A stretch of 64,000 nucleotides of DNA from Tubulanus polymorphus (lineage: Eukaryota > Animalia > Nemertea): NCBI RefSeq assembly GCF_964204645.1, contig NC_134028.1, forward strand, positions 18,173,653-18,237,652, written 5' to 3'. Position 1 is the first letter of the stretch, and each line of letters starts with the position of its first letter. The notes below the pieces were generated by a model. It was not told the origin of the DNA. It searched no databases and saw nothing but the letters and a program-made list of their open reading frames with translations. The position numbers and the translations under genes are program-made. Below are positions 1-64,000 of the stretch, one piece after another.

Positions 1-789
1 ATGTGTAAGTCAGCACTACTTTACATTCGAGATGCTTCTATTTGTGATTTAAAGTATCAATACTTGTAAGTTATAAATGTGTTACCTTTTTATTATACTT
101 TTTCAGAAAATGATGCCCGAGATTGGTGAAATATTCCATGTGATCGAAGAGTTACAAAATCATGATAATTATGCAGAGCAAAATCGAGAGTTTGGTGTAA
201 GTTTAGTGATAATATGTACATAGGCCGACAGTACTAAGATTTTAGTAGCAATTACAGTCAACACCAAATTTTCTAATGAAATCTCACGATTTGAACTTTT
301 AAAATTAATGCGACTTATGTGAAAATGCAACTTATATACATAGTATAGTTTTATAAGGTATAAAGAAGAAAAAAATAGATCAAAATAATTATACGAATCA
401 TGTTACGACAAATTCCATGACGGCTTAAGCGGGGCTGACTGTGTAGTGTTGTGGTAATTGTTACATATAAAGTAAGGGTGAAAATGCCCATTCTTGTGAT
501 ATTGGCCTCTGTTAACTGGAACACCCTTTTTGTAATCAAGCAATAGATGGTGGGATTATATTGACTGGTCTTTATTTATTGTAAAAAGTAGAAATATTAA
601 ACTTGAAAATGAAATAAGAACATTATGATTTCTTTTGATTTAGCTTGATGAAAATCCAGTGATTGATCAGCCTGTTGTAAATCCAATTAATGATGAAAAC
701 CTTGAGGTATGTGATTATCGACCATTTTCTCGAACTGATAAAGTGCCCAACTACAATGATTTAATTCTTTTTTTTTTTCATTTTTATAG

Positions 790-2862
790 AATGGGGAGTT
801 TGATATGCCTCTCTACAAGGGAGCGAGCATAACAGTCGGCGAATCGGCGCTACTAATACTTTCATACACGTTACGGCATAAGATATCCGGTGTTGGTCTT
901 CGTGACCTTTTGTTACTAATTCAAAATTTGTTGCCTGAGCGATGTAACATTACGTGGACTAAGTTTCTGTTTTTGAAGCAGTTTCAACGAGCGCTTAATC
1001 TGCAAGAACTATGCGAAGTTCATTTCTTCTGCGGGCAGTGTAGCCAATATATAGGACCACAAGGTGTGGACACCGGCGAAATTTGTGACCAGTGTGGAAC
1101 TACTTTTAATGAGGATGATTCCCTTAAGTCGGGTAATTTTTACATATATCTTCCCCTTGCGACGCAGTTGAGAGAACTTTTTATTGAAGAAAACTTGATG
1201 GACGAAGTTTTACGTTATAAAGCTGAACACACTAACAATGAAAATTATTGTGATCTAATTGATGGAGATACCTGTTCTCCAAACAATACCTGTTCTCCAT
1301 CAGTTAGATAGCATTTCTTTACTATGGAATGCAGATGGTGTTCCAATTTTCAAATCTAGTAAATTTAGTATTTGGCCTATTCAGTGTACAATCAATGAAC
1401 TCCCTCCTAAGATACAGAAAAAACATGTTTTATTGTATGGTCTTTGGTTTGGCACTGAAAAACCAGTAATGAATGGAAATTTCTTAAAACGTTTTGTTGA
1501 TGAAAGTATTTCATTGGAGACAGAAGGTCTTGATTGGGTTGACCAAAATGGTAGAAATCACAATACTAAAATTGTAAATCTTCTCTGTTCCTGTGATTCG
1601 CCTGCCAGAGCAATGCTGCAGAATTTTAAGCAGTATAATGGTTTTTACGGTTACCCATACTGCCTTCATGAAGGGGAACGCGCAGTAGATAATGGCAATG
1701 CCAGAATTTACCCACTTAACTACCCGCTGCCCCCTTTATGTTATCCACTTGATACAGTTGCCCATGCGACGGAAGCAATCGAATCTGGCCGTGCAGTGTT
1801 TGGTGTCAAAGGACCCTCAGATTTGATTTTGCTGCCATCTTTCAACCTGATAGAAAGTTTCACAGGTGAATATTTACACAGTATTTGTTTAGGCGTTATC
1901 AGAAAATTCTTGGCTGAGTGGTGCGAGACCGCAAATGCTGAGTACTATATTGGAAACAAGATTATTCAAATCGATAACCGCCTCCAATGGAGGTCACTCG
2001 CTTGCCTCGGAGTCTTGTCGAGAGGAAATTTTGGAAGGGAAATGAATTCTGAGCATTTCTTTTATATTCCCCTGTCATTTTATCTGGTATTTTACCAAAT
2101 GTCTACCTTAGTCATTGGCTTTTATTTGTCTCGGGTATTACTTTATTGAATGGTACTTCAATTTCAGAAGTTCATATCAGCCAAGCAGACATTATGATAA
2201 AAAAATTCATTTTGAATATTCCAGATCTTTATCATAGAAATTTATTGACTTTTAATACACATCTTGCTCTTCATTTGCCCGACTGTGTTAGGCGATGTGG
2301 ACCTTTATGGTCTACATCATCATTTGTATTTGAAGGGTTTGCGGGGAAACTGAAGAGTTTCATTCATGGTACTCAAGGAGTCCATTCACAAATAACACGA
2401 TCTTTCATATTGTTAAAATTTATTAGCAGGCTTTCAAGTAGGTGTTTAAGGGATGAAACTAGTGCATCTGTTTTGAAATTTTATAATGACCTATTGAGAG
2501 GATACCCCCTTGTCAAAAATCATGACACTAATAATAATACAACCTTCTTTGGTGCTTGTAAAACCACCAATCTCAATGGTATTCAAAAGTCAGCTATAGA
2601 GAGATTTTTAGATTTTCAGTTTGAGAAAGATGTTGCACATTTCTTTAATCGCTGTACATATGGCGGTAGATTGTATAGTACTGCATCTTATGATGAAAAT
2701 AAGAGACGATGCAATTCGTATGTTTTACATGGTAATAATGTTTTTAAAATTCAAAACATTGTCAAAATTGCACCAACCTGCCAGTGCATTGTAGATTGTG
2801 GATGTGAAACTTATACATTATTTCTAGGCAGTCATATAAATGTTAAAAAGTATTCGAAATGA
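790..2862 (+). pseudogene. EnSpm/CACTA Tnp2-like transposase, frameshifted
   Basis: Three overlapping ORFs: CxxC..CxxC; NADGVPIFKSSKFSIWPI, CDSPARA, NGFYGYPYC, YLHSICLGV; FNTHLALHL..CGPLW..SSFVFEG. Frameshifts near 1270 and 1990. Small upstream exon-like segments at about 107-197 and 643-706 have gt/ag borders. Confidence 0.85.
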
Positions 2863-4063
2863 GACGCAGACTGTGGCACTATTGGTAATTATATACTCAT
2901 GGGTGATGAAGAAGGGCAGCTAAAAGCTTTGTCCCCAGACCAAATTGGGAGGAAATGTATCTTTCTTCCTTCGTTTTTCGAAACTAGATTTAATTATGCA
3001 TACATTCCATTGCCAAATGATGTTGAGTGTGATTGACAGGCTTATTTTTAGCCCACTTGGACTTAAGTCCCAGCGGGCTATTGCGTTCACTTTTCGTCCT
3101 TCCATCTGTGGACGGAATCAAGTTATTTTGGGAATTATGAAGATGCTTCAATGGATCATCCTCCCTCGGCAAGGATTCGAACCTGAAGGCATTGGTACAC
3201 TCAGCCACGGCACGAACCCTTGCAACACTAGACCTGGTGCGCAGGTACATGCGCAGCTTTGCTGCACGAAAACTTCTGGTACCAATCAGATTGCTCGTTG
3301 TATAATCAGCCCAAAAACTGGTCCAACCAGATTCACTTGATAGCCAACTCGCTATCTATTTGTTTGACTTAGTCAGGACTTTTTACATATCTTTAGCCCA
3401 CTTGGGACTTAAGTCCCATCGGGCTATTGCGTTCACTTTTTGTCTGTCCATTCGTTGTTTGCCAAAATCGTACTTTTTACACATTTTGAGGAATTTTTGC
3501 ATGTAGTAAATAGCTAAAAACTGGTCAAGTGTTTATCAAATTTTGAGTCATACATTTTTATGGACCCCTTATTGAATACTTTTTATTGATTGTTTAGCCT
3601 TCAACCCAATCAAGACATTTGTCATATATGTATATACTTCAACAACAAAACGTGATACGAGGTTCATTGGTATATCATTAAATGTATCAAAGTTATGTTG
3701 ATAAAGATTTATTTAATTGATCAATTAAATCTTTATCAACATAATTTACATTCCACATGCATAAGTCACATGAATTATGATGTAGTTTAGGCCTATTTTC
3801 AATTTGATATTGAAATATTCATCTATTGATAGTATTTACTTATTTTCTAAATGGATGATATGCATTATCACCATGCTTTATAGGCTTATGCTATAATTAG
3901 CTAGATGTGATAATATAGATATTTCAGACTATAATTCAATAAGTTTTCACAGTAATCAGTTCAAGTCATTGTCCATCTATTTTATTGATTTTCACTCAAA
4001 CATGTCACCCAATGTAAGTTTCTCAGTGGTCATGTCATCAAGCTGTCTGACACCAAGTTCTAA

Positions 4064-4655
4064 AGCCACACCAAAAGAAAATCCTGTTTCTGTTCCTGTT
4101 CCTGGGTAGGGCAATCACCAAAATGGGTAGGTAGGTAGAGATTTTTTCTTTTTATAGAAGAAAAAATCGTTTATTCTATCAGTGGGTAGGTTGCCGTAAA
4201 TAATTTTTACTGGACTGAATTTTTAGTCAGGAACATGATTAACAACTAGTAGACCACAATAATAAAAGGAAATTGCAATGTTTGTACAATGAACTATAAA
4301 AAAACTATATTTTGAACATATTTCACGGAATTCCTGGAATTTTACAATCCAACGTCGCCATCAAAGTCTGATTAGCAAAGTTGTCTGAGCATGGCTGCGC
4401 CATTTCCAGAATCAAATTTTAAATCCGAGATAATAAAATGTTCTTATGATTGATCTCAGTGCTGACATCATGATTTGGTGAGAAAGGAGTTTGGTAGTCG
4501 GTCGGCCACATATATATTTTTGAAAAAAGTTATTTCACCTAAAATTTTGAAAAATGGTCGGTAGGCGATTATATTTTATTCTGAAAATGATTATTTGAAA
4601 TGGGGAAATATCGGGTCGGTCGGGCCGAGAAACAGGGTTTTCTTTTGGTGTGGCC
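4064..4655. mobile_element. PIF/Harbinger-like MITE
   Basis: ~28-bp TIRs (a/g)gccacaccaaaagaaaa(t/c)cctgtttct, flanked by TAA on both sides. Confidence 0.75.
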
Positions 4656-5849
4656 TAAACTGTACTTATGATTCTGTATATAAAATGATTTAAAATTTAG
4701 ATAACTATTCTTATTCCGGGATACATTTAAAAGATTGCCTCATTTTTACCTGTAAGATGTACCACTGGAGTGATTACTAGTTCCCCAACAAGGCTGTCGT
4801 TGTATGGACATGAGAATAATAGGCCTAAAAATTAATTAGTAGTAAAAATTAATTGCCATTAATTAGTAGTTTTGCCTATCAGAACATGTGAACTCAATAC
4901 ATGATACGTCGAATTTAAGAAGATTTTACTATTGAATTGAATGTGCAGTTGCTAAATTACATATCATTTATGTAGAAAATTATGACAAGTTATCAAGTAA
5001 ATGCACAGTTACATCAATTAAGACGTCAAATTAAGATTTTAAAATCTATTATACAAATAATTCGATCAAAGTGAGCCATTATTTGTTCTAAAATGTTAAA
5101 ATGATAATTAGAATGTATTACCAAGTTTGGTCTCTGGTGAAATTAACTACATTACCAAGTTAGTAATGATAGACTGGGACATTTTTACCGTATACCCCTG
5201 GGGCCAGTAGATCAAAATTTGTGGGAAAGATAAATGGTGGATTCATTTGGCACCATGTCAACTATTCATTGGTTAACTCTAACCAACTTTTATGCTACTG
5301 GCCGGGCTAATAGATATTTCGAGCCATGGTGGTAATTCTTGTTTGACTTAAGTACACACTGCATTTCTTTAACTTCAGCTGTATATCCACTGTCATATAA
5401 AGTGGATTTAATTGAGAGTTGTAGAAGGTAATTTACTCCTTATTTAAAATTTGTATGATCAGTGCTGCTATTTACGTGGTACTAGCGGAACATGATTTTT
5501 ATTTTGTCATTACTGATGTGACTTTTTAAGTGTAATCATTTTCATTAAGTGAAATAAATGTAAACGCATAATGAATGTTATTAGGCTTGATTTAATATAA
5601 TCCTTTGAAAGAACCTGTATGTCTTGATTGCTTGATTCATATGTTGTTTTCAATTGGAAATATTTATTTTGAAATTAGAAAATAGGAATATATATGATTG
5701 TGTGGTTTTCTTTTGAAATTTCAATAAAGAAATGTAGTTATTGGTTTGATAAATGAAATTAATTGTCTTATTATATTCCTCTATTTTCGCTGTAAGGACC
5801 TAGCTGAGTACACATGTGACAGAATACTCCATTTCAGTTCAATTCGGAA

Positions 5850-6243
5850 ATCTATAAGGGCACTTTCAGTTCATTTACCAGTGAAGTATACTTTCCTTGT
5901 AACAAAGTGCCTTTTATGAAAAAAAGACTCAATGAGTACACTTATTGAGTAAAATATTTTGTAAAGTGCACTTTCCTTGTGATGAAGTGCACTAATTTTA
6001 CAAAAGCACACTCAACGAGTACACTTATTGAGTGTACTATTTTCAAAAGTGCACTTTCCCTATCATAAAGTACACTAATTTTACAAAAGCACACTCAAAG
6101 AGTACACTTATTGAGTGCACTATTTTCAAAAGTGCACTTTCCCTATCATAAAGTGCACTAATTTTACAAAAGTGCACTCAATGAGTACACTCGGAGTGTA
6201 CTTTACCCATTAAAGTGCTCTTAAAGTGCACTTTATTTTCATT
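5850..6243 (+). repeat. EnSpm-type subterminal repeat array (~83-bp unit built from GTGCAC/GTACAC palindromes)
   Basis: aagtgcactttcc recurs at about 5965, 6047 and 6130; homologous array at 50770-51097. Confidence 0.8.
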
Positions 6244-7595
6244 TTAAATGCTCATTGCTGGTGAGGATGTAATTATTTCACACATCCGCCATAGGTATTG
6301 TTTCATTTTAATACCCGGTGATTGTTTTGATTGACATTGAAGTGTAAGCAAACATTCACTTATGAGGCCTCCACCTGTGCACCCAGAGTGCTACACGACA
6401 CACACACACACAAGCTCGTACAGTACACTACTCAAGGTGATGCTGTAACGCGTGCGCGTTTGACATGAAAATAGGCTGAATTGAATAATCGTTGCAGAAG
6501 ATGAGCGCTGTGTTTTCTGTTTGATAGAATTTGTAATAAATTTTAATTTCTTGTGACCTGAAAATATTAAGCAGCAAACTAAAAGTATAGGTCGAGGTCT
6601 GAATATTGTAGTCATAAATTCCAGGATTTAAACGATCTAATAACCGATTTCTTCTGTACCGGTATTTTAACTTCCGAGGCCAACATTGGAAGAGGTTTCC
6701 ATGACCCAATATTCAGCCACCCTCTGATATGTGACATCATATGAATTTTAGGCCATCCCATATTAATGGTGTGTTTGCCGTAACCCGACCGACCCGATTT
6801 CAAAGGTACCGAGTGAAAACTTTTTTTCTGGGATTCATTGAAATAAATTTTATTTTTGATAAAAACGGCCGACCGACCCACTGCCTACGTATGAGCTACA
6901 TATTATATATGTTTGAATTTCAAGTGTGCATCGTGTGAAAACATACCTTGTCAATGTGGCAAGGTTTCCAGGAAACTGGCAGTGTTCCAATAAGCTGCCA
7001 CTCATAGTGACTATATCAAAGCTGGTATCGTAAAACCACGCACATATTCAATATACTGTTTCAATTTTAACACAGAGATGACGCTCTGGACGAAGTTATA
7101 ATTTTAGAATAATTCTCGAAATCTACGCTATAAGACAAATTTCCCGTGTACAAAGTAGATGATTTTTGCGATATTGTTTCCATGTAAAAAGTTGATAAAT
7201 TTGTTTTTTTTGCCCAAAAATTAAGCAAAAAAAATTTTTTCTTACCTACCGACTCATCCTGAAAAGTTGAGTTGGTGTTACGGCAGACAATTATTTTGGG
7301 ATGGCCTTAATTGAATATTTGTTTCATATTGTGAAACATATTTTTTTTGAAAATTTAAAATAATTTCCTTGCCACGCCTACCTGTACCCTACAAACTTTT
7401 GGACGTGGACCGTAACCAAATGGATATCTTTGTTCTTATTTTACTACAAGATAATTCTTTAAGAAAGATAAAATACAATATAAACTTCTAGAACTTTGAA
7501 GTCATGAATTAAAAAGATTTTTCAAACAATGCCCTTACTCCAAACAACCTCTAGCTTTCAAGGTAAACCACACTTTGCCCATGGGCAATTTATTT
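6244..7595 (+). repeat. Interspersed repeat family ending in the palindrome ttgcccatgggcaa (Helitron/Helentron-like)
   Basis: Homologous copies at ~14630-14952 and ~28000-28762, all ending ...aaccacactttgcccatggg(c/t)aatttatt. Confidence 0.7.
6751..7306. mobile_element. PIF/Harbinger-like MITE nested in the preceding repeat
   Basis: TIRs ggccatccca...tgggatggcc with a TTA duplication. The empty site (atgaattttatttgaata) is visible in the copy at ~28471. Confidence 0.8.
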
Positions 7596-7837
7596 TTATT
7601 TTGTTAAATGCTGACAGGCTAGCCAAATTGCCCCTTAGGGCTTTTGTTACACACTTCTAATTTGCATATAAAAATACATACAAGTAAACGGATATCGAGT
7701 ATGATAGAAAAATTCATTACATGGTAAGTTGCAGTGTGTTTGCATGGACATCATTCGAGAACTGATGCATTTGTTAAGGATAAATTCTGATAAGGATCAA
7801 GTGCCATTCATTATATACCTGAATTTCTGTTAACTAG

Positions 7838-7999
7838 GTGATTGCTAGAGAGAAAAATCCACCCAATCGAGAATCAACAGCTACAGTTACGATACAACTG
7901 ACTGACATCAATGACAATGATCCAATGTTCGATGAAACAAATTATACTGCATCAGTGTCAGAAACACGGCCTATTGGATATAAAATTATTCAAGTTCAG
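7838..7999 (+). CDS. Cadherin-repeat protein, exon (first seen in window)
   Basis: ag|VIAREK..TVTIQLTDINDNDPMF..YTASVSE..IIQVQ|gt; DxNDN calcium-binding motif; phase 0/0. Confidence 0.93.
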
Positions 8000-8369
8000 G
8001 TAGGGAACCTTTTGAACTGATGTATCTTCATATTAAGATAATTCTTCATATTAAAAATATTTTACTGTTATATGTATTTTTCTTCTGATGGTACCTCAAC
8101 ATTTAAACAAAAGTTCTTTGCTTCTTTGCAAATCTCCTAATGCAATATTCAGTATTAAGAAATGTCCAGAAATGACTTTCTATCATTTTTTATTGAGAAT
8201 TGAAATTTTGAGGAAAATCTTGAAATTTCGATCCATAGCATCGGAGTATGGAAATATTACGTATTGATATTTGCAAAAGAGAAGTTTTGAATACCGTGTG
8301 TAGCTGTATCTGATTATACAAGAGGGCTTAGAGAGATGTTTGTTCAAGTGGAGGACTTACACTCAACAC

Positions 8370-8780
8370 ATTTAATAATAATAATAAAGGATCTTATATA
8401 GCGCTAAATCCAGCTAAGCTGCTCAAAGTGCTGTATGTAATCAGATAGGTCACAGCATGTTCATCCCCTTCTTCGTTGTCCAGTTGACATGAGATTTCCA
8501 TGAGAGATCACATTATAGGTCAATCCCAAGATACTTCACAGTTTTCTTTAAGTTCAGCTTGACACCTTCGAAGGTGTAGTTAACCTGCTCCAGTGTTATT
8601 AGGATCAACTGTGTTGATCCTTATAGAATGGTCCTGAGAGTAACTTTTTGTTAGCTCTTGGTGGCACAAATTGTAACCACTGGATATACACAGCTGATAT
8701 TTTGTAGAAGGTAGAAAATAGATGGTGGAATTGATATGGCCGGTTTCGTCCATCAGCTCTAAGCTGTTTGGAAGTACTGG
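8370..8780 (-). mobile_element. L2/CR1-like LINE 3' fragment
   Basis: (TAA)n run followed by cttatatagcgc, resembling a reversed L2 tail; degenerate coding-like sequence follows. Confidence 0.4.
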
Positions 8781-9496
8781 GAGAAAATGTTCAAAATTTC
8801 AATAAATTATTTCTCATTCTACTAATCGATGCTTGACCTAGTTTTATGACATCACAGGGAAAGCCCTTCACAAGGGCACTATTGGAAATCCCTCTAAAAG
8901 GGCTTTCCCAGTGACATCATTATAGAGAAATGTTCAACCATGTGACTCTTTGGGAAAACCCATTACCACGTATATGAACTAAGATCATGCTTACTACACA
9001 GTGCACTATGGTGATTTCATCTTTATCAGCTGATTATACGTAAGTGCAAATCCAAGAACAAACAGATTTTTGTGGTCAAAACTTAAACCTACTCAGTTGA
9101 TCCTACTGGACCCATGGTCCTTTTTGAATCTTATCACCTTGAAAAGCCAGTGTATATCGAACCTTTGTAGAAAAGCAACTGGAAAAATCAATATGGACAA
9201 AAAATATGATTAGTAGAAATTATACAAATTATACAGTTAACTTCACCTAATGCATATCTCTTAAGACCGTGGGTTTTTTCGGATTAACGGAATTCATATT
9301 TTCTAAGAATTAAGTAGAATTCGTAGAATTAACAATCAATCTATAAATTCGTGATAGGAATTACTCGTCGCATTTTCAATTGTTTTTCAGAAAAGGGACC
9401 GTAGTTAGGGGATATGGCTACAATTTACTAATTATGAACTACGAATTATCTAATGAAAATTAAAGGGAATAATGGAGGAAAAATTGGGACCTTCCA

Positions 9497-11738
9497 TTTT
9501 TAGGCCAGCCGTAGGCTGAGCCTATTACTATACAAATGGAGCAAATTTAAATGACATGGTTTCCACACAAAAGGCTCTTTTGCTTGCCAAGTGAGGGCAT
9601 ATTCGAACAAATCACGTATTTAAGCGTAATCCATTCTCGGAATCGTAGCGAGCAGAATTTTGAAATAGGGTCTCATAAAAATGTTTTCTGCATTTTTCAC
9701 GAAAGTTAAATCGGGAAAATTTCAATTTTTATCAGCCAATCAGGAAGTTGTGTCTTCCCTGTGATTGGTTTATCTGAAAATATCAGCAGCTGTTCACGTG
9801 AATTATTGCGATTTCATTACTGGCGCTTTTGCGCATGACGTCATGTATCAACACGCGACAATACTTCCGCGTTCGCTACGTGTTCGCTGATTGGCCCATT
9901 TACTGGGAAATTCCACAGAAGCCTAATGTGGTTTGTTACAAGCACTGTGATTGGCCCGACCCGATTCTGGCATGGCTTTAGCTTAGTGGGTTCGAATCCC
10001 TTGACGGGTGAAGATGATGGATCCTATCAATATCTATTGAAACAAATAAGTTTCCCGGTTGGGCAGCCGCGGATATCTACCGGAAGTGTTCTGGTTCGAT
10101 ATTTCGAGGTTTCTTTGAATTTTGGAGTGATATTGAAATCCGGTAAATACCAGCGGTAGATTGTGAAAACCCATTGCATGATATTTGTATTACTTAATCA
10201 ACGAAAAGCGTCGGGGGCCGCGCCAGGAGTTTTCGTGATTCAAGTAGCGCAATAGCCTACTTCTTCGTGTTCGTCCACCTCAATTTTTACTCCGCCGATC
10301 TCTGACACGGCTCTGTCCCCGTCGGCGCTGTGATTGCACTTTCGTACCACCAAAATTTTTTATTTCTATATCAGGGAGGTCTGGAGAATAAAAAAGTCAA
10401 AATTTGGATATCACATAGGCCTGATTTCATCGAATAAGTCGACCATGGTCGTTACGTTTCCGTACTTATTACCACCTAAAACCGTCTGAACAATTTTGTC
10501 ACAACCAACATTTCGTTTACAGAAATCAGGTGTTCACGTGAATCCGCGGTATCGTCTACTGTTTTACTTCCGGGTTTTATTTTAAGATTTAAAATTGTAT
10601 TTCAAGATCGATTTCTATGAAATCTTTAGTTGATTTGGTGTTTGGGAGGAATTTTTATTTGCTCTACAGAAAATTCATCCTTGACAATTGCGCAAGGTTC
10701 GCGAAAAAAAGGTTTTACCAAATCGGGTGTATGACCTTGATATGCTAATTAGCCATGTGCCCGAATTGCAAATTCAATCAAATTTTATTCTGCCAAAAAA
10801 TGTTAAATACAATTCGCTTTCCGAGAGTTAATGGTATGCTGCATGGAACAAAGTTGTTTTGAGATGGGTCTTGAAGCTATTGAGGTCGAGAGATAACCAT
10901 CTAGATAGTTCGTGTTAGTTCCAAAGTTTTTAAGACGCTTCAAGGTAATGTCTTGATATTTGTTTTGTACTTGTATCTACCCTAGACACATCTTCAGGCC
11001 AAAAACTGGCCCTGTCAGATTCAAGATGGCCGACTGGCAGCCATTGTTGTTCGCCAAAATCAGCACTTTTTACACATTTTTGAAGTTTTCGAGGGAAATT
11101 TTGAAGACACTTTTATCAATAACCTTGATCATTCGTATATATTTGTATCCCCCGAGGGCCCATCGGCATGAGAAAAATTGAGTCGATCGGACTCAAGATG
11201 GCCGTACTGTGACCTTTTTTGTTCCCAAAAATGTCAATTTTGGCCTGAATTCTGAGTACTGTAGCTTTCTAATGGTGCGCCATGTTTCATTGCAATTTGT
11301 AATGGGTATTCTTTGGAAAGGGATCTTTTATATCCGAGAGGGTATTTTTGACCAGGCAATTATGACGCACTTGGCAGCAATCTTGGGGTCATCAGTACTC
11401 ATTCGTAGGTGGAAAAAAAGTTTTTCCACATCATAATTGATACTTAAGCATATTTTGATACTATAATCAATTGGAAAGTTGTAGCTCATGACATGTTCTA
11501 TGATCGAGGTGAGTTTCAAGCTCATTGGTTTTTTTATGGCCACTAGGGGGCGTTGAACAATACAATAACTTAGTATTTCTATATTACATTCGTTCCTGCT
11601 GTCTGTGTTAACACACGATTTTACTATGTAAATGATAATGAGCAGGGAGTGTATATTGATAAATATAACCCACAGATTACATCATTTATAAAAAGCAAAT
11701 CTGACAGTCTGGCCATTGTGCCCCTTGGGGCTCTTGTT
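9497..11738 (+). mobile_element. Helentron-like non-autonomous element, family C copy 1
   Basis: Starts tttttaggccagccgtaggctg; ends with subterminal IR tggcc plus hairpin gccccttggggc and tcttgtt. Highly similar copy at 43941-46082. Confidence 0.8.
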
Positions 11739-12329
11739 ATATGTTTTAGGTAGTTCGAATTTAGCTAGGTTGACTATACATGAAACATAGTTTTCCTCCA
11801 CAAAAAGTATCAATGAGTACTACAGATTGTTCACCAGGTGATTATCAGAAATACAAATATCCAGATTGATCGAACCAATTCTGCCCAGGGGGCAGGAGAT
11901 AATGGTCACTTGAATGGAGGAACAATGAAAGAACAACTCTGAGATCCATCTAAACAGTACTGCTTTATTAGCTATGCTGCGACCAAAGGACTCTGTTGTA
12001 ATTTTTATGGACTTTCGCATATAAAACTTCCTTCCTTTGGTACAAAATATCTTCCGAACGAAGCTGAGTTTTTCTTTGGAACTTTCTAATCAATCATTGC
12101 GAACATATCAATTTTGACAATAAAAATCTACCGATGTATGCGCACGGGCTACAGCGACCGACCTTGGCCACTTCTAAAGCTGCTATTTTACTCCAATATA
12201 GTTCAAATGTCCTTCTATCTAATGCATACTATCTCTTATGCAGGCAATAGCGAACTCGTCCTTATTTGGTGACTAAAAATATGTATCGAACGCATTGCCC
12301 CCTGTCAATTTACCAGCACGCTCACCGAG

Positions 12330-13990
12330 TTGGATTTTCATGTGGCTAAAACACTTTGTAGATGTATAGGCTATTAGTGACTGCTTTTAGTGAGTTTCGA
12401 CAGTACTGTGAGTTGATATTTAAAGGCCTGCTGAGTGAAAAAGCAGCTGAATGTCACGCTACATATCTGCTAATGTGGGTCGGCCATGAAGGTCGAAGGG
12501 TGTACAACACATAGAATCTATCCACAGAGGTCTCAGAAAATCCGAAAACGATTTTTGACAGATTCAAGACCCATCTTGAGCCTAAAACAAACCATCAGCT
12601 GTCACGGTTTGAGCTGAGGCGCCTGCGACAAAGTGATGTGCGGACTGTAGATGCGTTCATCTGAGAATGCCGATCTGTTGCTGCGAAATGCAAGTTCCGT
12701 GATCAAGCCGAAACCGACGAGAGGTTGATTGTACAGCTAATAATAGGGACAGCGCTCCCGCTAGTACACGAAAAGCTTATTGGGAGAGAGAATCTGACGA
12801 TTGATGATGCCCTGGACATCGCAAGAACACATGAGGCGACAACCGAACAAATGAAGAAACTGACGCTAGACGACGGCTACAAAGAAGTCAACAGCATCAA
12901 GGGAAAAGATGGTAATCACCATAGACATCGCCCTAGTTATAAAGATTGCAGTATTCCCAGTAGAAGAAACCACAAACATTGACCCAGTTTTAAAGATTGC
13001 AGCTTCTGCGGTGGCAAGCACATAAATGAACTATGTCCTGCCAAAGGCACGAAATGCAACACATGTGGTAAAATGAATCACTGGTCGAAGGTATGCCGCT
13101 CTGGCAAACCTAATAAAAGACCACAACAGATTTTTCAGAGGTCACAAACGGTATATGCCTTAGATAACACAGAATGTGACGAGTTTGAAACACTGAACTT
13201 TAATGAGGTAACAGAAAAATGACGATCAGACAACCGCGATGATTTTTATGCCACTATTGGCATTGACTGCAAAGGTAGACACCGTAGCACAAGGTAACCT
13301 GCTTCCCATGCGACTGTATGGACGCAAGTTTCCGACGAAGGTAGACGTCAATGGGCTGCCTACGGGCTTGAAGAATAGTGGTGCAGTTTTAACAGCTTAT
13401 GCAGGCACTAAACTGACACAATACGGTATATGCACGTTATGGTGTATGCAGAGCGCGATTACGGTTCCTACAAACTTTTATGTGACTGAGTCTGATGGAC
13501 CAGCCATCTTAGGACTTCCGACATGTCGTGATATGAAGCTGGTGATGCTCCATTGCGAGGTACGAAAAGACGACATACCCACAAATCGACAGGACTTTGA
13601 CTCACCGATAGATAACAGGGATGACTTACGGAAGTTGTATCCCAACAGATTCGAAGGTATTAGCGAGTTTGAGGACGAGTATAGCATCGTTATTGACATA
13701 GACGCAACTCCAGTGATACACCCTCCCGCTGTGAACCAATAAGACTTGGTGAGGAGATAAACAAAACACTTGACGGCATGGAAAACCAAGACCTTATAAC
13801 GAAGGTCACCAAACTGACTGAATGGGTCAATTCCCTCACGTATAGCCGAAAATCAAATGGGAACCTAAGGATTTGCCTGGACCCTAAAGATTTGAATAAG
13901 GCGATAAGAAGATGCCACCACGTCACACCTACTTTAGAAGAGAATTTTTTATGCTAGATGCCAAACACGGGTATTGGTCCGTCAAGCTCA
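12330..13990 (+). mobile_element. Ty3/Gypsy LTR retrotransposon internal remnant (gag, protease, RT start)
   Basis: Double zinc knuckle CSFCGGKH..CPAKGTKCNTCGKMNHWSKVC; protease AKVDTVAQGN..ILGL; RT EWVNSL..LRICLDPKDLNKAI and LDAKHGYWSVKL. Many stops and frameshifts. Confidence 0.88.
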
Positions 13991-14620
13991 TTGAACACAT
14001 ATTCTAGAGTTCCAACTTTGGTAACTTTTGTGTTCAAGTCATCATCACCTGACACAACGAATCCGGATAATGGTTCTCCCTTAAGCTCAATCAGTTGTGC
14101 TTCAATTTGCTCCAATTTACTTGATTTATGTTTCAGAGTAGAAAGTGTGGAGATACCTAACACTGCGTCGTCATCATTGAGAAGTCGTTCCCACTTATCC
14201 TTTAAAATGGTGAACTGATGTCTATGCGTTGTCCTCAGGTTTTTCAAATCTTCGAACGTGGTCATTTTTTCGTGTGGTCGGTCCTCAGCAATATAGCGGT
14301 TAAAATTCTATGGCTTGAGGGACCAAAAATGTGTGAATTCCTCCTTATACCGGCTGCGTGTCAGCAGTGAAACAAACAGAGAAGAACTTGAGAGCAAAAT
14401 GACATTCTAGTTACAATTTCTGAACAGTACTGAACTATATTTTGAATTACTCAAACAGCAAAACTCTTTAAATAACAGAATTTACAAAGTACTAAATTGA
14501 CAAAGATTAAGCGATCAGAACTGCAACGAGCATTCCATAAATAAACCAATCGGGTTTCAGGACTGTACTAATACACTCGTGACAACAGTCGCGACAGTTT
14601 TAGCTTCCGCGGCCATACAT
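13990..14620 (-). mobile_element. BEL/Pao-like LTR retrotransposon 5' fragment (LTR?, PBS, gag start)
   Basis: Minus-strand helical ORF start MTTFEDLKNLRTTHRHQFT.. preceded by tggtccctcaagcc (14312-14325), close to the tRNA-Tyr-type PBS tggtccttcgagcc. Confidence 0.55.
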
Positions 14621-15751
14621 TGGAACAGGTTTCATTTCCAAGACTCAATATTCAGCCACCCTGTGATATGTGACATCATATGAATTTCATTTGAATATAT
14701 TTTTTTGAAAATATGAAATAGTTTCCCTGCCGCGCCTACCTGTATCCTACAGAATTTTTGATGTGGACCGTAAACAAATGTATATCTTTGGTCTTATTTG
14801 ACTACAAAATAATCCTTTAAGAAAGATAAAATACAATATAAACTTCTAGAACTTTGAAGTCATGAATTAAAAAGATTTTTCAAGCAATGCCTTTACTCAA
14901 AACAACCTCTAGCTTTCAAGGTAAACCACACTTTGCCCATGGGCAATTTATTCTAGATATTTCCCTAAATTATTAGGGAATGTCGATAGTAAGACCGTGG
15001 GAAAGCGCAAACGGTTCATGAAATGAGTGCCTAGCCGCAAGCAAAGATTTGAGATATCTATCGATTCCTCGGAGATTTTTGCCAAAAAACGATATTTTGA
15101 CAGCCGATTTTTCGGATCCTCGGTTTTGTTGCATATACATCCGATGACCTACATTTATGACGTTTTGACTGAGATTCCTAATAAACAGGGTTCCCTATGC
15201 ATCGTAACAACCAATCAGAGCTACGTACACCTGATCCGGAGTCCCGTCGATAGACTGTTTACTAACAGCCAAACTTGCCAAACTTGTATTCTAAATCTAT
15301 ATTGTATGAATAGAGGTATTAATTTGAAAATATTTTTGCATTCTTAAATTGATTTTTGGCTTACCAGCGCTCATTTTGGTGAATAGAACGTGCATATGAA
15401 TATGAATTACTCAAATGCAATTCAATAAACTTTTCCCGATAAAAGGATACCTAGGAAATGCACTTATATGATGATATCATGGTACATAAGATGAGTGTGA
15501 CCAGCTTGAATCTAAGTAGCAATGTTGCCAGAATGTTGTGAGTTGATATGAATAACTTCATAATGCAAAATTTGTAATCAGTCAATTAAGTATCCTGTTG
15601 ATTCTGTTTTCAATCACTTGTGGTCAGCCTTGACCAAGTTTAGTCACACTTGGTTTCTCCCTATATGTTCATCAATTTCTTTTGCTTTTTTTTCTACAAT
15701 GATTTGAAATGAAATCTTCAAATAAACATTGGTTTATGTTGATTTTTTTAG

Positions 15752-15819
15752 GCTACAGATGCAGATTCTGGTAAATTTGGTGAAATTATGTATTCATTAG
15801 AAGGTGATAATTCACAAGA
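15752..15819 (+). CDS. Cadherin exon
   Basis: ag|ATDADSGKFGEIMYSLEGDNSQ|gtaagt; AxDxD motif; phase 0/2. Confidence 0.92.
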
Positions 15820-17370
15820 GTAAGTCAATCGTTGTATTGCTGTTATTTTCTTATTATTTCATGTATCTGGTGTTTAATATATCCAATATTCTGATGAGGC
15901 CTTTTTATGACACCCCTATGCATCCCTACTATCTCATTTAAGTATAGGCTTGGGTCACATTTCAGAACTTCCCTTACACTTCCCTTTCCCACTTTCCAAT
16001 ATTGATTTTTGTCATTATACGTACACTTATTTCGTTCTTCAGTATTTGAATCTAATGTATCTATCAACATTTTCAGGAGAAATTCTTCATTTATAAATAA
16101 TATGTATAGGTTTGTTGAGTGCTGCTTATATTGCAGTAATGTCTCTACAGAGCGTTAGTGATTTATCTTGTGTTGCTTTTGTCATTATCAAGCAGATCAC
16201 TGTTATCATTTGCCTCACCACACACTTATGAATCTTTTTTAACATAGGGCTATAGTTAGTTTGCACATTATTCATTCTTTGCTGATTTTGTAGAATCAAT
16301 TTTCTTTTTTATGCCTGTTTGTAGCCAATCAGCCAATTCGTTACGCAGGTATAGTACAATACTATAATTATCATTGTTAGACTTAGCTCCCCTCAAATAT
16401 TTGATGTATTTCATATCGATTTTTAGATTAGTGTGTTAGTCCATGACTGGTAGACTGATATTAATCTTAGTATTTCAGAGATAAAAACCCACAGTGAGCA
16501 AAACCCGCAGTTGATCAGTTTACAATTAATTCTTGACAGTTTTGAAGTTTTGACTAATGTTCATCATAAGAGAAAGGAAATCATTTAAAAAATTATTTTA
16601 AAAGATATTTTGTTTCTGAAAAAATCATCAACTGTGGGTTTTGCTTATTATTTATTGTCATAGCATCCATATAATGGATCTATTGTATTATAGCAGACGT
16701 AAATCAAGAATACAAACATGTTGTTGTTTTGTTAATTGATAAAAAGTTAGACAATTTAGTTAGACAGATTTTTTATTGTTATGGTTTTTTGATTAAGTTA
16801 CAATACTTGTGTTGCCTTTCTAGCCTGAAGCTTAAGTTAGAATGTTGAATACTACCAAAATTCATATGGATATTTGATACTGCCTATAGAAGTCACTGCT
16901 GCGTGCTGCATAGTTAGGACAAATATTCACTAACAAATTTTATTTTGTAACCCTATTATCAGCAGAATGTAGTTGAAAATTCAATTATCCAAATAAAGCT
17001 TGATAAAATTTTCAGGAAAAATTGAAATAAAGTACATGAAACTTGAACATTTTTTGTTATAATGGCATGTGACCATTTACCTCAGGTAGACAGTGTTATT
17101 TGTGAAGATTGTGGGATTTCACATTTATAGTGGTGATTAGAATTCTATTCCCAATCACATCTGTAATTCACCATATGTTCATTTTGGTCTATGAAAAAAT
17201 GAAAATGGCAAGTAATGGTAAAAGGGTTCACTTATTGCTGGTACAATATTTCACTTGTTGTTGTTTCAACTGTTGATAATTTCTGAATACTTCAATCAAA
17301 TATTCTTCTGTAACTACTATCCACTTAGTCTACTAATCATAATAATCTTTTCAATCTATATTCATTGTAG

Positions 17371-17608
17371 ATTTACTATCAACCAAACTTCGGGCGAGAT
17401 ATTTTTAGCAAAAGCTTTAGATTATGAGGAGGCACGTCACATTGATGTACTAGTTATGGCAACAGATGGGGCAGGACAACGAACTACCAGTAAACTCCGT
17501 GTGAATGTATTGGATTACAATGACCAGGCTCCAATATTTTCACTTGATCAATACACAACATATTTACGTGAGAAATCAACTACTTTCGAGAGTACAGTCA
17601 TTGTCAAG
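17371..17608 (+). CDS. Cadherin exon
   Basis: FTINQTSGEI..LDYEE..ATDG..VLDYNDQAPIF; LDYE and DxND motifs; phase 2/0. Confidence 0.95.
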
Positions 17609-18757
17609 GTTAGGTTCAACTCAAATTTAAAAACCAAATATTTTTTGACTATGAATAATCCAACCTTCTCAATTAGCTGAGGACAGTTATTTTAGCCTTT
17701 ATTATTCATAGTGGTAATGAGAGGATCTAACTCAGTAGTTACTTATGTTTAGGCCCCATCCCAGGGGAGATGGACTTCCTACAAAAACTAGCAAAACTTG
17801 AAATTTAAAACAAACAAAATTTAATTTTAAAGGTATAATTGTTTAAAAAATCAGAAATATAGTCAGAAATACAATAGAAATATAACTAGTAAAAGATGTA
17901 CTCTTTCCTAATCTGAGATTATATGATTTAATAAAATGGCTTAAGTTTGACTTAAATACATGGTCACACATCGTATACAAATTTCGTTTTGTGTGTAATT
18001 TTTTCCATTGGATAATCAGCTCATTCATTTTCAATAACCGTTCAGGCCAATTTCCTTTATCGAAAGCTAATAATGGTAGCTGTAATGGTATATATACATA
18101 TGCTTTTGACTGCTGTTGATCGAAATAGTAGGATATGAATCCTAGATTGTCAAATGCGATGAAAATTTGAAATATATTTGAAGGGTTGTTCTTCAAGTTA
18201 TAGCCTAAATAAAATTGCTGAACTCAACTGCCTAAAAAACAAAATATTCAAACTTTAAATCCAGATGAACACTAACAGTTATATTATAAAGGATTTGAGG
18301 TGGACTTCTTTTTTGTGTTACAATGAATACATCTTAACTGCATAACTTAACTGTGTAACCTAATGTGAAGGTTGATTCGGTTTACAAAGGTTCAGTTTCT
18401 TTAAAGAAATGCCATTTGATTCAGTAATTAAATCCATACTCTGCCATCTCTTGTCGTTAAGAACTGTAGACGTCAATAATATGACTTGTTACTGTCAAAC
18501 CGACAGTAACATTATCAACTACAGTTATAGATGAGTGTAGACGTATAAATGATATCATCATTGACAGCCAGATCAATGTTTATACATGTAAAACAGCTAA
18601 AAACGAACCTATTTTTCGAAACACATTTTGGCTATTCTAGTTATTCATCCATTCGATCCTGGTAGTTGCCCGGATGTTTGTGATGGCGCTTTTTCGTACA
18701 TTGGTTTGATTGCTTTTGTAGTCAAATTCACGTCTAGAATAACACAAAATCTGGTCG

Positions 18758-18822
18758 GTATACATATATGTATATATGTATATGTATATGTATAATACGT
18801 ATATGTATACATATACGTGTAT
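18758..18822. repeat. (TA/TATG)-type microsatellite
   Basis: tatacatatatgtatatatgtatatgtatatg... Confidence 0.8.
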
Positions 18823-19143
18823 AAAGGTTTCGACTCTTTCGCTACTTGATAATTGTGCATGCTCTGTACCAAATGGCGCTAGTGTAATTTTGATCATGCC
18901 AGTGATGCATGTGGTGACACCTATACAGTTGAAAAAGATCTACATGTATAGTGAAAGATGACAGTCTTCTGCTAATCAATAAACACCTATAGTAGTAGTA
19001 ATGTGCTGTGCTGTACGTGCATACTTTTATTGGTCATATATAGCTGACCGAAATATCGGTTGGTATATAATAGGCAAAATAAGCTACCAAAATTCTCTAA
19101 TGGTAGCGTACATGTTTAACTGTTTCTATTTTATATTCTATAG

Positions 19144-19286
19144 GCACATGATCCAGAACAATCGCAGATTACATACCGTATCAAATCTGGTAATACTCTT
19201 GATAATGCTTTTGAAGTGAATCATACAACTGGTGTATTCTCTGTGAAACGTGGTGTTGTATATCAGGAAGCTCCAGTGGGTGGCAA
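19144..19286 (+). CDS. Cadherin exon
   Basis: ag|AHDPEQSQITYRIKSGN..FEVNHTTG..|gtgagt; phase 0/2. Confidence 0.9.
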
Positions 19287-19830
19287 GTGAGTAAAGGAGA
19301 CTGAGACAGAACTGAAAATAATGAAATCACTTTCGTCATTGAGCTACTGATGTTTCTAGCATATGCTGTATATCCTGGCATTACATCCCTCTGTCATTCA
19401 TGCCTCCTCAGATCAACGAAATAAAGAAGAATGCTCTATATTAGTTACAGTCAGCCAGTTTTTGACAGAAATCACTTATAAGGGTTTTCGGCTATTCTGC
19501 AGATCAGGATGTATGCATTTTTTCAACATTGCATAATTTCTGAAAACTTAGGTGGTTTACAAATTTTTCTGTTTGAGATATTAACACTACCTATACTGGT
19601 AAACAAGGATGAGAATTTCCCGCCTTTTTGGCAGTTACTCCCTTTTTGTGTGTCAGCCCTCTAGAGGGTGCAGCTGTTTACTATTCTTTTAAGTAATCAG
19701 TGCTACAATACGACAAATGTTTCATGTCTTGGCAGGGGCCCTAGAAAGATTAGTATAACATAGATTCATAATACATGTATACTGGTATTGTATGCGATTG
19801 ATTATTTGTAATTTGTTGCACCATTTTCAG

Positions 19831-19909
19831 GTTTCGTGTTGTAATTGAGGCTTCAGATAATGGCAACCCAGTGCAAACTACAGATGCTCCTGTCATTATC
19901 ACTCTGTTG
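19831..19909 (+). CDS. Cadherin exon
   Basis: FRVVIEASDNGNPVQTTDAPVIITLL; AxDxGxP motif; phase 2/0. Confidence 0.92.
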
Positions 19910-21603
19910 GTACGTAAAATTCTTAAAAGCGCTCTTCATTTTCAACACTATCACCAAGAAAAAATCAGTTCCGGTTATCCACCCTCCATTTATCAGCCAC
20001 TCCTATACAATACAGCTTTGAATTAACTTAACAAAAATTGTGCATCGTTTGCGTGTTGAATGCATTGTGTTCTCATTTATCGTTCCAATTGAAACGCGTT
20101 GTACACATGATTTGAATGTGTTTTAAATCCCATACAATGATGTACAGTACGCATTTACTTTCTTTCCAAAACGCCAATCAATTTCCGTTTTAAACGTAAA
20201 CGAAATGGAAAATAAACGTTAACGAAAATAATTTTATTCTAAGCTGTACCGTAAAACTTACTCACTATCCACCACACAATTTCCTGAACAAATGTTATAA
20301 CAATTATAGTTGACTTTCTGTTTTTTACTGAGCAAAGAATTTTTTCAAGCCACTCTAAACACGTATATAAAAAACACGTTTGCTGCATGGAAGCCACAAA
20401 TTTAAATTGCATTATGGAGGATTGACCAAATCTTGGGGGCCCCCACACCCTCTTAAATGGCTTTGCACCTTCTGCGCTTGCTCTGAAATGGCTTTACCAT
20501 CCTGTTGTTTTTATTTGCTACCCCCCCTATTTCAAAAAGCTGGATCTGCCCCTGTGCTGTGTGCTTTACTCTACGTACTTCTACCGTTTGAATGTACATT
20601 CTACTGTGTATGGACCTTTTAAGGAAGCGTATGTAATCTCTATGTTTACTTATGGTTGAATATTCAGCTTCGTCGAGAAATTGGCTGTTCTCATGAAAAT
20701 AATGGAGCAAGTTCATCGTAAGCGAAGATATTTTGTATCTGTTTAGTTTGATGTAAATTTTTGGTGATAATAAACAGCCAATTCCATTTGACTGGTTCCC
20801 ACTTCAAAAATTTAGTTACCGATATTTTGGAACTTAAAGCAAGATTACAGTTTAGCCAGATTTAATATATATGATGGTATCCCAGAATGCCCCCCCCCCC
20901 CTATCAATACTCAATCTATACAAAATATATACCCATTCAAATTTCTGGTAGCATTGTCAAAAATCATGTGAAATGTTCTTGCACGCCGTATTTCGACAGT
21001 TCGGTAATTCCCAATATACAGTCAACATCAATGCAGAATTTTGTCAGTGGTATAGAGTATTGCAGTTTATTAGGTGTGACCCATCAAAATATCTGAAACT
21101 TTATAATAGCTATTGAAAATTCTCTTTCATGAATGTAGATGATAGGTTATAAATTCCTTAGTAAAAAACATTGCCTTAAAAAATGTGCTTCCTCTAATCT
21201 GGCACTGAAGTAGTGCGTTGTCTTGGTCCTACACCATCCTCATGTAGGGTATAAGGATAAACAGTAGTTTGTGTCACGTGTGTTACATAGCAATATCTCC
21301 TTTGTGAAAAATATATCTCTTTTGAGAGTTTTGTGGTCTATAATAGGCTACTAGGCATTTAATGTTTCTTATCTTCTATGATTAAACTCAAGTGTGTTGA
21401 TGTTGGTGCCATTTTGAGCTGAATGAGTTTCTATTTTTTAGGGTTTTTCCTTCAGATTCCAAGCCAAATATACCGTTTATTAAGAAAACTTGGCATTAGT
21501 CGGGGTAAATGGTATATGGGAGGAAGGAATATCGGGGGTAGAAATATCATGAAGTATTATGTTAATACATATGTGCAACTACTTTAATGTGTTTATATTG
21601 TAG

Positions 21604-21676
21604 GATGTTAATGATAACCATCCGATATTTGTATCACCGATCTATGCGAAAACAATTTCAGAAATCACTCCATCAG
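21604..21676 (+). CDS. Cadherin exon
   Basis: DVNDNHPIFVSPIYAKTISEITPS; phase 0/1. Confidence 0.92.
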
Positions 21677-22981
21677 GTATGTAATCTACGTGCAGTAAAG
21701 TCAGTGAATTATCAATTCATCTTTTAACTGAATAGAAAAAGTTAAGTTTTATTGTATGAATTGTACAGAAGCGCTTAAGATATATTGGTCGATCTTTTTT
21801 ACTTTCTATACATATACATAGCCTGAGCAGGCTTTTGTATATTGTCATCACCTGTTTCTATTCGGGGCGAGGCTGACAGATTAGGTAATGTTTCCTTTGT
21901 TAATGGAGGAGTCAATAGTTATGACTAATTTTCTTATAACTTTTTATGTAGGGCATCCCATGTTCCTGCATTTAAGTCTGAAGTTTTGGATCAATTCTCT
22001 TATAACTTTTTACTTGTTCTGTAAGTTGTAAGAAAAGCTTGTTCACCATCCATGGAGTACACTATACATATGTCAGTTTGTCTATACATCCATCTGTAGA
22101 CACCATTTTTGGACCAATAGATGCTTTTTGAAGGATTGATTGATTAAGTATGGTGACAAATGTCATGAGACTGGAAATTCACCCCTTTCCATCTTGAAAA
22201 ACTTGAAATTACCAAAAAATAACAAACATACAAACTTTTAAAGTGTGCAAACTTACTGCCTACTACTTCATTCAATATTATGTGAATACATCAGAAACAC
22301 AGAAACAGGCTAGGTGGGGATGTAGCAAACAAAAAAATGGGAATGAGGGGTGAGATGGGAAGGAGGCAGAAAATTGGAATAGATATGGAGGCTGTTTAAC
22401 CCTAGATGAATATATATGGTAATAGAGTTTTCTTACTAGGCTAAGTCCAAAAGATATGGCACTACTTGCTATATACAAGTTCATGGGACTCTTTTTTGAT
22501 TGTTGAATTACTTTTACAGAACTTGGCCTATGTAATTTTTGATGGGCTAATCTAGAATCATGACCCACCCTAATTGGGTCATAACCACACTGGTAAATTA
22601 TGTCAATTTGAAGTTCATTTGCAGTCGTGTCTGATAAGCAGAAGACAAAACTTACCTTTTGGTCCACTTAACACTCTTTGTAATGATTTAGCAACTGAAA
22701 ATACTTGCAAAAGCCTGAAACCATACTTGATCCAGACGATGATCACTAGTGAGAGTTCCAAATGTTGTCTTTTTCTATTTTCATTCTTGACGAATTAGAT
22801 TTGCTTCTTTGTATAGAGGGTTTTAAACACATTTCCTCTTCTCTACGTCAGAATGTTTGCTATTGTATGATACTTTATCCAAGTCAATCGGAATAAATCT
22901 ACCTTCGAAAATTCTAAAATAAATCACCATCAAGCATCTGTACACGAGGCTTACACTTAATTCTCGCATATTGTTTGTTAA

Positions 22982-23573
22982 CCCTTTAACCGGCAAGTAT
23001 TTTTGGCCTGTGAGTGATTTTGGACCTTACAAGGGGAAAACTGAATAACTCAGTAGATATGAGGGATAACCCCATATTGCATGTATTTTATGAAAGCTCT
23101 TTTCATAAGCTTTCGAATGGTACCAAGTTTGCGAACTTTGGTAGTCACCTTCAGGTTCTGACCACAAGGTCACAGATCCCAAGGTCATCCAGATTTTAGG
23201 GCCATCCATAATCAAGCACTGTCATCAGATTCATCCCAATGCGAATCATCATCAGAATCTTGCATATGATCGAAATATCAGCCAAACTCACTAGAGAACG
23301 TATTTAGTGCATTGGCCATTACTACTAACGATCTTTTCAACTTCGGAAATCTGACCCATGTGACACATGGTGTCTATACCCCCTACTACATGCCAAATAT
23401 ATGATATATCCCTTTTCTTTCTGCTTTGTTAGACATTGTAGGCCGTCTTGTGTCGCCATCTGCTCACAGGAAAATGAGTTAGAATGCGTCACTGAAATCA
23501 ATACTTGACTATCCTATTCACTATAGCTGGTCTATTAAAATCGGTCGCTAGCGACCGATTGCCGGTTAAAGGG
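22982..23573. mobile_element. piggyBac-like MITE
   Basis: TTAA|ccctttaaccggcaa ... ttgccggttaaaggg|TTAA. Confidence 0.88.
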
Positions 23574-23859
23574 TTAATGTACAAACCAGCTTTATTCAAT
23601 CTTCTTTGACCTTTGCATTGACACAGTTTTTTCCACAAAAAAAAACCCTGATCTAGGAAACAGTGTTATTCACGGGTTAGAATTTAAGGCAGGACAGAAG
23701 TCCTTTTGATTGCTTTTAAGAAAAATTGAGCATCAAAGCTACCATGGGGGTTTAGGGGTCCTCTCCTAGACAACTTTCATAATTTTCAGTCCTATGAGAG
23801 CATTTGGGGCATTAAGTAAACATACGATCACACTAAAATATTTGAAAAAACTACCAATA

Positions 23860-25845
23860 TTTTTATGCCCCCACAAGCATTGTGGGGGGCTAACTGTTCA
23901 CTTTGTCGTCTGTCGGTCTGTCCTTCCGCAGTGGTTTCTGTGCCCAAGTGCCTAAACCCTTTGACCGATTTTTTCTTCAAATTGAACAGTTGTGTTGTAT
24001 TATATGTGGTTAGTAACTGATTAGATGTTCGGTCCTTTAGGTCCGAGGTCAAGGTCACAGGAAGCCATTTTGTAAATTTCATTTCCGGGCTCTAACTCAT
24101 AAACGGTATAAGACAACTTACTGAAATTATATGGTTATTCTAGGGACCATGGGTAACTGATTACATTTCGGGTCCGGTAGTCTAGGGTCAAGGTATGTCA
24201 CAGGAAGCCTTTTGTGAATTTCATTTGGAAAAATCTCCCCACATGGGATGGATCACTCTATTCTTTGTTCTTGCCACAAGGGCGAGTTAAACATGGTATA
24301 ATATACAATTTATCTACTTATATTGGTATCTATGCATATTTTGTGACTACAATCAATTGGAAATTTGTAGCATGACATGTTTTCTGATTGCGGTGCATTT
24401 TGTGGTCCTTGGTTTCAGTATATGGTCACCAGGGGCATTGAATAGTAGAATAACTTTGTATTTCCATATCATATTGGTACCTATGCATATTTTGTAAGTA
24501 CAATCAATCGTAAAAGTCTAACTCATGACATATTCTATGATTATGGTGAGTTTCAAGCTCATTGGGTTTTGTATATGGGCACTGTGGGGCGCTGAATAGT
24601 AGAATAACTTAGTATTTCCATATTATATTGGTACCTACTCATATTTTGTAAGCACAATCAAGTGCAAAATTCTAACTCATGACATGTTCTTTGATTGTGG
24701 TGAGTTTCCTGCTGCCCATGATCATTTGCTATGAAAATGATTCGACACGGATGCAATGGCAATTGTACGAAGATGACATGTTCATGTAGAAAAATTGACT
24801 CGGCTTGTACATTGGATTGTCGGCAGTGTAAAGGCATCACTTTCATGAATCATGAGGATGACATTCAAGGGCTTAATACTAGGTTTTTAAACTGTGAACA
24901 TTTGAGGCGACTTTTCATAGCTCTATATGGACTGGACTATGGGTACTGTTATATACGTCTACATGTTACATGAGATTTCTGTGCTTGGTTTGAATTTTCT
25001 GTGCTTGGTTTGAATTTGACTTTGAAATTAGATATGACCTTGACCTTGAACCAATTTCTAAATGCCATATTTGGACAGCGCATATTGGAAAACAGGTTTC
25101 ACCCTATGTTTGACGTGACTTGGTCCCACATTATCTATATACCCAAGATATGGTGAAAACAGGATGCTGTTGCCATGGGAACGCATTTTTACATTGTTGC
25201 AAAAGAATGCGAACCATATAGATATGGTATACGAACTGAGGTAAGTATGTTCCATCAATTTATCATAAAATTGGAGTTTGAGCAATTTTGTCTAACCTCA
25301 ACTCTATCATGACTGGACTATTTCCGGGCTCTTACTCTTAAATGGTTTAAAATAGCTTAGTGAAATTATATGGCTGGGTTATCGTAGATAACGTGGGTAA
25401 CTGATTAGATTTCGGGTCCTGTTGGTCAAAGGTCAAGGTTACTAGAAGCTGTTATGTATTTTTCATATCCGAGCTCTTTCATAGACCTTTTAAGATATTT
25501 TGGTGACATTTTTTGGATGGGTTATCCTAGAGACAGTGAGTAACTGATTAGATTTCAGGTCCTGTAGGTCTAAGGTCAAGGTCAAGAGGAGCAGTTTTGT
25601 ATTTTTAATTTCCAAGCTCTTTATTCATAAACAGTATGTGATAACTTTGTAAAAATTTATGGATGGTTACCCTTGAGACCGTGAATGAGTGATTAGAAGC
25701 CGTTTTGTATTCTTCATTACCTACCTTCATAAAAACGTCGACATACGCTTGTCGTGTATCTCAGGTGTATTCAGCCACCTCTCTTGGTGTGTACACTCAG
25801 GCGTTTCACCTGATGTGGGGGCATCAGTCATCTTCAGTGACATTC
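23860..25845 (+). mobile_element. Helentron-like non-autonomous element, family B, with internal tandem repeats and foreign inserts
   Basis: 5' tttttatgcccccaca hairpin; 3' tgtgggggcat subterminal IR; aaggtcaaggtca-containing repeats. Second copy at 47060-47958. Carries ~155-bp family A repeats and a Cys-rich fragment (24730-24870). Confidence 0.72.
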
Positions 25846-26684
25846 AATGCCAACTGCCAAATTTCATAATGAAACTGCAAAATATAAAATATAAAATAAG
25901 AAACTACATAAATTTCTGGTCACGCTGTGTGTAGCTGCACCTTGAAGAGCTCCAGTCATTTTATTGATGTACTCCACAACTAATCTCTGAATGTATTAGT
26001 CTGGATTATGTTTGAATAATTTTTCTGCGCATTTATTGCATTGTCGACAATTTTCATTCCATTGGTGGAATTGCCTTAATTTTAGTGAAGTAGTGATTTT
26101 TAGATACTCAAATTTGTTCAAACTGTGATCACAGACGGCAAGAAGTTCATACTCATACATTGCATATGGACACGGGTTAAATTTGATTGCTATTATGGTC
26201 AACAAATCGCCACCTATTGAATATAGTCACATTTGTGATCTGGGCATTGCTGGCAAAACCAACAAAGCATGACTTTAGAGCTGGAGCAAATTTAAAACAT
26301 TATAGACAATAATATAATGATGATATAGATAATAGTTTGAAAACTTAATTGTTGAAAGTCCATTCTCTGCTGAATAAGGCAACCTTAATGAATGAGTTTT
26401 TTTATGGAAAACAAACTTCATATAGCATTGTTTACTGGAACTTGATCGAAGACAATGCAGTTGATTCTCAATCCATGGCTCAATTTACCCCTCCTGGTTT
26501 TAAGGTACTAAGTAATACATGTCGAACTGGACAGTGTAATGGTCGCATTGCAGTTGTGTTTGAATGTTCATAGCAGAAGAGATAAAACTATGGTGGCAGA
26601 TTCGGGCCATATTAAAAAAATCACAAATGGTGCAAATGCAGACTCCTAAAAGTCATTTTATCGTGCAATGACATGAAAATTACC

Positions 26685-27425
26685 ACATAAAACAAGAAAC
26701 ACCACGATATAACAGGATCTGAGTAAAATCCCACAATAAAAGAATTAGATGATAAAATCTAATTTAACCCCATTAAATACATCTCGTTTATGTTCTTTAA
26801 TACGATCCTTAATATTCCTACCGGTTTCCCCAATGTAAAAAAGGTTACAATCAGAACAGTTGATTTTATAAACTCCACAATGGACATTAGGGTTCAGATT
26901 GTTATTGGAGCAAAAATTAGAAATTTTGTTATTATACTTGAAAATTAAATCAGTATTCAAATGACGAAGAGCTGGTTTGAAACCGGTATTTAATGGGGTT
27001 AAATTAGAAAGTGGGGTAGTCTCCCATTCTTCGGTTACCGGACACAATTTTGATTTTTCTGGAGCCAATATTATCTTTCCCAACAGTAGTCACACTAAAC
27101 GACATATAGTTGAATCTGCTTTGATTACTACTCATTCCGATCGTTCTGTCAACCTCAATAATGGTTTCAGCCCCCATAATAAACTTCTTTCAAGTTATGT
27201 CAGTGCTCTAGTCGCCATAACGTAATGTGCAGCGATACGTGTCCTATTTCATATTTCATGTATTAATACTGTATTTGGCAAGTCATTTTAGACTGAAGAA
27301 GGGTGGTAGTAACCACCCGAAATATTTCTTATATGTTTTAATAAACATTTTATCATCTAATTCTTTTATTCTGGGAATTTACTCGTATCGTTTTATCACG
27401 GTGGTCATTTTCTTTGTTTTATGAT
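26685..27425. mobile_element. Penelope-like element fragment with internal inversion
   Basis: GIY-YIG motif GVYKINCSDC..YIGETGR..RIKEH on minus (26760-26985); its continuation SH...GHNFDF..ESALI..VN on plus (26987-27225); inverted terminal copies at 26685-26760 and 27345-27425. Confidence 0.85.
27284..27335 (+). ncRNA. Minimal type I hammerhead ribozyme (Penelope-associated)
   Basis: CTGAAGA core (27293), stem II gggtggt-agta-accaccc, GAAA, short palindromic stem III gaaatatttc; stem I only weakly paired. Confidence 0.7.
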
Positions 27426-30400
27426 TTTGTTTAATCGTTTTTGTTATTTCAGCAGTGCACACTAACATAGGTTGAGCGTGCGTGATCAGTCTTGAAATTG
27501 GTATTAAGATTTCACAATAAAATATTTACTTACATGTTTCTAAAAATCTTTTAAATTTTTTTTGTCTTTCCATTGGGTGCTTGTGTAAGTGACCATTTTA
27601 AAAATTTCTGTATGAACTTTTATATTTTTCAGTTTATCTAAAACTGAAAAACTGCTTTTTTGTAAAATGAATTCTGAATTTAATTGAATTTTAGACTGGT
27701 TCCCTGTCTCTTCAAAGAGCCAGAGGGTGGTAGACTGCGGTGGCAATATAAACTTTATCGGATGATCGCAGTGGATTGTCATTTGAAGGAAATGCAACTT
27801 ACTCTTGCTTAATGTCTTTATTATTTTAAAAGAAAAATCGTGGCTCCTATCCTACCTCGATTGGGGGGCGTTGTCTCTACGAGCGAATGTGATTGGCTGT
27901 TTTTGGGACAAACGGGGAATTCCGGCGCTACTAATATAATTATGGGAAAGCCATTTATGGCGAACGTTTCATTGGACTAGGTGCCGTATATGTGCGAATT
28001 TTAAGTGCTCATTGCTGGTGAGAATATAATTATTTCACATATCGCCATAGGTATTGTTTCTTTTTGATACCCAGTGATTGTGTTGATTGAGATTGAAGTA
28101 ATGCGTACATTCACAACACAAGGCCTCCACGTGCGCGGGAGCTAAACATTAGACTGTTGCACACATAAACACACGCTCATACAGACTAATGGTGATGCTG
28201 TAACGATGATTGGCGCGTGCACGTTTGGTATGATAACAGGCTGAATAAACGTGTAGCAGAGGATGAGCGCTGTGTTTTCTGTTTTATAGAATTTGTAATA
28301 AATTGTAATTTCTTCTGACCTGAAAATACTAAGCAGCAGACTATAGGTGGAGGTCTGAATATTGTAGTGGTAAATTCCAGGATTTAAAACGATCTAATAC
28401 TACGCCCCGGTGTTTTAGCTTCCGTTCCCAAGACTCAATATTCAGCCACCCTCTCGATATGTGACATCATATGAATTTTATTTGAATATTTTTTTCATAT
28501 TGTGTAAAATATCTTTTTGAAAATATAAAATAGTTTCCCTGTTGCGCCTACCTGTACCCTACGAAATTTTGGATGTAGACCATAAACAAATGTTTATCTT
28601 TTTTCTTATTTGATTACAAAATAATTCTTTAAGAAAGATAAAATACAATATAAACTTCTAGAAGTCACGAATTAAAAAGATTTTTTTTCAGGCAATGCCC
28701 TTACTCCAAACGACCTCTAGCTTTCAAGGTAAACCACACTTTGCCCATGGGTAATTTATTTCTTTCAGCTGTAAATTTTTCTATAGAGCAAAATTATTTC
28801 AACACTATCCGATGAGTAATCTAGCAATTATCAACATGATGATAGATTCCGTTAAGACACCACAATTTTCAAATAACAACCAACCAAAAGCTTGTACTAA
28901 CTTGGTCTACGTCTACAATAAAATCATCCCTATCCCCAGTCCCTGTGTGTAACATTACATGTAACGATATAAGACAACACTGATTATTTAGCTTTTTAAT
29001 AAGTAACCAGTTCAAAGTTCGATTAATTCTACTAGAGAAATACAAAACCACCAAGCAAACTTTCAGTACAACCATGTTAGCAAGCCAATTTTTAGAATTT
29101 CTTTCTTGTTCCTTATCGTGCATTAAGACGACTTTTTCTCGTTCTATCACGCTGATTTTCGTTTTATTGCACTATTTTTGTTTTAACGTGGCAGTATAAC
29201 GAAAAAGTTTGTTTTGGCAATCAAATGAAAAAGTTCATTTTATTGCCGATAAAACGAATTAAGTCTGCGTAAAAAAAAAAATGTAATCTTTGTGATTTTT
29301 TATTACATGGCCGAATCAGCCACCATATAAAACCACTCGGCCCGTAGAAAACGTTTGAATTCATGCTGGTAGAAATTAAACTGGAACAAACTGACATTTG
29401 TATAAATCATCATTTATTGTTTGCTGCCCCATCCATTAAAAATGTTATTTTAGTCGACTCTTTTCTTGAGGAATTTTGCGCCGAGAACATATCAAAACCC
29501 ATTGTGATTGCTGGTGATTTCAATATTCATGTACATTACCCCTAATGGCCCACTGGCAGTATAAAAGCCCAATTAATGTCAGACATGGCAGTTTCTTTGA
29601 ACCCATGGAGCAGTGAGGAGCTCCAACCGTTGAAACTGGAATTTTCCTATTTTCTCTGTCAGTTATCTGATTTGGATCCTCCTTTTTGTTAGACATATGT
29701 ATTAATGTATAATATATTCATTTTTTTCAGTCAAAATTATGTTTTAGGCCCTCGTCTTTGAGTAATTAAGCAATTTCGTTGGTATTCTCTTCAAAATTTG
29801 AATCTTTGAATGACACATCAGTGTAGCTTGCGAGGCACAGTATCAGTAACATGATACCCTAGGTCATCAATACACATTAAAAAAAATATGGGCGAATTGA
29901 TAGTACCAAAATCTCACAACAAAAAACTTTTTTCCTGATCAATGAATCAGTCTGAGATTTCATACATTTGTTAAGCTATCTACCTTCAGTGTTATGCCCA
30001 AATTTCATCAAAATCGGATAAAAATTGATAATTTTTAAAAATCTCAAAATTTCTCCAAATTCTTTGATCATGGTCCTTTTCCTACAGAAGCACATGATCA
30101 CAAGCTTCAGATTTTCATACCCAATAAGACTGGACCATTAAAGATTACTTCAGAACGTTCCTATGTAATTGTATGAATTTGTCAGATTTTACAGTGTGTG
30201 ACTCACAGTTACCGTTGTGAGCCACCCTTACTCACTGTACCAGGTTATCTACTGCTCATACCAATGGGCCTTTAAGAACCTGATGCCTGCAAGTTTCTTG
30301 ATATTCTCTCAGCTTATGTCTACAACCTGTTAGTCAAAGTCAACGCAAAGGGATCAACACACTCGTGATCTTGTTTTATGTAGGCTAATGGATAAAATTG

Positions 30401-31725
30401 TTCACAATGTCTCAGTGGAAAACTCTCTAGTCTCACCGCAATTTAGGGTTTATTTTCAAAACATACCATACTGAGGTGGCAAAAACCCTGCCATTGGTTT
30501 TTTGATATAAAAAACCAAATGACGAGATAACTCGTCACTGGCAATGGTGAAGAGATTCTCAATTTTTTCATGTCCCTATTGCCAGTAAAAAGTGTGAAAA
30601 ATCAAATAAAAATCTAAAAGAATAAAAGTTTTATCGTAAAAATTATATAGAACGATTTTAGTCGTTATATTCTCTCTAAATATTGGCTGGAAAAGGAGCT
30701 AAAATTCATTGCTTTCTGAAGATTTTTTTGAAAAAATTTCAAGTGTGCACTAGACAATCTTAGTCTCTCCATACTGCCAGACAAATGTTAGCTGGTTTCT
30801 CGCCTCTGACAGGTTATCATAACGCTATGAAATGACATTGAATCAATGACGATATAACTCGTCATGGCAAACTGCGGGGCACCCACAATGACGATTTATC
30901 TCGTCAGCGGCAGCGAACGTGTTAAAAATCATAATTTTTCAATGAATCAGCATCAATGGTGAAGGAGTCCTCAATCTGTCACACTGATATATACATTGAT
31001 TGTCAGTTGTTAGATTAACATGCACAGCTAACATCTAGCTAGCAAACCATATGCTATGGAACTTTTAAATGACCATCTGCCGAGATTCATGACTTATTAA
31101 GTATAAATGATTTAGTGGTGCGCATGATCAATGGAACAATCTGTATACTACCATCAGAAAATGAGTGATGAAGTAAAACAGACATTTAAAGTTATAAACA
31201 ACAAAATGTTAAAGCACTGCAAAGCAATTGCTATTGAGGTGAGTGAGAGTGTGGTTGTAGCTGAAAGTTTTAGTGTATACATAACTGATAAGATTAAAAC
31301 TATTGGCCGTGAACTTGATATCGTTGTATTTGGTTGCTTATACCCTACAGATAGAAGAGCCTAGAGATAGAAGTCTACCCATTTTAAATACCCTAGCTTT
31401 AACTGATGACCTTGAACTTGGTTCCAGCATAGGCACGCTGGCTCAAAAATCATGCTCATTGGAGCCTGTACCAACTGATTTGTTCAGAATCTGAGTTATC
31501 CTCATCTGGTATGCTCAGGGTCATGGTTAACATATTGAATTCAACTTTATTATCTGGTGTATTTCCAGATCGGCTCAAACATGCAATTGTGCATCCAATT
31601 CTTAAGAGGGTGCCACTGGTTATTCAAAAGTTCAACAGCTTTACAAGTTCGTTAATCCGAAGGATTTAAAATCAGATACTTTATACTATCCATCGACTGA
31701 ATAATCTCATAAATGTTTTGCTTAA

Positions 31726-32013
31726 CCCTTTCAGTGCGTCTACACCGCAGTGCAGTGTATAAATCAGTGACAGATTTTGCTAGTACATCGCATTGCGCTG
31801 TATTGATGTAATTAGTAATTAGTTTTTATCTCTCTTGAAAAATGGCAACACCTGTCAATAATAGTGAAATACTAGCAGCTAACGATACACTGCGCCTCGG
31901 TGTAGACGCACTATAGTGGTATTCCCGTTATTAAACACACTAGGGTGGAATTCTTGAAAATTTTCAAATTATCTCTAGCACTATAGGGTATTAACTAGTC
32001 AGCACTGAAAGGG
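31726..32013. mobile_element. piggyBac-like MITE
   Basis: TTAA|ccctttcagtgc ... gcactgaaaggg|TTAA. Confidence 0.88.
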
Positions 32014-33290
32014 TTAATTGGTGACAATCAACAAGCTTATATTAAGACCAATGGTGAAAAGACAGAGTTTATAATCCTTGGAACACCACCTTATGAAACA
32101 ATCCAGGAAGCAATCCTGGCAGGAACATTTGTCGATCTCTAAATCTGGGAGTATTATTTGATAATTCCTTGTCTCTTTCTGATCATGTGCGTTAGGTTGG
32201 AAGAGCTGCTGACTATCACATTCATAGTATTGATAAGATATGCCACTTACTTGACAAAGATACATGCAAAACAGCAGGTAACGCTCTTGTAACATCCAGA
32301 TTGGATTACTTACTTGTTGGCTTTTAACAGGACTCAGGTTAATTCAAAACAATGCCGCACATTTGATTTCAAAACTAGTAAATCTGATTGTATTGCCGGT
32401 ACTTCAGTTCTCATGGATCTGCATTGGCTTCCTGTCTGATCTGAGTAAACTGTGTATGCACCATTTTGACGTCTGCATTCAAGTCAGGGTTTTAATCAAC
32501 TAGTGTAACCTTTTGCTGAGAGAGCTTTTAATTCTGGAAATTAATTACTAGGGTGGCCGGAGTGCCACTGGATCTCTTATTATAAAAACCGATAATGACA
32601 GGTGATGTATAAAGCAATGGCCCTGATCTTTACTCACAATAGTCAGCGAGCATCATGCCTCACCACATGACCTGGTTAAAGTTTTGTACACATATTAGCT
32701 ACTGCTGGCTACATTCCTGTCGGCTGTCCATCTTTTTAGCAACTACATCGAAAGATGATCACATTTTCACCAGCTGCCAATCATTTTTCAAGTTAGACAT
32801 GTATACACTGGTTAATTGAGGAGGTTGTCCATGATTTAACCTTTTGAGAAAATTACCTATACAGCGAAGGACAAAAGCCTAAACAAGGGCAGCAAAACTT
32901 TTTGCAAGGCTCAAAGTTTTAGCATGGCGGCATATTTTGAGCAGGGCGGCCTGTGGAAAACATTGAGGAAGGTTATAATTTAATAAAAACCAGGGCTCAT
33001 AAAGAATGCATATCATTGTTTATTTGAAAATTCGACAAACCTCATTTCCCAGTAGACCACTGCATTATACAAGATCAGTTAGGCACTGTGAGACGAATAA
33101 AATCTAGTTGAAAATAATTGCTAAAATCCTTAGGCTGGATTAGTTAATAAGTTATATTTACACTTGAATTCAAAATGGTGGTAAAAAGAAAATCTCCAGA
33201 AAGGCAACAAAGAAAAACATGGCAGTTCCTTCAGCGGAGCTAAGAGTGTACTAGAGAATATATTTACCTGATGATGGGTGATATTTGCAG

Positions 33291-33472
33291 GTACTAGTAT
33301 ATTGGAAGTATCTGCAAAAGATGCTGACGGAGGTATGAATGGTGAAATAACGTATCGAATTGTCAGCGGAAGTCAGGACAACTTTGCTATTGATTACCGT
33401 ACTGGCATCATTAGAGTTTCAAACAATGGTAACCTTGACATTGATCGATATGGCACGGAGTATAACATGTTG
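33291..33472 (+). CDS. Cadherin exon
   Basis: GTSILEVSAKDADGGMNGEITYRIVSG..FAIDYRTGII..LDID; phase 1/0. Confidence 0.95.
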
Positions 33473-33550
33473 GTAAGAATTTCACTATGTCTGGAGATCA
33501 TAAATCATGAATAGTTGGGTATAGCTTACACATATATTGTGTTCATTTAG

Positions 33551-33677
33551 GTCTTTGCTGAAGATAAAGGAAATCCGCAATTGTCAGGAAATTGTACAGT
33601 TAAAATAACTGTAACAAATGCGAACAATAAACTACCTTTCTTTTCGAGGGATACATACTTAGTGAATTTGGCTGACA
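33551..33677 (+). CDS. Cadherin exon
   Basis: VFAEDKGNPQLSGNCTVKITVTNANNKLPFF..; phase 0/1. Confidence 0.92.
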
Positions 33678-34225
33678 GTAAGTACATACCACATTTATTT
33701 CAATTCTAGGCACATATTACCCAGTTTTCGTTTGTGGTCACCTGATTCATAGCAATAATATTGCGATTAATGGGCCATGAAGATGTATGTACTTTTTGTT
33801 TTGTTCCAATAAAATTGAAATACTTTTGGTATTAATACCGCTATTTATCATTTTCTATAGATAAGCTCAAATGATTTAAAGTTCAGGACATTAGTCCCAC
33901 AGGATTGTTGTGTTCACTTTTCATCTGAAGACAGAGTCCATTTATATAAGGCCGTTCTGATAACACTTCAATGGATCTGCCCTAGACACATCCTCTGCCT
34001 GCACTAGCCTGGTTTGATTCAGGGTGGCTGATGAGCAGCCATATCGTGTTAAAACCCCTGTATACCCTGACCACCTCACATCAACCATTCAACACTAATT
34101 CGACACTTCTTATATGAATGTCTCACATACTATCAGTCCCTTCATACGATTCATCTGTATTTGTTACATTTTTTTTCTTCACTAAAAATGATCACCAATG
34201 CCGTACGGTCAATATTACCTTAGTA

Positions 34226-34760
34226 CAGTATAACCTCTCTATAGTGAACGCTTGGGGTTCCGAAGAAATTGTTCACTATAGAGAGGTGTTCACTAAATAG
34301 AGGTAGCACATATTTGTGTCACGCCACCTACCAGTAGTTTGAATAACTACCCCCAATATTAAGCATTAATCCAAAACAATAACAGCTATCCATTCATTAG
34401 TGTAGTAACCAATTAACCTAATTAGTACTGCCTAAAAACTATCAAAGATAACTAGCCATTGAATGACCATGAGTTATGTACATATAGTATATGATGAACA
34501 CCTAGATACTAATAACAATGACTCTACTAGCGAAATTTGACTGTCTAGACATTCTGGGATGGGTCCACTGTGCACTATAGAGAGGTAAAATGTTCTTTTG
34601 GTACCAGAAAAAGTGTTCACTGTTCACTCTAGAGAGGTGTTCACTAAATGCAGGTTCTGTTTAATTGAAAATGCGTAGGGAAAATTTGGTTCCGGGCAAA
34701 AAGTGTTCACTGAAGGAAGTGTTCACTAAATAGAGGTGTTCACTAAGGGAGGTTTTACTG
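34226..34760. mobile_element. Tc1/mariner (pogo/Tigger-like) MITE
   Basis: TA|cagtataacctctctatagtgaac ... gttcactaagggaggttttactg|TA; repeated gaggtgttcact motifs. Confidence 0.85.
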
Positions 34761-36465
34761 TACATTCTTCTCCTTATATCAGCAAAATACAATTTTTTTC
34801 ACTAAACAGTCTCTAGAAATTTAAAAGCTATGATTTTGTGTTCATGAATATGATATCTAAGTTTTACTGAGGATATTTTAGTGGCATCTTACTAAATTTG
34901 TTCGAAGGATTGAGAAAAATTGCATTCAATTCAATCAAACGTTTACTGTTCGGGAAGTCCAGTTCCTGGTCCCTATTTCAACATGTCCCATCGATTGGTC
35001 TGATAGAGCATAGACAGCGCATTTTGTGATAAGCCATAGACGCTTTTCAAAAATTGTGAATGTAAAAAGGAAAGTTGTGGAACACTGGATTGATACGGCC
35101 CATCATTCTGATATTCACTTTTAGTTTGGCAGGATCATATTGTGTCTGGGCCAGCAAAGGAATTTGCATCGAATTTGTTACGCTTTGCCCTGCAATGCAG
35201 TTTTTAGCTAAGAATCAACAGCCATGCTCAGTTGGCTGTGAATGGAGAGTCAGCCCTCAGGCACTAAAGAGGTTTTTGAGATATTTCTAAAAGTAATTTT
35301 TATCATCAATTATTACCTAGTTAATGGATAAGTGGCCAAGAAATTAATTAGGGTTTTCTGTTATTTCACAGAAAACCCTATTGATATCCGCGTGATTATT
35401 AGGGTTTTCTGTTATTTCACAGAAAACCCTATTGATATCCGCGTGATTATTATTATTATTATTATTTTCTTCCACACTATTTTTACCAAAAGAACATAGG
35501 CTTTAATACCTTACCGCTGTTTCATATACAATCCATATGATATCGTTCACCTCACTGAGATCTACAAATAGCCCGCGTGTTTTTTCACGAATCATCGTTA
35601 CAAAAGCGCTGTCGGGCCGTAAACATAAAAAATTTAGCCCCATTCAATGGGGCGACATGTTTTTCGAGTCGTCATCCCGAAATCAACCCGCAGGCCGACT
35701 GTCACTTCGATTATCAATTCAAGTATAAATGAACTAATTTATTGCCGCAGACTTCACATTCAGTAAACTAAACACGCCGAAGAGATATAGCGGAGAAAAG
35801 CTGTTATGTCGACGAGGTATCAAAATAAAAAAATATATTACTTTATTCGGCCGCGGGCTTCAACCTCTATATCAATACCATCAATACTCTATATTTCCTA
35901 CAGTACATACCGATCATTGTCAAATGCACAAGGTATTTACTAAATACAAGTATATAACACATAATCCTTTCCGTATGCTGGACTCACACTTGACATTCGG
36001 AGTAAGCGTTCGCTGTGGGGGAAAGGGATCGTTCGCTGTGTCGCTTGAAGTGTTTATCGAGTTTGACGCGGCTTTAGGCCTACCGGTACTGAGCTTTACT
36101 GTATCAAACAAACACAGTACAATTGCTGCGTTTATTAACGGACTCATTGGATTGAACTTCAAAACAAAATTTACGATATTTAGGTGGGTTGTTAAATTCA
36201 ATAGGCCTACGACCAATCTGTCCGGATGTTAGGCCTACACATATACAAAGGCCTATATAGGCTAGTAGCCTCTACTAGGTTAAGCGTTCGCTGTGGGGGA
36301 AAGGAGATCGTTCGCTGTGTCGCTTGAAGTGTTTATCGAGTTTTACGCGACCTTAAGGCTTTAGTATGGTGGCTGATAAGGGCCATGCGTAAAAAAACAC
36401 GTATATGCAAATGAGGGCGACATTATGACAAAACGACAAAATTAAAATAACGTGACAAAACAATA

Positions 36466-39400
36466 ATTTTGGTTTTATCGCCCGCGACAATTCATTATTT
36501 TGGTTTTATCGCCCGCGATAATTCATTATTTTGGTTTTATCGCCCGCGACAATTCATTATTTTGGTTTTATCGCCCGCGACAATTCATTATTTTGGTTTT
36601 ATCGCCCGCAACAATTCATTAGTTTGGTTTTGTCACCCGCGACAATTCAAGATTTTGGTTTTTCTGCCGCGACAATTCATTTTTTGGATTTGTCGCCCGC
36701 GACAATACAATATTTTGGTTTTATCGCCAGCGACAATTCATTATTTTGGTTTAAACGCCCGCGACAATTCATTATTTTGGTTTTATCGCCCGTGACAATT
36801 CATTAATTTGGTTTTGTCACCTGCGACCAAACAATGATTTTGGTTTTATCGCCCGCGACAATTCATTATTTTGGTTTTATCGCCCGCGACAATTCATTAT
36901 TTTGGTTTTATCGCCCGCGACAATTCATAAGTTTGGTTTTGTCACCCGCGACAAATCAATATTTTGGTTTTGTCGCCCATGACAATTCAATATTTTGGTT
37001 TTTATCGCCCGCGACAATTCATTATTTTGGTTTTATCGCCCGCGACAATTCATTATTTTGGTTTTATCGCCCGCGACAATTTTTTTTTTGTTGCAGCTTT
37101 ATCGCCTGCGACAATTCATTATTTTGGTTTTATCGCCCGCGACAATCATTAGTTTGGTTTTGTCGCCCGCGACAATTCAAGATTTTGGTTTTTCTGCCGC
37201 GACAATTCATTATTTTGGTTTTGTCGCCTGGACAATTCACCAATTCACCATTTTGGTTTTGTCGCCCGCGACAATTCATTATTTTGGTTTTGTCGCCCCG
37301 ACAATTCTTTTTTTGGTTTTGTCGCCCGCGACAATTCATTAGTTTGGTTTTATCGCCTGCGACAATCAATATTTCGGTTTTATCGCCCACGACAATTCAT
37401 TACTTTGGTTTTATCTCCAGCGACAATTCATTAGTTTGGTTTTGTCGCCCGCGACAATTCAATATTTTGGTTTTGTCGCCCGCGACAATTCAATATTTTG
37501 GTTTTATCGCCTGCGACAATTCAATATTTTGGTTTTATCGCCCGCGATAATTCATTATTTTGGTTTTGTCGCCTGAGAAAATTCATTATTTTTGTTTTAT
37601 CGCCGGCGACAATTCATTATTACGGTTTTATCGCCCGCGACAATTCATTATTTTGGTTTTGTCGCCCGCGACAATTCATTATTACGGTTTTGTCGCCTTT
37701 GACAATTCATTATTTTGGTTTTATCGCCCGCGACAATTCATTATTTTGGTTTAATCGCCCGTGAAAATTCATTATTTTGGTTTAATCGCCCGTGACAATT
37801 CATTATTTTGGTTTTATCGCCCGCGAAAATTCATTATTTTGGTTTTGTCGCCTCGACAATTCTTTTTTTGGTTTTGTCGCCCGCGACAATTCATTATTTT
37901 GGTTTTGTCGCCTCGACAATTCTTTTTTTGGTTTTGTCGCCCGCGACAATTCAATATTTTGGTTTTGTCGCCCGCGACAATTCATTATTTTGGTTTAGTC
38001 GCCCGCGACAATTCATTATTTTGGTTTTGTGGCCCCGACAATTCTCTTTTTGGTTTTGTCGCCCACGACAATTCATTAGTTTGGTTTTGTCGCCCGCGAC
38101 AATCAATATTTTGGTTTTATCGCCCACGACAATTCATTACTTTGGTTTTATCTACAGCGACAATTCATTATTTTGGTTTTGTCGCCCACGACAATTCATT
38201 ATTTTGGTTTTGTCGCCCGAGAATATTCATTATTTTGGTTTTATCGCCCGCGACAATTCATTATTTTGGTTTTGTCGCCCGCGACAATTCATTATTTTGG
38301 TTTTATCGCCCATGACAATTCATTATTTTGGTTTTATCGCCCGCGACAATTGAATATTTTGGTTTTATCGCCCACGACAATTCATTAGTTTGGTTTTATC
38401 GCCCGCGACAATTCATTAGTTTGGTTTTGTCGCCCGCGACAATTCAATATTTTGGTTTTATCACCCGCGACAATTCATTAGTTTGGTATTGTCGCCCGTG
38501 ACAATTCTTTTTCAGTCCACTTGGGACTTTAGTCCCAGCGGGCTATTGTGTTCACTTTTCGTCCCTCCGTCCGTCCATAGACGGAATCCAGTTATTTTGG
38601 GAAGTTTTGAAGACGCTTCAAGGTAATGTCTTGATATTTGGTTTATACATGTATCTACCCTAGACACATCGTCAGCCCAAAAACTGGCCCTGTCAGATTC
38701 ATGATGGCCGACTGGCAGCCATTGTTGTTTGCCAAAATCAGCACTTTTTAAACATTTTCAAAGTTTTCGTGGGAAATTTTGAAGACGCTTCGATCAATTA
38801 CCTTGATCTTTCGTTTATATTTGAATCTACCAAAGGCCCATCAGCATAATAAAATTGGGTCGATCTGACTCAAGATAGCCGTCCTATGACCTTTTTAGTG
38901 CCCAAAAATGTAAACTTGGCCAGAATTCTAGGTCCTGTAGCTTCCTACTGGTTTGCCATTTCTCATTGCAATTGCTGATGGGTATTCTTTAGAGAGGGAT
39001 TTTTTATACCTGGGACAGGTATTTTTGATCAGCCTATAATGACGCAATTGACGGCCATCTTGGTGTCATCAGTACTCATTCGTAGGTGGGAAAAAGTTTT
39101 TCCACATTAAATTGATACCTAAGCATATTGTGTTACTATATTCAATTGGAAAGTTGTAGCCCATAACGTGTTCTATGATTTTGGTGAGTTTCAAGGTCTT
39201 TGGTTTTAGTATGTGGCCATCAGGGGGCGTTGAATAATACAATAACTTAGTATTGCTATATTATATTTGTACCAAGGCATATTTTGTTACCATGATCAAT
39301 TGCAAAGTTGTAGTTCATGACATCGTCTATGATTGTGGTGAGTTTTTAAGTACATTAGTTATTCCATATAGTCACCAGGGGGCGTTGAATAGTAGAATGG

Positions 39401-40340
39401 CTTAGTATTTCCTTATTAGATTGGTACCTAGGCATATTTTGTTACCATGATCCATTGCAAAGTTGTAGATCATGACATCGTCTATGATTGTGGTGAGTTT
39501 TTAAGGACATTAGTTATTCCATATAGTCACCAGGGGGCGTTGAATAGTAGAATGGCTTAGTATTTCCTTATTAGATTGGTACCTAGGCATATTTTGTTAC
39601 TATGATCAATTGCAAAGTTGTATTTCATGACATGTACTACGATTGTGGTGAGTTTTAAGGTCATTGGGTTTTGCATATGGTCACCAGGGGCGTTGAATAG
39701 TAGAATAACTTAGTATTTCCATATTAAATTGGTAACGAGGCATATTTTGTTATCACAATCAATTACAAAATCATAGCTGCTCACATGTTCTATGATTGTG
39801 GTGGGTTCCAAGGTCATTGGTTTTTGTATATGGTCACTAGAGGGCGTTATGTATTGAAATTGTTAGATTGTTGAGCATTTGAAACCACTTCCCAAGTGAG
39901 CATGGTGTCCCTGGACCCCTAGTTTGGTTTTGTCCCCCGCGACAATTCATTATTCTGGTTTTGTCGCACGCAACAATTCAATATTTTGTTTTTGTCGTCC
40001 GCGACAATTCATTATTTTGGTTTTATCGCCGCGACAATTCAATATTTTGGTTTTAACGCCCGCGACAATTCATTATTGTGGTTTTATCGCCTGCGACAAT
40101 TCATTATTTTGGTTTTATCGCCCGCGACAATTCATTATTTTAGTTTTGTCGCCCATGACAATTCAATATTTTGGTTTTGTCACCCGCGACAATTCATAAT
40201 TTTGGTTTTATCGCCCGCGATAATTGATTATTTTGGTTTTATCGCCCGCGACAATTCATTATTTTTGTTTTGTCGCCCGTGACAATTCAATATTTTGGTT
40301 TTGTCACCCGCGACAATTCATAATTTTGGTTTTGTCCCCG
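36466..40340. repeat. 31-bp tandem satellite, interrupted at 38508-39923
   Basis: Unit ttttggttttatcgcccgcgacaattcatta, roughly 80 copies by length. Confidence 0.97.
38508..39923 (+). mobile_element. Helentron-like non-autonomous element, family A, with ~155-bp internal tandem repeats
   Basis: 5' ccacttgggactttagtccca, then (gtcc)n; 3' IR ttcccaagtg plus hairpin and cctagt; inserted in a T-run. Other copies or fragments at 52302-52986, ~3047, ~3392, ~33890. Confidence 0.82.
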
Positions 40341-42099
40341 TGGTTTTGTCGGAATATTAAGTTTTTTGGTCGAACAGTGTGTTAAGGTCGTTTTGGAAAT
40401 TTACTCGGTCTGGTATATTTTGGATTACTGTGTATGTCATTTGTCAAGACATTAAACAGAAGACGACTTAGGATACTACCTTGCGTGACTCCACTAGTTA
40501 GACCGTCTCATTCCAAGAGGAGGCGTTCCGTTGATTTCGGTTACAAGTTTCCGTTCAGAGATAACTGCTGAGCCATTTAAACGACCTATCATTGATACTG
40601 TTTCCTAATAGCCTCTTTAGTAATGGCCGATGTTGAGCCTTATCAAATGCTTTGTTGAAATCCACCGTTGAACAGGATTCTAAGACTGTGCAGAAAACCC
40701 GTTATCGCTGCTTTGCAGCTATATTTATTATTATTATTTTCTTCCACACTATTTTTACCAAAAGAACATAGGCTTTGTTACCTTACCACTGTTTCATATA
40801 CAATCCATATAATATCGTTCAGCTCACTGAGATCTACAAATAGCCCGCGTGTTTTTTCACGAATCATCGTTACAAAAGCGCTGTCGGGCCGTAAACATCG
40901 AAAATTTAGCCCCATTCAATGGGGCGACATTTTTTTCGAGTCGTCATCCCGAAATCAACCCGCAGGCCGACTGTCACTTCGATTATCAATTCAAGTATAA
41001 ATGAACTAATTTATTGCCGCAGACTTCACATTCAGTCGCGGTCTTCAAACAGTGATTTTAACAATAGCCCATTTTCCTCATCAAATCATATTACTGATAC
41101 ACTGGAAATTTACTACTTTAGATTTTAAAAGCACTGTCGAGCCGTAAAAATCGACGTGTGTTACTACATCGTCGTTCCGGGGATCAGCTGCGAGTTTCTC
41201 CTTATCATGAGAATCAAATGGAGTACAAATTAATTTATTATTACCAGTGATTTGGCTGCGGGTATCAAGGAGTTAGTTTAACAATACCTATTTTTCTTTA
41301 CCGAATTAACCGTGTATTTACTAAGTTAAATCTTTAGTGTACCGGGGAATCGTAGGCCTAAACTAAACACGCCGAAGAGATATAGCGGAGAAAAGCTGTT
41401 ACGTCGACGAGGTATCAAAATAAAAAAATATATTACTTTATTCGGCCGCTAGCTTCAACCTCTATATCAATACCATCAATACTCTATATTTCCTAGAGTA
41501 CATGCCGATCATTGTCAAATGCACAAGGTATTTACTAAATACAAGTATATAACACACTCCTTTCCGTATGCTGGACTCACACTTGACATTCGGAGTAAGC
41601 GTTCGCTGTGGGGGAAAGGAGATCGTTCGCTGTGTCGCTTGAAGTGTTTATCGAGTTTTACGCGGCTTTAGGCCTACCGGTACTGAGCTTTACTAAACAA
41701 ACACAGTATAATTGTTGCGTTTATTAACGGACTCATTGGATTGAACTTCAAAACAAAATTTACGATATTTAGGTGGGTTGTTATTCAATAGGCCTACGAC
41801 CAATCTGTCCAGATTTTAGGCCTACGCATATACATAGGCCTACATAGGCTAGTAGCCTCTACTAGGTTAAAGCTAAGTTCACTGTAAAGGAGGAATCAAG
41901 ATTTATTAAAATGCATGTTAATTAGTGCTTAACTGGTTGTGACTTGCAACGATCAATCACAATTATCAATTTTATTGCCAAAAATGAAGATTTTTTTGAA
42001 AATTTCGTCTGAGCAGACAGCTTTATAAGCAGACTTTTCATTTGAGTTTTTTCATCATAAATGAAACTGGTATTTCATTAATTTCTTATGATTTAAGTA

Positions 42100-42425
42100 G
42101 GGCGTAGGTCGGCCTTGCGACGGCTTGTGATTCACTGCGACGCCTATCACTGCGACCGCCAGCGACGATTGTGTCGCAACGACTCATCGACCTACGCTCC
42201 CTTGCGACGGGTTGCGACTTTCAGCAACGCCAGTCACAAGAAGTCGCACGTGTTCTACTTTCTGCGATGCGACACGACTGTCACAACCAACCGACGCGCT
42301 CTTGAGACTGGCAGAAACTAGTCGCACACAGTCGCTGACAATCGTATCGCAACCGACTTGCACCGAAACTTGCGATGCAACGCGAGGATCGCATCGCGTC
42401 ACAAGGCTGATCTACGTCCGGCTTT
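42100..42425. mobile_element. Small GC-rich MITE
   Basis: Imperfect TIRs ggcgtaggtcggccttgcgacg / cgtcacaaggctgatctacgtcc; internal tgcgac/gtcgca repeats. Confidence 0.65.
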
Positions 42426-43940
42426 AAGTTACTGCGGAGCCCCAGAAATATCTTTTTTTTTCGTTCAAAAGACCTTTCGCTTGAAAATTCTTTTGTCGGA
42501 ACAAAATTTATTTCGTTCCAACCAATAATATTCTGTTCGATTGAACCAATTCGAAAAAAACGTTAGAACAAAGTTGAACAAACTTTTTTTTGTCCAAACG
42601 AAAGGATTTTTGTTCGAACAATTATTCGATTGAACAGAATCGTTTGAATTTGATCAGAATTTTCTTTTCAGAACATTAAGTTTTTCGTTCGAACAAGTAT
42701 ACTGTAAAAAGTTTTTTCTCCGAACCAAAAGTATTAAGTATTTCGTTCAACCGAAAAGAATTGTTTTCATTCAAACTTTCGTTCGAAAAAATTGTTTTCA
42801 TTTCAACAATAACATAGCTTTCAGAATGAAGAAAAGTTTTGGTTCAAACAAAAAGCGTACAAGATTTTCTTGTCAGATCATTAAGTTTTTTGGTTGAACA
42901 GCGTGTTAAGGTCGTTTTGGAAATTTACTCGGTCTGGTATATTTTGGATTACTGTGTATGTCATTTGTCAGGACATTAAACAGAAGACGACTTAGGATAC
43001 TACCTTGCGTGACTCGACTAGTTAGACCGACTTAATCCAAGATGAAGCGTTTCGTTGATTTCGGCTACAAGTTTTCGTTCAGAGATAATGCTGAGCCATT
43101 TCGGCAACCTATCATTGATACTGTTTCCTAATAGCCTTGTTTAATAATGGCTGATGTTGTACCTTATTGAATGCTTTGTCGAAATCATAAAGAGTAATTA
43201 TCGACTAACAGTCGATTTTCCAGAGTCAAATAGGACATCTGGTTCAGTTGTCCATGGTTTCAAGAAGGTCTAATTGACTGTTTGTCGAGCTTCCTCTTAT
43301 AAAACTGTATTAACCTTTGAACAGGATTCAAAGACTGTGCAGAAAACCCGTTATCGCTGCTTTGCAGCTATATTTAATTTTGTATTCTTTGATTATTATA
43401 AAAATGAGACTTTTGATCAGCGATGCTGATTAATTCCCAACCCGGATATGTGACGTAGTGTATAGAAACGAGTGATACTAAAAGTGCAAAAAATCAGTGT
43501 TGCCAGACTTCCGGAAATTTCCGGAGTTCCGGAAATCGAAACTTAAAAAAAAAATCCGGAAATTTTCTTCTCCTTACTGCGCAAAAATGCCGTTAATTTT
43601 TATTAGAACGGCCACCCATACGTTTTCGCTGTGATGATTGCACCACCACCAATCGTCATGACGACGCCGCGCAGCTCTGCGGTCGAGCGGCTTTTGTGTA
43701 AGTATACAGAGTAGTGCTTATAACTTTATTGATTTTATACTCGAATGTGTATTGTAAAATTTTGGAGTTCAATAAACTTCTGTACTGTAACCACGACTTG
43801 ACTTGCTGATGCGCCGCGCTTGTATTAGATCATCTTTATCAGAGCATTCATAGGTACGTCCCTTCAAGTTACACATCTATGATCATCTATATAGGCTTAG
43901 GCCTAAACTATCTATGATCCGTCCTTTTTTGAATGTTCCA

Positions 43941-46082
43941 TTTTTAGGCCAGCCGTAGGCTGAGCCTATTACTTTACAAATGGAGCGAATTTAAATGACA
44001 TGGTTTCCACACAAAAGGCTCGTTTGCTTGCCAAGTGAGGGCATATTCGAACAAATCACGTATTTAAGTGTAATCCATTCTCGGAATCGTAGCGAGCAGA
44101 ATTTTGAAATAGGGTCTCATAAAAATGTTTTCTGCATTTTTCACGAAAGTTAAATCGGGAAAATTTCAATTTTTATCAGCCAATCAGGAAGTTGTGTCTT
44201 CCCTGTGATTGGTTTATCTGAAAATATCAGCAGCTGTTCACGTGAATTATCGCGATTTCATTACTGGCGCTTTTGCGCATGACATCATGTATCAACACGC
44301 GACAATACTTCCGCGTTCGCTACGTGTTCGCTGATTGGCCCATTTACTGGGAAATTCCACAGAAGCCTAATGTGGTTTGTTACAAGCACTGTGATTGGCC
44401 CGACCCGATTCTGGCACGGCTTTAGCTTAGTGGGTTCGAATCCCTTGACGGGTAAAGATGTTGGATCCTATCAATATCTATTGAAACAAATAAGTTTCCC
44501 GGTTGGGCAGGCGCGGATATCTACCGGAAGTGTTCCGGTTCGATATATCGAGGTTTCTTTGAATTTTTGTTTCCGTACTTATTACCACCTAAAACCGTCT
44601 GAACAATTTTGTCACAACCAACATTTCGTTTACAGAAATCAGGTGTTTACGTGGAACCGCAGTATCGTCTACTGTTTTACTTCAGGGTTTTATTTTAAGA
44701 TTTAAAATTGTATTTCAAGATCGATTTCTATGAAATCTTTAGTTGATTTGGTGTTTGGGAGGAATTTTTATTTGCTCTACAGAAAATTCATCCTTGACAA
44801 TTGCGCAAGGTTCGCGAAAAAAAAGGTTTTACCAAATCGGGTGTATGACCTTGATATGATAATTAGCCATGTGCTCGAATTGCAAATTCAATCAAATTTT
44901 ATTCTGCCAAAAAAATGTTAAATACAATTCGCTTTCCGAGAGTTAATGTTATGCTGCATGGAACAAAGTTGTTTTGAGATGGGTCTTGAAGCTATTGAGG
45001 TCGAGAGATAACCATCTAGATAGTTCGTGAGTTCCAAAGTTTTGAAGACGCTTCAAGGTAATGTCTTTATAATATTTGGTTTATACGTGTATCTACCCTA
45101 GACACATCTTCAGGCCAAAAACTGGCCCTCTCAGATTCAAGATGGCCGACTGGCAGCCATTGTTGTTCGCCAAAATCAGCACTTTTTACACATTTTTGAA
45201 GTTTTCGAGGGAAATTTTGAAGACACTTTTATCTATAACCTTGATCATTCGTATATATTTGTATCCCCCGAGGGCCCATTGGCATGAGAAAAATTGGGTC
45301 GATCGGACTCAAGATGGCCGTCCTGTAACCTTTTTTGTTCCCAAAAATGTCAATTTTGGCCTGAATTCTGAGTACTGTAGCTTTCTAATGGTGTGCCATG
45401 TTTCATTGCAATTTGTAATGGATATTCTTTGGAAAGGGATCTTTTATATCAGAGAGGGTATTTTTGACCAGGCAATTATGACACACTTGGCGGCCATCTT
45501 GGGGTCATCAGTACTCATTCGTAGGTGGGAAAAAAGTTTTTCCACATAATAATTGATACTTAAGCATATTTTGCTACCATAATCAATTGGAAAGTTGCAG
45601 CTCATGACATGTTCTATGATCGAGGTGAGTTTCAAGCTCATTGGTTTTTGTTTATGGCCCCCAGGGGGCGTTGAACAATACCATAACTTAGTATTTCTAT
45701 ATTACATTCGTACCTATGCATATTTTGCTACCACAATCAATTGGAAAGTTGTAGCTCATGACATGGTTTCGACATTATATTGATACCTAAGCATATTTTG
45801 TTAAAACAATAAATTAGAAAGTTGTAGCTTATAAGCTGTTCTGTGATTTTGGTGAGTTTCAAGCTCATTGGTTTTTGTATATGGCCACCAGGGGCGTTGA
45901 ACAATACAATAACTTCGTATTTCTATATTACATTCGTTCCTGCTGTCTGTGTTAACACACGATTTTACTATGTAAATGATATTGAGCAGGGAGTGTATAT
46001 TGATAAATATAACCCACAGATTACATCATTTATTAAAAGCAAATCTGACAGGCTGGCCATTGTGCCCCTTGGGGCTCTTGTT
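43941..46082 (+). mobile_element. Helentron-like element, family C copy 2
   Basis: Near-identical to 9497-11738 apart from indels. Confidence 0.82.
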
Positions 46083-47059
46083 TTAATTTTCAATAGGCCC
46101 GTATGCGATAGTTCCCCGGAAAATGAGTTGCATAATATTCACGGATAAATTGATTATTAACGAAATTTTAAATATTTCCTTGCCAACTAAGCGCTCAAGC
46201 GCTACGATCTTGAATTTGTGAGCGTTCATCGGCGCATTTGAACTGCAATAATTCAGGACTCGACCCGTAATGCGTGAGAAGATGCTGATCGTCAACGAAT
46301 GAGGATGTGCCACATTGGAAATAGCCATTACCTTCCAGAATATAATAAGTTGTTCATGGGTTCACGATCGCTCTAAGTGCTCGGAAAACGCTTCTAATTT
46401 TTGAAATTTTTTTGGGGGAGACCCCCAAACCCCCTGACGCCCCAGAATGAAGGAATTTGCAACTACATACATGTAGCATAGCATATTTCTTGTCGTGGAG
46501 CAGTGAGCATTCATAATCGTTTTAAAGTCATTCCCTATTTGGTAAAACTACTATGAGAGGATGACTGATATAGACATTGCCGATATTTCTGTGGGCTGAG
46601 GTAGTCTTATCCAGTACTGGACCATAAAAGCAACCTGAAACCGTAAACTTGTTTGTGTAGTATCCCAGCCTAGCCTGTGCCATCCCATGTAATAGTAATT
46701 TGTGCTACATACATACATTGAATATCCAGTATGTTGTATACACTACAACTTAAGTGGGTCACTGGGTAAAGCCAGTAACACCAGTACAGTATTCGAAGGA
46801 ATAATCACATTTATCACTATCACAATACAAATGGAGTGAATTTAAATAACCTGGTTTCCAGAGCAAAAATCCTATGAAGCAGAATTTTGAAAAAGGGCCT
46901 CGTTCAAATTTATGTGAGCGTTTTTGCCAAAATCTGAGCAAAAGATATCTGTTTTAAAAAGCCAATCAGAAAGCAAAGACTCCCCTATGATTGGCTTAGC
47001 CGAAGAGATCAGCAGGTGTTCATGTAAACCCGTGGTACCATCTACTGTTTCACTCCCAA

Positions 47060-47958
47060 TTTTTATGCCCCTACAACACATTGTGGGGGGCATACTGTAT
47101 TCGCTTCGTCGTCCGTCCGTCTGTCAATCAGTCTGACCGCAGTGGTTTCTGTGCCCTAGCACCTCAATTCTTTGACAGATTTTCTTCACATTCAACAGTT
47201 GTGTTGTACTATATGAGGTTAGTAACTGATTAGATTTTGGGTTGTGTAGGTCTTAGGTCAAGGGGACAGGAAGCCATTTTGTAAGTTTCATTTCCGGGCT
47301 CTTACTCCTAATCGGTTTAAGATAATTTACTGAAATTCTATGGATGAGTTATCCTATGGACCTTGGGTAACTGATAAGATTTCCGGTCCAGTAGGGTCAA
47401 GGTCGCAGGAAGCCATTTTTTAAATTTCATTTCGGGGCTATAACTCATAAACGGTTTAAGATAACTTAATAAAACTCTATGGATGGGTTATCCTAGAGAA
47501 TGTGGGTAAGTGATTAGATTTCGGGTCCTGTTGGTCAAAGGTCAAGGTTACTAGAAGCTTTTATGTATTTTTCATTTCTGGGCTCTGTCTCATAGGCGGT
47601 TTTAGATAATTTGGTGATGGGTTATCCTAGAGACTGTGAGTAACTGAATACATTTTAGGTCCTGTAGACCAAAGGTCGAGGTCACCTGGAGATGTTTTGT
47701 ATTTTTAATTTTTGGGCTCTTAATTCATAAACGGTATAAGATAACGTTGTGAAATTTAATGGATGGGTTACCCTAGAGACTGTGAGTGACTGATAAGATT
47801 TCGAGTCCTCTAGGTCAAAGGTCAAGGTCACCGGAGGCTGTTTTGTATTTTTCATTTCCTACCTTCATAAAAAGGGTGACATACGCTCAGGGTGTATTTC
47901 AAGCTCAGGCATTTCATTTGATGTGGGTGCATCAGTTGTCTTCAGCGGCATTCTAGTT
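47060..47958 (+). mobile_element. Helentron-like element, family B copy 2, nested in an older family C-like copy
   Basis: Same termini as 23860-25845; flanks (46870-47030, 47960-48490) resemble family C. Confidence 0.72.
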
Positions 47959-48487
47959 ATTTTAAGATTTAAAATTGTATTTCAAGATCGATTTCTGTGA
48001 AATCTTTAGTTAATTTGGTTTTTGGGAGGAATATTTTTATTTGCACTACAGAAAATATCATTGACAATTATGCAAAGTCTGGGCGAAATAGCTTTTTCTC
48101 AAATCGGATGGATGATCTTGATATGTCAATTAGCCATGTGTTCAAACTGAAAATTCAATCAAATTTTAATTTGTAAAAAAATATTGAATCCAATTCAATT
48201 TTTCTTTATGGAACAATTAGTTCATCAAATCCAATTCAATTTTGTTTTATTGGGCAAATTCTAGAAAATTCAATTCAATACTGCATTCAAATCAATGCAT
48301 TAAAGACCAATGGAAAAGATTTATCTGAGGTATTTGTTCCTGCCAGCTACAGTTGCTGTCTGTGCTACTTATGAAAACACAATTGTATTGTGTAAATATT
48401 AGGTATTGACTGCTGAGCTGGGAGTGTATTTTGACAAATATAACACAATGCATAGAATGCATTATTTGCCATTTTAGGAAAAGCTGA

Positions 48488-49065
48488 CATTCATGTCCAA
48501 GGTTTGTAACTAATTCTATAAATAATATACAGTCTGTTAACTTTTGCTTGATTATGCCAAACTAAGGTAATCATAATGAGGCTATATATAGTGCTAAATC
48601 CAGAAAAGCTGCTCAAGTTTCTCTACAGATGATGAATCGTTTCGATAGAAAAAATTTCAGATGCTTCTTGAATTCATTGATGGGTTTAATAGCGACAGGC
48701 CATAGTTATATGTCTTTCATCCATTTATTTTTCACCAAAGAAATCAATTAAAAGTTCTCTTTTCAAAATGTTTAAAGGGTAACTGACACTTTTTCAAGAA
48801 TTTTCTACTATTGCAATAAAATGATTCATTATAGTATACTATTTAGATTGACAATTTGAAAGATCGAAAAAAATTTCAATTTATAGTGATATTTGATGAT
48901 TTTGATTTTGCGCGCCTCGTTTTGTTTATATCGTTCCGGAAAAACATGTGTACTGCAGGCTATTTATAGAACCTACGTCATTGAAGGGAGCTACTCAATA
49001 ATGGGGTCTGTAGAAATGAATAGAATCTTATCGTGTTCGTTTTAAGAGCTCAGTGCGATCCAACG
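48488..49065 (+). repeat. ~578-bp direct duplication of 53572-54148
   Basis: Near-identical; includes intron flank plus the Kolobok terminus TTAA|agggtaactgacac. Confidence 0.93.
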
Positions 49066-50769
49066 TTTTAAAAGGTATGTAACTTAAACCTTTTAAACCT
49101 TAGCCACCTTTATATTCTTACAATTACTTTGACTTATTGTCTTAACCTTGAGCAGCAAGTTATTATTTGATGCTGAATATACAGAGTAATGTGAATAAAG
49201 TTCTGTTTAAAAAGAAAATAGGTCAGGGCCCCCCTTACTTTAAGTTTGATTATTATTTGCAGATCTGTAGCAATGTCAGCTAATAAAATGATTCCCAAAT
49301 CATGGATATCAATCTGTTTGATTCTGGTTGTCAATGAAAATAAGGCATCTGTAAAACTCAAGTACTACAAACTACTTACTGCTAATTACTTGCACTTGAC
49401 GAAAGAGAAGCCTTTATTGAATGACCAATCCCTTTGAGCATATGGCTTTTTAAATATTTGGTGTCCAGTACAGCAATCATAAATAAATCGCCCATAGATA
49501 TGCTGAACAATTTGTGGCTATAATCAAGAGCCAACTTCTTTATGGAAAGATCTATGACCATCCACAATATCAGTCATCTGGAGAAAAAAGGTACAATCTA
49601 AGCGAAACAAAGACAAAATTAAATGGGGTTTTTGTAACAAGTTGCTCGACAATTAACAACGGTTTTCAAGTAACACTTACCATAACACAAATCCTCGTTT
49701 TCATTAATTTTTTCTTGCTGAAAGTACATATACTTGCCTAAATCAATGGAAATAAATGGAAAATTTTATAAGTTATTATATAAATGTAGAAATAATTGGC
49801 AATACTGTGCAATACCTGATCATTCAGTACATCATAATTATCGGAATTGTGGCGACTATGGTTAGTCGTTTTTCGCTACTGGACACCAACGTCGACAACA
49901 GGCTGCCGGACCATACGAGTTCCAGCGCGCCGCCACCTTCGACCGACGATTTGGTTGTTTTTCGCTACTGGACTCGATGATGATCGTACGTGGTTGCCGG
50001 CCTCCAGTATCCTTGTGGTAGTTTCATCTGTAAAATATTAAGAAATCATCAGTTATACCATACAAACCCGCCTCTTTCAGTACTGGACAGATTGTGATTT
50101 AAAAAACGCTCATGGTGTAATCTAGGCCTACTTATTACTTAGATTTAACATTACATCCCATTCATCATGAATGAAATTAAAATAAAGTTTTGCATCTGAT
50201 TTAATTGATTAAGAAGAGTAAACGCCACAGATTGTACCAATTATAGTTCACTCATTTAACATAACGTTGACAATAAGTCAAATATTTTATACAACAAAAT
50301 TAATAATACTAGCCTTGGAGCTTGAATTTAAACACCAGACTGTCTCAACTAAGAAATTAACCACGAAAATTGATTAAAAACAGCAATGAATTTGCTCAAA
50401 ATAATTGCAAATGGCGCCGTACTGACTGCATGCTCAATCCCAGTCCTTCACTAGCTGTCGTGAATGGGTTCGAATCCCAAACCTGATATTTTTTCAAAGT
50501 CGTTTTTGAACATTTGAATTTTTGTAAGTCAATAAGTGAACACTTATTGGTATAATAACTTTTATCTCATTAATTTAGCCGAATGAAAAAAAGATATTTT
50601 GTGGTCATGAAATATTTCGAAAAATACTGATCAATAAATACATTTCTTTGCTTAAAAAATATATTTTCATATCGAAAATACACAAAAAAAAGATAATAGA
50701 TTTTTATACATGAAAATACATTTTATTTTCTTAAGGGATTGGCCTTGGGTGGTACACTTGTAGAATACT

Positions 50770-51097
50770 TTCCAAGTACAGTTTTTCGTGAAGTGCACTT
50801 TCCCTATGATAAAGTGCACTAATTTTACAAAAGCAGACTCAATGAGTACACTCACCAAGTACACTATTTTATACTCACCAAGTACACTATTTTGTGAAGT
50901 GCACTTTCCCTATGAAAAAGTGCACTAATTTTACAAAAGCCGACTCAATGAGTACACTCACCGAGTACACTATTTTATGAAGTGTACTTTCCCTATGAAA
51001 AGGTGCACTAATTTCACAAAAGTAGACTCAATGAGTACACTTTGAGTGTACTTAACTCATGGAAGTGCACTTGAAGTGCACTTTATTTTCATAAAGG
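50770..51097. mobile_element. EnSpm-like terminus with subterminal repeats
   Basis: Same GTGCAC array as 5850-6243, ending ctttattttcataaagg. Confidence 0.7.
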
Positions 51098-51268
51098 AGT
51101 GCCCCTTGGGGCTCTATTTCAGCTAAATTTTGTATTTCCGAGTAGCACTTGAGGGTTATCAGTTTTGTAGCTAATTTGTAGGATAGGAATATAGTCTTAC
51201 GTATGCTGCCATTTAAGCTGTCAGCGCTGTTTTATTAGTTAATGAAGATTGCTTTGTTATTTTTCCAG

Positions 51269-51411
51269 ATGCTCCAGCAGGAACTTTGGTAGTTAGGCCA
51301 GAGGCTAAGGATCCAGATGGTAATCTTGCTCGTCTTCAGTATCGTATTCCAATTGATTCTTATGAGTTTAAGCGAGCTGATGGACAAATTCTTTTGAATT
51401 CTAATCTGAGG
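51269..51411 (+). CDS. Cadherin exon
   Basis: APAGTLVVRPEAKDPDG..LQYRI..; phase 1/0; canonical splice sites. Confidence 0.88.
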
Positions 51412-52301
51412 GTAAGGTTTGTAAAATTACAACCTTGATTTTCAAATTTCAGGTTGTTAGCCCTGAATGAGCTTTAGTACCAGCTAGCACCTGGGATTTA
51501 TACTGGGATTATATGTGTGATGAAAGCTGGACGGCCCAAATATTGGTTAACAGGGATAATAATATTCCGCCGTTCGGCGGATTTCCGCCTTTACAATCAA
51601 TTTTCATCATTACTCTGGTCGATGCAAATCAAGGAAAAAATGGGGGGATGCTGAGAATGATGACTGGTTTACTAGCATCTTAAGGATAGATTGGTATGAC
51701 CATATAAGCATTTCCCGATTCCCTATTATTAAATGCGATCATTTTCGTTAGTGGCATCTGGGGCTTCTGAAGAAAGAGGGAAAACCGATATCAAAATTCT
51801 GGGAGCCGCAATCGAAAAACAAAATTGCGATCAATTCATTTGACTTATCATACGTGGTTCGCTTGTGATTTAAATGGTTATAAATATAAAGGAGTAGGCT
51901 GTTTAACTCAGTATCTGAACTTGTCAATAAGCCCAAAAAATATACCTTTGCTGGATGATTGAATACTGAAGAACGAATTTTGGCCGTTTCAGCTTGTGAG
52001 AATTTGGTAAAATTTATTTCACATATATCCGCTAGCTGATTTGTTATTTAATACTTAACGTGCCTTACGAATATTAAATTGAATGGTAGGTAACAATGAC
52101 TTTTTTCAGGTATCTTTCATGCACCCGTCAATGAATTGGATCAACCCTCCCAGCTCATCCACTCGATTTTACACAAAATAGTTGGGGCGGTCTACTCGAT
52201 CAGAAATCTATTTTACAGCCCTTAGCAGTCCCTGTGCATTCACCTACAATTGACGTGTTTCCGTTGTGATAGTGGTGCACTCCACCTATACTCACCAATG
52301 C

Positions 52302-52986
52302 TTTTTAGCCCACTTGGGACTTTAGTCCCAGTGGGTAACTAAGTAAAACTAAGTAATATATAGTAAGTAAAATATCGCTGATTGAAAACTTAAAGCAAGA
52401 GATTTTAATTGCAAATTAACTAGAGCATGGCGGATTTAGGTTCCAATTTCCGGTTCTGACTAGCGCCATCAGTAATTCAAGAACTTGAATTTGTCGATAT
52501 CCCGTATTATGACGCAATTGGTGGCCATCTTGGTGTCATCAGTACTCATTCATAGGTGGGAAAAAGTTTTTCCACATTATATTGATACCTATATATTGCA
52601 TATTTTGTTACCACAATCCATTGGAAAGTTGTAGCTCATAATGTGTTTTATGGTTTTGGTGAGTTTCAAGGTCATTGGTTTTTGTATATGGCCACCAGGG
52701 GCATTTAATAATATAGTTATTCTATATTATATTTGTCCCTATGCATATTTTGTTACCACGATCAATTGCAAAGTTGCTGGGGCGTTGAATAGTAGAATAA
52801 CTTAGTATTTCCTTATTAGATTGGTACCTAGGCATATTTTGTTATCATGTTCAATTGCAAAGTTGTAGTTCATGACATGTTCTATGATTGTAGTGAGTGT
52901 ATATGGTCACCAGGGGGTGAAGTTGTTAGATTGTTGAACATTGGAAACCACTTCCCAAGTGGGCATGGTGTCCCTGGACCCCTAGT
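52302..52986 (+). mobile_element. Helentron-like element, family A, internally deleted
   Basis: gcccacttggga ... tcccaagtgggc subterminal IRs and 3' hairpin. Confidence 0.8.
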
Positions 52987-52998
52987 ATTTTTATTTAA

Positions 52999-53221
52999 CC
53001 GGTTAGCACTCTGGAATTTCACTATGTATATTGGAGAAATTGAAAAGGAAGCCGGTGATTTCTGTTCGGTATTTCAAGGACTTAGGTGTATAGTTTATCA
53101 TATGGGTTCAAATTCCACTGTAACCGTCTTTGTGCAGCATTCGAAGAAAGTACCGCGGCGGATCCGGGCGGCTTGAGGAGTAATCGGTAGGGCTGATATG
53201 GGTGGCTTGAGTGCTAATGGG
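52999..53221. mobile_element. piggyBac-like MITE
   Basis: TTAA|ccggttagcactc ... gagtgctaatggg|TTAA. Confidence 0.72.
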
Positions 53222-53366
53222 TTAATGAGAAATCATCATGCAGTCATGTGTGATTATTAAGTGCATGTAATATTGCTCGACAGAGATTGTTTAACTATGG
53301 GGGAGGCCCCAAAGGCCAGTGCTGCAGCATGTAAGGATTAACTTATGATTTATTTCATATCAACAG

Positions 53367-53505
53367 ACACAGTTAACTATTAATACATTGAATGGCAATG
53401 TGACAACGATAACTACTCTAAAGCCTGAGAATACAAAACAATTCTCTTTTCTAATCATTGCTGAAGATATTGCAGCGCAAGATCCTGCTCATCAGCAAGC
53501 TACTG
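53367..53505 (+). CDS. Cadherin exon (last seen in window; gene continues)
   Basis: TQLTINTLNGNVTTITTL..FSFLIIAED..QAT|gtaagt; phase 0/1. Confidence 0.85.
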
Positions 53506-54260
53506 GTAAGTAATTTCTATTTTGAATACCCAATGGCTTGGAATTGAAGTGATGAACCATATGCTTGGTTTCATTCATGTCCAAGGTTTGTAACTAATTC
53601 TATAAATAATATACAGTCTGTTAACTTTTGCTTGATTATGCCAAACAAAGGTAATCATAATGAGGCTATATATAGTGCTAAATCCAGAAAAGCTGCTCAA
53701 GTCTCTCTACAGATGATGAATCGTTTCGATAGAAAAAATTTCAGATGCTTCTTGAATTCATTGATGGGTTTAATGGCGACAGGCCATAGTTATATGTCTT
53801 TCATCCATTTATTTTTCACCAAAGAAATCAATTAAAAGTTCTCTTTTCAAAATGTTTAAAGGGTAACTGACACTTTTTCAAGAATTTTCTACTATTGCAA
53901 TAAGATGATTCATTATAGTATACTATTTAGATTGACAATTTGAAAGATCGAAAAAAATTTCAATTTATAGTGATATTTGATGATTTTGATTTTTGCGCGC
54001 CTTGTTTTTATATCGTTCCGGAAAAACACGTGTACTGCAGGCTATTTATAGAACCTACGTCATTGAAGGGAGCGACTCAATAATGGGGTCTGTAGAAATG
54101 AATAGAATCTTATCGTGTTCATTTTAAGAGCTCAGTGCGATCCAACGATGTTGTGCTGGCACTGCTGGACTATTCTTGTACTGCATTGCATCAGCGTTGC
54201 CTTACAAGCAGATACCTATATCCATGCCTTAATAACATTTTTATGGATAATCTTGTTAGG

Positions 54261-54681
54261 TGCCAATGTGGACAATGTCAGATCTTAGAGATGGAGCAGG
54301 AGTGTGTGTGCTGTAAGGAGATGACGTCGTGAAAAGTAGACTGGAATGGGCTTGGGAGGAGTCCGGACAAAATGGAGAGATCTGACGGACACGGCAGCTT
54401 TCGCTTCTATCTGTTTGAACCCTTGGGTCCTGCAGCTGATGTGGACCGAATTTAAACGGCAGTATGGACAGAAAAGTTTTGAAGGGCCAGCAAATGCGAA
54501 ATTACGACATATAGCGTACAGATCATTTTTTCGGTGGTGTTGGGGATATTTGGGCAAGGAGAATAGGAGTATTTTGTCTGCTTGTGTCGTTTCTTGTATC
54601 CGCGCACATTTCCCTGAGGACGGTTTTGAGGAGGACCATGTATATAAAGGATTTCATAATGTGTCGATTGATGGACCTTAA
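54261..54681 (+). pseudogene. P2X7 cytoplasmic-ballast-like Cys/His-rich protein (Kolobok second gene)
   Basis: CQCGQC..ECVCCKE, F..ICLNPWVL, LRHIAYRSF..W.WG.LG...R..L.ACVV..IR..FP; frameshift near 54330. Confidence 0.85.
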
Positions 54682-55369
54682 TGAATTGAAATGAAGGAAT
54701 TCAACTTAAAAATTTAAAAGACGTTCATATATTCTTTTTAACTTGTGCTGTTCTTACAGATAATTTTATAAAACAATGACATCGCTAAGATATAAAATAT
54801 AAATTATTATTGCATGTTCATAATCTATCAAACTTTTTGCTATCAATCCATTGAGTTCCAATATAAACATCTGATCACAATTAATTGTTCAAGTAAGGAG
54901 CAGTTTGGTTATGCTTAAGTAGATCAATAATTTCATTTTCAGGTTCCTATCATCAATTTTCTACAGATATTTATTGAGTGAACTGGTGTCTACAACTTTC
55001 ACTTAGACTTGTTAGCTTAGTTTCACCATTAATCTTTCCATGCAAATGTAGATATTTTGTCTTCATTACCTTAAAAGGACATGAAAAATATTTTTAGGTG
55101 GAATTATAAAACGAACACAAGATATATCATTATTCCTGATGTTGAGAAACGTACTTCGTATCTTTGAACTGCCAAATTTCAAATATATTTCTTCGTACAT
55201 TATTCTTCGAATTAAATCGTCACTTCGGGTCATCAATTTTTCAGCAGCTCTGAAAAGAGTGTATTTTTGTTAAGAAAATCACTATAATTGTCATGTTTTC
55301 ATGTGCATTACAAGATTATTTGAAATTATTCCTTCAATCTACATGCCAAGAGACTTACCATTCAATCAT

Positions 55370-56790
55370 CTATTAGTGTTTTTTAATCTTGTCCTGTGCA
55401 TTGCGATGGCTTCTTCTTTGGGGATTCTTTCTTTGTTTGATGAGAGTCGGTGGTACTGTGATTATTTTTCTTGGCCATCTGCTTCTACGTCCTTGAGTAT
55501 CCTTTTCCAGCAAATGTCGACATATTCTGAAATAAAAAACACTGTTAGCCAACAATGTGTTTGGTAAAATGAATTATTTACATAAGTTCAGTTAATAACT
55601 TGAATATTCACCATAAGTGGCATCAGTCAGTAGTTTCTGCTATGTGTGGGTGTCCTTGTATTTTGGATAGACAATACTATATTTATTGGTCCCATCAATC
55701 TTTGTGCCTGGAATTCTGTCACTATTCTCATTGAAATGTAGGGCAGCTATTTGTAACCTAAGAGAAGACAATATGACAGTCATCGAAAGAGAAGTACAAT
55801 AAGGAATAATACAAATCTTGAGGGCTTAAATGACGGCATTGTATTAATTCCAAATCTTGATTGATATAAGTATTAGCAGGGACATACGTATGAAAAAATA
55901 GAAATCACTCAATTATTATATACTTTGCTTACCTGCTTGTCATTTTATTGTAAGAGAACTGAATCATCTTCTGTGAAGATACTCCAGTTTACTGGTCTGG
56001 CCGTATGGTGACATTATCTTCGGCATTCGGCAACGCTTTAAGCCTTCCAATTCCATTGCATTTGAATTATTTACCTCGTTGGACTAAAAAAATCAATAAC
56101 AAAGATGTATATAAACCGTTCTCTGTTTTAAATTCAGGAAAAAGCAAGATTTTATGGTTCTGACATACCTGAACAAGTTCAAACGCTATCACTTAGTTAG
56201 TTATTAGATCCATCAGAGTGTTACTTCCAAATTTAGCAGAATGACCCATAGAATCGCCACGTCCATCACCAGCAAGCAATCGTGGCCTGGTAATTTGTTG
56301 AAAAGTGCCGATCTACTTGCTTCCCACACTGATGAAACAGCATCGTGAAGATAGTTTTTCTGGTACCGAAAATATGTCCTGGTACTCTGAGCCGCTATAT
56401 TCATGAAACTAAAATTGGATTTACCATTTCATTTATAACTTAAAACAATTATGTTTGATTTGACTGAAGGCATTGTTTTTACTGCAACTTACTTGAACAG
56501 TCGAAAAACTTTTGTGGGCAAACTTCCTGTTAAAAGAACCATGGCACTTAATAAAACATCCAATATAGGAATTCCACGAGCAATTGTCGGTTGGCTGGAT
56601 CATTCAGTAGATTCACCACAATTCAAACAATTTGTTCTGACAGTCAACATTGTTCCTCTTTGCCTCTTCCAAACTTGGTTCTCTCTTCCACAGTGCCGGC
56701 AGTTTTGTAACAGTTGCAGAATTGCTGACTGGAACACAATGATCTTGGTTTGGTCTTTATACAACTTATCCGATTCATCACTGCAATGAT
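55370..56790 (-). pseudogene. Kolobok-type DDE transposase, spliced and degenerate
   Basis: Minus-strand pieces: IVF..ILQLL..CRHC..C; AGDGRGDSMGHSAKFG; TSKLES; RLQIAALHFNEN. Confidence 0.8.
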
Positions 56791-56855
56791 CAATGAAGTT
56801 TTATACAAAAGAAAGGAAAACATCATTCATGATTAAAATATTATACTTCACTAAC

Positions 56856-57265
56856 AGTAATAGGGGTAATGGGCTTTCAAGCCAAAGGTCGAACGGTCGA
56901 GCTCATTAAAAAACAAAACATTAAAAGTAATTTAAAACTATAATATATTTTCATAACCGTGTGTATTTTATATTATAACTAAATATTTATTCTAAGATAT
57001 CAATAATTAAAATTTTAAAAGCATATTATATTAAATCAATTGGTCGCTCCACTTCGCTACCGCTCCGCTTCGCGACCAATTGATTTATTTACAATACACA
57101 AATTCATATAATCAAATATATTTTAATAATAATAATTATTCTATTATTCAACTGAAATACACACGGTTATGAAAATATATTATAGTTTTAAATTACTTTT
57201 AATATTTGTTTTTAATGAACTCGACCATTCAACCTTTAACCTGAAAGCCCATTACCCCTGTTACT
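56856..57265. repeat. ~410-nt imperfect fold-back palindrome at the element terminus
   Basis: 56856-56968 pairs with 57155-57265 (inner 49 bp perfect); 57032-57047 pairs perfectly with 57072-57087; 24-nt loop. Confidence 0.95.
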
Positions 57266-57471
57266 CTTAAAATAATCATGTAAATGAATAACATTTAAAT
57301 TGACAGATTATTCACTATAAAAGTATATATTTACAACTCTATTTCAATATTCATATTTGTGTGAGTTAGATTTTTAAACATTAAAAGTGTTAGTAAAGTG
57401 TGATTGAAATAATGCATGATATAAATCATTGAACTTCTAAAATCTATTTTAATAAAAAATTTAGTATTAAA

Positions 57472-60400
57472 ATGGAAGCAAATAAGTACTACTGCCCAAC
57501 ATGTAATATCAATATAGATAAATCCCAAAAAGCGAGACACAATAAAACTAAAACACATTTAGAGAATAAATTGAAACTAGAATATAAAGATGATATATTA
57601 GAATCTAAATTAGATGAATTAAAGAATGAAAAAGAAACATACAAATGTGATACATGTAATCAATCATTCAGTGATAAAAGATATTATAATGAACATTTAA
57701 AATCTAAAAGTCATATTAGAAATAAGAATAATGATATTTTAGGTAAAGATTATTTTGATAAAGATAATGATAAGAAACAGAAGACAATTAAAAGCATAAA
57801 AAATAAATTAAACAATAAAAGACCATACATGGAAGATGTAAGAAAATATATTAATTCATTAGATAATAAAAAAGTTATAGAGATAACCGAAGCATTTAAA
57901 AGTGATATTGGCCCAGCAGCTATCGAGTTTAAATTTCATAAAGGAAAAACATTAGAAGAAAATAAAAAACATTTAGAAAATATGAAAGAAATAATAAAAA
58001 TAATAACTGATGTTGAATATCCTAAAATAAGTATATCTTCTAAAGTTAAATTCATAAAATCTGAAGATAAACCAATATATAATATAAATCCTCATTCACA
58101 ACATATTATTTCAAAACAACATATAGATGATAAATTAGATACATGTTATAATGAAGTAAAAACTAAAATAGAAGAGAAATATTTTGAAGGATCTGGTTTA
58201 ATATTTGATGAAATACTTTACATGTTTATAACACAAAATATAATAAGTTAACTAAATCGAAACCAATAGATGAAAATAATGTATCATATTATAAAGAACC
58301 AGATATTGAAGCATCGAGTTATATTAAACATCCTGCAACTTATAATATTTGTAGATTAACTCTTTATAAACCATTTGAAAATAATTATAAGATAGATAAG
58401 TATCCTGTTAGAATTAAAAACATCCCAAAGATAGAAAGAGATGATAATTTAAGAATAAATGTATTTGATTTAATCAAATTACCAAATACAAAAGGTAACA
58501 ACATAAAACATTATACATTAGAACCTTTATACCTATCAAAAGATTATGATTCAAATAATGTTATAGATATACTATATTATGAGAATCATTATATGTTGAT
58601 TAAACAAATCGATTTATTTTTTAAATCAGAAAATGATCACCATAAAATATATCTATGTAGAAAATGTTTACATAGATTCAGTAATGAAAGTACATTATTA
58701 AATCATAAACAATTATGTGAAAATCATGATTATTGTAAATTAGTTTTACCAAATGAAAAGGATAAAATATTAGAATTCAAAAAATATGATTACAAAAATA
58801 AAGTACCATTTGTAATATATGGGGATTTTGAATCATTAAATAAAGAACTAACTGATCAAGATAGAAAAGAAATATATTATAAGAGAATGAAATTAAATTC
58901 TAATGAAAATGATTATTCTGAAGAACCACCAATAACAAATACTATTAAAAAGATTCATCAATCAGCTGCAGCTTTCGGGTTATATATTAAATCTGATTAT
59001 CCAGAACTAATTGAAAGTGAATATTATGATTATAGAAATGAAAATGTTATCAATCATTTTTGTGACTTATTAATTGAATATGAAATAAGATTTAGTAAAT
59101 TATTGAATACAAATATAGAAATTATAATGACAGAAGAAGATAAAGAAGAATTTGAGTTTGCAGATAAATGTTATTATTGTGAAAAGATATTTAATTATAA
59201 AGATAAAAAAAGTAAGAGACCATGATCATTTGAATGGAAAGTTTAGAGGCGCAGTGCATGAGAATTGTAACTTACAAGCTAAGAAAATTAACTTTGTACC
59301 AGTTATATTTCATAATCTATCAGGATATGATGCACATTTATTCATCAAACAGTTATGCCATAAAATAGAAGAAATTAATAATGAAATAGAAAGATTAAAT
59401 TCAAATAGATCAAAAGATAAAATACCAACTTATAAATTTAGAATGTTAGCTAAAACATCTGAGAATTATATATCATTCCAATTTGGGTGTTTAAGATTTA
59501 TAGATTCATATAGATTTTTAAATAGTTCATTAGATAACTTATCAAAATCATTAGTTGATGATGAATTAAAGATATTAAAAGAATATTACCCAAATGATGA
59601 TGATTTTCAATTAATGAGATATAAAGGAGCAATTCCATATTCTTTCTATAAAAATCATAATGATTTTAACATAAATGAATTATTGAAAGAACAATTCTAT
59701 GATGAATTAAAAAATGAATATGTTAAAGATGAAGTCTATAATAGAACATTGAATATTTGGAATCATTTCAAAATAGAAAATCATGGGCAATTAGTAGATA
59801 TATATTTAAAATCAGATGTATTATTATTAACCGATATATTCGAAAGGTTTAGAGATGTAAACCTAAAATATTTTAACATTGATCCATGTCATTGTTATTC
59901 ATCACCAGGATTAACATGGGATTGTGGATTAAAATTTACAGGTATAAAAATGGATTTGTTAACAAATATAGATCAATTACTATTATTTGAAAAATCTATA
60001 AGAGGAGGAGTTTCAGGTGTATTAGGTGATAGATATTTCAATGTAAATGATAACCATGGATATAAGTTATTATATATAGATGCAAATAATTTGTATGGTT
60101 GGGCAATGATGGAACCACAACCTTATGGAGTATTTGAATTAACTGAAGTTTTACAGAATGAAAATAATGATAAATTTGATTGGAAGAAAAGAATTCTAGA
60201 TATTGCAGATGATTCAGATACTGGTTACTTCTTTGTTGTAGATTTAGAATATCCTGAAGATAAAAAATTTAAATCTAGAAATCTAGCATACTGCCCCGAA
60301 CATAAAACTGTAACACATGAAGAATTATCAAATTATCAAAAAAGAATTAAACCTGAAAATCATATTCATACAGAAAAGTTAATGGTAACTCAGGAAGATA

Positions 60401-61413
60401 AATATAATTATGTAGTACATTATAGAATGTTAAAGTTTTATCTAAAACAAGGAATGATCCTAAAAAAAGTACATAAATATATTTCATTCAGTCAATCTAA
60501 GTGGTTAGAAAAATATATAGATTTTAACACCAAACAGAGAACTGAAGCTAAAACTGATTTCGAGAAAGATTTCTTCAAACTAATGAATAATGCATTCTAT
60601 GGTAAGACTTGTGAAAATATTAGAAATAGAAATGATATTGAGTTAGTCAGTAATGGTAAAAGAATTAGACATTTACAATCATATCCTAAGTTCATTGGTA
60701 ACAGAATATTTGATGAAAATTTAGCTGCAGTTAAGATGAGAGGAACATCAATGAAATTTAATAAACCAATCTATGTTGGCGCATCAGTTTTAGAATTATC
60801 AAAATTACTAATGTATGAATTCTATTATAATGTATTACAACCACTTTTTGGAGAAAAACATATAGAAATACTATATTTTGATACCGATTCTTACATATTA
60901 AAGATAAAAACTGATAACATAACTGATGATTTAAAAACATTAAAACATCATTTTGATTTCAGTAACTATCCTAAAAATCATGAATTGTTTAGCAATGATA
61001 ATAAAAAAGTTCCAGGGAAGTTTAAGGATGAATTAGGTGGTGAAGAAATGATAGAGTTCATCGGTATTAGATCTAAAATGTATTCATATAAAACTAAAGA
61101 ACATGAAGCTAAAAAGTTAAAGGGAATAACCAAAAGTGTAGTAGAAAAGAATATTCATTTCAAAGATTACATCAATTGTATATTCAATGAAGAAGTTAGA
61201 AAACATAAGATGAGATGTTTAAGATCTGAAGACCATGAAATGTTTATTGAAGAAATTGAAAAGATAAGTCTAAACCCATTTGATGATAAAAGATATATTT
61301 TAGATGATGGAATTCATACAGTTGCTTATGGTTGCAATTTAGATGAATACTTAAAATTTAAAAGAGAAGAAACAAAAGAGAACGAGACAATGAAAAGAAT
61401 TCTAACGTGTTAA
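57472..61413 (+). CDS. polB: Polinton-type family B DNA polymerase (pPolB) with N-terminal C2H2 fingers and an EndoVII/HNH-like insertion; two apparent frameshifts (~58235, ~59210)
   Basis: ExoI YGDFES, ExoII FHNLSGYD, ExoIII YLKSDV, motif A YIDANNLYG, B KLMNNAFYGK, C YFDTDS, KMY; CYYC..VRDHDH..G.FRG..H..CN insertion. 58240-59205 is an open bridging frame. Confidence 0.93.
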
Positions 61414-61442
61414 TCAAATTTTAATAAAAATATGTTATTAAA

Positions 61443-61796
61443 ATGGAGAGTAAACAAACACACAGTGAGAAAAACAAATCATTTCTAGATAGAATAAAAG
61501 ATACTACAAATGTAAAATCTGTAGATTATAAATTCAAAAAGTTAACAGAATTAACAATTCATAAGAAATATCTAATTACAAATATTGATACAGTTACTAA
61601 TAACTATGGAGATAAATTAGTTATGCACTTAGAATATGAAGGATTAAAAGGAAATACACATAAATTCAGAACATATTTACCGGATAGATTTCATAGATTA
61701 TCAAGTGAAGATCTAGAAGAATTATGTTCTGGAGATTTCTATTTCGTATACAAAGGTAAGAATGAAAAGGGGCACCATGAAATAGATTTCGAATAA
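61443..61796 (+). CDS. Small beta-rich hypothetical protein (117 aa) of the Polinton-like element
   Basis: Clean ORF with FKKL.EL....Y.I....V...YG..L...L..TYLP.RF pattern; upstream motif shared with polB. Confidence 0.75.
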   Translation: MESKQTHSEKNKSFLDRIKDTTNVKSVDYKFKKLTELTIHKKYLITNIDTVTNNYGDKLVMHLEYEGLKGNTHKFRTYLPDRFHRLSSEDLEELCSGDFYFVYKGKNEKGHHEIDFE

Positions 61797-61813
61797 GAAA
61801 ATATGTAAAATAA

Positions 61814-62550
61814 ATGGTAGAATTAAAAGAATACAGAATATTTGTTGATTCAAGAAAATTTACAAATTATAAATCTCATAATTTACTAGTACAATTAGAT
61901 AGAGAATTTAAGAATTGTGTTGATTTAAAATTAGTAAATATAAGTTTATGTAATTCTTTTTACAATATAACGGATAAAACTATTGAAGATAATACTTTTT
62001 AATTCATATTGGAAATATAGATAAATGGTTTCATATAATTTTAAAACCAGGATTATATAATTTAGAAACATTAGCTCAAGAAATTAATCGAAGAGCACGG
62101 TTGAAAATTAGAAGAGATGATACATTTTTAATTAGATTTATAAAAAGTGATAGCACAAATAAAATTAAAATAAAGGTATATGATGAAAGTCAACATGCAT
62201 TTATGGTAAAAAAACCTATAGCTAAACTGTTAGGAATTGCACCAGATACTGTTACAGGAAACATAGATGGTAAATCAAATATAATACCTTTTACACACTT
62301 TTATATTTATTGCAATTTAATCGAGCCTACAAAAACATTCGAAGCAACTAAAGAAACAATTTGTAATTCTAGTATATTAAATATTTTACCATTAAAGAAT
62401 GTTAAACAATTTGGAACGCAAATAAATTATAATTTAACAGAATGTGATTTCAAACCATGCATTTCTCAATTTAATAATTTTAGATTAGAAATAAGAAATC
62501 ACAATGGATATTTAATTGATTTGAATAACTTTCCTGTAATTTATGACTAG
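61814..62550 (+). CDS. Putative minor capsid (penton) protein, one frameshift at ~62000
   Basis: ISLCNSFYNI, LKPGLYNLETL..EI, FYIYCNLI, IL.ILP, RLEIRN..G.LIDLN match the Polinton penton pattern when the two ORFs are joined. Confidence 0.7.
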
Positions 62551-62587
62551 TTATAAGATGTAGAGAGTAATTTTTTTCACTATATAA

Positions 62588-62944
62588 ATGAATATAACTG
62601 TTGGGCCGAGTATATGTTTTGGGTTTGATTTTAAACATGAGAAAGAAATGAAATTTAACATTAATGATGTAATTACACATATCAAAAATATTGCATTTTC
62701 TAATGAAACAACATTTGAGTATGAAACAACAATAGATAAAGAAACTTTAAATGTAGAAAAGATTACTAATTTAATTAGAGAATCTTTAAGATTTTATGAA
62801 TTAGATGAAGATTTTATCATCGATGATATTAAAAAAATAATAATTGAAATATATACAAATGAAACTAGTAATGAAATAAATGTTGAATTAATCATAAATA
62901 AGATAACTAAATATTTTGATGATAGTAATTTTTTTGATAAATAA
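62588..62944 (+). CDS. Acidic hypothetical protein (118 aa)
   Basis: ORF abutting its neighbours, preceded by the conserved upstream motif. Confidence 0.65.
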   Translation: MNITVGPSICFGFDFKHEKEMKFNINDVITHIKNIAFSNETTFEYETTIDKETLNVEKITNLIRESLRFYELDEDFIIDDIKKIIIEIYTNETSNEINVELIINKITKYFDDSNFFDK

Positions 62945-63166
62945 ATGAGTGATAATAAGTGGATAATAACTGGATTATATAATGGAGCATTACTATCAGT
63001 TGGAACTGTTGGTTATTCAATGGTATTAAAAAAAGTATTTAAAATGGGAAGTGTTAATATTGATAGATTTGATATAAATGATATTTTAAAATCAACATTA
63101 GCAGTTACTTTATCTAATTTAACTATTGATTATTTGGAAAAACAAAAAGATATTCCTCCCATATAA
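62945..63166 (+). CDS. Small hydrophobic protein (73 aa)
   Basis: ORF with a Gly-rich hydrophobic helix; conserved upstream motif. Confidence 0.7.
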   Translation: MSDNKWIITGLYNGALLSVGTVGYSMVLKKVFKMGSVNIDRFDINDILKSTLAVTLSNLTIDYLEKQKDIPPI

Positions 63167-63190
63167 ATACATAATTATTTTACTAAATAA

Positions 63191-63613
63191 ATGGCTTCTG
63201 CAGTTATAACTATTATAGGATCAGCAATTGTTAACGCTTTAGCATTTACTGGTGGTGGATATTTATTCAAGCATATTGATAAAAATGGTTCATTAACAGA
63301 ACAAAAAAGACATAACTTAGCATTAGAGAAATATAATAAAGCAGCAGAAGAATATAGAGAAAAACGACGAAACTATATGGGTTACATCAATAAAGAATTA
63401 TATGATCAGAAGATTTCACATAGAGATTTTGAATCAGTTGATGATGCAATGAGTTTATATAACGCGGTAACAAATAAAGAAAAATTACATCTACATAAAC
63501 CTACAATATCAGATTATTATACCCCAAGTAATGAACAACAGAAATATGAAATAATATGGATTTTAGGCGGAACTGTTATTGTTATATTTGTTGCTTATAA
63601 GTTTACTAATTAG
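63191..63613 (+). CDS. Putative membrane/coiled-coil protein (140 aa)
   Basis: Hydrophobic N-terminus, EQKRHNLALEKY helical region, C-terminal TM-like segment IIWILGGTVIVIFVAY. Confidence 0.75.
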   Translation: MASAVITIIGSAIVNALAFTGGGYLFKHIDKNGSLTEQKRHNLALEKYNKAAEEYREKRRNYMGYINKELYDQKISHRDFESVDDAMSLYNAVTNKEKLHLHKPTISDYYTPSNEQQKYEIIWILGGTVIVIFVAYKFTN

Positions 63614-63632
63614 TAATTTTTTTGCTAAATTA

Positions 63633-64000
63633 ATGGAAGATAAAGTTGATAATATTGATATTATTCCTCACGATATAAATAAAACTAAATTAAAAATATA
63701 TTTAGAAAAACAAATATTAGAATTTGAAAGTGACTTAAAGATAAGAAAGATAAAATATTTAAAAAGTAAAATTATATATTATTTGATTATAAGTGGTTCG
63801 GTTACAATTAGTTCTGTAATAACATTTCTAGCAATATTCAGTCCATTAACACCTTTAGCTATATCAATTGGTGTATTAGGATTAAGTTCAAGTGTTTTAA
63901 CTGGTATAAGTTCAAAATTAAATATAAAAATTAATAAAGAAAAAATTAAAACTAATATAAAAGAAATTAATAAATTAAAGAATACACTAGATTATATAAT
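63633..64000 (+). CDS. Partial ORF, putative two-TM membrane protein
   Basis: MEDKVDNID..IIYYLIISGSVTISSVITFLAIF..LAISIGVLGLSSSVLTGI..; open to the window end; same upstream motif. Absent from the ORF track because it has no stop in the window. Confidence 0.72.
   Translation, partial: MEDKVDNIDIIPHDINKTKLKIYLEKQILEFESDLKIRKIKYLKSKIIYYLIISGSVTISSVITFLAIFSPLTPLAISIGVLGLSSSVLTGISSKLNIKINKEKIKTNIKEINKLKNTLDYI

Follow-up and report, generated by a model that had tools for sequence, protein, structure and literature searches.

To our knowledge, the replication of a Polinton has never been directly observed. The standard model, as given in the accessible part of a preprint (bioRxiv 10.64898/2026.07.28.741278), relies on terminal proteins and on a panhandle formed between the two terminal inverted repeats (TIRs). 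Polintons/Mavericks with an Alpha-type pPolB, which carries OTU and PF03175 (accessible portions of PMC8502044 and PMC11161782), share with the element described here the AGTA starts of the TIRs, the 6-bp target duplication, the TP-vOTU-exonuclease-palm polymerase with an endonuclease insert, the rve integrase and the A32 ATPase, next to which the present element shows a weak capsid match. Unlike in those elements, each TIR here opens with a fold-back of 100–450 nt that duplicates the terminus, and no adenain-type maturation protease was matched by Pfam among the scanned ORFs, which took in only part of the smaller ones.

Terminal palindromes have been described on the Halocafeteria seosinensis virophages (subtypes 1, 2, 5 and 6) and on PLV subtype 4 (bioRxiv 10.64898/2026.07.28.741278), where they likewise lie inside the TIRs beside the duplication and where hairpin priming was proposed. 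In the accessible part of that source, the palindrome is 52 nt in the example shown, and such palindromes are found preferentially on non-pPolB elements. In contrast, the animal Polinton described here keeps a pPolB together with a predicted terminal protein, its hairpins are 2–9 times longer, and its hundreds of copies permit tests of orientation, covariation and strand bias. In the archetypal telomeres of Streptomyces, the 3' strand folds back with palindrome I on palindrome IV and with sheared G·A pairs, the folded 3' end can be extended in vitro, and the ends are protein-primed (PMC4513846, accessible portion). According to the same portion, Streptomyces replicates from an internal origin and Tap/Tpg patch the ends at several short palindromes, whereas the present element combines a single long stem with a pPolB and an integrase. 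By analogy, the hairpin most likely works like the Streptomyces telomeres but does not belong to them.

The hairpin telomeres of AAV are of the symmetric type, in contrast to the asymmetric left end of MVM. Parvovirus telomeres are likewise imperfect terminal hairpins with a paired 3' end, and the MVM left end keeps one orientation (PMC1185569, accessible portion); by comparison, no Rep/NS1 was found here, flip/flop is absent and a predicted terminal protein is present. Poxvirus telomeres are closed hairpins that are also AT-rich and imperfect, of which flip and flop forms exist (PMC8956199, accessible portion), whereas here there is no flip/flop and the integrated ends are open palindromes with target duplications. 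Replication therefore does not look like that of parvoviruses or poxviruses. A literature search, mostly of papers outside subscription, returned no description of a long terminal hairpin in an animal Polinton with a pPolB. Relative to this accessible literature, the present work adds an animal Polinton with a pPolB to the carriers of terminal palindromes, which had so far been reported on protist elements, most of them without pPolB.

The element and its terminal palindrome

The window, which is the whole stretch of 64,000 nt analysed, corresponds to G000:C4:18173653-18237652 within the 268-Mb assembly of Tubulanus polymorphus. It contains the left part of a Polinton copy, which runs ~9.7 kb past the window end through a weak capsid match, an A32 ATPase, an integrase and the right TIR. 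The features of the ends are as follows, in window positions unless a contig is given.

G000:C4:18230508-18247326: Polinton copy, 16,819 bp
56850..56855, + strand: left target-site duplication, ACTAAC
56856..57480, + strand: left TIR, 95.9% identical to the right TIR over 630 columns
56856..57265, − strand: terminal fold-back palindrome; the 3' end lies here on the minus strand, which is the better-folding strand
56856..56968, + strand: outer arm, of which positions 1–24 match the inner arm across the family
56861, 56880, 56882, 56883, 56890, 56894, 56902, 56919: mismatches of the outer stem
56969..57031, + strand: diverged AT-rich left arm, poorly paired
57032..57087, + strand: perfect 16-bp inner stem (57032-57047 / 57072-57087) with a 24-nt loop (57048-57071)
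57088..57154, + strand: diverged AT-rich right arm
57155..57265, + strand: inner arm, which repeats the terminus in inverted orientation and carries T at the wobble sites
61428..63998, + strand: small ORFs without a Pfam match
Directly after G000:C4:18247326, outside the window: right target-site duplication, GCTAAC

By the definition in the accessible part of PMC8502044, the element is a Polinton whose polymerase is of the Alpha type: its size falls within 15–20 kb, and it has long TIRs, a 6-bp duplication, a pPolB and an rve integrase. Pfam identified the A32 packaging ATPase (PF04665, E 4.8e-12) and the rve integrase with a chromodomain (PF00665, E 1e-9). The capsid candidate matched PF16903 only at E 0.007–0.017, below the cut-off, and a sequence search of the PDB with it gave no match.

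The palindrome occupies the outer 410 nt of a TIR of ~560–625 bp. The initial annotation had described this hairpin from the window alone, and its anatomy was confirmed in full: the first element base, 56856, pairs with 57265; the outer stem joins 56856-56968 to 57155-57265 and includes a mismatch-free run of 49 pairs at 56920-56968; the diverged AT-rich arms (56969-57031 / 57088-57154) follow; and the perfect 16-bp stem closes on the 24-nt loop. All eight substitution mismatches of the outer stem are indeed transitions, seven of which are G·T on the minus strand, and we further noted a 2-nt length difference near 56913 that is absent from that account. The only mismatch of the opposite direction (57260 G) is private to the window copy, A being the base in 738/746 and 696/699 of the reads. 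The inner stem-loop region is G-rich on the 3'-end strand, the outer-arm C alleles at arm positions 27/28, 35, 39 and 47 are fixed family-wide, and the interior junction CTTAAAAT comes directly after the inner arm. When both strands were folded as DNA, as had been suggested, the minus strand gave −119.0 kcal/mol and the plus strand −110.7 kcal/mol (z −21.9 and −21.2, respectively), and none of 100 shuffles folded as stably as the palindrome. The inward-pointing paired 3'-OH that the initial annotation had emphasized is present, but it is the geometry of any terminal palindrome and no evidence by itself.

The mirrored palindrome predicted at the right end was found there (C4:18247326). The right duplication had been predicted as ACTAAC; five of the six letters agree, and the first differs in the actual GCTAAC. 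Target duplications are perfect in 6/7 and 18/19 paired elements, and TIRs measure 558–891 bp across six elements. Independent Illumina reads of another sample span the whole palindrome in high coverage and connect base 56856 with numerous distinct flanks, indicating that the palindrome is not an assembly chimera; the fold-back read chimera raised earlier as a way to overturn the finding was thus not what we found. In one raw short-read run, molecule starts or ends did not pile up at the element, no free or single-stranded form was seen, and no dominant strand-switch joint appeared at the hairpin base, short reads being blind to rare intermediates.

Several other observations were made on the element and the window. 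In one further copy (L035/L036, G000:C3:18543144-18561094), which has 891-bp TIRs, the polymerase lies at the opposite end relative to the chromosome. A T-rich motif is repeated immediately before three start codons (62923-62955, 63172-63193 and 63611-63643) and a second motif is common to the starts at 57472 and ~61443; these motifs are a possible element-specific promoter or start signal. An ORF beside the right TIR (L031:8646-9311, L040:6436-6906) contains clustered cysteines and matches HNH faintly (E 0.04). The listed copies are concentrated mid-chromosome (G000:C1 12.5–19.9 Mb, C2 8.1–18.7 Mb), which, together with the integrase chromodomain, makes heterochromatin targeting possible. Elsewhere in the window, 805-2862 holds CACTA-like ORFs with matches below the cut-off to Transposase_21 (E 6e-6) and DUF4218 (E 8e-4), and a 238-aa ORF with only faint Pfam matches (36834-37550) lies in a strongly T-skewed stretch that is probably repetitive.

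Occurrence, symmetry and orientation across the family

A 23-letter terminal pattern had 722 exact matches genome-wide and a degenerate inner-arm pattern had 612, the latter suggesting about 300 elements. We examined 70 loci, 30 picked by likeness and 40 by pattern from the first 100 matches, and found complete palindromes attached to the element interior in 69/69. Sister copies lacking the hairpin had been named as grounds for abandoning the idea; the hairpin is instead family-wide, in an estimated ~300 elements. The hairpin measures 96–449 nt, and the shorter classes are mostly near-perfect. Three terminal motifs occur in the family, each normally in both arms, and the symmetry is kept in all size classes; in one element, a variant terminal motif is confined to the outer arms. 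Pairing is constant to the last base, with A/A at position 1 in 89/89 ends. The compensatory changes that the initial annotation had proposed to look for were present in 14 short ends, where 20 of the 87 predicted pairs are altered on both sides, a count of sites rather than of independent events in related rows.

The bias of the wobble pairs toward the strand bearing the 3' end, noted at first in the single window copy, was borne out family-wide by folding energies and by shared G·T sites. The 3'-end strand is the better folder in 69/69, 23/23 and 24/25 ends (in the last set, one row was re-oriented by hand, and 5 of its 30 loci yielded no partner). Shared G·T sites number 13 positions on the 3'-end strand against 1 by hand count, and 29 against 3 by a script that includes repeated sites. 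Rare private transitions are almost balanced between the strands (29 and 21), unlike the skewed shared ones, a contrast better explained by filtering than by a bias in mutation; the G·T skew is accordingly less likely to stem from strand-biased mutation alone. Position 35 is C/T in 84/89 ends, and the wobble sites persist on one strand across all size classes. Tandem G·A pairs also recur on the 3'-end strand (12 against 4), at sites that are not independent and without significance (p 0.08). Because the arms change together and the shared mismatches are G·T or G·A on the 3'-end strand, the fold is likely under selection, as judged from these alignments.

Flip/flop loop orientations, for which the initial annotation had suggested aligning the copies, did not appear: the interior junction is followed by outer-arm letters in 0 matches and by inner-arm letters in 259. 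Orientation is identical in 40/40 pattern-chosen ends. A relaxed junction pattern gave 20 matches, comprising 17 normal ones and a special one (L298), so that 17 of the 18 resolved are normal, and flop-diagnostic bases are absent among the best-supported 40 of 62 read differences. Symmetric terminal resolution was rejected on the count of 0 against 259, a rejection that does not extend to asymmetric resolution of the MVM type. The palindrome alone with its own duplication, the stand-alone MITE envisaged earlier as a refutation, occurs in 0/70 and 0/10 loci.

A few ends depart from this organization. Two derivatives of ~4 kb have no inner arm at either end, homogenized ends and perfect target duplications, and in these two the hairpin is dispensable. 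L279 and L281 each have one normal end and a perfect target duplication; at their other end, the outer arm duplicates the inner arm but carries a deletion. In L298 (G000:C4:14345121-14345388), the palindrome is flanked by element interior on both sides in the order interior-outer arm-loop-inner arm-interior, with ~69 nt of inverted interior located outside the outer arm; by its sequence, it looks like the product expected from a folded 3' end extended past the terminus. The ends of L279, L281 and L298 look like fossils of 3' fold-back extension, or they may instead be post-integration repair events. Junction-type ends amount to 1 among >600. A 396-bp mini-element (L280:1502-1897, G000:C9) was also seen, with a perfect 6-bp duplication, a truncated left end, a short interior and a full right hairpin.

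Polymerase, terminal protein and relatives

The polymerase of the window copy is split into three pieces.

57472..58251, + strand: pPolB piece 1, two zinc fingers and a predicted terminal-protein domain; the frame ends early here
58192-58194, + strand: putative linking serine codon, in FEGSG
58212..59225, + strand: pPolB piece 2, vOTU region, exonuclease start and first half of EndoVII
59131..61413, + strand: pPolB piece 3, second half of EndoVII, exonuclease and palm (PF03175, E 1.8e-15)

The polymerase frame is broken in all six near-complete copies read. The vOTU segment with the catalytic cysteine is missing from the window copy and present in most fetched sisters, and the catalytic Cys and His are invariant in the family alignment. 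We modelled the natural N-terminal frame of a sister copy (pLDDT 79) and obtained a terminal-protein topology at residues 136–257, with a predicted four-stranded sheet, two helices and Ser241 in a GSG loop before the last strand, the loop position at which the linking residue of PRD1-like terminal proteins is placed in the accessible part of PMC11161782. Ser or Thr occupies the linking position in 39/42 rows. Foldseek against the PDB returned Y-family polymerases as the best matches of this domain, weak ones of the LF/PAD type (E 0.03–0.15, probability up to 0.98), and nothing at E 0.001 or better; a likeness to Y-family polymerases is reported for PRD1-like terminal proteins in the same portion of PMC11161782. 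By prediction, the protein-priming domains are kept in the hairpin family.

The EndoVII motif was also found in the hairpin-less Polintons L167, L258, L260 and L267, and therefore nothing ties EndoVII to resolution. The proposal that the HNH/EndoVII insertion resolves the hairpin is thus not supported, and EndoVII was rejected as a dedicated resolvase. No HUH Rep/NS1 nickase-helicase was found among the Pfam-scanned ORFs.

In at least five other Polinton families of the same genome (L249-L268), seen in 6 of the 10 fetched regions, the TIRs bear no long terminal palindrome, and hairpin-less families also have recent, near-identical copies. These families include both polymerase types and mostly start with AGTAGT, and copies of the hairpin family are located within or next to several of them. 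An unrelated 254-nt imperfect palindrome, perhaps a MITE, was noticed in host DNA (L267:971-1224). Among environmental relatives, we scanned 113 loci, mostly without ends, and a long terminal palindrome is absent from four TIR-bounded contigs among them. The closest relative (L169, 85% in the palm) is represented by a sequence without a terminus. Long palindromes were seen in four distant environmental pPolB elements (L193:3-251, L234:3459-3590, L242:4524-4741 and L138:4657-4840); one of these palindromes is internal, immediately upstream of the polymerase, and the other three lie close to contig ends. The first, of at least 249 nt at a contig end, and the second, of 132 nt with the form AGTAGT...ACTACT, are candidates for terminal palindromes. 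In L168, the subterminal GGGGCGGTAT motif recurs as a short inverted copy ~100 nt inside the TIR (L168:10-105), possibly a weak version of the same hairpin design.

Possible roles of the fold-back end

With moderate confidence, we propose that the palindrome is an accessory fold-back end for protein-primed strand-displacement replication and not a replacement of protein priming. The observed basis is the position at both ends, the occurrence in ~300 elements, the two-sided change, the strand bias of the mismatches and the fixed orientation; the predicted basis is the terminal-protein fold with its serine and the vOTU with its active site. Strand-displacement copying would free a single strand, whose 3' arm could pair with the inner copy, only some hundreds of bases distant, and not with the far end 17 kb off. 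Such a local fold would rebuild a double-stranded terminus, which may aid a protein-primed restart and protect or repair the tip. The terminal protein would prime at this rebuilt terminus, and the orientation would therefore be copied unchanged, while the fixed differences between the outer and inner arms may mark the true end for priming or integration. Occasionally, the paired 3'-OH would be extended along the inner arm, so that a shortened end could be repaired and the arms kept alike, and rare extension of this kind may have left the few fossil ends. Weighing against an accessory end are that no free form was seen, that the Foldseek matches are weak, that the polymerase frames are broken and that hairpin-less families exist.

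The initial annotation had read the locus as a hairpin-primed or hairpin-ended pPolB replicon. What stands of that reading is the Polinton terminus, the mirrored end, the kept fold and the three extension-like ends; as the main mode of replication, it is countered by the missing flip/flop, the kept terminal-protein domain, the hairpin-less derivatives and an EndoVII that is not hairpin-specific. A hybrid cycle can be entertained tentatively, in which the terminal protein would serve the open end, the selected 3' fold-back would self-prime the second strand or launch copying from the chromosome, and the arm asymmetries would direct one-sided resolution. If true, this hybrid cycle would place the lineage between protein-primed and hairpin-primed linear DNA viruses, as a living intermediate.

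Routine self-priming, in which the 3' hairpin would prime the second strand in every cycle and head-to-head dimers would be resolved asymmetrically at the outer-arm boundary, appears unlikely. Only one orientation would survive, as at the MVM left end, and the terminal protein would serve the open end only. Such priming is biochemically plausible because a flush paired 3'-OH has template ahead, and it would account for the invariant pairing to the last base and for the predicted junction in L298 with its inverted interior; the fixed arm differences could act as the parvovirus bubble does (PMC1185569, accessible portion), and a hairpin-priming model has its precedent in the protist virophages and PLVs (bioRxiv 10.64898/2026.07.28.741278, accessible part). 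However, the scanned ORFs offer no Rep-type nickase or helicase, EndoVII is shared with hairpin-less elements, the two derivatives have kept perfect duplications without the hairpin, the L298 type of end is a single case, and the best 40 of the 62 read differences contain no flop-diagnostic base.

We consider it improbable that the hairpin or cruciform is only a launch signal. In this reading, the integrated element, which has no terminal protein attached, would begin copying by way of a nick at the 3' boundary, after which the end would fold back and prime copy-out. The base of the hairpin does lie exactly at the host boundary, an integrase is encoded, and the handling of the terminal protein by integrating pPolB viruses is called unclear in the accessible part of PMC11161782, but the hairpin-less families of this genome have recent near-identical copies as well, symmetric cruciform cutting would be expected to yield both orientations, and none of the 70 + 10 loci holds a stand-alone palindrome with a duplication. 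A neutral quasi-palindrome, that is, a single old fold-back accident kept symmetrical by polymerase template switching and without function, is quite improbable. Template switching can homogenize arms without selection (PMC8604942, accessible portion), the one-end conversions of L279 and L281 show that such homogenization occurs, and the feature is patchy among relatives. Yet template switching also inverts spacers, according to the same portion of PMC8604942, and no inversion was found; it should also erase G·T sites equally, whereas they persist on one strand in all size classes, with a skew in the shared mismatches and none in the private ones. Even less probable is a hairpin acting as RNA, in which an outward TIR transcript would fold with G·U and G·A pairs and feed small-RNA control: the same strand is the better folder as RNA also (−205.7 against −168.7 kcal/mol), but pairing begins exactly at DNA element base 1, the terminal motif is repeated, and Rfam returned no match at E up to 1. 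A stand-alone MITE or an assembly artefact can be dismissed, since the palindrome never stands alone with a duplication in the loci examined and reads from another sample confirm the sequence, even though the 410-nt unit has inverted ends as a mini-element would and the 396-bp deletion derivative L280 has a duplication.

The hundreds of copies thus appear to record selection on the structure of a single-stranded 3' end in an element that keeps its predicted protein-priming domains, a pattern that is sequence evidence for single-stranded ends in the replication cycle. The hairpin end defines a short DNA substrate that is testable in vitro, and the finding bears on how linear DNA viruses may have shifted between protein priming and hairpin priming.
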